Positions 1 to 64,000 of a DNA stretch of 64,000 nucleotides are shown in pieces. The notes under the pieces were generated by a model that was not told the DNA's origin, made no database searches, and saw only the letters and a program-made list of their open reading frames with translations. This DNA is from Fimbriosthenelais zetlandica (taxonomy: Eukaryota): assembly GCA_977030845.1 (NCBI GenBank), contig OZ365116.1, positions 15,624,001-15,688,000 of the forward strand, given 5' to 3'. Both the position numbers and the translations under genes were made by a program. Numbering within the stretch: the stretch's first letter is position 1; the number at the start of each line of letters is the position of its first letter.

Positions 1-3000
1 GGCGTGTGAAAGCCTTCAAAATGTGCTTATTTCCGCCTGATGTGCCTGTTTGATTGCATCCTCTCCTCTCCCCCGCCTTCTCCTCTCACTGGTGTCCACT
101 GTATATGGGTAAACGAGGCGTTTCCTCCAGCGTCCTGCAGGCGCCGACCCCGGGTCTCCTACCACCAGACACTCTACTCCTCCTCCTCCACGGTCTCCCT
201 CCACTGGACGAGGATTTATTAAATTCCCTCAAAGACCTGGAGCTACAGAGGATGGGGGATATATGGGTGATAATGAGAGTGTTTGCCCGTGGATCTGGGT
301 TACATAAAGTAGGCAGAGTGAGGGAGATATGGAAGGCGCGAGGCGCGTGGGTCGCCAGCCATTTATTGACTTTCTCAATTTACCCTTACCGTGTGCGCAG
401 GCTCCAATGACACGACTCAATTTTCTGCAAGGTCTCTTTTAATAAACTGACGGAAATTAATTTGGTGTGAATTGCGTGTGTGTTTAGTCGTCATTGGATG
501 CATCTTGCCTACGCCCGCCAGTTTCCGCGCGCGTGAATTTCCGCGCGACCGGTGGCGGTAAGCCGGCGAGGCGGGACGGAGCGTGGAGGAGGCGAGATGA
601 TCTTATACCATCTATACAGGGCTCCACCAACACTCATCAACCGTGGACTTTATATATTAACCAAAGGAAAACATATACTTCCCCAAAGAAATATTTGCAT
701 CCATCTGCATGTGGAACCTGCACGACCAGCCATTTTTTTCTGACTATATATATTAAAGCAAATGGTTATCTTTGCGGGATTTTGAGTTTGTATTAAACAA
801 CGGTTGATTGAGCAGATTAATAAAGAGCCGTTTATCAAGCAGTGGAGGTGAGAAGCACCTGTTATGAATAATCCTGGTGGTAAACAGAAGCGGATGAGAT
901 AAGCTGCTGTACTACTCATAATCTCACCATGCCACGACCGCCCACCTGCCCAGCGCCCACTGCCTCACCTGGACTCTGCTTCATGACAGAAAAAATAATC
1001 TTGTCCACAAATTCAATATGATTTGACATGGGTGTTGCAATGTACTGTAGATGCACAGAAATATCCAGCATAAAACATTGTTACTTTCAACTAAACTTTC
1101 ATGAAACAACAGGAGATATACAGATCAAGAAATTCAGTCTTTTCTTTACAATCCATGCACCTTATGTTCCTTGTCAGCCTCAGCAGACTCTGGATAGAGC
1201 CTGGCCAGTGGATTTTCATTGGTGTATTAATTATAAAAACGTTGAGCGAGCACTCATTGGGATCGCCTTACCCGTCCACAAGTCCCACACTTGACAAGGG
1301 CACTTGACAATACAGATTGAACCCTCATTGAGGCGGTGGGTTATGGAGGCAAGTGGACCAAGCTCCCATGCCTTGACTGATAGGCTGGGGGAGGAGGAGG
1401 AGTAAGAACATGTGAGAGAATAGAGAGAATGAGGGGATGAAGGGAGGGGGAGCAAAATGCAAACAATATAACACAAAGTGTGCATCGACTGAGGAATCAA
1501 AGCCCCAGAGACTGGAAAACAAAGCAGGCTTTTTCAAAAGCTTGCCCGGCACATCATTGAGGGGATAGGACTGGGATGATATCATCCAATAGTTGAAGCA
1601 CATTTCATAATGTTATTGATCCATTTCTCTTTTGGCGGATATAAATCCTCCGAAAATGGTTCTAGTTTTCCTATCTCTATAGGGATTATAAACTGAATGC
1701 AAAATAATCTTTTAAAAATGTCGATTGATATCCATAAAACCATCCATTAATTAAGATATTTGCAATTATAATTTTCCGTTAGATCAGCCACTTAAAATAA
1801 TTGGTCTAATCTTATTTTTTCGGTAAATCAGCAGGAGATTTAATAAGAAAATATATTTGCTTCTCACACCCACACGCATCATATACTGGGAATAATAATG
1901 ATATGACACTGGTACATTGACATTACGTGATGTAAACCTAATAATCTACTCTCTGTCTATAGGACCAAGTCTTATAAAAGAATCCCACGCATGCGACCCA
2001 CACTGAAACCACAATAATTGGTGAAGAGAAAGAAGAATGACTAGGATTTATAATGAACTTAGGAGGCCTCCAACACAATGTGCCTTATTTGTACTGATGG
2101 GAAACCAGGGGTGGGGATTGGGGGGTGAGCTGGTAGGGGGGTAGGGGGCAGGCTGAGCTCGGGGGTGAAGAATCTAGGGTGGGAAAACACTGCCTTTATC
2201 CGGCCTCACTAAAGCGAACAATGCCAAAATGTTTTAATTATTTACCAAAATCATTTCTTGTAGCATTAGTTTTCCCATGAGCTATCCACTGAGAATTCTT
2301 CTTGGGTGGGCTTCCCAGGCTTGCAGGAAGGTAGAGGTATATCTAGTTTAAGTGGATGAGGCCCTTATACTGGCAATATCCATTCTCCTCCTCAGCCCTC
2401 TGCTCCTACACACAAAATGGTTGGCATGGTGGAAGCAAAACCAGTTGACAATCAGCTTGTTTTTGTCGGTTAGCTCCATCTACTGTTCAAACAGTGAGCA
2501 CATGCCGACAAACCCGCTCTAGCAATTAGCAGCAGGACGCTTGTTTACTGCCAAGCAATCTGGGAATTTTCTTCAATACATGCAAGTGTACACAGAAACG
2601 CCGAGGCTTCTTCTTAAACAGACAATAATCTATCTCCCCCTCTACTCCATAACTATAGAGGACTGGTATTAATGTTAAGTGCTAGCATGATTAAGAGCCT
2701 TGGGTGGAAGGACCCACTGGCTTAATCAAGATAATAAATCGGAATTAAACCATAACCCTTTTTATTAATGGCAATGCATTAATTAGCTCTAGGAAATGGT
2801 CGCGAAATTATCCTCTAGCTTATAAATGGAGTCGATTATTTAGATGCATATCAACTTCTCACAAAATATGTGATTAATTGGTGAATAAATGTAGGAGCGT
2901 GTGGGGAATGTAAGAGGTTTCTATACTCGACTGAGGAAATGTGTGTTTGATAAGGATAATTGGGATACAAATTACTATTCACACTCCCGGAGATTGACAG

Positions 3001-3538
3001 ATGCCATGTACACTTAAGATTGGAGGCTGATAAAAACAGGAATAGCTCGGTCTGTAACAATATACTGATTGTACTGGGCCTTAACAGACATGTTTGCTTG
3101 TATTTCTTATCTTTGGTTCAACAAAGGTGCGTTTTCGATCATGGCACACGTGCATGACCAAATATAAAGTATTTCAATGTGATTATGAACTAGTAGCTCA
3201 AGGATCTTTGAAGAATTCCATTTTAGCAAACGGTTTTCAAACAAAAGGAGTTTGTCTTCAAAGGATGTTGTTGACGAATTCTATTGTCATCCTCATCTTA
3301 GTTATAGATTGTCACAGTAACAAGCCTTGTCTTTTGAATTTTAATATTTAAAATCATAGACAAATAATTCAGATATATAGGGTGAGGTCATTCTTGTGTA
3401 CCAACTGATAACATATGCAATAATTTGGCAGCAATCTTGAATGCAATCTCAAAGATGCTCCATGAATCCAATCAGTATCATGTATAATAAACCTATGTGT
3501 TAACTGTTTCTGACGCTGAGACCATTTGAATTTTGCAG

Positions 3539-15977
<12,439 letters not shown>

Positions 15978-16869
15978 TCTAGTGCTCGATTATTATATCA
16001 TTATATTAATATTAAATATTAATGTATTATCAAATGGATAATCACAGTCATGACGTCACATTCATCATCAACTGTATGACACCCCGAGGGGAACATGAAG
16101 ATATGTATATAATTGTAATGGCAATTAGAATAAGGAATTGTTATTTGAAATTTGTAGAGAGCAAATATATACATAAGAAAGGTTGATCAGTGTGGAAGGT
16201 AATAGAGAGCAAAACTTGCCACTGAGTTAGACTGAAATACAATTAATAGACTGAACAAAAATACCCCAAAACTATGGAGACATTCTTGATCATGAATAGC
16301 TAGAGCATATCTTAATTCTCAAGGGTTTTATTTTTAAAAATAGCTGACACAAAAAGAAAAAAATACTAAAGTTATAATATGGGAATATTTCCATATTAGA
16401 CTCTTCGTTGGGTACCAATGCATTATTTATAAAAACTCAAAATGAACCAGAGCATTTCTCAATGAGAACGCTGCATGAAACTGATAAATGAGTTCCAGCT
16501 TCAAGGTATTGACCGTATGTTCATTGTACAATAATAACATAGTACCGATTGGTGCTTATTGTGAAAGGAAATGTGAGTTTATAGACAGGTAAACCTCGAC
16601 TTATTCAGGCCCTTCTCTGTCTGGTTCGTCCGTTTAAGGAATATTAAAGGAATGTTTCACAATTGAAAAATGTACGGACTTTTAGCATGAATTGTACCAA
16701 TAGAATATATGTACAAAGATTGTGGAGAAGGAGATGAGGAAGGTAGGAAAGGAGAAATAAAGTATAGTGAGAGAAGGACCTGATGCTAGGGTTGCTGTCA
16801 TAGTCTGTTTGGGATGCCAGTCTAGTGTGTTATTGTCTCTGTGGTGATTGATCGCGACCATCTTTTTGA

Positions 16870-17006
16870 AATAAATTCATGTTTTCATCGTGTGTACATG
16901 CCCGACTTATTTCTTCATTTCTAATATTCTTAAAATGAATGAGTTAACAGAGCCTTAGTTAACTGGTTTGCGCATTATCAGTACAAGTGCACATTATCAA
17001 AATAAA
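16870..17006 (+). terminator. Candidate sim polyadenylation signals (AATAAA at 16870 and 17001)
   Basis: Two AATAAA hexamers about 0.9-1.0 kb after the sim stop and before the next gene's promoter motifs; which one is used is unknown. Confidence 0.45.
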
Positions 17007-17299
17007 AATGAACAAATTCTACAAGATATTTAAAAGAAACTTATGGGTAAAATGAAGACACTGCTGCGATCTACTATCAATGGCAGAAACTAACATGAGC
17101 AATGAAGTAAAACCTTGATTTTAAGATAGGGGGAGACACTTGCAAACCCTGGAAGAATAGTGGAACGACAGCTGATCAGTCCACTAAAGGCCTCTCTCCA
17201 CCAAGGACCACTCATCTCCTCAAATTACAATGAGGATCCGGTAATAAAATATATTGATTAAATTCAATTACAATTACAAGGTAACTGTCTACTTCAGAT

Positions 17300-17359
17300 C
17301 CAATCACAATTAGTGAGGTGTCAAACAATTAGCTTGCGTAATTGCTCCCACTATAAATA
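17300..17359 (+). promoter_or_regulatory. CCAAT box (17300-17304) and TATA box (TATAAATA, 17352-17359) of the CAP-like gene
   Basis: Canonical order and ~50-nt spacing, upstream of an exon ending in a strong donor (AAG|gtaagt at 17601). Confidence 0.5.
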
Positions 17360-17384
17360 ATGTCTCCTTGGTAGGGAATGGTAG

Positions 17385-17601
17385 GTGTAAGAAAAGGGTG
17401 GAGATATCAGCCCCTGGAGGTCTCAGCTGGGTCATCTTCTCTACCCTGGAGAAGGAGCTTCATAAAAGACAAAGTATTGAGACCAGAGAAAGCATTTATC
17501 TAGGAGCAAGATAAGGAGCATGGCCCCAGGAGCGGTCTGTATTTCATTCCATATTTATATTCAACATGTAGACTTACATCACCCTGATTATATTCTAAAA
17601 G
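17385..17601 (+). other. Probable 5'UTR exon of the CAP-like gene (start approximate)
   Basis: Donor AAG|gtaagt; 52-nt intron to acceptor cttttcag|ATG at 17654. Confidence 0.55.
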
Positions 17602-17653
17602 GTAAGTATCTGGCTTAGAAATACAATGTAATTTTTGAAATCAATCTTTTCAG

Positions 17654-17776
17654 ATGATGTATCTAAGCTTGTTGGTAACTGCTACATATTGGTGTGGAGT
17701 GTATGGAGGGCGCTCAGTACCAGTGGAGACTGAATATATAGCAGAAGATATTTTCCATACCATCAATCCGAACATC
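17654..17776 (+). CDS. CAP-like gene first coding exon (signal peptide)
   Basis: MMYLSLLVTATYWCGVYGGRSVPVETEYIAEDIFHTINPNI|gtaaat; phase 0. Confidence 0.8.
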
Positions 17777-20700
17777 GTAAATATACTTTATCTACATAGA
17801 GAATTATACTCACAGATAAGATAAATCAAATCTTTTGGATTGAAATCATACAAAGGCAAATGGTCAATTTCCATTTACTTCAAATTTCATATAAGATTAC
17901 AGACCATAATTTGGTGTCAGTCATTGTGATTCAGTGTTAATTCTTGTCACATTTTCAGCGTTGGGACGTGACTAATTTCCTAGTCGACCTTTCTGGTCCC
18001 TATGCTGTGTGTGCAGTCTCTCAGATGAGACGCCGAGGCCAGGTGAGTGTTGAGCACCTCACTCCAGGCGGCGCTAACGTGACGGGCTTAGTAGACTACA
18101 CACAGGGAGGCGCCACTGACGCTAAAACACAGGAGGTTTATGCCAAGAAGATATTCACTGGCTGGAGTAGAGACTCTCCATTCAGGGACATAGTGAGTAT
18201 ATTGGTATACGGTTTAATAAGACACATGATGTATCTCTCACTAATCATTCATCTCCCATTCCTATAGACCACAGACTTGTATCCTTGCACCTCAAATTCC
18301 AAAGCCATTTGAGATAAACATTTGGAATGTAAATATAATATACATTAATTTGAATTTATATAAGAGGGCTAATGACAGACTAAACCCCCAGTCTGTGGGA
18401 TAACATATAACCTCCTAACATGTTCTGTAACGTAGATTATTCGGGCAAAGTTGTTTGGATGCAGTATTCAGCCAGGTTGCCATGGATACAGTGTGGTGGC
18501 ATGCCTGTTTGACACTGGGTGAGTGGACAATATTCCATCATACTGCCTGCTTTGCTCCCTAATTAACCCGCGACAAGGCAAGAAATGAATATATTTCCTG
18601 AAGCAAGTAGGCACAGGTTTAGTTGTCAGTGCTTATCTGCAGTTATCTAATTGTCGCCATGAAGAATGTATGGTAGTGCAATAGCGTGCCTGAGAGAATA
18701 AGCGCTCTTTATATACTACTTAGTCCTATATTATGATGAGACCAAGATTTAAATAGGACTGCATTGCTTTCATATAATTTTCAGGAAAAGATGAACGCAT
18801 TTAAACGGAAATATTTAAACTAAAAATGAATTAAGTCAATCTTCCCTCCCAGAGATGTTAAAATAGTTGAGAAGGAAAGTTGGATTGAAAATAGCCATTG
18901 TTTGTTGCTTGTCATAGGGGCTGTACAATGGGGACAAATATTTGCATGCCATTATCATGTGGGAGTGAATTCAGAATGCCATAGAATACGTTTGTATCTC
19001 TTTCATGTAAGCAGCAGCATGTTTGAATTCCCAGTGATAGAAATAGAAATGATGACGCAAATGGATTAAAAGCATCATAAATCGTTTTTAACAGAAATAA
19101 ATATTAAATTACAAAAGCCTTCTTCTAACAGATTAAACTTGGAGACTCATAAACTGAATCTGTTGGACATTAAAAAATATAAATTGCAGGAGGTATTGTG
19201 CCTTCCAAGGAAATTCTATTTGTTAATTGTCAGTTCTATTCCAGACTTTTAAGGAATCTGATTCCTATTCACCACACTCATGGCTGGGGGTAAGTTTTGA
19301 TTTATATAATTAGGTAATAATTCTACCTCGTCACAGCCATACTCTGCTTAGTGATTATTATAATTTTATAATATTGTCTCATACATGTCATAAATAGAAA
19401 TCTTACATTTCATCTTTCAGATTTGCCAAGCAGCCTCATATTGAAGACAAGGAAGAACCAAAAAGAGGTATGTATATGTCACATATCAAATTATATACAC
19501 TCAATGTCTTCAAATGTGCCCAAGTCTATAATGGGGAGTGGATGTAATGTATATACATGTTATTATAGGCGTCAGGACGGGTCGTATTCAGGCCTTCACC
19601 AAGGACCAGTACCGGCTGGTAGAGTCCATCTCCCACCATGTACGTTTCCATCTTTCAATTAATAAGCCATTAAAAAAGAGATTATTTTGACAAATTAAAC
19701 TTTGGTGGGGAAAGCATATATTATTTCGGATAGAGGGCCCTCAAGTGGAGATTGGAAAGCCATTTGGCTTAGCCAAATCAAGTTTTTTTTCAGTGTTTTA
19801 AATAAAAAATTCTCTCTTTTGTTGAATGTTCTTAGCGCTGGGACAGGTCCCACTTCCTGGAGAACCTGTCCGGACTGGAGACTTCCTGTCACATGATCAA
19901 TCAGGCTGACTGGCCTTTTGAACGTGCTAAACAGGAAGGTCGCACGAGGCACATGCGCATAGAAGGCGTGTTCGGTTCAGTGGAGAACACAGGAGACATT
20001 TGGAGTGCCCTGATACATATACTGCTAGGCTGGAGCATCCATTATGAACAAGTGAGCATGCGGCCATATTATGAACATAATCTCAGATATAAAATAATGA
20101 GATTATTCACTTTTTGTTTAATATAATCTTTCAGATGGTCATCACTGATCTTGGGTGTTCTCTCATCCCTGACTGCCCGGTAGATGAGAGGAAGTACGTG
20201 GTCCTAGCCTGCCTATACAGGTAACCATGGCAATATACTGCATGCTATAACTGATGGTGGTCAGGATCAACACGGCAGATACCAAGATAAACACACTTCT
20301 CTCACCCCCATCCAAGTCTGCCAAAGCATATATGAATACCATCCTCCAGCCACTCAATTATTTTTAGTGCTGCATTTTTATTGTATTGATGCTCTTTCTA
20401 TAACCATAACCCGCAAATTGGTTGGCCAGCATGTTGCCAAAACAGAGGATTAAAACATTTCAATCCAAATGAATGCTCTCATATCTATGGGACCATAATA
20501 ATTGGTCACTAAATACTGGCAGACATTTTCAGATCAACAGGTATGAAATTATTCTGATATCTGTGACATCTTTTTGCATAGCCCACATACACATGTATAG
20601 CCTGTATTTTGTCTGTTTTCAGCATTGGTTAATGAGCAGCTCAGAGCGGTTGAAGTTGAGCAGAGTATGAGTTGATATGGAGAGACAGTTATGACATATG

Positions 20701-21297
20701 TGGAGATTGAAGCACCCTGATGACAACATACATCATTGTTCACTGAAATGTGTGCTTACTGGGACTCTGTGACAGCACTTCACATTTCATTCCCCTCATT
20801 CTCATCTTATTGATATTGCTGCAGAATACTATGCAATGAGTTCAGTTTCAATTGCTGAACCACAAAATCCAAGTTTCGATATGTATACATGTATATGGAT
20901 TATAAATATATTCATTAGAATCTAGATGACATACTTGAGCTTAGAAGTGAATAAAATATAAAGTATTAATTCAAGTAATACATAGTTTGCCTGAATGAAT
21001 AGACTGTGAATAATTGAAAGCTGCAATTCAGTGTAGAACATTGACTTAGCTCACTATATTGATGAATTATAGGTCGGGGCATGAGGGGGAATATTAGAAT
21101 GACTGGTGGCAATATGCTCATGTCAGGTTCATTTCCATGTGAATCACACATGTCACAGTATCAATTGTCGCTGTAAAGTACCATTTGCTGTTCTGCAAGA
21201 CCTCGAGACAACTTCCCCATCGACCCCAAAGGAGTCCAAGACCAAATATGCGATTGGCACATTCAATAATTATTTTTTGGGAGTCTCTCAGAAATAA
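17654..21297 (+). CDS. Secreted protein with two tandem divergent CAP/SCP-like repeats (~342 aa); join(17654..17776,17959..18192,18436..18518,19421..19467,19569..19639,19836..20051,20135..20220,20533..20540,20623..20664,21179..21297)
   Basis: All exons have GT-AG boundaries and splice in frame (1029 nt). N-terminal signal peptide MMYLSLLVTATYWCGVYG. Both repeats share RWD..FL..LSG...C, GWS, GCS...C and VV(L)ACL(F/Y), with identical intron phases (0,0,2). The first seven exons are well supported; the last three are less certain. Confidence 0.82.
17959..18192 (+). CDS. CAP-like repeat 1 core exon
   Basis: attttcag|RWDVTNFLVDLSGPYAVC...FTGWSRDSPFRDI|gtgagt; only phase 0 is open. Confidence 0.85.
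18436..18518 (+). CDS. CAP-like repeat 1 C-terminal exon
   Basis: acgtag|IIRAKLFGCSIQPGCHGYSVVACLFDTG|gtgagt; phase 0 to 2. Confidence 0.85.
19421..19467 (+). CDS. CAP-like gene linker exon
   Basis: ctttcag|FAKQPHIEDKEEPKR|gtatgt; phase 2 to 1. Confidence 0.8.
19569..19639 (+). CDS. CAP-like repeat 2 N-terminal exon
   Basis: ttatag|GVRTGRIQAFTKDQYRLVESISHH|gtacgt; phase 1 to 0. Confidence 0.8.
19836..20051 (+). CDS. CAP-like repeat 2 core exon
   Basis: ttcttag|RWDRSHFLENLSGLETSC...LLGWSIHYEQ|gtgagc; phase 0 to 0. Confidence 0.87.
20135..20220 (+). CDS. CAP-like repeat 2 C-terminal exon
   Basis: ctttcag|MVITDLGCSLIPDCPVDERKYVVLACLY|gtaacc; phase 0 to 2. Confidence 0.87.
20533..20540 (+). 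CDS. Candidate 8-nt microexon of the CAP-like gene
   Basis: cattttcag|ATCAACAG|gtatga; phase 2 to 1, needed to keep exon 20623 open. Confidence 0.5.
20623..20664 (+). CDS. CAP-like gene exon (C-terminal tail)
   Basis: gtctgttttcag|ALVNEQLRAVEVEQ|gtatga; aligns with AFTKDQYRLVE of exon 19569. Confidence 0.65.
21179..21297 (+). CDS. Probable terminal coding exon of the CAP-like gene
   Basis: ctgtaaag| phase 1; IPFAVLQDLETTSPSTPKESKTKYAIGTFNNYFLGVSQK-TAA; the other two frames are also open for some distance, so this is ambiguous. Confidence 0.45.
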
Positions 21298-21895
21298 GGT
21301 CTCTCGGGAGATGAGGGCAAGTCTATACCAGATTTCCATTGGTGTCCCAATTCCAACAATGAAGGCAGTTCCAGCCAGAGCAGTCCCAGCAGGAATTGCA
21401 GCAGCTCTGCTGCAGATGCATGGACACACAGTAAACTACGATGGCCCAGAACGAGTTAGGCTCAATGGAAATGAATGGTAAAAGTGATCGGGAAATGCCC
21501 AGTATACACACAGCTGCTGATAAGACAAAACCCAGCAGCAGGAGGCAGATGGAGGGCGCATGAACAGCCGCTGCAGATGCTGCATAGCGGTGGTGGGTGG
21601 TGGTGGTGGGTGGTGGTGGCAATGGGCTCATTTCCATGTCACAGTGGAGAAAGGAATGGGCGATGAGATTCAGGGGACTAGTATTCATAATAATAATGTG
21701 ATGACAAGTTGTCCTGGCCAAGCAGCTTGTTACATATATGCAACAGATGGGAGGTGGTGGGTAGAACCCGTGCAGTCAGGTTAAGACATGATATATAGAC
21801 AGTGTAGAGTGAATGAAGGCAGCTGATTCTACGTCCATATTTTAGCCGGCCTGTCCTGCCCTCGCCTGCCCATTATTGATCTCATTCAGAGGGGA

Positions 21896-22310
21896 GGGGA
21901 AGGAGGAGGAGGAGGAGGAGGCGAGATCTGGACAGCTAAACACAAGCAGGAGGCGACAGCAGCAGCAGCAGCAGTATCAGCAGGAGGAGGAGGAGGAGGA
22001 GGAGGAAGGAGAGAGGAGGCAGGAGGAGGGTGTGAGAGGCTGTTAACATGGAGTAAGGTATACACTCACCCACCTCACACAGCTAACCAAAATGTATATA
22101 TATACTGATAGATAGTCTCACACACACTGATGTATAGATACATCCTCCTGGCTTATATCATGCTCCAGTAGCACACACAACTAGTGGATGTACACACCCA
22201 CACAGACCGGCTGTGGAGGAGGAAGAGGACTGGGAGGAGGAGGCGGCGGAGGAGGAGGAGAAAGAGGAAGAAGAGGGGAGGGGAAGGAGGAGATCGAGGA
22301 GTAGTGAAAA
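21896..22310 (+). repeat. (GGA)n/(GCA)n microsatellite-rich purine tracts, probable promoter/first-exon region of the WS/DGAT-like gene
   Basis: Visible GGA runs at ~21899-21921, ~21983-22030 and ~22215-22300, GCA run at ~21957-21974; donor GA|gtaagg at 22052. Confidence 0.7.
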
Positions 22311-22355
22311 TGATCTAGATTTGTGACAGCCCAGGCCTGTTGTTATTGTTGACAG

Positions 22356-22502
22356 GGTGATGTGTGGGTGAGGTGGATGGATCATGAAGTGAAGGAAGAC
22401 GATGTAGGAGAAGGAGGAGGAGGTGGAGGAAGATGGAAGGTTGATAGATCCGGGGATCCAACGTGGTGTGGAGGCAGACTACTATAGTCCCGCTATAACA
22501 AG
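22356..22502 (+). other. Probable 5'UTR exon of the WS/DGAT-like gene
   Basis: ttattgttgacag| ... AAG|gtgagt. If joined to 35801 it places an in-frame TAG upstream of ATG 35843. The ~13.3-kb intron link is inferred. Confidence 0.45.
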
Positions 22503-25500
22503 GTGAGTTACTCTACTACAATATCATGAGCTGCTCCAGTGAACAGATACTAAGTCAGTCACTGTCACTCACTAACAATCTCTCCCACTAAATATCCCAA
22601 TCTCTTATCATTCACTTATCTTATCATCGTACTGACTTAATCATTCACTCACTCAGTACGTTACTCACGTCATTCATTTGTCCCTCATTTCCCCTACTCA
22701 CTGTCCCACTGAGTAATATCTCACTAACTTACCATGCTCCTCACACTTCACCTACAACCTACTTTCCTCATTTTCTACCACCACCTAAACTTAGAGCAAT
22801 CACACCGCCTTCTATTTCTGACTGACCCTGTTGCACCTACATGATATACACAATGTCACGACACCCCTCTTACATCATGCTAAAGCTGCATATATACGCA
22901 TCTTACTTTTTGCCAATAAACATTTTTCTTGCGTGGTAATACATTCCTAAAACTTAAATAATTGCTGCAGGAATTACTAGTTTTTTAACAGAGAAAAAGT
23001 GGTTATTTCAGCAAGCAAATTCAGAGTAAATAAATCAATGTATTCATATTATGCAGTATAGAGTATATGGATTATTTATATTAAGCCCTGGAGGTGGCAG
23101 GATTAATCAATAGCATGTAGAGATGTGATTAGTGGTGAGTGCAGTGATTACTCACTTGATGGGTTGATTGGTGAAGATGGAATGTGACTGGGTGTGGACA
23201 TATGGCAAGATGGATATCATCATGAATACACTATCTGACCTAATGTTATTATATATCAATGAGGATGTAATCACTGACCTAGCATAAAGATCCCATATAA
23301 ACTCATTCTGCTAGGAATAAATGGGTACAGAATGTATATAAATGAAAGCTTGAATGTCTGTTAATGACGCTATGATAGATGGAGCATTGAAGCGATCAAT
23401 ATAAACAATATGATACACTGTATTAGATCCCTGTAATGTGACAATAAGACATTCATCATCTTCACCTCTATGTGTGTGGCAGGTGTTGCAGGCATATTTT
23501 ACCAAAGATTAATGTCAATTATCGGTCACTGAAGGTCCCCGGGGACTTATACAGTTGACCAGGAATTCCATATGTCTAATGGTCAAGCTTGTGTATACAG
23601 AGACCAAATAGACTGGTCACCTTATACATGTATACAGCTAGTGTTCGCCATCTAATACTATACATATACATCAACTCTGTGGGAAGAAGCATATAGGCCT
23701 ACATTGAGACTATGTCTAAAGAGCCCCAACTCACAGAGGAACACTCCTTATATAATACATGTAATTGAAAAATGAGTATAACTATTCTTTATCATAGATC
23801 ATTTTCAATCAAGAGGAGATGCATGTGGTCTTAAGCGATTGGTGGGGAAGCCAGGTTGTGCCAGACCGTTTTCTTTCTCTATTTAATTACCTTTATTGTT
23901 GACAATAATAGTGCTATAATTACTAGCATAATTAGTACTCTCATCATGTCAAATCAAGTCTCAGTCTGTAGTATAATTATAGTACAGGTCCCCCACTCCC
24001 CCTCCATTGTAGTCATATTACTTTGGACGGGTTTGATATTGTTGTTCCATATCTGGTACCTCCATTTTTTTCCAATTACCCAAAACAAAATCAATTAGTG
24101 GATATCGAATATCATATTGCTACATTTACTGTCTTATCAATATGGGATAAAAAGCTGTGTCTCAAAACACTGTGAAAATATCCCATCACTTCTGGCAAGT
24201 TTTCAGCCAGAATTTATAAAGGTCAAAATGTTGAAAGGCCAAAGGAAATGTCATATAACCAAGAGTTCAATAATGGAGAATGGGAGAGGGACTTCAAACT
24301 CAGGTTATTTCAGAACTGTTTCTTGTAAATATCGCCACAGCTAATGAGGCGACCTGCCTCTTTTATGTCAAGATCAAAAACAAATACAACGGTGGAAGAT
24401 ATTTTCGGGATGGGACCCTTTACATCTATGCGGCTAGAAATAAAGAGTTGTCTGTGGATTTAGAAGGAGACAATGCTCATTTGGAAACATCTCAGTTTGC
24501 CAGAAACAGAAATTTTATAGGTCTATGCTAGCTCTTAAAGACATCTGCAGATATAAGTTTTGCCTTCTATTTTTGACACATTAAAAGTCAGTGTCAGCTA
24601 CATGTATATCCTCCTTCAATTCCCCATCCCAATTCAACAATTTTAGGTAAATCCGGAATTTAATATATTAGGGATTTCAATTAGACTCGTGGCACATACC
24701 ATTATTGTATTGAGATACTTGGGCTCCAAGCTGGGACCATATGAAAGATCCAAGGCCTAATTCACAGGCCTGCATGTGTGATGGAAGACGCCATTAATGA
24801 CAGAGCTTTGGCCTCCATTACCCCAGTGCGACCCCACCTCCTCCCAGATAATTCACCACCAAATGACCGGAAGATTAGAGGTCTTTATCCCTCATCTATG
24901 GGCCAGTGTCATATAGGCTTTTTATTTGGGTAACTATGGTAGATATGTTTAGTTGAATGGGATTAGTGCCTCTTAGGATAGAATATGCGACAACCAATAA
25001 GGGATTATGGCATTTTATAGTAATAAAATACATTTATGGGCATTATAGGCACAGATGCTTAACTTTTTAAAATCATATCATGAGGGTTGTATCATGAAAA
25101 TCAATTGATTTAAATCACCATTTTATGCATTGATTATTCAAGGACAAGGAGGGGCAATTAAAGTCTGGAATCTGGTGAATCATTGGATCTATTTGTAATT
25201 GGAAATAGAAAAAGAATCTTTACAGTAATTGTTGGGCCAGCAAACATGGCTACGGAAATGGAGGCCAGTTATGGCAGCCAATGCTCTGACAGGCCTTTCC
25301 CTGGACATTTAATAAACAAATAGTCAAAGGACAAACAGGATGAGCCATAGTGGTGTTTATTAAATGACCTTTGAATGTTATGCTTTAAAAGCCAAGACCT
25401 GAGTCAAATTTACCACAAGTGATCGACTACTTCCGGCCATATTTGTTATCAAGGCTGCCTATGAGAACCAGGCTAACTGGCGGGCTGAATTATCTGATGG

Positions 25501-28500
25501 CCTGACCTGATTATTGACCTGATAATTAGGGATGATGAGGGAGTATGTAGTTCCTCTCTCAGCCTCTTGTTCACGCAGGCGGCAGAAGGTGGCGTGACAA
25601 TCTCCTCTCATCATTTCTCCCCAACATTGATCCCCTCATTGACCAACATTGACACTGACACCTGGTAGACGACGTCACACATTCCCACCCATGATGTGGT
25701 AGGTAACATTCAGTTACCTCACCTCTCTCATAGAGGGCAGTCAGGTGATGGCTGATATATGCCACAGTCAGGGTTAATCATCAAGCTTACTTTCAATAGT
25801 GGCCACTGGAGAGCACAGTTAATCACATTACACTTGAGCTGTGATGAATCAGGGCAAGCTAGCTAGTAGGCCTATACTTCCTCTCTCACCCCGACTATTG
25901 GTACAGTATAGTTTCCTCACAGGCAGTGAATACATCACAGAAGAATATCCTCTCTGGAATTCTTTTCTGTCTGACTGATGTTGCATCTGTCAATGGAAGT
26001 ACAATGTGGCACAAACAAGGCCCATAATCGCTTGGTTTGCCAAAACTCTCCTTTAACCAAGGCCTTTTCAGTGTTTCCTCAAAGAGGCAAAGGGAACTGG
26101 ATGGGGAACTAATGGAGTGCTCTCTTTCTAACAGGCACAGTTCACCATGGAGAATTGTGATAATAATCTGTTTCACACATGGCCCATATCTTCTTTGTTT
26201 GCCTTTAATTAAGTAATTAATGTTCGATACTTACTGCAATTTAAGAAAGCATCTACAGACACTGAATTATACTATACAAAGGGAACAAGTCCACAGCTGT
26301 AATGAGGCTGTATAAGCAGCATTGCTATGGGTGAGGAGTAAAGGTCAGGAAGTGTGTAATACTATGGTGATATTACCACGTCTACAGCACCTGGCCTGCC
26401 GTCTTCCTCCAGGTTTCAGTACACAACTCTTGTGTGACTTTAACATCCATTAAAACCTTCTCATGGCCTCGTTAAAACAGCAATGGGGCAGTTCTTCCTG
26501 TCTCTAAAGGTCATCAAGACGCCAATAAAATGTGTTTTTTTGTAGCATCAAGATTGGCGTGGTCATCTAATCTGTGTATTAACTCATGTGTGAGAACTCT
26601 TCACTTGAATATAAGGCCTCACTGGTGTTTTTCCCAATATCTCACACTTCCCTCAACATGCGTGATATAGGGCACAGTAACAATGTAGTGCCAATATGAC
26701 TGACGAATATGATAGAAGGCACAGTGTTGTTAATAGGGAAAAGAAGCCTCGTTATAGTTGGTACTTAAAGGAAGGGGAATAAAGTGAGTAGAGAATGTGG
26801 TGTGTGGTTTGACAGTATTATACCCCTATAAATGTCACACTGACCTTTATACACGCCGGAAGATATGAGAGCAAATAACATTTATTTTAGGGGGAGACCT
26901 TGTCAAAGAATGAACTCAGAGGATGGGAGTTTGATCTCTAAAATTGGATCGAACATAATTAATAGAAACGTCCAATTTTAAATATGTCTACCTGGTACAT
27001 GAGCAGTTAAGTTATGCCCTCGAGAAATGTTATGAGCTGCATGCTTAAGTATCTTTTATTAAACAGAGCCAGGATGTGTGGCTTCCTTGCTGCCTGAACC
27101 AAGTCCCTCTTTTAAATACTACTAACAGGTAAATGTTCAACTAATGGCATTTGGATGACTTCTTGCAGTTTAGTTTCCTGCAGTAAAGTATCTACATGTA
27201 CTATGTGGTAAAGGATGATTATAGGAATGTGGGGAAGGAAATAAAGAGACAAATTTGTCCGGACCAAAGCGCCAAGAATAATTTCGTCTTTTATTCAAAC
27301 TCACGCAAGAAAACACTTTTTCTTGCCGCTCTCTTCTTTGTCTGCTTGAAAATTTTCAGACCAGTCTTAAATAGAAATTAATGGATTGCCTCAAGGGATA
27401 TGACGTCACAGATGGCGAATTATTTCAAAAGCGATTACCAATTGAAATCTTGTTGAAATCATGAAAAGGGACAACATAACAAAGACTGCATTTTGTTGCC
27501 ACCCTTGTGAGTTCGGCACAAACAGTTAAACCAGAAGAGGGAATGAAAATATGATGAAAACAAGGCAAACATTTAGACTGAGGTCCATCAGCAGAATGAG
27601 CCATGCACAAGCACAGAGATCACGACACGGGCAAAGTTTTATGGCTTCATTATTCAAACAGAGCCGTGTAGACGGTCTTTTTACTAGTCATATATATGGA
27701 GTGGACCAATATGATGATTGAGATGAGATGGCAGAGGGGCATTCCCTACAGTGGGGTATGTAGGAGTAGGAAATATAGCTCCACTTTGATGTGCCTTTTA
27801 ATGTACCAAGCACAGGACCGATGCTCAAAACACGAGCTCATTTGAAAAGAGTCATAGCTTACTCTCCATAGTATCCACTATACAGACTTTCATACAAAAT
27901 GCCTGTATACACACTTGACTCGGAAGAGGCTTTTGAAGCTGGAGCTGCCATTTAAAGGGTTATTTAAAGATCAAGAGAAATTCTTTCTTGGTTTGATCTG
28001 AAGCTTTTTAAGGCATATTCAATGTCAGAATCAATACGACTAAATGAATGATGACAATGAATGATCTCAGTTTGCATAATGTCTCGCAGCAAAATAACAA
28101 TATTTGTTTTACTACTATACATAATAGTTGTAACACTTTGGATCCTTGTGCAATGCTTGGATACAAGTTATGACCATCGATGATTATCAGGCATATAAGA
28201 ACATGTAGGATAACGTTTACATATAAGGTAAATCTATTTTCGACGGCACTTTTTAAAATATCTTCTAAGTGCTAATTGAATAATCAATAATTTGTTTAGT
28301 TATTTGAGTAATGCCAGTGTTTTCAGGCCATGAAGAGAGCCTTTCAGCAGGAATAAGCTTTGTTCAGCCGCCCCTGGTGCCTGTTGGCTTTGACAGTCAG
28401 GTTTTGCTGACAAAATAAAAGCCCCCCAGGCTGGTGAAGGCTGAGATATGACCAGCTGTTCTTAAAGGAACACCATCTAGTCCGGTCCTTCCATCTCCTT

Positions 28501-31500
28501 TAACTCAGCTCCTCAAATACCAACAGCTGCATACATGCTGTCATTTACCACATAGCTCAACTCTTTATCAATTATGTATCAATATAATGCAAGCATCACA
28601 AATTACTGTAACTCTTAATATAGATGTCCTCCATCAAGGGAGTGTGTGATGTCTAGTCTGCACGGTTATAACATGAATAAATGTTTAAACTTAGAATCTT
28701 GGCGAGGCTATGAGTTAAACAACATGAAATATCATTGATGCATATTATGTTACCTTCAAAAAGATGTTCATCAAGCAGAGAAATTAATCAAAGGGGTGAG
28801 CAAAGATATGGCGAACATTTTAGCCATTGAATGCATTGCATGCAACAAAAGAAGCATGCAACTGAAAGTAAAACTTTCTTGTCTTTACTCATTAAAAGTA
28901 GGGGTGGGTCGGTAGAGACGGTCGATATGTTCAATACACATGATAAATATATGCAGCCTTGGGGCAATATAATTGCGGACTTGGTTGTGGAAAGCTTCTT
29001 GTTATTTTTTGGTGGGTTATATACTTTGGCTGTCGTGCACTCCCTTATCTGATTTGTTCAGGCCCTATATACCTGCACGGGGAGCTGATAGTGTTTGGCA
29101 TAGAATCAAGAGTCTATTTCCGTTGGTAAATGCTAGAGGCGAGTAATTAACTGGATGGACTGAAGTAGAAGGTGGAGTGGGTATTATGGTATAGAGGAAT
29201 GTCTAGCCTGTTCTCAGGTCCCATTTCAATGTACTACTCATGTGGCTTCCAGCTTGAGAACTGAATGCTTTATAATATCTTGCCATTTTTAACGTCTTGA
29301 TACCTCCAGCCTGTACATTAACACGAAGGAGAAAAACTTTTAAGTAAGGTTTCCCTTCACATATATGAACAGGAATGTTGGAGAATTGTAAGCTGAGATG
29401 TCATGGGTGTCATCTTCTATATGGGAAAGTACTGCATGTTCAGTGAAGATGTCAAGGCTTGTCAATGATCGCAAAACATGGAAAGGCAATCGGCAATATA
29501 TCATATGACCTGTCAATTATACTGGCTACATGTATCTATATCGTCATGTATAAAGCCTGAGCATGCTTGGAACTGCATGGCTGAACCCTACTAAAATACA
29601 ATACCGGTACCGGCTATAGGGGCTTTAAATATAATTACATCGGAGAGGACCAGGCCGTTAAATTGGGAATGTTGAGAAGGATCAAGTTCAAAGAATGGCG
29701 TTGTCTTCAGTTAAAAGCTTGGGATGACATTTCCATTATCTCTTGCATCAAGCTCTTCAAAAGCTGGTGTGGCTAAAGAAGAAAAGAAAGATGAACCAGT
29801 TTCTGCCGAGACTTGTGGCGGATCTCTGAAATCCAAGACATTCCACCTGTCAGTGGGCAGACGGCTACCACATCATGCGTTATAGCAGAATCAATGATGA
29901 CAAATGTATATATGTTTACATGGAAGGTTCTGACGGCAGGCATATAAGCAAGGTTGGATATATTATTTACAACATATCATCCCATCAAGCATAGGAGATT
30001 TATTGCTGCCCCAACTCCACTATAGGTCAGGCTCCACCAACCCAGTTTTTCCGTGGCTTACCACAGGTGATCTTTAACATTAATGATTTAATGTATATGA
30101 ATACAACCTGTTGACATGTGAGATTAATGGTATGCCCCAGTTAGCCTATGGCCATTTTCAAGCATTTGATCTTAGGCAATCATATTGATGACACTATAGC
30201 ACTTTCCTGCTGCGATTATCTATAGGGGTTAATTGGTCTATTGTTGGCGGGGGATGTTGTTGGTATTCCTAAAGCAAATGACAAACAGTTGTTTATGTAT
30301 TGAACTCTCCTGTCATTTCGATATATTCCTAACTACATGTACATGTATAGTTAAGTGTATTCACTCCGTGAGTGTCAATTAATGTCCCTGCAATTTATCT
30401 TTTTTCAATGGAAGATAAAAGAGAGGAATATTGACCCTGTGCAGCAGGCTCTTAATCCTGCCACCTAACTTAAATTCTCTCAGAATTACAGGAGCTAAAA
30501 TTAGTGAGAGATAAAGATAAATCCTGGCTGACCAGATTAGTTGTCGATTATCACTGGGCATGTATAAAACAAATCATTATAGATAAGGTTTATATATTTT
30601 TTTCAAAGAAGATAATTTATGTGAGAGACTTATACGTTGAGTTATAATAAGTAATATTTTGTGAGAAGGAGGGCCCATCACGTGACGTGTGTCATGTGAC
30701 CTGGTAGTGGAATGTTCACCTGATGGTGAGACAAGCTGGTGGAGGATGATGTTGTCATAGTAACCTAAGTTCCTCCATGTTAGTGGGTCACTTGGTAACA
30801 CGTTGGTTTAAGTTCTATTCCATGTCAGCTTTCTTAACAGCTCAAGTGCTACCCACTTTTTCAATGACTGTTGTGACATGAAAAAATGTCAATAAATGAG
30901 ATAAAGTTTATTTGGTTTTGCCTCGAGCTAGCCGAGTCGATAAAACAAAATTAGATTTTATCAGTGAACGGGAATATATATGCAGTGTTTCTAGTGAGGT
31001 AAGCAAGGTTTCAGAAACCTAGAATTATGAAGTGTATTAGCATTTTTGCATACTGAGGGAAACACTAAGCACTAGAAAACATTTCAGACCCCCTCACTAA
31101 TAGCAGTTATCTTCACAGTTACATGAAAGAAAAATGTGTATTTATAAGGTAAGCTTTAAGAGCTCTCAACAGAATGGGAGGATGAGCTTTGATCTGTGAT
31201 GAGTATCATCCATTCTGAGAGGAGAGAAGGAAGCCTTGTCAGATTCCCTCTCTTTGATATACAGCAGGATCAACCTTCAGGTGGACGGCTTTAGCTTGAT
31301 AAAAAGAGAAGGTGGAAGAGACAGGGGAGGAGGGGGAGGAAGTGGTCTGCAACCAGTGCTCTGTTTGATCTCTTTACAGTTTTACACCGATCACATGACA
31401 GATCAATATTAGCCATCCACAAACTTCCACGGTCAGATCACGTGGGTTAAAGATGAAGTTTTGAGGACTTTAGTGAAACCCTAAAATATATCAGCATTGG

Positions 31501-33639
31501 AGCCCCCCTCCTGAATACTCCAAGTACTACCGGTGTATACTTTCATGATACTTCCGCATTTCCTATAATGAAGGCAGGAGGAAGCTAGCCTCTATGAGGA
31601 GGAAGTACTGTGGAACTACTGGCACATTCTCTTCACCCATGGAGGTGTACTTGAAGTTGAAGCACCGTCAGCCCGGCACCTGACCATGTATGGACACCAT
31701 TACCTTATCTCACTACCTGAAGATCACTCAGTGTGGTTGAGAGTGGACCGGGGAAGGAGAAGGAGGTAATCTTCAATGTTTTCCCACGTGGAGGGATTTA
31801 CCTTCACATCTCCGCTGTAGATTGTTTTTTTTTCGTCTGGAACACAATGTCCAATAGTTTGGCCCCAATAATTTGGCCATTTATTGATGATCTGGATCGT
31901 GACTTTTCATTAAAGTTAGCATCATCTTCATGCATTGTAACTAAGGGTGCATTGATGGCATTGTTATAGACCTGTAACAATGATCTAAAGTCGTGCGACT
32001 TCTGGGTTCACTGAGTAAGAGGAATGATGCCCTGACGGCAGGAGAAGAGCAGCTATTACCTATATCAAAACACGCATTACCTGGATGATACCTGTGGGTG
32101 GACGGAGCCAGGTGTAGGAGGAGGAGGTGGTGGAGGAGTAGGAGGAGCCTATGAGGCAGGGTGTGCCACTTGACGGATTGTGTGCATACACTCACGGTAG
32201 ACTGGTGGTGGCTCTCTCATTGGGAGAGAGGGATGGAGGAGGCTGTACATGTATGGTGCTATACCTACCACCAATGATTCTTACTCAGTCTCCAAATCAT
32301 ATTCCATTTGCTGCATTATTTCAAAAACACCTTCAATTTATTACATTACAAGCATACGTCAAATGACTTTACCGCAGTGATTATACAAGGACCGCACGCT
32401 GAGGGGATGTAAAGAACACCTGACGTCTGAGTTGACCTTTCAAATAGCGTTGGAGGATAAAGCCTGGAGGACACACAGAATGAGAGGAGTACAGGTTTTC
32501 AGCTGCCTTTGATCATCGAGGTAATTGACACAATATAATAATCCGTGTCATCTGCCAGTGTCAAGTCCTCCCTATCTACTGATATACACTCTACAGGCGG
32601 TGGTGAAGGTCTTTCAGGCCTATCTTGGGACAGCCAGTTCATATAAATAAATATTCATAACTGGAAAAAAGTGTCAATAAGAACTATATCCTCTGAGAAA
32701 ATACCATGGATTTTAAGTGAGATAGGCCTATACTGAATACCAAATGAGAAGTAATGAGAATTCATCTGGAGGACTGGCACCCATGGTTTTGTTTGTCGGT
32801 ATCGATAGCAACCGTTGGGGGAAAATAGTGCACCATATGATGTTCTGGACGAGGACAGATTTAACCATCATGGCAGTAGGGCTGGTGCATATAGAATGAC
32901 TCCAGGGATCGATATCTTCAATGCTGGACCATCATTTAACCCTTCCACATCAACGCACATGACATTTAAGATCACAATGGCACATATTCGGCTTAATACC
33001 TTATTGGAATCATGTACTCTAACATTGCTTTCTCGGGTACTGATTTGATCAGTCTCAGTTATATAGAAGTATATATTAGATCGAGATATTTCAAGATAAC
33101 AGGTCAATCAAGTGATAAGCTGAGTATTTCAAAAGATAACTCAGATGGAATGTATTGTGATAGCCCAAGATAAGACATCGCTGCGTGATGTCACATATGA
33201 AACAGTCCCAGCGGATACATTGATAGCGCTAGAATTGAGACTGGCACATAGAGGATCTCTGGATATTCTCACGGCATATAATACCCAGTGGACTCATCAA
33301 ATGACTCCTAGATGTGGCTACATTCTTAATACATTAGTCGGATAAGAAGCCATGTTATGTAGGAGGAAGCCCATGCCGTAATTCTAGTGTAATCCCCTGT
33401 GAGAAGTAGGTCTATAGCCTGCTGGGACAGGATGCTTACGTCAAACTGAACGTTCATATAATGCCCCCTAATATATGTACTGACGGACAGTCAACATCTC
33501 TCTCCATCTCAACCCCTGTCTCTCTTCTATATACATCTGTCTCTCACCATCTCTTCCATCTTGTTCTCTCTGTCCCTAATTCTCTCCTATCTTGGGTTCA
33601 TCTTTTGATGTGGCAGTGATTACACCCGTGGAGGCAGAA

Positions 33640-33666
33640 GCAGTATCAGCAGTATCAGCAGTATCA
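33640..33666. repeat. 9-bp tandem repeat (GCAGTATCA)x3
   Basis: Read directly from the sequence. Confidence 0.85.
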
Positions 33667-35800
33667 ACAGTAGCAGTGCATGCCAAAACCTCTTAAAGAG
33701 CAGAAGAGCCAGGGGCCATGGCAAAACAGGTAAAATACCTCGGGTGTTACCCATGACTGTGGTTCCCTTAGAGAAGGTGGGAGTGGCTCGCGGCACAGAG
33801 GAAGAAGAGTGTCATAATGATCTGCGTCATTAACTCTATAGAAACCCGTAGGCAAATTAAATGCGCAACGTTAGAAAGCAGCATTTTCATATCAGTTTAG
33901 AGGTACGCACATAATGCAAACGTTTCAATACTAAATGCCTCTTTTTTCAGCGATACCATGAAATAACTATACAAATTCCTGCCATGCCAACTAAATATTT
34001 CATCAGTGGCTGTGAGGCTGTTTATAGCCAGGCCTGGCTATGAGAATCATCAGATTGTGGTCGAGTTATACACATTTGTCAGTTTATCTTACACTCTATG
34101 TCTTGCTATATTGCCTATCTCACCTCTCAGAGATGCAGCTCAGGTGGTGTGCCAGCCATCTTTTCCTCTTGGGTTCATAAGCAAGCATGCAGGGGAAATA
34201 TGAAAGAGGTAGCTGATAGGAGAAGCAGGAGTACTTGATCATGAACTGCTGCTGTTGTAGCTAGCATATCCCCCATGCTGGTCTCATGGTCTCAGTCTCA
34301 TGGAAGCAAGGTGGAATATTAGCCCATCTCTCAGCTGCTTCATGAAGGCATTTATATTCACCATGCAATGACAAATGAAGGCGGGGAACAAGTCTTGAAT
34401 GACCAACAACAGGTCGGCCATACCATGGCCTGTACCAAGATATATGGATCCAGTACACTGTCACATAAGCAAAGAACAAAGGAGGATCCACATAGACCAA
34501 CGTTCTCAGTGTTATAAGATGAAAGACTATCTGTCCTTGGTAAAGAGTTCTTATACACAAAGACATGGATCTCATTAACAGATTGGTTTACAGTCACAAT
34601 ATATTAAATATCTTATACAGGGAGTTTGTTTTCTACCAACATATTATAAATAGTAATAGTAATAGGTAGATAGCATGGGGTTAAATGCCTGCCACTCAAA
34701 CCATGGACCACTGGACGTCATGATCTTTAGCAAGTACTGCAGCATGAGCACTTGCAAAGTAAAACTATTCGTGACAGCAATGACAAAACCCCTCCTCTTC
34801 TGTCTAAAAATAGCAGCAGATACACCTCCTCTGGGACCGAGCAATAATGGCATACGAGGAGAAGACTAGACTACAGTTTCCGAGTGGAATGTAGTTGCCT
34901 ATAGATAAGTCTTTTCCACACAAAAAAACAGCAGAAAAAATGTAGAATTTCGCTGGGTAATGGTCAATAAATAATACATGGTCATTTAAAGCTGGACAGT
35001 GCCATATCGACCTAGGTTTAAGACTATAGGGAGCAGGTATCCATAGCAATAGGCTGTTGCGTTTCTATGGGGATGTATGTGAAGTAGGACTGGGACTGGG
35101 CGCAGGTGTTTGTTTATGGGAATAGTAGTGAAGAACAACCAACAGAGAACCAAGTGTTGTAGAGGGGCTGGATAAAGTCTGGCTAATATATAGCGAGACA
35201 GGAGGCTTATTCTGGGTCCACACTATGTCTGTGTAGCCTGCTTCTAGAAATACCAGATTTTAGTGTTGGTTTCTGAAGGGAAATGTCAAGGCATAGTTAC
35301 AGATCTAAACGAATATCATTTAACCAATATAGTTGTCATGCCAGCTCATATATACAAGAGCACAATAATCCACCAATGTCAGAAACGATTACTACAAGAA
35401 GCAGAGGTGGTCAAGGCTTAATTAGATGAGAGGTAATAAAGGACCTAATCACAGGCTGTTCATTATTACTCTGCTTCATCTGTGACTTGCGGGGCTCATC
35501 CCTTATGTTCAATTATTCACCGTCCTTCTTGCTGCCTGTAATTGATGAGATTTTCCTCTTACACAGCTCCCCGGTGGCCTTGATTGCCATCGTATTTTCT
35601 CTCTTGTTCTCTTCTCACCTTGAGGCTTATTTACACAACAGGATTAAATTGCATGAATGTGATGTTTTATACCTCCAAACCAGCCAGCTCTCAGATGAGC
35701 GATCAATGACAGGAACCTAGTGATCACAGTAAATGGTCAAAGAATGTCACCATTATATTGCTTTCTAACCATTAAGTTGTTAAAATCTTGTTTTTTTCAG

Positions 35801-36005
35801 GATCTAAGTTCAGTTGGGGGCTTCAGCTCTCGGGTTCATCCCATGGCTTCCTCCCCGTCCGCCGGCCATTCAGCTAACCATAATGGTTCAGCGCAGACAG
35901 AAGGCGCCACCTGGGCGAGCCGCCGTGACAGTGCCTCCCCAGGACATGAGGGCAACAACCGCAGCAATCCTGAGATGCTCACCTTTGAAAGTATAGGTTC
36001 AGTGG
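35801..36005 (+). CDS. WS/DGAT-like first coding exon (ATG at 35843)
   Basis: tttttttcag| acceptor; cccATGG context; MASSPSAGHS...EMLTFESIGSV; donor G|gtcagt, phase 1. Confidence 0.7.
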
Positions 36006-39000
36006 GTCAGTATCTTACATTCATCCATCAGCCAACAATCTCATTTGTCTCACTTAACTAGAACAAACAGATCAAAAGTAAGGTCAGCTATAACACTGTA
36101 CTATATGCTTGGGAGATATTGTGATATTGCATATATTACTTCCCTTGATGAGATTGAATGTAAATATTAAATGTACTCGTTTCCCTTTTCATTAAGATTC
36201 TGACAAAGAGCCTGGCGGGGCAGTAATAATATCACCGACTAAACACCCACAGACCATGGAGAATGGACCAAGTGGTGGCACAGAACAACTGTCAAACAGT
36301 GACAGTAAGGATGTCAACATTGACTTCTCCCACATGCAAGATACATCATCAACAGGTTCCAAGGGCAAGTCAGACCCACTGTGCACCAACCCGAGCATGG
36401 GTTCTTCACCCTATGTACGGCTGGAGCACCCCGCGGACAAAAGTGCCATGCTTTCCTTTATAGGAAGCGTAACGTTGCTGATAATTGCCCTGATCGTCTT
36501 CTGCCCAGTGTTCACATTTGTCATAATTGGCCTGCCTATTGCTGTTCTTGTCAGACAGTGTATGTTATGCTGTTGTTGTGCCAAACCCCGGAGGACCTGT
36601 TTGTGCTGTTGCTCTCCTGTGGTCAGTCATTCAGATTCGGTCTGGCTGCATGACACCTGTTTTAACCGAACTATCCTCCAAGGTCTTGTGACAATGGAGA
36701 AGGGACTTGACCTGGAGCGGATCAAAAATCTCATACATGCAAAATTAGTGGGCGGAGAGGATGCAAGGGGGAGGCTACTGTATCCAAAATTAACTCAGAA
36801 AGTGGTGCCTCTCTCTTCAGGCTTCATGTGGGAGCAAGATGACAACTTCAACATGGATAAACACATATATAACCTTCCTGCAGATCTCAAAACTAAAGCT
36901 GATCTTCAGAAGTACATTGCTGATATGTCTAGTCAGGAACTACCATGGGAGAGACCGCTATGGTGTATACAAGTTCTAGAGTCGTTTGGTGACAAGAAAG
37001 ACACGGTAGTCATCATTCGGATACACCAATGTCTGTGTGATGGTATATCTCTGTTAAATGTATTCCTTAGTTCATTAGTGGAGGAATATTCACTATACAA
37101 CAACAAACCAAGATATGGTCGAGGGACTTTCTTACTTAATACATTCCGTGCTATCGCCATGGGACCCCTTGTGTTCCTGCAGAAGTGGCTTTTCACAAGG
37201 AAGGACTATAATTTAATACATGCATCACCTCGGACAGGGAAAAAGGTGGTGGCTTGGTCAGAACCCTTCAGCTATAGAAAGGCCTTAAGGATTAAACAAG
37301 TGACCAGGAGCACATTAAATGATGTATTATTATCAGCAGCGGCAGGGAGTATAAGGACTTATTTCCAGAGTAAAGGAGTGAATAATCCATACAATATTCA
37401 GGCCAGTATCCCGGTTGACTTACGCACCAGAAGCAATGACAGTGCCATGAAATCCCAAACCACCCTTGTAGGGATCAACCTACCCACCAACACAGAGGGA
37501 GCTATACCTAGGTTATGGCAGATCAAACAAAGCATGGACCATTTGAAGAAATCAGCCGATTCTTTAGTCCTCTATGGTGCGCAATGGTTATTGGTTCATA
37601 TTTTACCAGTGTGTCTATGGCAAAGGATCTTGTCAAGTATTAGAGGAAACAGTACATGTATCATTGCTAACTTGCCTGGTCCGGAGAGTAACATTGCCTT
37701 TGCTACACGTCAGGTGCGGACTATGTTATCACTGCTACCACCACCCGATGAGGCGGCATTGTGTATATCATTCCTTACCTATGGTGAACAACTGCGTATG
37801 TCTGTGATAGCTGATCAAGGCGCCATAACAGATCCTACCATTCTTGCCAAAGACTTCGTTGTACAGGTAAGTTCTCAAACGATTATTGTTATGACACAAT
37901 TCACTGCACGTACTCAAGTAACACTGAATCAGCAGTGTTTGTCTAAGATGCCACGCCCTTAACTGTCTATCCTTTGATGCTTTAGATGGATAATTTTTAA
38001 ATGCAAAATAAGCACGTTTCATTTCATCATGAATAACTATCAATGTGGAGGGGAATTTTCCAATTTTTCAGTCTTGAAAATACAGTGGAAGTGAGACCTG
38101 ATAACTTCAAGTTTTGATTTCACACACCAGTTGCCTACCTCTGGTTAACAATGTTTATAGGTGATAGCTGGGATGATTATATCTTTCAGATGGAGAAGCT
38201 TTCTCACCTGTTGGCCCACCGCAGGATTCCAGGTGAACATCCAGGGCGGCGCTTTGATCTACATGATGACGGTCTACAGAGGGAACCCACCGTGGAGGAG
38301 GTGAGTGAGCAGGGAGGCTGGGGTTTGGCCAATACAGAACTCGACAAATAAATCAAGAGTTCTGTTAATAAATAAGCTGTCTGGCCTTACAGTGACCCTG
38401 TGTACTGTAAACCATGACATATCTGCTGCTCGCGAGGCCTTATACATTTTTCACGTGACAAGAGTCAGTAGATCGTAAGGGCTATTACTATTACTGGTTC
38501 CATGAACAGACTGATCCCAGAAATACCAACACCACACACGAACACACTTTACTTAGTTGTACAACTACTCGTTTCCATTTGTGTAATTCATATATGAATT
38601 GATTCACTCTCATATTCTGCCACAAAGTGAAAGAGAGCAACAGAATTGATGTTTACAGTATCCCAATATCCCAATTCTTTGTATAAGGATGATTACAAAC
38701 TGGTAGATTTAGTATATTATTTTGTTTGAAGTTTCCCCCAATCTATGTTCTCAGATTCCTTTTGTTATAGATATAGAACAATACAATATATTGCAGCATT
38801 TAGTGCCGTCTCTAAACTATGACCCCATGCTTCCCCTTCCCCTAGTGCCTCAATATATTCTGTTTGACGTAATAAGTTGGATATCATCATGGTATTGATA
38901 TGGTATCATGGTATTGATATGGTATCATGGTATTGGTCACACTTCCATCTCTGATAATAACGCATCAAAACTGCTTTGGATTGATCAGAAAATGGTGGGT

Positions 39001-42000
39001 GACATCCAGCAAGAGTTATGGGACATCAAAGTGGCCACAATCCGCTATTTTCTTCAGGAAAAGGAGGAGACTAACAACGTTAATGACCTTCATATGGCAA
39101 GTAGCGCAGTAGTAGCTCCAGTAACGCAACCCTTGCTTTTAATTGGCTACTCATTCCGCAGTTGCTATGGCAACATAATTAGCATCACTTGAGTGATTAA
39201 GCACTTTGATCCTGCCTATATATGTATATGTATACCTTTAGGGCTATCATCCATTCCAGACCCCTTACATGTATTAGCATCTATTATATTGTGCCCTTAG
39301 GATATGTGATGTGTTAGGGTGAGGGCTTTACATTTTAAGCAATAACCTTAATTATATGGAATTTGTCCTGTCCTTAATGTGCTATTATTTACTCATATAT
39401 AGATTCCATTTTCAGCCACATATATCCCAGGAGACTGACACACAGTTTCTTTCCATGGGATATTGTGGATGGGAAGAGAGTATCCAAAATAGGTATTTGG
39501 ATCATATTAACTTAGGTAGTGGATCCACCATAAATGCAGGAAAACACTGTAGTTGTGCTCCGTATAAAGGTTTAGAACCAGGATGAAGAGTTGTATACAT
39601 CCATTAGTTGCTATCGTTGCTGGATCCACACCTTAAGGTATAAAATATGATTACTGGATGTACATAAAATGCACCGAAGTAATTCACTTCAGAATGAACC
39701 ATTTATATTGTTTTATCCCACGTGGATCACCGCACACCTTTCCTTGTGTTCACTGATTTAAAATATATCTTTTTACTATGTTTATTTTAAGTGAATATAA
39801 GGAATATAAGGAAATTAGAGAATGCCATAAGCGTATCTGATATCTGTATAATCGTCATTATCCCTAGGTAGATAACGAAGTTATGATATCATGATTTCAT
39901 TAGACAATCATGAAATAGGAGTGAATCTGTGTGGATGAGTTAGGTACAAGTGGGTCCAGGCAAGGTGGCATGCAGCAGGGAAGATTTTGAGGAGGGAGAG
40001 GTTGACCAAGTAGTGACCAGCTGTGGTGGTGGGTCATCAGCATCCTGTCAGTCTGGTGAGAGGTGTGTAACAGCTGCATTCAGCCATTAAGTCACTACAG
40101 CCACCTGTATATAGTACATATACATGGAGGGTCAGGGCAAGTACAGCTACACCAGGTGCTTGCTACATACCTCAAATATTATATTCTCATATCACCTCAA
40201 ACCTGGACCAGACAATCGAGGTCAAATTAAAAGGTCATTTTATTTTTTAAATTGTCTCATTAGGGAGAAAAGGTCATTTGAAATATAGATAACATGTCGT
40301 GTCAGACTATCAGACATGTATTCTTTCAGTTCATGTTATTGATTCTACAAAAATTAATTCCCTTTAAGAATATGCATGCCATAGCGTGCTGGTGATCTTA
40401 ATGGAGGCGATCTCCATGGCTACGGAACCATTTTAAGATATCAAAACAGTTCTCTTAATGGTCATCAAAGGGCACAGCATTCATCATGAAGTTCTATCAC
40501 TTGAGCCATCCCGAACAAAAAATCTGAGGCAGCATTTCAAGCACTTCACTGTAGAGAAGACTGATCGATAACTGTGACAGAGATAGAAAATCTTGTCAGT
40601 GTAACCATCAAAGGGAATTAAACATATTCTGGGTGTCGGGCTTCATGCAGGCCACTCTGTATTAAGACATACAAAATGACCTTCAGAGCAGTCTCTTATA
40701 AGAGATCACAAGTGGCACCAAACAAATCACAAAAGAACTTGCATGAGGACATTGCCATTGGCTGTGTGTTAACTTCTCATCATTGAGAGCTCATCTTTGG
40801 CTTTACTTTTGCAGCTTCAAGCCAAGATGGCTGCGGTCCAACAGCAACTACAGGCGCTAAAAGCCAGACTTGACACCGAGGAGACGGAACGCTTCTCAGA
40901 GGAGGAACGCGCGCTGGTGGACAGGGTGGAGCAATTAAAGGAGGAATTCAGGGAACTGCTGGCCGAACTGAGGCGGAGAAGGATAGCTCAAGGATCATCT
41001 GTCCTCTCTGATGATGTGAGTTATTAACTATCTCTTTTAAAAATTAAGAGATTTTGTCCAACTTTGTTACCCCCTTACTAGACATAATAGGGGGTAGAAC
41101 CTTGGATAGTTTTTCAGTCAAATATATAGGGGTCAGGGAGTCAAAGGTACCATCTTTGTGCATTCTTGTTTTTTCCTACAAGTGTTTATTTTAACATTTT
41201 GACGACTTTTTATGCCCTTTAACAGTCTGTTAGGTTTGATTCCTAATTCCTATACAATGTTTACTCTGCTCTTATCATAGATTTTAGAACAATCTTTTAG
41301 AGCAAAGCTTCAATTTTGTTTTATTCTCCATTGATGTAACTTTAGAGAATAGAATCTTTGGGACTTGTCATTTATATCGAAGCCACTTATTCCTCAAATG
41401 AAAGGTATTAAAACTTAGGAATATCTTCATAAAAAATACAAGGCCTCTTACATGTATAGAGTGGGATCAAGTTTCGACTGCTAATTTCTTTTAAATGAAC
41501 CACTTTTACAATGTTTGGTTTGGCACAAGACCTTTAAGATGGCCATGTATCAGGAAACATGTGAGGTCTCAGTCAAGCTTTTTTTTCTTCAAATCAAAAA
41601 TGGTTCCATGAATTAAAGATGAAGTACATGTCATCAATCATTCTTTGACCTTAAATGTATCCTCTACCAGGATTCCCTCATCAAATACAATAAAAAAAAA
41701 CAAAGTTGAGAATGATTGAAATGACATAATTCTTTGATAAATCTAATAAAAGATAATGATTTGTTGCTGACCATGCAGAGCCGACACGGTCCCGTTCGGT
41801 CTCTCTCTGTTTGAGGTAGGATCCTACTTCTAACATCCTACTTTCCACCAGCCATTAACAATAGCCGATCATCCCATTAGGTAATAATCAGCGTTTAATA
41901 CACCATGTTATATAGGACTAACCCCGTCACTGTTATTTGGATTAACCAGGGGTAATGGTTGCAATATGGACGGTACACATACAAGGAATACCATCATATA

Positions 42001-45000
42001 TATAGGCATTGCTAAGGGGAGGAAATCTCATTTGTCTGACTCTATTGCTCTGCAATACATTTTTGGGGATTCCAGCCATAAATAATAGCCTGGGATTTAA
42101 TGCAAGAAATGTGCTTTACACAATGGTAATTCTACTGCTCACATTTTCTCTGGAAACCAAGCTGATTCCCCGATCATAATGCTGGCATATATGATGGTGT
42201 GTATTATATTCCAAAATGGAAATTTTATCAAACGGCTTGTTCTGTCAAATTTCCCATATAGATGAAGAACTAAGTCACTTATCCAAGCCCATCAAGCCAA
42301 TAATACATGGCAGAAACTGTCCATATTGCATGGCCTTTCCTCCATTTAGACTCTCAATGGAATGGATAATTTATAGAGGAATGCCCTGTGTCATCACCAC
42401 TCTCATCTCTAACAAGACTGCATGTAGAGTGATGATTCTGAGTGTGTAGATTAGTTGCCTAGAATTAAGCACCTCTGCCATGGGAATGACTTACAGATAT
42501 ATAATACAAATATGTATATTCACGCCACAAATGAGTATTTACATTCAATAAGGTTGCTTCAGGCACATTTTTGTTAATTGCGAAATAAGATAACTGATAA
42601 CTGATTGCTAGATCAGACTATCAAGAAGTAATGCTGCACAAAATATAGTGTCCTATTTCTTAATGGTTATAGATGTAATGACTTATATGTCAATAACATC
42701 GTTAATACATGTATAATTAAGATGTATTGCATAGAAACTGATCAATTATATATCATTCATTAATTACTATTACTAGCAATCACAGGACTAGTTTTCATAG
42801 CTTCATTGATGACACATTTCTCTACCACGGATCACATTCAAACTTGTACCGAGTTGTTTTTCATCCTTTTTGGGTGCATATTCATTTTCTCATTTGGAAA
42901 TAAGCACATATAATCTTTCCTTGCACTTTCTATTCAGGTTTATCATTTACCTGGCATTCATGTTTTCATAAGGAAAAGAACCGTACTTTCTTATGTCATT
43001 CATTGACAATTATCTGCTTTATAAATCACGAGCAAATACAAGAAAATCAGTTTTATGCAATTTTAAATGTGGAAATATCCGTAAAACTGCATTCCAATTG
43101 ATAGAAGGAGCACTGAGTTATAATTTGAAGAATGACTGTATTGACAACCAGGGTACACTTGGACAGAGCGTTAAGTGCATTAGCTAGCATCCTTGATACT
43201 TTTGGCAGCTTTTAGTTATTAAGGGCAATGGGTGTAATCTGATAGGTAACTGGTCAAGAGCCTGACTTAGATGAGTTGGGGTAGACCTTGGAATGGTGCC
43301 GACTTCTCTGTCAGCGGCCTTTGGTCGGACTATTTTAATAACTCTGTCTAAAGGGTTGACACAAAGCTTTATTAACAATGTATGATGTGCACTGTGTAAC
43401 TTCCACCAAGTCTGGCCGCAGTACTAGCAAGTATATAATTATGTCATCTTATATGAGTAAAAGCTTCCATCTATGGAATTCAATGTGACATGATTAAATC
43501 ACATTAAAAGGAAGACTTATTGGAAAACCTCCAAATAAATGCATTTTCTCATTGAGGAGAGTATTAAATATTGAGGGATTGAAGACAACTTATTCAGATG
43601 TATAAATGACTGTGATTTTGCTCTCAGGAGAATGATGACGACGGTGAATTAAGACGTTCATCTTATCGTAAACGTACCGTGTCGGGTTCATCACGACGTT
43701 CATCCTCCATCTCTGCTAGTGCATCAACAAACAGGCCTCTCACCACCACCTCTCCCCCTCATTCTGCACACTCTTCTAGTCCCATCACTTCAAGGCCAAA
43801 CTCCCCCAGTGCAATGTCAGCACCGGTAAGTTTCCCTAGTTCAGGACCTCTCACCCAGAACCCCATCCTCTTCCCCAGCCGTCAACGTCATCCCTATCGC
43901 CGTTTCCACACTTTCCACTCTCCTCACTCTCCCACCTCCCGCATGCATGCAGACTCCCTGTTTATCATTGCACCCAAAGCATCTCCTTCAACAGCATCAG
44001 CCTCAATGGTTCCACTAACAACTGGCTTGAAAAACACTGGTTCAGTGCCTGATGGTCCAGGTGTTCATAGTCAGACTGGGTTCTCCACCAGTGTGACCAA
44101 GGAGGCCAAGGCAGCAGTACACTCAAATGCCTCAGCCATCAGTGGTGGTGTGCTCCAGGCACGGGACTTACTCTCTCAACAGGGCACTCACTCCCAGTCT
44201 TGGCCCTCTTTGGTAAGTTTGCCAATTACCTCACCACATTTCAACAATATTTAAAATAATCAATAAATTTATACAGACACACATTTCAACAATATTTAAA
44301 ATAATCAATAAATTTATACAGACAAGATTAATAACTTTGTTGACAGATAAGCTGCATTACTTTGTACTTATAAATATCTCTGACATAAATATCTTTCGAC
44401 AACAGAAAATAGATGGAAAAGATCACTTACTGGTTGTGTCCACTGTCAATGTCTTCCTCTGAATCCCTCTAGCGACGTCTTGTGTGACAAGTCGTTTGAG
44501 GTCATGCAAATTCGGACAAAGTTAAAAACATTGATTTTCATGCCACTTTCGTTTGTCCATCATCCACATGCCCTGTCAAGCGACGAAAAATTCGGTTCAG
44601 GTCGTTAATGATTCAGTTGGGAAAAAACGATAGTGGATACAGCTAGTCAAACATTTTAAAATGAAGAGCATTCTCTAAAAGTTTTTATGCAGCTGTATCA
44701 AGGATACTATATACAATACCGATACTCTACTATCTTTGGGTGAATGGCATATACATGACATTGATGACATTCCCTATCTTATTTCCCAGTGAACCTCTCC
44801 CAGACCTCATCTTGTGTGATGTATAGTTTCATGGAACTATTGCTATAGCTTCTATTACTTTAAGCCTATTCCTTTCACTTTATGTATAGATCTGCAGATC
44901 CTTAGCCTATATATCTGTTCCCTGCCCCTAGCTTTTATTATTATGCTGCCCGAAAAATTATTTCTACAACAAATCCTTTCTCCTGCATTCTATCATCTTC

Positions 45001-45714
45001 TTGCATAGTCTTAGCTAGCAATAATGCATAGTCTTAGAAATATCTATGAAAAAAAAACTTGATTCCTATAGCATAAGAAATTGATGATACACTTTTTAGC
45101 CTATCACTTCCTGCATTTCTTTAAACCTCTCGAGAAGCTAAATAAATTGTCAAACAAGAGGAACAAAACTGAACACAACTTGTTTATGAATCGGTCTTAC
45201 CTTAGATGAATTGGTCTTACCTTAGATGAATGAATGAGGCGTTTCTCTCTGGAAAAGAAAGAGACACTTTAGACTTCATATAAAGCGAGGGAATAATAAA
45301 ATGCTAGTGGATGGATATACAGTCTCATAGATGCTTACTGACTTCTTTCAATACTTTTACATCCACATCTTTCACAAAGCTTTTCTATATAATGTATGAG
45401 AAGAAAATAGAGAAGAAAATATCATAGTTTTTGTATATACAAACTGTGAAAGTCTGAACTGGGATATTTTTGTCATGAACATCATTTCTTTGTTTACTGA
45501 TAGGAAACACATCACGGCTAGGTGACTAGAAAATAGATGCAGGTTTAAGATGTAAGTATTTAAATTATAAATTACACCCTATGTTGCCCCCAATATTAGA
45601 TGGAATTATTTATAAAATGTTTATAGGAGAATATTACAGTCTAGTCATGTGATGTTTTAATTGTGCAAATATTTTCAGGTACGTAGAGAGGCACTTGATG
45701 GAATCTCAAAGTAA
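35843..45714 (+). CDS. Wax ester synthase/diacylglycerol O-acyltransferase (WS/DGAT) family-like protein (~921 aa); join(35843..36005,36197..37866,38190..38300,40815..41015,43628..44212,45679..45714)
   Basis: Family hallmarks in exon 36197-37866: WEQDDNFNMDKHI, LPWERPLWCIQV, IRIHQCLCDG (HHxxxDG-like), TLNDVLLSAAAGSIR, IPVDLR, IIANLPGP, ISFLTYGEQLR. The flanking exons have canonical splice sites and stay in frame (2766 nt). Start and last exon are less certain. Confidence 0.9.
36197..37866 (+). CDS. WS/DGAT-like large catalytic-domain exon
   Basis: ttttcattaag| phase 1, continuous with ORF 36256..37962; donor CAG|gtaagt after LAKDFVVQ. Confidence 0.93.
38190..38300 (+). CDS. WS/DGAT-like exon
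   Basis: ctttcag|MEKLSHLLAHRRIPGEHPGRRFDLHDDGLQREPTVEE|gtgagt; phase 0 to 0. Confidence 0.88.
38887..38935. repeat. 19-bp tandem repeat (TCATGGTATTGATATGGTA)x2.6
   Basis: Read directly from the sequence. Confidence 0.85.
40815..41015 (+). CDS. WS/DGAT-like coiled-coil exon
   Basis: ttttgcag|LQAKMAAVQQQLQALKARLD...VEQLKEEFRELLAELRRRRIAQGSSVLSDD|gtgagt; heptad-like pattern; phase 0 to 0. Confidence 0.88.
43628..44212 (+). CDS. WS/DGAT-like Ser/Pro-rich tail exon
   Basis: ctctcag|ENDDDGELRRSSYRKRTVSG...HSQSWPSL|gtaagt; in frame with ORF 43679..44254; phase 0 to 0. Confidence 0.85.
44235..44324. repeat. Perfect 45-bp tandem duplication
   Basis: CACATTTCAACAATATTTAAAATAATCAATAAATTTATACAGACA occurs at 44235-44279 and again at 44280-44324. 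Confidence 0.95.
45186..45231. repeat. 20-bp tandem repeat (ATGAATYGGTCTTACCTTAG)x2.3
   Basis: Read directly; one mismatch between copies. Confidence 0.85.
45679..45714 (+). CDS. WS/DGAT-like probable terminal coding exon
   Basis: attttcag|VRREALDGISK-TAA. Confidence 0.6.
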   Translation, partial: VRREALDGISK

Positions 45715-47603
45715 GGAAGTTCAGAAAACAAGGGGCTAGTGTGAGTCAACAAATAATGTCAACTGTGGTCAGGGGTCGAAGTCTGCCCTTAAAACGAAGG
45801 CGACGGAGGATGTGGCAGACACGTGAGGGTTCATCATTATACCAATCTGGTCCCCACGACTAAAAAGTATTCCCTTTATACGAGGACTCGATAAATATTA
45901 CATAAACTCTATTTTGATAAGTCGGTCAACATGATTATCATATGGGAGTGCAATGAAGTCGTCTTCAATTTTCATTTACCCATTATATGCATTTACTATA
46001 TAAGCATTTTGGCACCAATCTATTTAATCGGATATGCATCACATACCAATAATACCTATAACCAATAATTACCAGTTATTGTCACCGTTAATATTTAATC
46101 AAAGCATGTAGACGCATTGTCCTACTTTGATCACTTTGGTGTATTACGAGAGACTGAGACATCCATGTATGTACACACACTTATCTCCACTGGATTTATA
46201 GAAATATACATGTACTTGGACAAGTTTATTCAAGAATCTATTAGGTCAACTCCAATATTTTATAATTGCCTTTTCAAAGTTTTGTCATTAGACCTACTTA
46301 TCTAATATCTGCATGTGATTATTTCATTTCTTCATCCATTCCGATTCAAACATAAAATATGGGATGGCAAGGGAATATTACTGAACCCATGAACATGGAT
46401 CTGCATACAATACTTTGCATCATAGCACTCTGTCAACAAATCTACCCTTCTCTACACCTACTCCTGCACAAGTTTACCTGCGAATCTGTCTTGCTCGTTG
46501 ATGTTGGTTTGAAAAAGACTCAGAAATGAAATAAGGAATAGAGTGTATTGACTAACTGCAATGACAGATCATTATCCAAGAATAACTTAGGGAAAAATCT
46601 AAGAGAGGGAATGAAAAGGACTAGTACAAGCGTTAAAGACTTACATGGGATATTACCTTAATGTTGTAAATAGTATCTTGTCATAAAAGGTGACTGAGAA
46701 ATTATTTCTATCTGCCTCAAGAACATCTATACTGGCTACTAATAGTCCCACACAGATTGATATGATATTAATCTAAGATGAACTATTATATTGGATGTAA
46801 TAGATGGTGCCGAGTTATGCTTGTAATATAAATAAATCACACACAAATCGATTTTCAAGAGATTAAATGGTCATATGAACAAGTGACAATAATACCAACA
46901 CGAATCGTGAACATGCAGTCATAAAAGACACAACTTGTGCCCTGACGAATTTAACCCAAACCAAAATGTATCTGTGCAATTTTACCTATTTCTTTTGACA
47001 ATTATTTTGTATGTACACTGCGTTCAAAAGGTGGTATCTCACTATGTGATTTGCAATACCAGCAGATATTGAGCGATTTTATTTACGAAGAACAAAAATA
47101 GAAGTATAATAAAGATGGTATTGTTTTTGTTGATGTAGATAGTGGCAAGGTATTTTACAGGAGTGAAGGTTAACTCCCTGTTTAACATGATGTAGCTTTA
47201 TCTCGTCATAAAGGGATCTATATGTTGTCAATCTGTATGTACTATTTATTTGTATATATTCCAGATCCTGCTCTGTGCAGTATGTCTGATTGTAATATCC
47301 TCAAAATTTAGTAATCGGGTGTATATTATGATGTCCTAAGATAAATGGAATTAAAGAAGATATAAATCCCTGATATACATACACTATTTGTTTCTTTATT
47401 GGATATCATATGATAAAATCATATGATAAGGGGAACTTGGGGCGGGGGAACCAGCAATACTATAGTCTGGTTTGAGTCTTACCACACCAGAGGTCGCCAG
47501 AATAGATTTTAGCCAGTAGTACCTGAAGTGGCCAATGGCGGATGAAGGAGGCAATGCTCCATGTAATCATGAAAAACACAATGAAGCAACAAGAATGGTC
47601 GTA

Positions 47604-47609
47604 TTTATT
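47604..47609 (-). terminator. Candidate polyadenylation signal of the knottin gene
   Basis: AATAAA on the - strand, ~255 nt after the stop. Confidence 0.5.
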
Positions 47610-47863
47610 AACATTTAATGCATTCTGATTGTGGCAATTCAAAGTTAACAGTAATATATTAGTTCAGAGACAATCAATCAGCCACATAAACATTAAATAT
47701 GATTAGAAATATAATAGTACAAACATCCAAAGATCTATATTTGATAAATGAAAAATAAAGAACAAATAGCGCATTTTTTCTTAAATTCTCTGCCTGGCAT
47801 CATATTCTAAAGCAGAGATTTCCATACGGAGAATAGTGACCTTAAAATGATGCTGACATAGAG

Positions 47864-48376
47864 CTACCTGCGGTACCAAGTTTCTCCCTTTCTCAGTAAT
47901 GCCTTGTCCTGGGCCTGACACCAACAGTCAGGTCCTGATCCTAAACACCAGCTATTGAAAGAGGTGCGACACTGCATGTCAGGACAGCAGGGTGGGGAAT
48001 TAGCACCATCACACTGCTGTCCTACCCTCAGACACGAGGCTCTACCCGGCTGATGGCTGCCCTGAAAACATACACACCAACTGCTGATTATTCCGAGAAA
48101 ATCCCTAAAAAATTGATTACCATAGTATTTTCTCTCGAGAATTGAACAATTCAACAGGTATCATGGGAAAACATGTATACTTACTAATGTAATGGCCGGC
48201 CGGAAATAGCGCCTTAAACTGGACACTGATTGAGCCCGCTGAAGGTATGGAGGGCTGCTCTCGAAGGGAGAGAAAGGTTTTTGTAAAGATGCAGTCACGT
48301 GCACATTGAAGACAATAAGGAGGAGGAGAGGGAGAGGAGGAAATGGAAGAAAGGCGAGATGGACGCGCCCCATCAT
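47864..48376 (-). CDS. Secreted 8-cysteine knottin (agatoxin-like peptide) precursor, 129 aa; complement(join(47864..48061,48185..48376))
   Basis: Two ORF-track fragments join through a phase-0 intron (TTA|gtaagt ... gttttcag|GGC). Product: signal MMGRVHLAFLPFPPLPLLLLIVFNVHVTA, propeptide, then R-ASCLRVGQQCDGANSPPCCPDMQCRTSFNSWCLGSGPDCWCQ...WYRR-stop. Framework is C-C-CC-C-C-C-C. Confidence 0.88.
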
Positions 48377-49225
48377 GGTTAGGGCCCTCTCTTGTTGCTT
48401 TTTTCCCCTCAGGTGAAACCTGTCAGTAAATGGAAATAATAGCAGTATTTAGAGCAATCTTAGTAAATGATCGTAATTAAGTGTGGGTACTACCATTCAT
48501 GAAACTCAATGTACACCACAAAAGACAAGCCACATTTTGCCAGGTCAGATGAAGATTCTTGTTATTTACATAGGCTCGACTTTTGGAACGAATCACATAG
48601 GTCAACAAAATTCAATTTATTTCTACAAAATGTGTTTTACATTTCGCGTCTTTATAATAAGAGTGAAATGAGCCACTTCTCGTTATAGTGTTGTTATGTT
48701 ACTCCATGTTTTGAGCGACAAGAAGAGAATAAATAGAAAGTCTGGAATGGGAATCAATGTACAAATGCTCCAAAATAGATGTAATTGCTCCCATATAGTA
48801 TCTGGCGCACAGTTAATAGCAGCCCTGGGACCGCCAGAAGCCAATCATCTGCCTCTCTATTTTTCAAATCTTGTCGCAGGTGAACTTTGTTTCTTAGAAA
48901 TGTTATTCCGTAAAAGTCCATATAGAATTTAATCAATATGGGGATTCTCAGAAAAGTAAATAAAATTTGTAAATTTAGAAAAATAAGAGTGGTATTCTCC
49001 TGTCTATGGACTAGCCCTCAGAGTGAACAAGAGTAGTATATGAAAATGGCTATTTTTCCATGAATATATAAAATGGTGACTTAGGCCTAATAGCAATAAC
49101 AACACCCACGGCATATTTATGCTTAAAATACAAAGATATAATAGTTTACTTATAATTAATTTTCGATGAAGTACTTTCTATCCATAAACCTATGATAAAA
49201 GTCAACATAATAGAAAAAAACTCAC

Positions 49226-49305
49226 CTTTTTATCGTCCAATCTGTTGTAAATAGAATGGCGGGTTTCGCTCCTGCGTTCCTCCGTTCTATGTCAATGTAA
49301 ATCTG
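49226..49305 (-). other. Non-coding first exon of the knottin gene (TSS approximate)
   Basis: Donor AAG|gtgagt at 49226, matching acceptor ttactgacag| at 48419, and located ~30 nt downstream of a TATA box. Confidence 0.7.
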
Positions 49306-49328
49306 CCGCAATCGGTTGCGTGGCTGGC

Positions 49329-49432
49329 TTTTATATAAGGCAGGCTGCCGTTCAAGTAGGGTTTCCTGGCCAATCAGCCATGGGGGCTGTTCTCAATAAA
49401 TATGCTGAACATGCAGGACGATAGGGGGCGGG
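49329..49432 (-). promoter_or_regulatory. Knottin gene core promoter: TATA (TATATAAAA, 49337-49329), CCAAT box (GGCCAATCAG, core 49370-49374), GC box (GGGGCGGG, 49425-49432)
   Basis: Three consensus elements in the classical order and spacing upstream of the first exon. Confidence 0.72.
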
Positions 49433-49714
49433 CAATCTCCAAACAACTCCAATCTTCATCATTCACATTATAGTGTTTACTTACCATTTAGTATGTACAT
49501 ATTGGGGGAAATCGTATTACGTTTAATTATATTAATAGGAGTCCTTTTATAAAGACACCAATTTCAGGAACTGGCCTGATGGTGAACCTGATACAAAGCC
49601 TGGATTTGACATGGCTAAGATGTCAGAGTCGGACATCAGGGCTTAGTGACCACTCAGCTGAATTATCTAAAAGGGCTCAGGTGGGTAATTAGGTGGGTCT
49701 ACATTATTGGCTTT

Positions 49715-49885
49715 TAGTACACTACTAGCTCGTTTTCATGCACTATACTAGCTTCACTATTTCCCCGTAGTGAACGCTCTCGAAGTCGCTCCAGACTGAT
49801 GGTGCACTGTAGTCGTTTTACCAGGGTTCGAAACCTCTCCTCCTGTGCCAGAAGCAGGCACGTTACCACTGAGCTATGGAGATCG
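49715..49885 (-). mobile_element. tRNA-derived SINE (degenerate); 3' extent uncertain
   Basis: The - strand reads CTCCA-TAGCTCAGTGG (A box)...AGGTTTCGAACCCT (B-box-like) at tRNA-like spacing (head 49880-49821). Acceptor and anticodon arms do not close, so it is not a functional tRNA. Confidence 0.65.
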
Positions 49886-51014
49886 CTGATATAGAGGGTG
49901 GGAAACGAGGGTTTTATCTTGAGAGTGGCCAAGTGACCTCATGTACCGACCTCCTAGGAGTCACATGGGGGTGGTTAGTAGGTCAGTCCAACGAGTGGTC
50001 AGTCTACTACCAAGCCTCCCCCTGTTGCTCCTGGTCCCACCATCCTATAGTGAGGTGTAAATCCATCACTTGTAACTCATCAAAAGGAGAATTACTCATT
50101 GAGTTTCTTTTTTATAATCATTCTGTGTCATGCACACATCGATGGTGGGATGGGATATATGTCTTATGTCACCATTATAGTCTACATTATGGCACTGAGG
50201 GGGCTGTGGGATGGTGTAAATATGTCGTAGAGTGAAGGAGTTCACTACTTGCCTACTCATGAGACGTAATGCACGACCCCTATACGCCCACCCACCTCCC
50301 ACCAACCTTCTCCACCCTTCAACTGACTCTCTTACCCCAGATATACCTCATCCTTCCTCCACTGACCCTATAGGGTTGTAATGCGAGTGCATTATTATAA
50401 CCTCCTACTGTACATATTGCGAGGAGAAAACCCTAAAGTATAAGGTTATGTAATCAAAGTTAGTTGTATCATTTTCACTTCCAAATGTAGGGTAATATTT
50501 CGGTGAAAGTAGAAATTGGCATAGAAGAGGAGTCGAAGAACATAAGTCCAATGTGTATAAAGAGCGTGCACTATTACTTTCCACTCATCCAGAGAAGGAG
50601 GGGTAGGGAGGAGGGGAGGTGGGGTGAATCTGGTGATAGGGAGAAGCTCTCGTTTATATGTGGGGTGCACCATTGAGTTGGTGCTGTAATGGGAATGACA
50701 TGTTATGCCTGATTATTTCAGGCTCTCCTTATTACTCTAGTAAGAATTGGTTGTTCCTCCTGGATAAATGAGATAAATAAAGAAACGAAACAATTCTAAT
50801 GTAGATGTATCCCACAAACAGGGAATCAAATCCCATTGAAGTCATGAAATGATTGCATGGAATGAATCCTTGGAATACAAATTAACAATAGTGACCCAAT
50901 AAGTTATAACCAATCTATGTAAAAATGAAGGAAGACAATAACAGTGACCCAGCTGTCTCATGGAAGTCAACGCTAACTAGGCTGCAGTGACCTCAATAAA
51001 TGACCTAGCTCGAA

Positions 51015-51857
51015 TCAGGCAACATGGGAGAAACTCTTCCAAAAGACATGCACTGACCTCCTTTTGACCTTCGCAGTGCTGACCCTGGAGGATGTGTGTG
51101 TATGACCAGAGACCATATAAGTCTCTGGTATGACACAGGGGTCTATGAGTGTGTGTATGTTGGGTGAAGCAGGCGGAAAGGTGGATGAGTGGCTACGAAT
51201 GTGTAGAGGGGACAAATATAGTCACAAGTCATCAGTTCTAACTCATTACAAGTTAAAATACTTATCAGTCTTGTCTATTGTAATGTGTGACGTGTACTAA
51301 ACGCAATAGTGACCTCCACTGAATCCGGTATCGTTCACTATTGCTGACGAAGCCACGCGGCCTGCGGCCTTGTGGCTTTATCAGCAATAGTGAACGATAC
51401 CGGATTCAGTGTCGGTCACTATGGCGTAAAGAGAATACTCGATCCTGATGTAGACGTACGGCAGGAGGAATTAAATATCTCATATATCAAATGTCCAGAT
51501 TATTTAGACGAGAAACAGTCGCGCAAAAGTCCTTTTCTTAAATTGTATCTCATACATCAAGAACTGTTTTTTCATGTCATTAAAATGAGTCCTAACTGAT
51601 CTTGATTTTTTTTAAACATGAAAATATCCTGCATATTTGTAATTCATGACAAAATATATACCCCAGTTCAGCGAAAATAAAAATGGTGCGAGAAGGTAAT
51701 GAGTGGTTACTTACTGTTGTTAGAGATGGCAGGGGGCGGCACCATAGCTGATCTGGATGTTGATGTTGATGGTAGAGAGCAGGAGGCAGGCAGCAGCTAG
51801 AGGCATCACCAGCAGAGGAGGGAATCCCCCCATCCTCAATAACCTCCACACCTGGCA
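51015..51857 (-). pseudogene. Candidate disrupted secreted-peptide precursor; complement(join(51015..51192,51715..51857)), in-frame TAA at 51722-51720
   Basis: Canonical splice sites (catttttcag|, ACA|gtaagt, cccctctacacattcgtag|). Signal-like MGGFPPLLVMPLAAACLLLS. The downstream exon is open in the matching phase and ends KVKRR-SVHVFWKSFSHVA-stop. Confidence 0.35.
51301..51427. mobile_element. 127-bp palindromic (foldback/MITE-like) element
   Basis: Perfect 31-bp inverted arms (51317-51347 and 51381-51411), inner 7-bp stem AAGCCAC/GTGGCTT, outer 14-bp arms with one mismatch (51301-51314 and 51414-51427). No clear TSD. Confidence 0.8.
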
Positions 51858-51883
51858 CTGAAAAATGAGGTCAACAATGAATC

Positions 51884-51891
51884 TGACGTCA
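51884..51891. promoter_or_regulatory. Perfect CRE palindrome TGACGTCA
   Basis: Exact consensus; function unproven. Confidence 0.3.
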
Positions 51892-54800
51892 CAGGGCGTG
51901 AACAGGTGAACGGACTTCACACAGTAGAGCACCAGAACACATCCATACTTTATGACATGCATTCTACAATAGTTGAACCAAGACTACATTCACTCATCAT
52001 CATCATCACCCAGCCTGGTACAGGGCGTCAAAGCCTCAACTACCTGACCACTTGACTATGAAGGATGGCTATTGTAACATGGAGAAGGTGACATTTATTT
52101 AGGGGATACCCCTGTGTGTTATGAATGGGCAGCAGACGCTCTAAGAGCGTGCATGTAGCATGTAGTGGAGTTAGTATTAAAGCTGCCTCGACCACTGCCA
52201 GCCAAGCGTTGCAGCTTTAACAGGCCTTCAGTGTGGTGGAGTGAGGGGAGGAGTACACACCACTCCGGCCACACATCTCACACAATCTGGCATGAAATCA
52301 TCATTATCATCACATCATCTGGATTAAGCGTTTGAAGGGCTCAGAAACAACTATCCATGGTTTGTTTGGGGTCTGCAGGTGATGGGCCGGCATCAGTGGC
52401 AGTAAGTATACCCTGATCATCTAGTACATGTATACACAGACAACTGTTGTTGTGGTCAATATTTTGGTTCTTGGTGGAGCAGGCGGCCTGCCCCGAGGCT
52501 GTACGGTACAGGCTGGAGGAGGCAGGCAAGAAACTAAAGATGCTCAGAGTGCCATTCAACAAGAGACACTTCTATGTGTATTCAAATGTCCACTTATATT
52601 ATTTCTATAGCTCCATAGGGCTCCTACACACACCAATATACCGAGTACTACAAGGATTGCCTGGTGTGAAGTTAATGCCTAGAGGCATGACCTCAGCTAA
52701 TTACTGGTATATTCCATGTTTGATGGACCATGCGTGGGTTACTTAGTAATCTCACATTATTGTCTTTTTTGTCAATTTTATGGGCGGGGCCAGACAGGTG
52801 TGATTAAGGGACAACAATGATTATGTACATCAATGGAAACTAATCATTGGGAATATTCTGAGAAAGCAACGATATATAGAGTAAAACAATTAAAAGCATA
52901 CTTATAATATTTAATTATAATTGTAAAATGAATATGATATAATAATACTAATGGGAATAATTGCATTAAATGTAAATATGATGATTAATTTTTCTGAAGA
53001 TAATACTTCACATACTTCAGCATACCACCAAAATATAAATGGATGAACCTTTTTATCTGAATGGTAGCTGAATTGATTTACATCAAATATTTTGATGTAA
53101 ACCTTCCCGCCATTGCTTTGACCGTTGTCAGTTTTATTTGAGCATTGTTTCGTTGGTATGAAATATGGCTCGTGTTGGCCCACATTCTCTTTGGGCCCCG
53201 GGGCTGGGGTCCTGACTCCAGCCTACTCCCCCAGCCATGTACAACCACCCTCTACCTCTGATCTTCCCCCGTACACCTTAATTGATATTCCCGCCGTCTC
53301 CCGCGTTAATGGGGCTTTTTCTATTGTCATGGTAACATGTAATGAATCAGTGATTTCCACGTTTGCAGTTGTGTGGTACATGTTCATAAAAATGCCAGTG
53401 GTTTCTAATGCAGGGTTAACTTGAAGTTAATCAAAACCATGAGCTAAATTGGATTGACAACTGTAATTTTCCTATCTCTGATAGATTGTGAATGTCACAG
53501 ATACATCTATAGTGCCTTTTAACCGTGTGCTCTACCTTTGATGTGTGTATACTGGGTGGGAACTCTGTGAGTACAGGTAGTCAAGTACACACAGGTATAC
53601 TGGGGAAATTTCTCTTATAAGCAACTTCATTTTCAACATCTAAGATATTTTCCTTTAAACGCTAGCCTGCTAGGATTCATTATACGACTGACTGACTCAT
53701 TCTTTGAAGAAAAGTGATGACAATTCTCATTATCTCATACCAATTTAATTATATAAAACCACAGGTAGATGGATGGACATACTTTTTAATTTGAGCCATG
53801 CACCACATCAGTATGACTGGGGTAGTAATTGGTGGTAAAATCAATAGTAGTAACTAATCAATAGTGACCCAGAGAAAATGAGAACGATGCCCGTGATATT
53901 CCTGCCTTTCTCAGCCTGCCTTCCTTCTCTACATTCATTACTGTTTATATCAACAAAGAGAGACCATTGATCTAATCTTTTCATAATTAAAAAGTTACCC
54001 CGATCTATTTTGGTCATACGAAAGACTGCGGTTGAAATTTTGCCATATGATTTTCAGGCATAAGTTGGCGTATCTTGTATATAATTAGCTGTCAACAGGA
54101 ATAGATATTCCTTCACCTGACTCGACCATGCATGGGAAAGAATAGTCGGTAATGACCTTCCCCAGTTTCTACCATTACTTCAAACCTATAGTTCTATAGC
54201 AGATAAATGCAGAGACAATTTCACGGCAAATGACTCACGACATTCAAGTATTGTCCTTATTCTGCTCTGGCACATAAATAGGCAGCATACACGCCTGGGA
54301 CCACCGTAAACCCACATATCCTATAATGTATGGTAATTAGTTCAGGAACAAGGTTCCTTTGAGGTATCTTTGATTAATACCTGTGCCTTACTTTAGTGGG
54401 TTTACAACATCAAAATAAGGCCAGCTCTTCTAGTTCTACCCCTGTCCCCTCCCCCAACACCCACAAAGCACATACTCTTCAGGGTGGCAACGTGATATCG
54501 TTTCACCTTGACAAATGTTAGCATTTTTTGTTACAAGATCAAATCTTGCCAAGTTGGAGGTCAGATAAATTCTAAGAAAATAATATGTCTGGCAAAGAAG
54601 CCTTTGTTACCTCTCATTTTTATCTGACTCATGTTTTTAACTTGTTCTGCCAAGAGTTTCTCAGGTGTGTATTTGAAAGGACAAAAGCGTTATTATGTCA
54701 GGGGCCTTTGTCTGGGGACCTATTATACAGACTGCATTTTATAACCAAATTTCTTGGCTTTATGTAAAATACCCTATAATCATGCGTACCTTACCTCATA

Positions 54801-57800
54801 TTAGAGTAATAGTTTACTGAGTTAGCATAGGTGACCATTAATAGAAAGGAAGTATTTTAGATTGGACCTAGATTAATATAGGTCTTTAGTAGGCCTACTG
54901 AAATCAATGGCAGAACTATCTATTATTTGCTTTCTTTGATTATATAAAGGGTTTTAAGACTATTTTTCCCAATGTGATGATTTGGACATGTGTGGTGTTA
55001 ACCGAGTCTGTGGAGAACATGGATATAATGTTGGTATGGTGTGTATATCTACACATGACAAAGGTTGATTGGAGGTGAGAGGACAGGTGAGAGAGCATTA
55101 ACACCCAGCTCTGTCAGGGTGTGGCTGGATGGGCTTCACTACACCTGACTAACATATCACACCGTCATTCCTAAAACACTAATGGTCATAATGTTAACTG
55201 GATATACCTGATGGGAAAAATCCATCAGAAAAATGTGTATCTTTAAAATATTTCTGCCGATATTGGATAGAAAAGCTGAAGTAATTAGCTAGGATTCTTA
55301 TAGCAGATAATAGTCCATCAAATTGTGAATTTCTACAAAGGATATTGAAGTAGATCCTGGAGTGTTTTCACATGTAAATTCTAGGAATGTTACATAATGG
55401 ACTGTGTGGTATCAAGTGTGTGGAAGGTGAGTGAGTCCATTACATGAATTATACATAACCCGGGAAAGATTATGAGTCACAGAGAACAACCTGGGTGAGA
55501 TATTCATGAGCTTACAGGATTATATGGCCTTACAGGATTATATTAACAAGAAATCTGTCGCAAAATCCTTCAACGAAAATAAATGGCATTTTCACATTCA
55601 TATACGTATCCCACACTCTTGATGTTTTATCTGACAAAAAAATACAGGAATTCTGCCACATAGCATGAAGGGAAGGCATTACTGCGTGAAGGAGTTTGCA
55701 TGTGGGCTCAGAAATATTAGTTGGTTTATAAATCTGCTTAATGAATGTTCATGGAAGGCTTCCAAGTAAATACTCGAGCTAACATCCGTATACATTACAT
55801 GTGCTCAGAGGCAATGCCACTATGCATGCATTCTCATATATTATTCATGTTCTTCATGCAATTTAATTTTCATTTCTCAGATCAGATGATTTTCAGAACA
55901 TTTCAATTTCCTGTACGATCAGTGCCACATAAATGAAACTGATTCCACAATAACGATCTGTATATTTGTGGTGACCGTTCACTGATGTTCAAAGTATACA
56001 TATATACATCACCTGTAATAAATGTATAGGATCACCTGTACCCACTGTCAATATAGACTTGCAGTATACAATGTACTCCCACTGACACTCCATCCATCCC
56101 TCACCCACCCACTAAATCACTCACTCACCGAGTCACTCCCTCACCACACTCACTCCCTCACTAGTTCATTTATATTAATTACTTTCCATGTCCACTGTGT
56201 GTCATTCACCTCAGTGTTATACCGGATGTAGAGATCATTCATGATAGATTCTCATTTATTGATGGCCGGACGGACCATAATGTAATAATTCTGATCTCCA
56301 ATGATGGTCAGTAATCAATGTGACATTTATAAGGCATGACAAATCGTAACTCTTCAATGAGGCAGACCCACTGCTATGGTAATACATGAAATTACATTAG
56401 TCCAAATGAATCTCTATGTATGACACTAAAATCATTAAAATACTGCACACAAAGAGGAAGGGAAGTCACTTATTTCACAGCACAAGTTTCTATAAATAAA
56501 TACAATGGCAGATAAATTGGACTGATACCAAGTTTCCCATAAAAGGTAGCGGGATGTAGTTTAGAATAGTTCCCATGTGGTATTTTAAATATTGTTCATG
56601 GCAGGTATGTACGCTGAACACCAAATTGAATGTTTTATCAGTATTGGAGTGGTGGGTGTCGGGGGTATAATGTTTGGGAGGTGTATCAGTATGAATTATT
56701 CATTTTGTCTCATGATGTAACTTTAGCCCTGTTGTACTCCATCCTATACTATACGCCTCACCTCTATATCACCATCAGACCTTCTCTAATTACTTGACAA
56801 AAAGATTTACATTGGATTTTTTCTCTGAAATTAATACGTTGGTTTTGACATAATTTAATGTCATTGCTCATTTCATTAGCAGATATACATCTATGAGGGA
56901 AAGATCTTTTGATGATCGTTTTTGTAATCAATAAGTTACAGAGGCGGAATACCCGTCCTAGGTATTTCAGATTCTTTCAAATTACATACAGAGCAGAGAA
57001 AAACAGGAGAGAAAAGACAGGCATTTGGTGTGGATGGTCGTGCGTGACTATGAGTTGTTATTAAACACACGAGTGGTCTAACAAATCGTGACTAATATTT
57101 TACACTTTAATAACCAGTGTTTATCACTATTAATCACTCATCTTGATAAATATATTTCTTTGATTATGTCTCTCTAATTAGTCACTATCACTGCTCTCAT
57201 ACGCTGCCTTATAAACAGGGTTCTGTAGAAATATGATCTCAAATATGAGAGTAAAATTTAAGGGTACCCTGGAACAAAAAGACATGGTATAGTAAGTGGA
57301 GGGAGTGAGATGATGAGAGTGAGTCTATATTTAAATTCCCCCCATTATATCTCATCTAGGACGTCTTTGTGCGTGTCTCTCTAGAGGACACTAGTGTCCC
57401 TCAACAGGTTAGACAGACAGAGTTCACTTTAATCTTCAGGCCACACGCTAGGCGGCCATGGGTCGCTATTTACTTAGGACACCATCATATCATCATGTAG
57501 AAATGAAGATTTTAAAACCCCAGATGCTCATCTTGACAGATTGCTAAGTTCATGTATAATTTAATAATAATAATTCACAATTTGGGATATGAATCTTGAG
57601 GGATTGTAAAGGGGTGGGGGAGTATTGAATCCCTGGCTTGAACTGATCAGAAGGGGGATTTTTCACACCTGTATAGATGTGCATGTTAAGATAAGATCCA
57701 AGTTCCCCATACATACACTGAAATATACACATACAGAGAAGGGTGATGTTCCACACGTCAAAATGAGAAAAAAAGTCACCTATGTTTGACTCTCTCATGA

Positions 57801-60800
57801 CAGACCGTACAACAGTCATGCCTTCTATGTAGAAGAGGACCAATGATGAGATGCCTATCACTGACTAATATATTCCCTTATAAATGTCAAAGGACGGAAT
57901 GTCGAGTAAGGCATGCTATTGGAGATTATCAAGAATAGATTCCTTCCACTTCTCTCCGTGCATGCATTAATTGAGATGCACATGCAATAATAGTACCTTT
58001 CATTTACCACTGTATGCACGCAGAGGTTGCTAATCATGTAATTGAGCCTGTAGCATTATATCAAATCAAAATTACTCATAATAGAAAACATGTACTTCCT
58101 TAACATGAATAATGGTCTGGTTTTACATAATGAGAGGGAGTAATGACATATCAAGGGTGGCTACTGAGAGAGGGGTTTGAGGGAAATCTTTACTTATTGC
58201 CTCTACACATGGAAAATGGGTTGATCAACCTGAATAAGCTAATTAAGCTGGCCAGGCATCACCCGGGCAGTTGTCTCAGAATAAAGTATTCTGGAAGCCT
58301 TGTCTGTAAGTTGGCCTAGAATCTGATGGCTTTCTATCGTAGTAATTTACAAATGCTGATAGACAATTATTTTGCTGGCAGCCTGCCCTAAAACTAATTT
58401 ACGTGGTGGCAATATAATAATTCCTATCTTAAAATTACAACTGCCATATGAGGATATACTTTTCATGGTAAAAATAATGATTTATGAATGTATTTAACCT
58501 GAATGTCAATGGTTTCAATACCCAATTCCCGCATGCAAGTATAATAAAATTTCTAGTGAGACCCGTGGGAAGTGAGGCTTCTAATTCTACAAGCATCTAA
58601 TTCCATTCATAAGGAGTTTCTGATCATATGGTCCAAGATTATCATAGAAAAGTGCACATACCTACACCCACCTAACCATAGAGAGATGAGGGTTTTTACT
58701 AACCGGGTCACCTTACATTGCTGACACCCTTCCAGGCCTGGGGTTAGAGCATGAAAAAACAACATGATGAGTTGATTCAGAGGATTAATGCGAGTGTATG
58801 AAGGGTCTAAGGTGGCTATAGCCCCGAGGCCAACACACCTCACTGAGCTGCATTCATACTATGATCCGAACACCAGATCCAACGACCCAACCATATAGGA
58901 AATTATTTAAAGAATATTTAAAGAATATTTTCTTTAATCATATTTATCATTATACTGACAAATATTAATGATTGGTTGCCGAACTTAGGAAATATGAACA
59001 CTTTCTGTCAGTTGTAAATCTGTCAGTAAAATGGCTTGGTTGGAACACAACTTAAGTGTAAGTGGAAGGAATAGGAGAGGGAAAGGGAGAGGGGGAGGGA
59101 GTGGGGATGATGGTGGTGGGGGACCTGTAGAACCGGTGTATAGGATAGTACTTCTCCTCTCTCTCTACCTAATGCCTCATCACCTTGGCTTGTCTGTCAC
59201 AGTGGCTGGCTGGTAGGCAGGTGATGGATCAGATTATGGGGCTGTGTAGAGGACTAGGTCCCAGTAAGGTGGGTAAAGCAAGGATTACCTTCATCTCATC
59301 ACATTGACATAATCTAATATTGCCATTTAATCCATTCACATTTCCATTCAGCCAAACATGTTTCTAGGAATTAACATGTGCTTTTACAGATCTCTGCTGT
59401 AGTCTTATCATGTATGTTTGGCTTGTTATTGTCAGGAGTTATCCCATGCAGTCTTTACATGCTCCAGATGCTTTCCTCAAAGGATCGCTGCCTAATTTTT
59501 GTTCTCGTGGCACATTGTGCATCGTCTGAAGACATGTGTTGCAATGGAATCTAAATGCCCTTTGGTCTATTTTCATCACGATAGTTCAGTGTAATGCTGT
59601 GATGCCCCTTTAAAGGGTATACCTATATCATGGGCACCTATGCCATCGCTATAACTTTGTTATGCAGCCAGGGAATTAACCACCATTTTAATCAATTAAT
59701 TGGTGACTAATTGTTAACCATAGACTAATTTATTCTAGCACCTTTTCCCCCATATCTACTTTTGAATCGCCTAATTGGTATGCATCCTGGCTGTACATGC
59801 ATGTAAAGTTGACATGTTAGGGTGAGTGAGGGGTTTTCTTTAGCAATAACTGAGCTATTTGCCCTGTAAGGTTTGGCTGGGGGCTGGGGTAAGGGGAGTG
59901 GGAGGGGGTGTATAAGGTTCTAACAGACTCTATAGTCCATGGTACGTGACAGTAACTGACATTTAGTGATTGGTATCTAAAGATGGGAAGAATTGAGGTA
60001 CATGAGTTGGTGTGATTCTGTAACTGGAATCTATTTACTGAAGCACAATATGGGCGCAAATAAAATGCTTCGGTGCTAAAAACCCTTTACCAGATAGGTG
60101 ACTGGATATATGTTTTATAAGACAAACTATCAGAGGGTGGTTTAATTGTCATTGAGAGTTATTGCACGTGTTGGGATTGGGACTATAATTGTTTAATCTA
60201 TCTATAATTATCATGTTAAAGTTTTCCTTGCCGACGGTGGATCTTTTTCACCTATAGTATTAAATGTAAATGAAGTCTGAAATCTGTTATTTATGTAGAG
60301 AGTGAAGTACTAATATTGACATTTACTTGGTGGAGAGAGAGCAGGAGGGTAAATGAGATCCACTAAATATTCCCCTCTCACTGCTGGCTTCATATCATCT
60401 ACTGTAGACAAATGCCTTCCAGCAATGTCACCACACAGGGTGGTCTAAACATTTAGTATTTTAATGTGGATTTTAGTAAATTGAAGGACAATAATTCTCT
60501 AGATAATTCTCTTCGCAATTCTATTCGTAATCATGAAATCATTACAGAAAATGATTTTCAATGAGGGTATATTTGCGAGGGCCCCGCACCTTGCTTTCTT
60601 TTCATGTTCATTTGAATGCATATATCTTATTTAGTGAAATGTCTATATAGATATGTCAAGTACATACTCAGGCATATAGCTCCAATCTCATTACACATAC
60701 ACATATTTTCATTATTTTTTTGCTCATCAAAAAAAGACATAATTACGTAATAGGCCCCAATCAGTGAACATGGTCCTTTATCACAACATAATCTGAGGGT

Positions 60801-62760
60801 AGTATCTTGTTTGGCAGACATAGCTATGTCAATTAAGTCAAAATAGCATGCTGATTTATTGAATTCTCTATACTTCAGGCCATGAAAAATTATAGCTATC
60901 ATAATTCTATCATGATTAATAATAGAAATTCGTATTTTCTACAATTATTTCAGCTCATGAATATGGGGATGTTTTTTTATCAAAGATACGGCTGAATAAT
61001 ATATGATACAAAAAGTAAGTTTCAAAGGGGAAAGAAATAATATAAGTTGGAGAGCTTGGGATATACATAGGCTAAGGGGGTTTGCAGATCAATCATTTCG
61101 AGGACTTTGAGAATTTGTCTAATTTATTAAGACAGGAGGCTGGACTTTAGACAGTGATAGGGAGGGGTTAGACAGAGGCTGGCTGGGTGCATGTATATAA
61201 TATATTTGCTGGGGGTGGGTGAGTAAGGGGTTGAGTATATAGGGAAGCAGGGTTGACATTACAGCTTAATGCTTGACCAGGCGTTGAAGTCCTCACAATA
61301 AATGGGTCGAGTCTGTCATCTGACACTGGGTATATTTACTGGTTAAAGTTTGACTCCAACACCCACTCTCATCCTCCCCCCACCTATACCTCATACAGGT
61401 ACTCCCTCACCGTGTCTGGGCAAATTATTACCCTGCTACACACCTGAAAGATTATAGATCACCTCCCATTATTCTCACAATTTGTGAATTTGTAAGATTT
61501 CTTTCTAAAGGTTTGAAGTATTGATGTAAGAAATCCCCCTGCAGATTTGGTTTCACACTGCACTCGCACTACCTGATTTCATGAAACTTGAATTGGATCA
61601 CCAATGGATCAACTTTTGTTTCGCATTCTAAGGAATGTATCAAATGGCAAGGGTACTAGAGACGACTATACCTCTGCCATCAAAGTAAAGGCATGTCTCA
61701 AAGAAAACAAAGTAAATATTTAAAAAGAAAATGAGACAGAACTGGATTGTTTAAATTCACAAAGATGCTGACAACGTTTCATACTCTATATAGCCCTGTT
61801 TTTCATGCTGTGTAAACCTGATATAAAATAGATCATGTTTTTCGCTACCATATATCCTGTAGCCCACCCGACTGGTGTCATTTTCAGTGATCTTACTTAT
61901 ACGTGAACCGTGTTGCCTTTCAACAATAGAGAGGGCTCACACAGACGAGGCTTGTTCAGTTGGATCATGTTAGAACCTCTTATACAAACATTACAGGGGT
62001 AGAGGATTCTCACTACAACCACACCCCCGGAGATCTCAACCCATGGCTGTGGTGAAAGGACAATCTGTCCTATTAAAGCCATTTCTCACAATGATAAAAC
62101 TCAGACTTAGCAGGCTGATAAAAATGTCAACATCCAAGCATGTCTAAAATTAAAGTTGAAGTGAAACATTCAAGCAGTCACCGATTGAATATACTATACC
62201 CAATTCAACTGTCACTTTAATATGAGACCACCAGATTGACCTGTGGATCAAGGCTCCTCATGATATACATGGCTGCTAGCCAGGCCTCTTTTCATTCCAA
62301 TCTAAATCGATGGATTTGAAAGAAGCAGTTGGCAGAGATAGATGTGAGGTTGAGGATCATGGTGCCTCATGAGTGGGTGCCTCTTCTCTTTTATTTAAGA
62401 CTCCTGTTGGCAGACTAGATGATGGCATTTCCTTCTCTCACCTGGCTAATGTCCAGGACTGGAATCATGGTAGGAATATAGCCATGATAAAGTTACATGG
62501 ATATTGGCAGGGTTAGATTCTTAGTCTGATGGCTTCAGAGGGCAAGGGTTATTAAAATTGGTTAATATGATTAATCAAAATTTTGTTTAATCAAAATTCA
62601 CTAAGTGTTGGCTCATAATATATGATGTGAGATGTCAAGTATTTGAGTGATGAAGTTTAGGTTTTAAAACCTATTCAGCAATTCAGTCTCGGCATTAAGT
62701 TCTTCAAAAAATCGTCTTAACACCCCTCCCTATTCACAGCTTTAACAGTAAACTTCAAAT

Positions 62761-62790
62761 AGGCCCATGAATGAGGCCCATGAATGAGGC
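62761..62790. repeat. 13-bp tandem repeat (AGGCCCATGAATG)x2.3
   Basis: Read directly from the sequence. Confidence 0.8.
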
Positions 62791-64000
62791 ACTTGCACCC
62801 GCATATTTCAAATTATTATTGCACCATAATTTACAACAAATGTGGTAAATTGCTTCTAGAAAGTTTTAAGGATCTTTGAGCATTTTACGTGAAGATGAAT
62901 GCCCACATTTTCCACGCTCATGAACTTGAAGTAGAAGAGCCTTTTGTCAGTGGTGGGTGTTTGACTATGTATGTTTTTCACCCTAGTTGATCAGGAGTGT
63001 TATTTTAGGTTAAAGGTCACCTGCTATCTACCTTTACATCAGGACGGTCTTTATGAACACCTGGGAAATACTCTTACTCCTACATTACATTTAATGATGG
63101 CTGACTATCATGGCTTTTACTGATGGAGATTTACTTATAGGTCATAATTACTTATATATACATCACAGAAATTCACTAGGATCTTCACTTTTAATTTGGG
63201 TTACTAAACCATACATAACAAACTGGGGGAATGAGAATTTCTTTACATTCTCAGCAGCAGTCCATTCACTGCCAGAGGCTTTTAAACCACGTTTTGATCT
63301 TAATGTTCTTTCCTTAACTTTGTAATTACATTATGAATTGCTAAAATCTTTCGTTGGGTTTCTGCTGAATGTGTCGACATACCTGTCATATATAAATCAC
63401 TATTAAAGAGGCTTTATTCAATGGCGTTCATCAAGCATGGAGATTTATGGCCATAAACAAATGTAGAGGACATTACAGTCTGCTACATGATATCTTCCCC
63501 AGTCCTTTCTCCCTGCTCCAGTTTTCACAGATAGTGACCATGTTCATTTACAAAGTCTCTTCCATAACACACTACTCAAGCACATTTGTGGTCTGTGGTT
63601 TTTACCCTTTTTGTGTTCATGTCCTCAGTTTGGCTCAAGATTACATGAACTGAGGTCTGGGCAGACGTTTGTGTTTGTAGGTGGGTGTTAGGAACTCAGT
63701 GAGTCAGGGCAGAGAGACTACACTCACTGGTCAGAGGAAATCATCAAGGCTTCATGAGTTCTTGATCTTCTATTGCCAAATATTAATAGACACAACAAAA
63801 GGTTGACTGGGGTGAAAAATGTCTGTCCCTCCTACTGCGAAACAAAGAAACATGTGCAGAGAGGGGAGGAGAAGAATTGGCATACCCACAGGACAAAGAA
63901 CAGAAGAAGGGGTAACTTCAACAGAGGGTGGTATGTCTCATTGTGTCCGGGCAAGATCCAATTTTCAGTAGAGAGTAGAGAGTGAGGTATGGACGTGAGC

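What the first reader, a model, noticed from the sequence alone, without database searches (positions are those of the whole stretch)
37024..37044. Catalytic motif is HQxxxDG: probable pseudo-enzyme or altered chemistry
Seen: CAC CAA TGT CTG TGT GAT GGT = H-Q-C-L-C-D-G. Known: WS/DGATs use HHxxxDG and the second His is the catalytic base (H133 in Acinetobacter AtfA). Here that position is Gln, while the ORF is intact and other fold motifs are retained. Inference: a catalytically dead lipid sensor or scaffold (consistent with the coiled coil and tail), or catalysis by the first His or the nearby Cys residues.
Basis: partly seen in the sequence, partly recalled or inferred. Interest (0 to 1): 0.7.

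Follow-up and report, generated by a model that had tools for sequence, protein, structure and literature searches.

The report
Animal WS/DGAT-like protein lacking catalytic histidine
This intact animal gene encodes a membrane-anchored relative of bacterial and plant wax-ester/triacylglycerol synthases, from an ancient cnidarian-plus-bilaterian branch that lost the family's catalytic histidine, so it cannot work by the textbook mechanism and its real function is unknown.

Summary
Window 37024-37044 reads H-Q-C-L-C-D-G, and the Gln aligns with the second (catalytic) His of HHxxxDG in the solved Acinetobacter and Marinobacter WS/DGATs.

It is not an error or a private allele. Two orthologues keep Gln (CAA, CAG), and pN/pS is 0.13-0.29.

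- In a well-supported clade of cnidarian and bilaterian homologues, this position is Pro (45), Gln (34), Ser, Ala, Leu, Met, Arg or Glu.
- It is His in only 3 of 94 bilaterian representatives, against 81 of 82 canonical representatives.
- The window's Gln arose secondarily from Pro.

The first His, the Asp, and the PLW, ND and PGP motifs are largely kept. Canonical K344 and G516 are also lost. A new invariant signature (TEGxxPRLW plus a basic patch) appears.

The clade also shares an N-terminal hydrophobic anchor, a Cys cluster, a coiled coil and a Ser/Arg-rich tail.

The canonical His-base mechanism is excluded. Sequence data cannot separate a ligand-binding pseudo-enzyme (my slight preference) from non-canonical catalysis. 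The neighbouring Cys residues are not conserved.

I found no paper on this animal clade.

The parts
37024..37044 (+). HQCLCDG, the counterpart of the HHxxxDG active-site motif (aa 257-263 of the exon ORF; aa 328-334 of the five-exon model)
37027..37029 (+). CAA = Gln at the position of the canonical catalytic (second) His, four residues before the motif Asp
   Evidence: Orthologues L001 (CAA) and L002 (CAG) also encode Gln.
35843..35996 (+). Putative upstream coding exon (Met plus about 51 aa, disordered, Ser/Gly-rich). Its GT donor joins in frame to the acceptor at 36196.
   Evidence: tblastn with P0003 N-terminus; frame and splice sites. No RNA support.
36197..37866 (+). Main exon: N-terminal region, membrane anchor, Cys cluster and almost the whole WS/DGAT-like domain. 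An internal ATG at 36256 was used as the ORF start in my searches.
36448..36552 (+). 35-residue hydrophobic segment (aa 65-99, two internal Pro): a transmembrane helix or a hairpin anchor
   Evidence: helix 64-109, pLDDT 85-93; Kyte-Doolittle 2.97; TM-like segment in 81/94 clade members
36559..36612 (+). Cys cluster (9 Cys in 18 residues, with Lys/Arg) directly after the anchor: a likely palmitoylation site (inferred)
   Evidence: (3 or more Cys in 54/94 clade members against 1/82 canonical)
36955..36963 (+). PLW motif, retained
37288..37308 (+). Clade-specific basic patch R345/K347/R351 on the helix before the ND motif. The canonical Lys at 344 is lost here.
37318..37323 (+). ND motif (N355 D356), retained
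37480..37518 (+). LPTNTEGAIPRLW, the clade-defining invariant signature, shared by cnidarian and bilaterian members and absent from canonical WS/DGATs
37669..37683 (+). NLPGP motif, retained
38190..38300 (+). Exon with the last helix of the WS_DGAT_C domain and the conserved NRRIPGEH linker
40815..41015 (+). Exon encoding a charged helical region with a 3-4 hydrophobic spacing (coiled-coil-like). It is conserved with annelid, nemertean, brachiopod and mollusc-like homologues.
   Evidence: (56% identity to Owenia, E 4.6e-10)
43628..44254 (+). Exon encoding the acidic then Arg/Ser-rich tail (RRSS, RKRTVS and SRRSS type sites). The 3' end is uncertain: the ORF runs to a stop at 44254, but a possible donor lies at 43826.

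Best explanation
The gene encodes a member of an ancient animal (cnidarian plus bilaterian) subfamily of the WS/DGAT acyltransferase fold. In this subfamily the general-base His, four residues before the motif Asp, was lost before bilaterians diversified. That position now varies freely; the window's Gln is a recent change from Pro. The textbook reaction cannot run here, because it needs that His to deprotonate an alcohol or diacylglycerol hydroxyl for attack on acyl-CoA. The fold, the two-lobe tunnel architecture and most pocket motifs are kept under strong purifying selection. My preferred reading is a cytosol-facing acyl-CoA- or lipid-binding pseudo-enzyme. It would be tethered to a membrane by the N-terminal hydrophobic anchor and a palmitoylatable Cys cluster, oligomerised through the C-terminal coiled coil, and regulated through the Arg/Ser-rich tail. 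In that role it would act as a lipid sensor or scaffold rather than a bulk wax or TAG synthase. Shown: the motif, its alignment, the clade-wide loss, the hypervariability of the site, purifying selection, the fold, and the shared architecture. Inferred: lack of catalysis, topology, palmitoylation, oligomerisation and regulation. The confidence given is for the pseudo-enzyme reading. The narrower claim, that the canonical second-His mechanism is excluded clade-wide, I hold at about 0.9.
For: Alignment to solved enzymes puts Gln on the second His. The AF2 model (pLDDT 85, about 95 around the motif) has 6chj and 7nxg as best Foldseek hits, E 2.8e-22 and target-normalised TM 0.71. At this column the bilaterian clade has P45, Q34, S5, H3, M3 and others among 94 representatives. 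Canonical representatives have H in 81/82. The cnidarian sister proteins have Arg and Glu there. The clade is supported at 100/96 and bilaterians at 100/99 in the careful tree. The window is nested inside Pro-bearing lineages at 100/99. Parsimony needs at least 16 changes at this one site. Other canonical invariants are also relaxed or lost: K344 kept in 2/94, G516 in 5/94, N400 in 39/94, N472 in 59/90, and the motif Gly replaced in 11/94. New invariants appear (R351, R367, E414, P418, W421). Overall divergence of the two groups is equal, with mean pairwise identity 0.36 against 0.34. pN/pS is 0.13-0.29 with saturated pS, and the Gln codon varies synonymously. Four clade members lack both His residues. 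The anchor, Cys cluster and long C-terminal extension are clade-wide and rare in canonical proteins. Literature: in active WS/DGATs the first His can be Ser or Asp but the second is strictly conserved (PMC5513132). The title of Stoveken et al. 2009 states that both His are essential in AtfA. In the same superfamily, C-like interface domains without the second His act as non-catalytic partners (PMC13638107).
Against: The most conserved blocks of the clade still lie at the canonical active-site elements (RxHxCxxDG(I/V)SL and STLNDVLLS). The window keeps 30 of 36 canonical near-invariant residues. That pattern suits a pocket still used for chemistry as well as for binding. An NRPS C domain with His-Pro in place of His-His is essential for its pathway. 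No activity, binding, localisation or expression data exist. I could not obtain model coordinates to test tunnel patency or the orientation of His257.
Confidence: 0.47

Rival explanations
1. The protein is still an acyltransferase but with non-canonical catalysis. Three routes are possible: the retained first His (H257) is reoriented by the following Pro or Gln; a clade-specific invariant residue such as E414 acts as the base; or the acceptor is an amine or thiol that needs no general base, so the product is an N-acyl or S-acyl lipid rather than a wax ester or TAG.
For: Active-site-proximal motifs remain the best conserved parts of the protein. H257 is kept in 90/94 and D262 in 91/94. New invariant residues exist. 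In the HP-type C domain of MxgE, the H138A, P139A and D143A mutants each abolish production, and the catalytic role of the second His in C domains is described as debated (PMC13638107). There has been more than 550 My of purifying selection on both lobes of the fold.
Against: H257 is no better conserved than the first His of canonical enzymes (90/94 against 77/82), where it is dispensable for activity. Two independent lineages have lost both His. For O-acyl transfer in this superfamily the second His was essential wherever tested. Several canonical invariants (K344, N400, N472, G516) are relaxed.
Confidence: 0.4
2. There is an alignment or register artefact: His257 is structurally the catalytic His, so the motif is functionally canonical.
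For: None directly. It cannot be excluded without coordinates, because a Pro or Gln after the His might shift the local register.
Against: The alignments are ungapped, with identical spacing from Arg255 to Asp262/Gly263 in all 203 sequences and in both PDB alignments. In the AF2 model the strand ends at residue 257 and the helix starts at 263, the same strand-loop-helix order that the ungapped alignment implies for the canonical motif.
Confidence: 0.05
3. The Gln is a sequencing error or private allele, or the gene is a decaying pseudogene or a bacterial contaminant.
For: None.
Against: Gln is encoded by CAA, CAA and CAG in the window and in two orthologues at 84% and 62% identity. pN/pS is 0.13. 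The gene has five exons with AG/GT boundaries and no internal stops, and its tail exons are conserved. Homologues occur across animal phyla.
Confidence: 0.01

Closest known systems
Bacterial WS/DGAT (Acinetobacter baylyi AtfA/WSD1, PDB 7nxg; Marinobacter WS/DGAT, PDB 6chj) and plant WSD1
   Same: Same two-lobe fold (Foldseek E 1e-20 to 1e-22). Both Pfam domains are present. PLW, first His, Asp-Gly, ND and NxPGP motifs are kept. 30 of 36 near-invariant residues are kept.
   Different: The second (catalytic) His is Gln here, and Pro or other residues across the clade. Canonical K344, G516 and often N400 are lost. The TIGR02946 score of 177.8 is far below its cut-off of 309.95. The protein adds an N-terminal anchor, a Cys cluster, a coiled coil and a Ser/Arg tail, and has a new TEGxxPRLW signature.
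Thraustochytrium TrWSD4/TrWSD5 (active eukaryotic WS/DGATs with a non-canonical motif; PMC5513132)
   Same: Eukaryotic WS/DGAT-fold proteins with a degenerate HHxxxDG motif and extra coiled-coil or TM segments.
   Different: The pattern is reversed. They replace the first His (Ser, Asp) and keep the second, and they are active. The window keeps the first and lacks the second.
Non-catalytic condensation-like domains of NRPS (interface/I domains lacking the second His, PMC13638107; X domains of glycopeptide NRPS, from my own knowledge)
   Same: Same acyltransferase superfamily fold, loss of the second His, and retention under selection for a partner- or ligand-binding role.
   Different: Those are modules of bacterial assembly lines that bind carrier proteins or oxygenases. 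This is a stand-alone animal membrane protein. The resemblance is one of principle, not of membership.
C domain of MxgE with His-Pro in place of His-His (PMC13638107)
   Same: The same HPxxxDG-type substitution that dominates the animal clade. The His, Pro and Asp are each required for pathway function.
   Different: It is a bacterial NRPS domain of the dual-C clade. Its catalytic role is unresolved and it has no close sequence relationship.

Membership tests
WS/DGAT superfamily (Pfam PF03007 + PF06974) | Both Pfam domains above their gathering scores | tested here: met
   PF06974 scores 86.8 bits (cut-off 20.7) and PF03007 scores 41.2 bits (cut-off 23.6).
WS/DGAT superfamily (Pfam PF03007 + PF06974) | Two-lobe CAT/condensation-like fold closest to solved WS/DGATs | tested here: met
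   AF2 pLDDT 85.3. Top Foldseek hits are 6chj and 7nxg, E 2.8e-22 and 2.9e-20.
Canonical wax ester/triacylglycerol synthase (NCBIfam TIGR02946) | Score above the curated subfamily cut-off | tested here: not met
   177.8 bits against a cut-off of 309.95.
Canonical wax ester/triacylglycerol synthase (NCBIfam TIGR02946) | HHxxxDG with the second His as catalytic base | tested here: not met
   Gln at that position. Canonical representatives have His in 81/82 and the animal clade in 3/94.
Canonical wax ester/triacylglycerol synthase (NCBIfam TIGR02946) | Acyl-CoA:alcohol/DAG O-acyltransferase activity | not testable with these tools
   Needs an enzyme assay or yeast H1246 complementation.
Animal WS/DGAT-like clade (defined here) | TEGxxPRLW signature plus basic residues R351 and R367 | tested here: met
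   The window has LPTNTEGAIPRLW, R345, K347, R351 and R367. These are shared with cnidarian and bilaterian members and absent in canonical proteins.
Animal WS/DGAT-like clade (defined here) | Phylogenetic placement inside the clade | tested here: met
   Careful IQ-TREE: clade 100/96, bilaterians 100/99, window subclade 100/100.
Animal WS/DGAT-like clade (defined here) | N-terminal hydrophobic anchor plus Cys cluster, and a long C-terminal extension | tested here: met
   (TM-like segment in 81/94, Cys cluster in 54/94, C-terminal extension of 100 aa or more in 48/94 despite truncated gene calls).
Pseudo-enzyme | Loss of an essential catalytic residue with retention of the fold under purifying selection | tested here: met
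Pseudo-enzyme | Demonstrated absence of catalytic turnover | not testable with these tools
   No biochemical data. No coordinates were available to inspect the active site.

The most novel reading that the evidence does not exclude
Animals carry an ancient, uncharacterised family with the WS/DGAT acyltransferase fold that has switched chemistry. It would be a membrane-anchored enzyme using a new catalytic arrangement, or a base-independent amine or thiol acceptor, to make a class of N-acyl or S-acyl or otherwise unusual lipids in cnidarians and in the protostome and ambulacrarian phyla sampled here. No vertebrate or insect member appeared among the named hits; absence was not tested.
Probability: 0.3. 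Interest if true: 0.8.

Novelty: new variant of a known kind. Interest (0 to 1): 0.55.

Why it matters
Databases label these animal proteins 'putative diacylglycerol O-acyltransferase', which implies a bacterial-type route to wax esters or TAG in invertebrates. The comparative data show that this label is probably wrong for the whole clade. The catalytic His has been missing since before bilaterians diversified, yet the protein has been kept under strong constraint with a distinctive membrane-anchor, coiled-coil and phospho-tail architecture. That defines a deeply conserved animal lipid-related protein family of unknown function. It also gives a natural experiment on what the WS/DGAT fold does without its base. 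Clear tests are available: activity against binding, and variants restoring the second His or changing the first. The family should not be used uncritically in metabolic reconstructions of invertebrate wax or TAG synthesis.

Tried and rejected
The gene model rests on homology and splice consensus only.
2. Active-site geometry: structure prediction gives no coordinates and none are in /data. I therefore could not test the orientation of His257 or Glu414, or tunnel patency.
3. dN/dS: synonymous sites are saturated in both orthologue pairs. I report raw pN and pS instead.
4. The Marinobacter structure paper (PMC6761989) is not held, and the Villa et al. mutagenesis paper was not found. Residue-level roles of the ND, PGP and K344 positions therefore remain unassigned.
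5. Literature searches for any description of animal WS/DGAT-like proteins found nothing relevant.
6. Cys-based catalysis is rejected as a conserved mechanism.
7. A conserved replacement His at the N-terminal WLHD segment is rejected, because His132 is present in only 41/85.
8. Sequencing error, private allele, pseudogene and contaminant are rejected.
9. A search seeded with a collembolan member returned only 12 hits, and none of the named ones was an insect. Absence from insects and vertebrates is not proven.
10. The weak alphavirus E2 hits (E about 0.7) to aa 83-117 are compositional matches of a TM segment plus Cys stretch, not homology.

Full report
**1. Observation**

Window 37024-37044 on the + strand reads CAC CAA TGT CTG TGT GAT GGT, which is H-Q-C-L-C-D-G. 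It lies in a 537-codon exon ORF (36256-37866) that ends at a GT donor.

- The ORF matches Pfam WS_DGAT_C (E 1.8e-24) and WS_DGAT_cat (E 2.1e-10), both above their gathering scores.
- It matches NCBIfam TIGR02946 at E 3.4e-52, but at 177.8 bits it is well below the curated cut-off of 309.95.
- phmmer against PDB sequences finds only the two solved WS/DGATs. It aligns the window's I-H-Q-C-L-C-D-G, without gaps, to I-H-H-A-M-V-D-G of 7nxg (A. baylyi AtfA/WSD1) and V-H-H-S-L-V-D-G of 6chj.

**2. Gene and fold**

The gene is a genuine spliced animal gene.

- tblastn with long homologues identifies an upstream coding exon (35843-35996), the main exon (36197-37866), and three downstream exons: 38190-38300, 40815-41015, and 43628 onward.
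- Joined, they give an open frame with AG/GT at every junction.
- The 3' end is uncertain. There is a stop at 44254 if the last exon is not spliced again at 43826.

An AF2 model built on 57 homologues has mean pLDDT 85 and about 95 around the motif. It places the motif between a strand ending at residue 257 and a helix starting at 263. Foldseek ranks 6chj and 7nxg first (E 2.8e-22 and 2.9e-20, target-normalised TM 0.71), followed by NRPS condensation-type domains.

**3. Not an error, not a private allele, not decay**

Two orthologous loci, at 84% and 62% protein identity, also encode Gln. The codons are CAA, CAA and CAG, so the Gln codon itself varies synonymously. Synonymous sites are saturated (pS 0.76-0.85) while pN is 0.10-0.24, giving pN/pS of 0.13-0.30.

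**4. How wide is the loss?**

A word-indexed search and an exhaustive HMMER search gave 203 related proteins.

Named animal members include:
- annelid, nemertean, brachiopod and molluscs;
- hemichordates and an echinoderm;
- a priapulid, tardigrade and rotifer;
- chelicerates, myriapods, crustaceans and collembolans;
- two cnidarians.

A quick tree of 178 sequences and a careful IQ-TREE of 65 were built with the two motif columns removed. Both recover a clade of cnidarian plus bilaterian proteins (100/96) and, within it, the bilaterians (100/99).

At the catalytic column:
- The 94 bilaterian-clade representatives have Pro 45, Gln 34, Ser 5, His 3, Met 3, and a few Ala and Leu.
- The two cnidarian sisters have Arg and Glu.
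- The 82 canonical representatives have His in 81.
- His occurs only in two myriapods and a barnacle. These carry the clade's own signature residues and do not regain canonical K344.

Nematostella also has a separate, fully canonical His-His paralogue outside the clade.

Parsimony needs at least 16 changes at this single column. It reconstructs Pro at the base of the subclade that holds the window, so the window's Gln arose from Pro at the base of the window/P0001/P0002 lineage. That lineage is nested at 100/99 support.

**5. What else changed**

The two groups are equally diverged: mean pairwise identity 0.36 against 0.34, and mean column entropy 2.17 against 2.28.

Of the 36 columns that are nearly invariant in canonical enzymes:
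- The clade keeps the fold core and much of the catalytic loop: W192, F198, H203, W236, R255, first His 90/94 and Asp 91/94.
- It has lost K344 (kept in 2/94) and G516 (5/94).
- It has relaxed N400 (39/94), N472 (59/90), D127 (D/E split) and the motif Gly (83/94).
- The window itself keeps 30 of the 36.

In the other direction, the clade has its own invariants that are variable in canonical proteins: R351, R367, K347, E414, G415, P418 and W421. These form a basic patch before the ND motif and the signature LPTNTEGAIPRLW, and the cnidarian members share them.

The architecture is also clade-wide:
- A TM-like N-terminal segment occurs in 81/94.
- A Cys cluster after it occurs in 54/94, against 1/82 canonical.
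- Long C-terminal extensions are common. They include a conserved charged helix with 3-4 hydrophobic spacing and an Arg/Ser-rich tail.

The positive charges and Cys cluster on the C-terminal side of the anchor, together with the kinase-type sites in the tail, suggest that the domain faces the cytosol. This is inference.

**6. Mechanistic reading**

What is established:
- In characterised WS/DGATs the second His is treated as essential. The title of Stoveken et al. 2009 says both His are essential in AtfA (seen).
- Active Thraustochytrium enzymes replace the first His but strictly keep the second (PMC5513132).
- A C-domain-like O-acyltransferase, MxgH, needs the second His (PMC13638107).

With Pro, Gln, Ser, Ala, Leu, Met, Arg or Glu at that site, the clade cannot use the canonical base. 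The chemical diversity of the replacements shows that no particular side chain is required there.

Two readings remain.

(a) A ligand-binding pseudo-enzyme.
- For it: several other canonical invariants are relaxed, and two lineages have lost both His.
- For it: the scaffold-like additions (anchor, coiled coil, phospho-tail).
- For it: non-catalytic C-like interface domains that lack the second His are a precedent.

(b) Non-canonical catalysis.
- For it: the best conserved blocks still surround the old active site, and new invariant residues have appeared.
- For it: an HP-type C domain has been shown to be essential for its pathway.

I put (a) at about 0.45-0.5 and (b) at about 0.4. The data do not separate them.

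Cys at D-3 is about equally frequent in canonical enzymes, and Cys at D-1 is confined to a few lineages. First-His catalysis is neither supported nor excluded, because H257 is conserved to the same degree as the dispensable first His of canonical enzymes.

**7. Comparison with what is known, and novelty**

The protein belongs to the WS/DGAT superfamily by domain and fold. It fails two defining tests of the canonical enzyme family: the TIGR02946 cut-off and the second His.

The nearest analogies are to catalytically altered members of the wider condensation/acyltransferase superfamily, namely interface and X domains and the HP-type C domain. These are analogies of principle only.

Five literature searches and several full-text look-ups found no description of the animal clade or of its motif. 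Databases name the members 'putative diacylglycerol O-acyltransferase'. I class it as a new variant of a known kind.

**8. Limits**

- No coordinates were available, so no active-site geometry could be measured.
- Taxon names are known for only part of the homologues.
- Absence from insects, nematodes and vertebrates is suggested by the named hits but not proven.

Noticed in passing
window 35843-35996: A probable upstream coding exon (Met plus about 51 residues) splices in frame into the acceptor at 36196. The true start is then probably upstream of the ATG at 36256 that a plain ORF scan gives.
   Followed up: partly
P0100 versus P0120 (Nematostella vectensis proteins): Nematostella has two WS/DGAT-fold genes. 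One is a fully canonical His-His type outside the animal clade. The other is a non-canonical His-Arg..Asp-Val type that is sister to the bilaterian clade. This makes Nematostella a convenient species in which to compare the two.
   Followed up: partly
P0038, P0081, P0158 (Strigamia, Chamberlinius, Pollicipes): These three clade members have His-His again, yet carry the clade signature and lack canonical K344. They are either reversions from Gln (one third-position change) or relics. Either way they are natural controls for activity tests.
   Followed up: partly
P0054, P0055 (dust and storage mites); P0026, P0027, P0031, P0012: The motif has decayed further in some lineages. The mites lack the Asp-Gly (Ser-Gln-Ser instead), and four proteins have lost the first His as well (Ser-Ser or Ser-Pro).
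   Followed up: no
P0188 (canonical group): One representative in the otherwise His-His canonical group has His-Gln. It is a possible independent loss outside animals.
   Followed up: no
window 36502-36606 (aa 83-117): Weak PDB hits (E about 0.7) to the C-terminal TM and palmitoylated Cys region of alphavirus E2 glycoproteins. I read this as compositional resemblance of a TM helix followed by Cys residues, not homology.
   Followed up: no
window 43628-44254: The last exon's frame stays open for about 200 codons of low-complexity Ser/Pro/Thr-rich sequence beyond a possible GT donor at 43826. The true C-terminus is unresolved.
   Followed up: no

Follow-up and report, generated by a model that had tools for sequence, protein, structure and literature searches.

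A predicted secreted eight-cysteine peptide gene from Fimbriosthenelais zetlandica as a probable divergent member of the CLCCY neuropeptide-precursor family

Introduction

A stretch of 64,000 nucleotides from the genome of Fimbriosthenelais zetlandica (the whole of which is referred to here as 'the window') contains a small and intact gene whose predicted product is a secreted, knottin-like peptide with eight cysteines. Comparison with described precursors indicates, with a probability that we place at roughly 0.7, that this intact gene specifies a small secreted prepropeptide and represents a new, divergent addition to the CLCCY family of lophotrochozoans. The window peptide displays the cysteine framework of CLCCY sequences and is homologous to them at the level of sequence profiles, and its gene has in common with CLCCY genes a phase-0 intron located before the Cys-rich exon.

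The CLCCY precursors, which were named in 2013, constitute a family of neuropeptide precursors from annelids, molluscs, brachiopods and phoronids (Conzelmann et al. 2013, PMC3890597; De Oliveira et al. 2019, PMC6425005; Thiel et al. 2021, PMC8557429), and are exemplified by sequences from Platynereis (V5TDJ5), Capitella (ELU16055.1) and scallop (XP_021368903.1). The CLCCY sequences provided in the supplements of the most recent of these studies (PMC8557429) display the framework C-x6-C-x6(10)-CC-x4-C-x7-C-x6(5)-C-x-C, and terminate in tails that are non-amidated.

The window gene is probably unannotated, with nothing similar to it in the protein collections that were searched. A word-indexed search of 5.8 billion proteins with the window peptide returned no candidate, and a scan of metagenome contigs returned no relative of that peptide; a phmmer search against 1.84 billion representatives retrieved only two repeat proteins, which were rejected as spurious since the cysteines were not aligned. 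The original prediction for this locus had described a complete gene for an agatoxin-like knottin peptide with a newly inserted loop. The complete, spliced-looking gene for a secreted eight-Cys peptide of the knottin type was borne out by the subsequent analysis; the agatoxin-like identity and the newly inserted loop were not.

Architecture of the gene and its predicted product

The gene is located on the minus strand, spans positions 49432-47864, and is predicted to encode a precursor of 129 residues. The promoter-like boxes and the three exons (including one that contains the mature domain) that were originally described are all present in the sequence on that strand, with the boxes and the first exon corresponding to matches to consensus sequences. 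A GC-box-like element (GGGGGCGGG, 49424-49432, no strand assigned) lies upstream of the point at which transcription is predicted to start, at a distance of approximately 120 nt. It is followed by a CCAAT box at 49370-49374 (again with no strand assigned, and reading CCAAT on the plus strand and ATTGG on the gene strand), which is found approximately 40 nt upstream of a TATA box (TATATAAAAG, 49337-49328, minus strand); each of these three is a consensus match only. A non-coding exon 1 is predicted at approximately 49305-49226 (minus strand), with a 5' end that is approximate and was placed about 25-30 nt past the TATA box, and with a donor site (AAAAG/GTGAGT, at 49225) that is likewise a consensus match only. 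The predicted intron 1 that follows (49225-48420, minus strand; 806 nt, GT..AG) was assigned by reading of the sequence.

Exon 2 (48419-48185, minus strand) begins after the acceptor ..ctgacag/G, and contains 43 nt of 5'UTR, an ATG at 48376, and 64 codons that end at a phase-0 donor (TTA/GTAAGT). Its product consists of a signal-like N-terminus followed by a propeptide that contains a single RR site. The signal-peptide-like segment, which was delimited by visual inspection according to the (-3,-1) rule, comprises 29 codons (48376-48290, minus strand) that specify MMGR (with its one Arg), a hydrophobic run of 19 residues, and small residues at the -3 and -1 positions (V-T-A/S). Intron 2 (48184-48062, minus strand) is 123 nt in length, is in phase 0, and extends from GTAAGT to TTTTCAG, with the flanking frames both open and in phase with each other; the junction that it interrupts (..ITL/GSH..) is devoid of basic residues, and the coding exons number two.

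The coding part of exon 3 (48061-47864, minus strand; acceptor tgttttcag/G) comprises 65 codons and a TAG stop, and is organized as a nine-residue lead-in ending in GR/AS, the Cys-rich domain, and a tail that contains an RK and a terminal RR. The eight-Cys core from C1 to C8 (48034-47918, minus strand) displays the spacing C-x6-C-x7-CC-x4-C-x7-C-x6-C-x-C, exactly as had been claimed for it, and corresponds to a CLCCY-type framework; the GR-AS that precedes C1, and the RK and RR that follow C8, were similarly confirmed by reading of the sequence. The peptide reads W-C-L at C6 and C-W-C at C7-C8, and its tail ends in ..TWYRR with no Gly. The first minus-strand AATAAA past the stop (47609-47604, a consensus match only) implies a 3'UTR of approximately 255-275 nt.

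When the 64 kb window was examined in all six reading frames for ICK-like cysteine patterns, a single occurrence was found, at the window peptide. First-order Markov simulation of the window, repeated 400 times, generated the six-Cys pattern in 7.5% of simulated windows and the eight-Cys pattern in none. The gene region is single-copy within the window, and its uniqueness there rules out a repeat or mobile element; an RNA gene was likewise ruled out by the absence of Rfam matches and of tRNAs.

Relationship to CLCCY precursors

Because the Platynereis CLCCY precursor, when used as query in a word-indexed search, retrieved no protein other than itself, the CLCCY family was represented by a profile of only eight sequences taken from the supplement of PMC8557429, and agatoxin-like peptides and CCWamides (ALP/CCWamides) by a second profile of, again, only eight sequences. 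Against the CLCCY profile, hhalign aligned all eight cysteines of the window peptide with one single-residue gap, at a probability of 95.2% and an E-value of 2.9e-8. The corresponding HMM scored the window peptide at 28.3 bits and ALP at 4.1 bits, and shuffled versions of the window peptide in which the cysteines were held fixed averaged 8 +/- 6 bits, reaching or exceeding the real score in 1/2000 and 0/2000 cases in two runs. Leave-one-out versions of that HMM assigned the window peptide 24-30 bits and the held-out members 27.8 (Terebratalia), 39.3 (Acanthochitona) and 52-58 bits (the other six), which places the window peptide at the bottom of the family's range, at a level similar to that of its weakest accepted member. 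Pairwise BLASTP comparisons produced E-values of 3e-6 for Platynereis, 5e-6 for Capitella and 6e-5 for scallop, with alignments that are ungapped from C3C4 to C8 and that, for Capitella, reach into the tail (..SFYR against ..TWYR).

The residues surrounding the cysteines display a similar pattern. Spacings were read from 12 CLCCY sequences and from the family alignment, and the resulting framework (C-x6-C-x6..10-CC-x4-C-x7-C-x5..6-C-x-C) accommodates the window peptide. The peptide also contains an aromatic residue before C6, a residue of the Leu/Ile/Val type (in this case Leu) after C6, a residue of hydrophobic or aromatic character separating C7 from C8, and a Tyr in a non-amidated tail, a motif that is taken to be the source of the family's name; in addition, the sequence CCP-x-M-x-C is common to the window peptide and the annelid members. 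The layout of the precursor, in which a signal peptide and a short pro-region precede one Cys-rich peptide at the C-terminus, is that of CLCCY precursors, which are 84-123 residues in length.

The structure of the gene also corresponds to that of the family. In Capitella (ELU16055.1) a phase-0 intron is found upstream of the Cys-rich final exon, 0 codons before C1, and in scallop (XP_021368903.1) a phase-0 intron is found 1 codon before C1; the window gene possesses an intron of the same phase 9 codons before C1, a marker that is drawn from two CLCCY genes only.

The same comparisons indicate how far the window peptide departs from described members. The loop between C2 and C3 contains seven residues, as opposed to six in most members and ten in Terebratalia. 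In CLCCY precursors a di- or tribasic site adjoins C1, whereas the window peptide possesses a nine-residue lead-in with a single Arg, and its tail is longer and contains an internal RK. Two positions that are invariant in the family, in the sense of an observation made on 12 CLCCY sequences (12/12 at each) rather than of a published definition, are altered: Thr takes the place of the Asn two residues past C5, and Pro that of the Glu two residues before C7, with an Asp at the position immediately before C7. It is because Thr and Pro replace the invariant Asn and Glu that the window peptide is termed divergent, and its profile score, at the lower limit of the family's range, is a further difference.

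The loop of seven residues between C5 and C6, which had been thought to define a new ICK variant, forms part of the standard framework of CLCCY propeptides that had already been published. On the aligned frameworks that loop reads as a hallmark of the CLCCY family, rather than as an innovation upon the ALP/CCWamide scaffold. The original prediction had itself stated that a described family with the same spacing would overturn its claim of novelty, and such a family essentially exists, with one extra residue between C2 and C3 representing the sole difference in spacing.

Alternative assignments

Agatoxin-like peptides and CCWamides (the U8-agatoxin family) were reportedly described by Sturm et al. 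in 2016. Assignment of the window peptide to that group, with its C5-C6 loop expanded by an aromatic insertion of six residues, draws upon genuine points of likeness: both are small precursors of the neuropeptide type, with eight cysteines, the same C1-C5 spacing and a terminal C-x6-C-x-C, and the window peptide has scattered R, G, D, R and Q residues in common with arthropod ALPs. BLASTP against a scorpion U8-agatoxin-like peptide identified 18/42 identities (E 0.003) that take in S-C-x-R-x-G-x-x-C-D, CC-x4-C-R and C-x-C-Q, but that alignment contains nine gap positions. At the level of profiles the agatoxin-like identity found no support: hhalign against the ALP/CCWamide profile returned a probability of 14% and required a six-residue gap, and the score of 3.0 bits against the corresponding HMM, which is no better than that of shuffled sequences, was equalled or exceeded by 409/2000 Cys-fixed shuffles. 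The original prediction ascribed to ALPs one residue between C5 and C6, in agreement with the ALP/CCWamide sequences that accompany PMC8557429 as a supplement, and that spacing is found in 8/8 aligned ALP/CCWamide sequences, as opposed to the seven residues of the window peptide; similarly, C7 and C8 are separated by Arg or Lys in 7/8 of those sequences and by Trp in the window peptide. The C-terminus of ALP/CCWamides is described as an amidated aromatic residue (PMC8557429), and most of the aligned sequences end in aromatic-Gly(-basic), whereas the window peptide lacks a Gly-basic amidation signal after its terminal aromatic residue. Their genes usually contain three coding exons, with a conserved phase-2 intron inside a basic cleavage codon (PMC8557429), as opposed to the two coding exons of the window gene and its phase-0 intron, which precedes the mature exon at a junction that lacks basic residues. 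Membership in the ALP/CCWamide group has thus already been largely refuted and is very unlikely. The CLCCY and ALP/CCWamide families may nonetheless be distantly related, because hhalign finds their profiles alike across C1-C5 with a probability of 73% and an E-value of 3e-5, a likeness that also counts in favor of the ALP/CCWamide assignment.

The altered Asn and Glu bear upon two further explanations. Together with the score at the edge of the family, they are the expected appearance of a paralogue under changed constraint, and might reflect a lineage-specific secreted knottin with a role in defence, predation or antimicrobial action (in mucus, epidermis or a gland), which would have been derived from a CLCCY duplicate or would have arisen by convergence. 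The scaffold is one that is used by ion-channel toxins of spiders and cone snails, and neuropeptides have repeatedly been recruited into venoms (Thiel et al., PMC8557429); however, toxin genes are often arrayed, and the 64 kb window contains neither tandem copies nor further ICK-like ORFs, while the precursor layout, the tail and the intron phase all fit CLCCY and argue against a toxin-like peptide, which we consider improbable. The same two substitutions, together with the failure to find an orthologue in protein searches, in the WS/DGAT flank of a related species or in metagenome contigs, are what might be expected of a locus that is never expressed, be it a relic without function or an open frame that arose by chance. 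Against such a locus, which is very unlikely, the coding exons are open, in phase and bounded by near-consensus GTAAGT and TTTTCAG splice sites; a signal-like hydrophobic core follows the start codon; all eight cysteines are retained; the TATA, CCAAT and GC boxes are found at expected distances; and the eight-Cys pattern arose in none of the 400 simulations, with the non-Cys residues fitting CLCCY better than those of shuffles. Assignment to the CLCCY family itself allows for less conventional versions: it is conceivable, if unlikely, that the gene is a divergent CLCCY paralogue that acquired a new target, for instance when it was recruited to serve in defence or predation, or the first CLCCY-type gene of a lineage from which none has been reported. 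Thiel et al. found no CLCCY in nemerteans (PMC8557429).

The predicted knottin fold and other cystine-knot families

The knot fold and disulfide pairing of the window peptide are predicted from its cysteine spacing; in an inhibitor cystine knot, C1-C4, C2-C5 and C3-C6 are paired, the third of these bonds threads the ring, and a beta-hairpin is present. The first six cysteines correspond to the C-x6-C-x5..7-CC-x4-C-x6..7-C pattern of spider ICK toxins of the theraphotoxin type (Toxin_12, PF07740; Toxin_35, PF10530) and of O-superfamily conotoxins (PF02950), and CLCCY members themselves match such families in Pfam (Toxin_12 in 5/8, Toxin_35 in 4/8, and Conotoxin for Platynereis). The CLCCY profile also matched solved structures of spider ICK toxins, including pi-hexatoxin-Hi1a (1.1e-4), cyriotoxin-1a (1.2e-4) and psalmotoxin (5e-3). 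Unlike those toxins (for example, psalmotoxin-1, cyriotoxin-1a and pi-hexatoxin-Hi1a), which possess six cysteines and end at C6, the window peptide adds a C-x-C and a tail; the toxins are, moreover, venom-gland products of arthropods and cone snails. With the window peptide as query, a phmmer search of the PDB produced noise only (crambin at 0.18, hybrid atracotoxin at 0.39), and in Pfam at E<=10 no match was found for the window peptide, the exon-2 peptide or a 96-aa ORF. AlphaFold2 models were of low confidence, with a pLDDT of 64.7 from the single sequence and 62.8 from a four-row alignment (67-73 for the Cys-core blocks, residues 11-50); a Foldseek comparison of both of these low-confidence models with the PDB returned nothing below an E-value of 3.

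Agouti and AgRP are also secreted precursors of approximately 130 residues, in which a knottin-like domain occupies the C-terminus and the last cysteines read C-x6-C-x-C. The agouti domain contains ten cysteines with a different spacing, and a relationship to it was rejected, with no PF05039 match at a Pfam threshold of E<=10.

Predicted processing, function and significance

We infer the splicing, processing sites, neural expression and function of the window gene from its sequence and from the family to which it probably belongs. The signal peptide would route the precursor into the secretory pathway, where convertases would cut at basic sites (the RR of the pro-region, possibly the single Arg of GR/AS, and the RK past the domain) and a carboxypeptidase would trim the terminal RR. 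The product would be a disulfide-rich peptide of approximately 49 residues, in which the first six cysteines are spaced as in a classical inhibitor-cystine-knot and are followed by a C-x-C pair, and it would act as an extracellular ligand similar to a neuropeptide or hormone. The role of a secreted, neuropeptide-like knottin is the most likely one by analogy, because CLCCY is expressed in Platynereis larvae and in the earthworm nerve cord: in Platynereis, a neuropeptide-mapping study demonstrated its expression in situ in 3-day-old larvae, and in earthworm CLCCY transcripts are found in the nerve cord (neural-context set PMC3890597, PMC5747525, PMC5688751 and PMC8398477).

As a probable CLCCY member, the window gene leaves the current picture of knottin and neuropeptide evolution unchanged and extends a small family of orphan neuropeptides by one divergent sequence. 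The substitution of two residues that are invariant elsewhere would show that neither is essential to the scaffold, and the phase-0 intron, common to three phyla-level samples, would provide a simple genomic marker that distinguishes CLCCY from ALP/CCWamide genes. The locus and its relatives might also help to establish whether CLCCY and ALP/CCWamide precursors have a common origin, because the frameworks differ only at C5-C6 and the profiles align over C1-C5.

The surroundings of the gene include a WS/DGAT protein, whose phylogenetic placement is consistent with a spiralian host. No knottin-like ORF was found within +/-10 kb of the orthologue of that protein in a related species (62% identity). 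In a phylogenetic tree, the neighboring WS/DGAT protein belongs to a clade that is sister to the annelid Owenia and the nemertean Tubulanus, with hemichordates placed outside.

Gene structure and predicted precursor

The window gene is intact, has two coding exons and encodes a secreted precursor of the CLCCY type (a propeptide family of lophotrochozoans); it lies on the minus strand at 49432-47864. Its upstream region, which is described through consensus matches only, contains a GC box (49432-49424), a CCAAT box (49374-49370), the promoter box TATATAAAAG (49337-49328) and a predicted exon 1 of approximately 80 nt, whose last base at 49226 is followed by a consensus donor (AAAAG/GTGAGT). Intron 1 (806 nt, between 49226 and 48419) terminates in ..ctgacag and leads into exon 2 (48419-48185), which carries the ATG at 48376; intron 2 (123 nt, GTAAGT ... 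tgttttcag) separates this from exon 3 (48061-47864, including the TAG), which is an open frame. Because a complete codon ends exon 2 and a complete codon opens exon 3 (phase 0), the two open frames join. On the gene strand, the stop is followed after about 255 nt by the first AATAAA. Each element listed in the original prediction (promoter boxes, a non-coding exon, a signal/propeptide exon and a mature-domain exon) was found on this strand.

The predicted product of 129 residues begins with 29 signal-like residues (one Arg and 19 hydrophobic residues, then V-T-A/S), followed by a pro-region of 35 residues with a single RR site, a 9-residue lead-in ending G-R/A-S, a cysteine-rich core, and a tail that contains RK and a terminal RR. 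The core spacing, C-x6-C-x7-CC-x4-C-x7-C-x6-C-x-C, and its flanking GR-AS, RK and RR sites are present as originally read. Translation of the window in all six frames gives no other ICK-like (inhibitor cystine knot) cysteine pattern, and the gene region is single-copy there; among 400 windows simulated with first-order Markov models, a six-cysteine ICK pattern arose in 7.5% and the eight-cysteine pattern in none.

Assignment to the CLCCY family

Direct searches with the window peptide yielded no Pfam match at E<=10, only noise-level matches among PDB sequences, and no candidate relative in a word-indexed protein search. Two phmmer matches among 1.84 billion cluster representatives were rejected as long repeat proteins in which the cysteines were not aligned. 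The peptide is therefore absent from, and has no close relative in, the collections searched.

Two published families were considered as its source. The agatoxin-like peptides (ALP/CCWamide), as defined by Thiel et al. 2021 (PMC8557429), possess eight cysteines, with an aromatic residue in the C6-C7 loop and an aromatic C-terminus that is amidated; their genes have three coding exons, with a conserved phase-2 intron within the basic cleavage codon preceding the mature exon. The CLCCY family, named in Platynereis (PMC3890597) and listed separately, directly after the CCWamides, in the supplement of PMC8557429, has been reported from annelids, molluscs, brachiopods and phoronids, and not from nemerteans (PMC6425005, PMC8398477). 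All 12 CLCCY sequences taken from that supplement follow C-x6-C-x6-CC-x4-C-x7-C-x6-C-x-C, with lineage exceptions in loop 2 (10 residues in Terebratalia) and between C6 and C7 (5 residues in the phoronid and brachiopod). The residue directly before C6 is aromatic in 10 of these, Pinctada having Leu and Acanthochitona Thr; in all 12 the residue that separates C7 from C8 is hydrophobic or aromatic and the tail is non-amidated. The single C5-C6 residue that had been given for ALP sequences agrees with the same supplement; the expanded C5-C6 loop is the standard x7 loop of CLCCY sequences and no new spacing.

Comparison with short published mature domains (40-123 letters each) favored the second family. 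BLASTP aligned the window peptide to CLCCY of Platynereis (E 3e-6), Capitella (5e-6) and scallop (6e-5), ungapped from C3C4 to C8, and to the scorpion ALP at E 0.003 with 9 gap positions. With hhalign, the eight-sequence CLCCY profile was matched at 95.2% probability (E 2.9e-8; 8/8 cysteines aligned, one 1-residue gap), versus 14% (E 0.002) for the eight-sequence ALP/CCWamide profile. Local HMM scores were 28.3 and 3.0 bits, respectively; these were reached by 1/2000 and 0/2000 cysteine-fixed shuffles (two runs) for CLCCY, and by 409/2000 for ALP/CCWamide. Family members scored -1 to 14 bits across families, and the scorpion ALP only 4.1 bits against the CLCCY HMM. In leave-one-out CLCCY models, held-out Terebratalia scored 27.8 bits, Acanthochitona 39.3 and the other six members 52-58, while the window peptide scored 24-30. 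The profile, shuffle and leave-one-out scores thus place it within CLCCY rather than ALP/CCWamide, at the divergent edge of the family. Replacements in the alignment explain that position: Asn at C5+2 and Glu at C7-2, invariant in all 12 CLCCY sequences, are Thr and Pro in the window peptide, with an Asp one position later.

Intron phase provided independent support, resting on two comparator genes with genomic loci. Capitella ELU16055.1 contains a 60-nt phase-0 intron immediately 5' of the C1 codon, and scallop XP_021368903.1 contains two phase-0 introns, the last of them 1 codon before C1; the phase-0 intron of the window gene lies 9 codons before C1, whereas that of ALP/CCWamide genes is phase 2 and interrupts a basic codon (PMC8557429). 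In all three genes the entire cysteine-rich peptide and tail occupy the last exon. Within the Capitella teleta locus (KB293367.1; extracted stretch L003, 3001-3581), an upstream exon supplies the first 21 residues of the ELU16055.1 model, and a Met-Met start and signal-like hydrophobic run begin at L003:3213, right after an acceptor-like cttcag, so that the annotated N-terminus looks over-extended; the real layout would then resemble the window gene in having an upstream exon whose splice junction lies shortly before the ATG.

Judged from its sequence, the window peptide adds a divergent member to CLCCY, a family already described. What stands of the proposed agatoxin-like new ICK variant is a gene for a knottin-like secreted peptide, but hhalign, HMM scores, shuffles and intron phase all assign it to CLCCY. 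A distant common origin of CLCCY and ALP/CCWamide, two spiralian families, is possible: their profiles aligned over C1-C5 only, at 73% probability. C5-C6 loop length is the sole difference between their frameworks.

Fold, processing and role

The first six cysteines look like a classical knot, since Pfam places five of the eight CLCCY sequences in Toxin_12, four in Toxin_35 and that of Platynereis in Conotoxin, and since, over C1-C6, the CLCCY profile finds spider ICK toxins of solved structure (pi-hexatoxin-Hi1a, 1.1e-4; cyriotoxin-1a, 1.2e-4), with weaker matches to psalmotoxin, GTx1-15 and huwentoxin-I. The automatic UniRef names of Octopus and Capitella CLCCY proteins ('Granulins domain-containing', 'EB domain-containing') are unfit, Pfam giving Toxin_12 and Toxin_35. 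C7 and C8 may form a disulfide of their own or follow the agatoxin-like arrangement (C3-C8, C6-C7). AlphaFold2 models of low pLDDT (64.7 from the single sequence; 62.8 from a 4-row alignment, with 67-73 for the cysteine-core blocks at residues 11-50) displayed a hairpin around C6 and C8, and neither had a significant Foldseek match.

During maturation, the signal peptide would be removed and a convertase would cut at the RR and RK sites; the lone Arg of GR/AS may be a further cleavage point, and, more speculatively, cutting there might also release a 13-residue fragment with a C-terminal Gly, which could then be amidated. Once the terminal RR had been trimmed off, the remaining knottin, some 49 residues long, would fold and act as an extracellular signal. 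By analogy, a neuropeptide role is the most likely one, given expression of the family in 3-day-old Platynereis larvae (in situ, in a neuropeptide-mapping study), in earthworm nerve-cord transcripts and, at low level, in oyster visceral ganglia (PMC8398477); no receptor for the family was found in the literature covered. With two invariant residues lost, the gene could also be a paralogue whose role differs, for example in defense.

Genomic surroundings

The sole recognizable neighbor is an intronless gene for a 568-residue wax ester synthase/diacylglycerol acyltransferase (WS/DGAT) at 36256-37962 on the plus strand (Pfam PF03007, PF06974). Its closest relatives are ENA/Logan proteins (84% and 62% identity), and its best named relatives are from Tubulanus (a nemertean, 47%), Owenia (an annelid, 44%) and two hemichordates (44%). 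Matches at E <= 1e-62, the strongest, are, where named, exclusively animal, and weaker matches are WS/DGAT proteins of the JGI, ENA and NCBI collections at approximately 24% identity. In a neighbor-joining tree the window WS/DGAT clade is sister to Owenia plus Tubulanus, a placement that fits a spiralian host, as the CLCCY gene would predict. No knottin-like open frame was found within 10 kb of the WS/DGAT locus of a related species.

Open frames also flank the window gene on the plus strand at 43679-44254 (191 aa) and 49876-50235 (119 aa), neither with a Pfam match, and no Rfam family or tRNA was found anywhere in the window. A plus-strand frame of 466 aa at 14577-15977, rich in Ser, Gly, Ala and Tyr and without a Pfam or PDB match, coincides with the one 2-kb bin of the window that is GC-rich (0.49); it may represent a structural protein of low complexity or an open frame that such GC-rich DNA produced by chance. 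Across the whole window, AATAAA occurs 106 times, versus 75 +/- 9 expected from shuffles.
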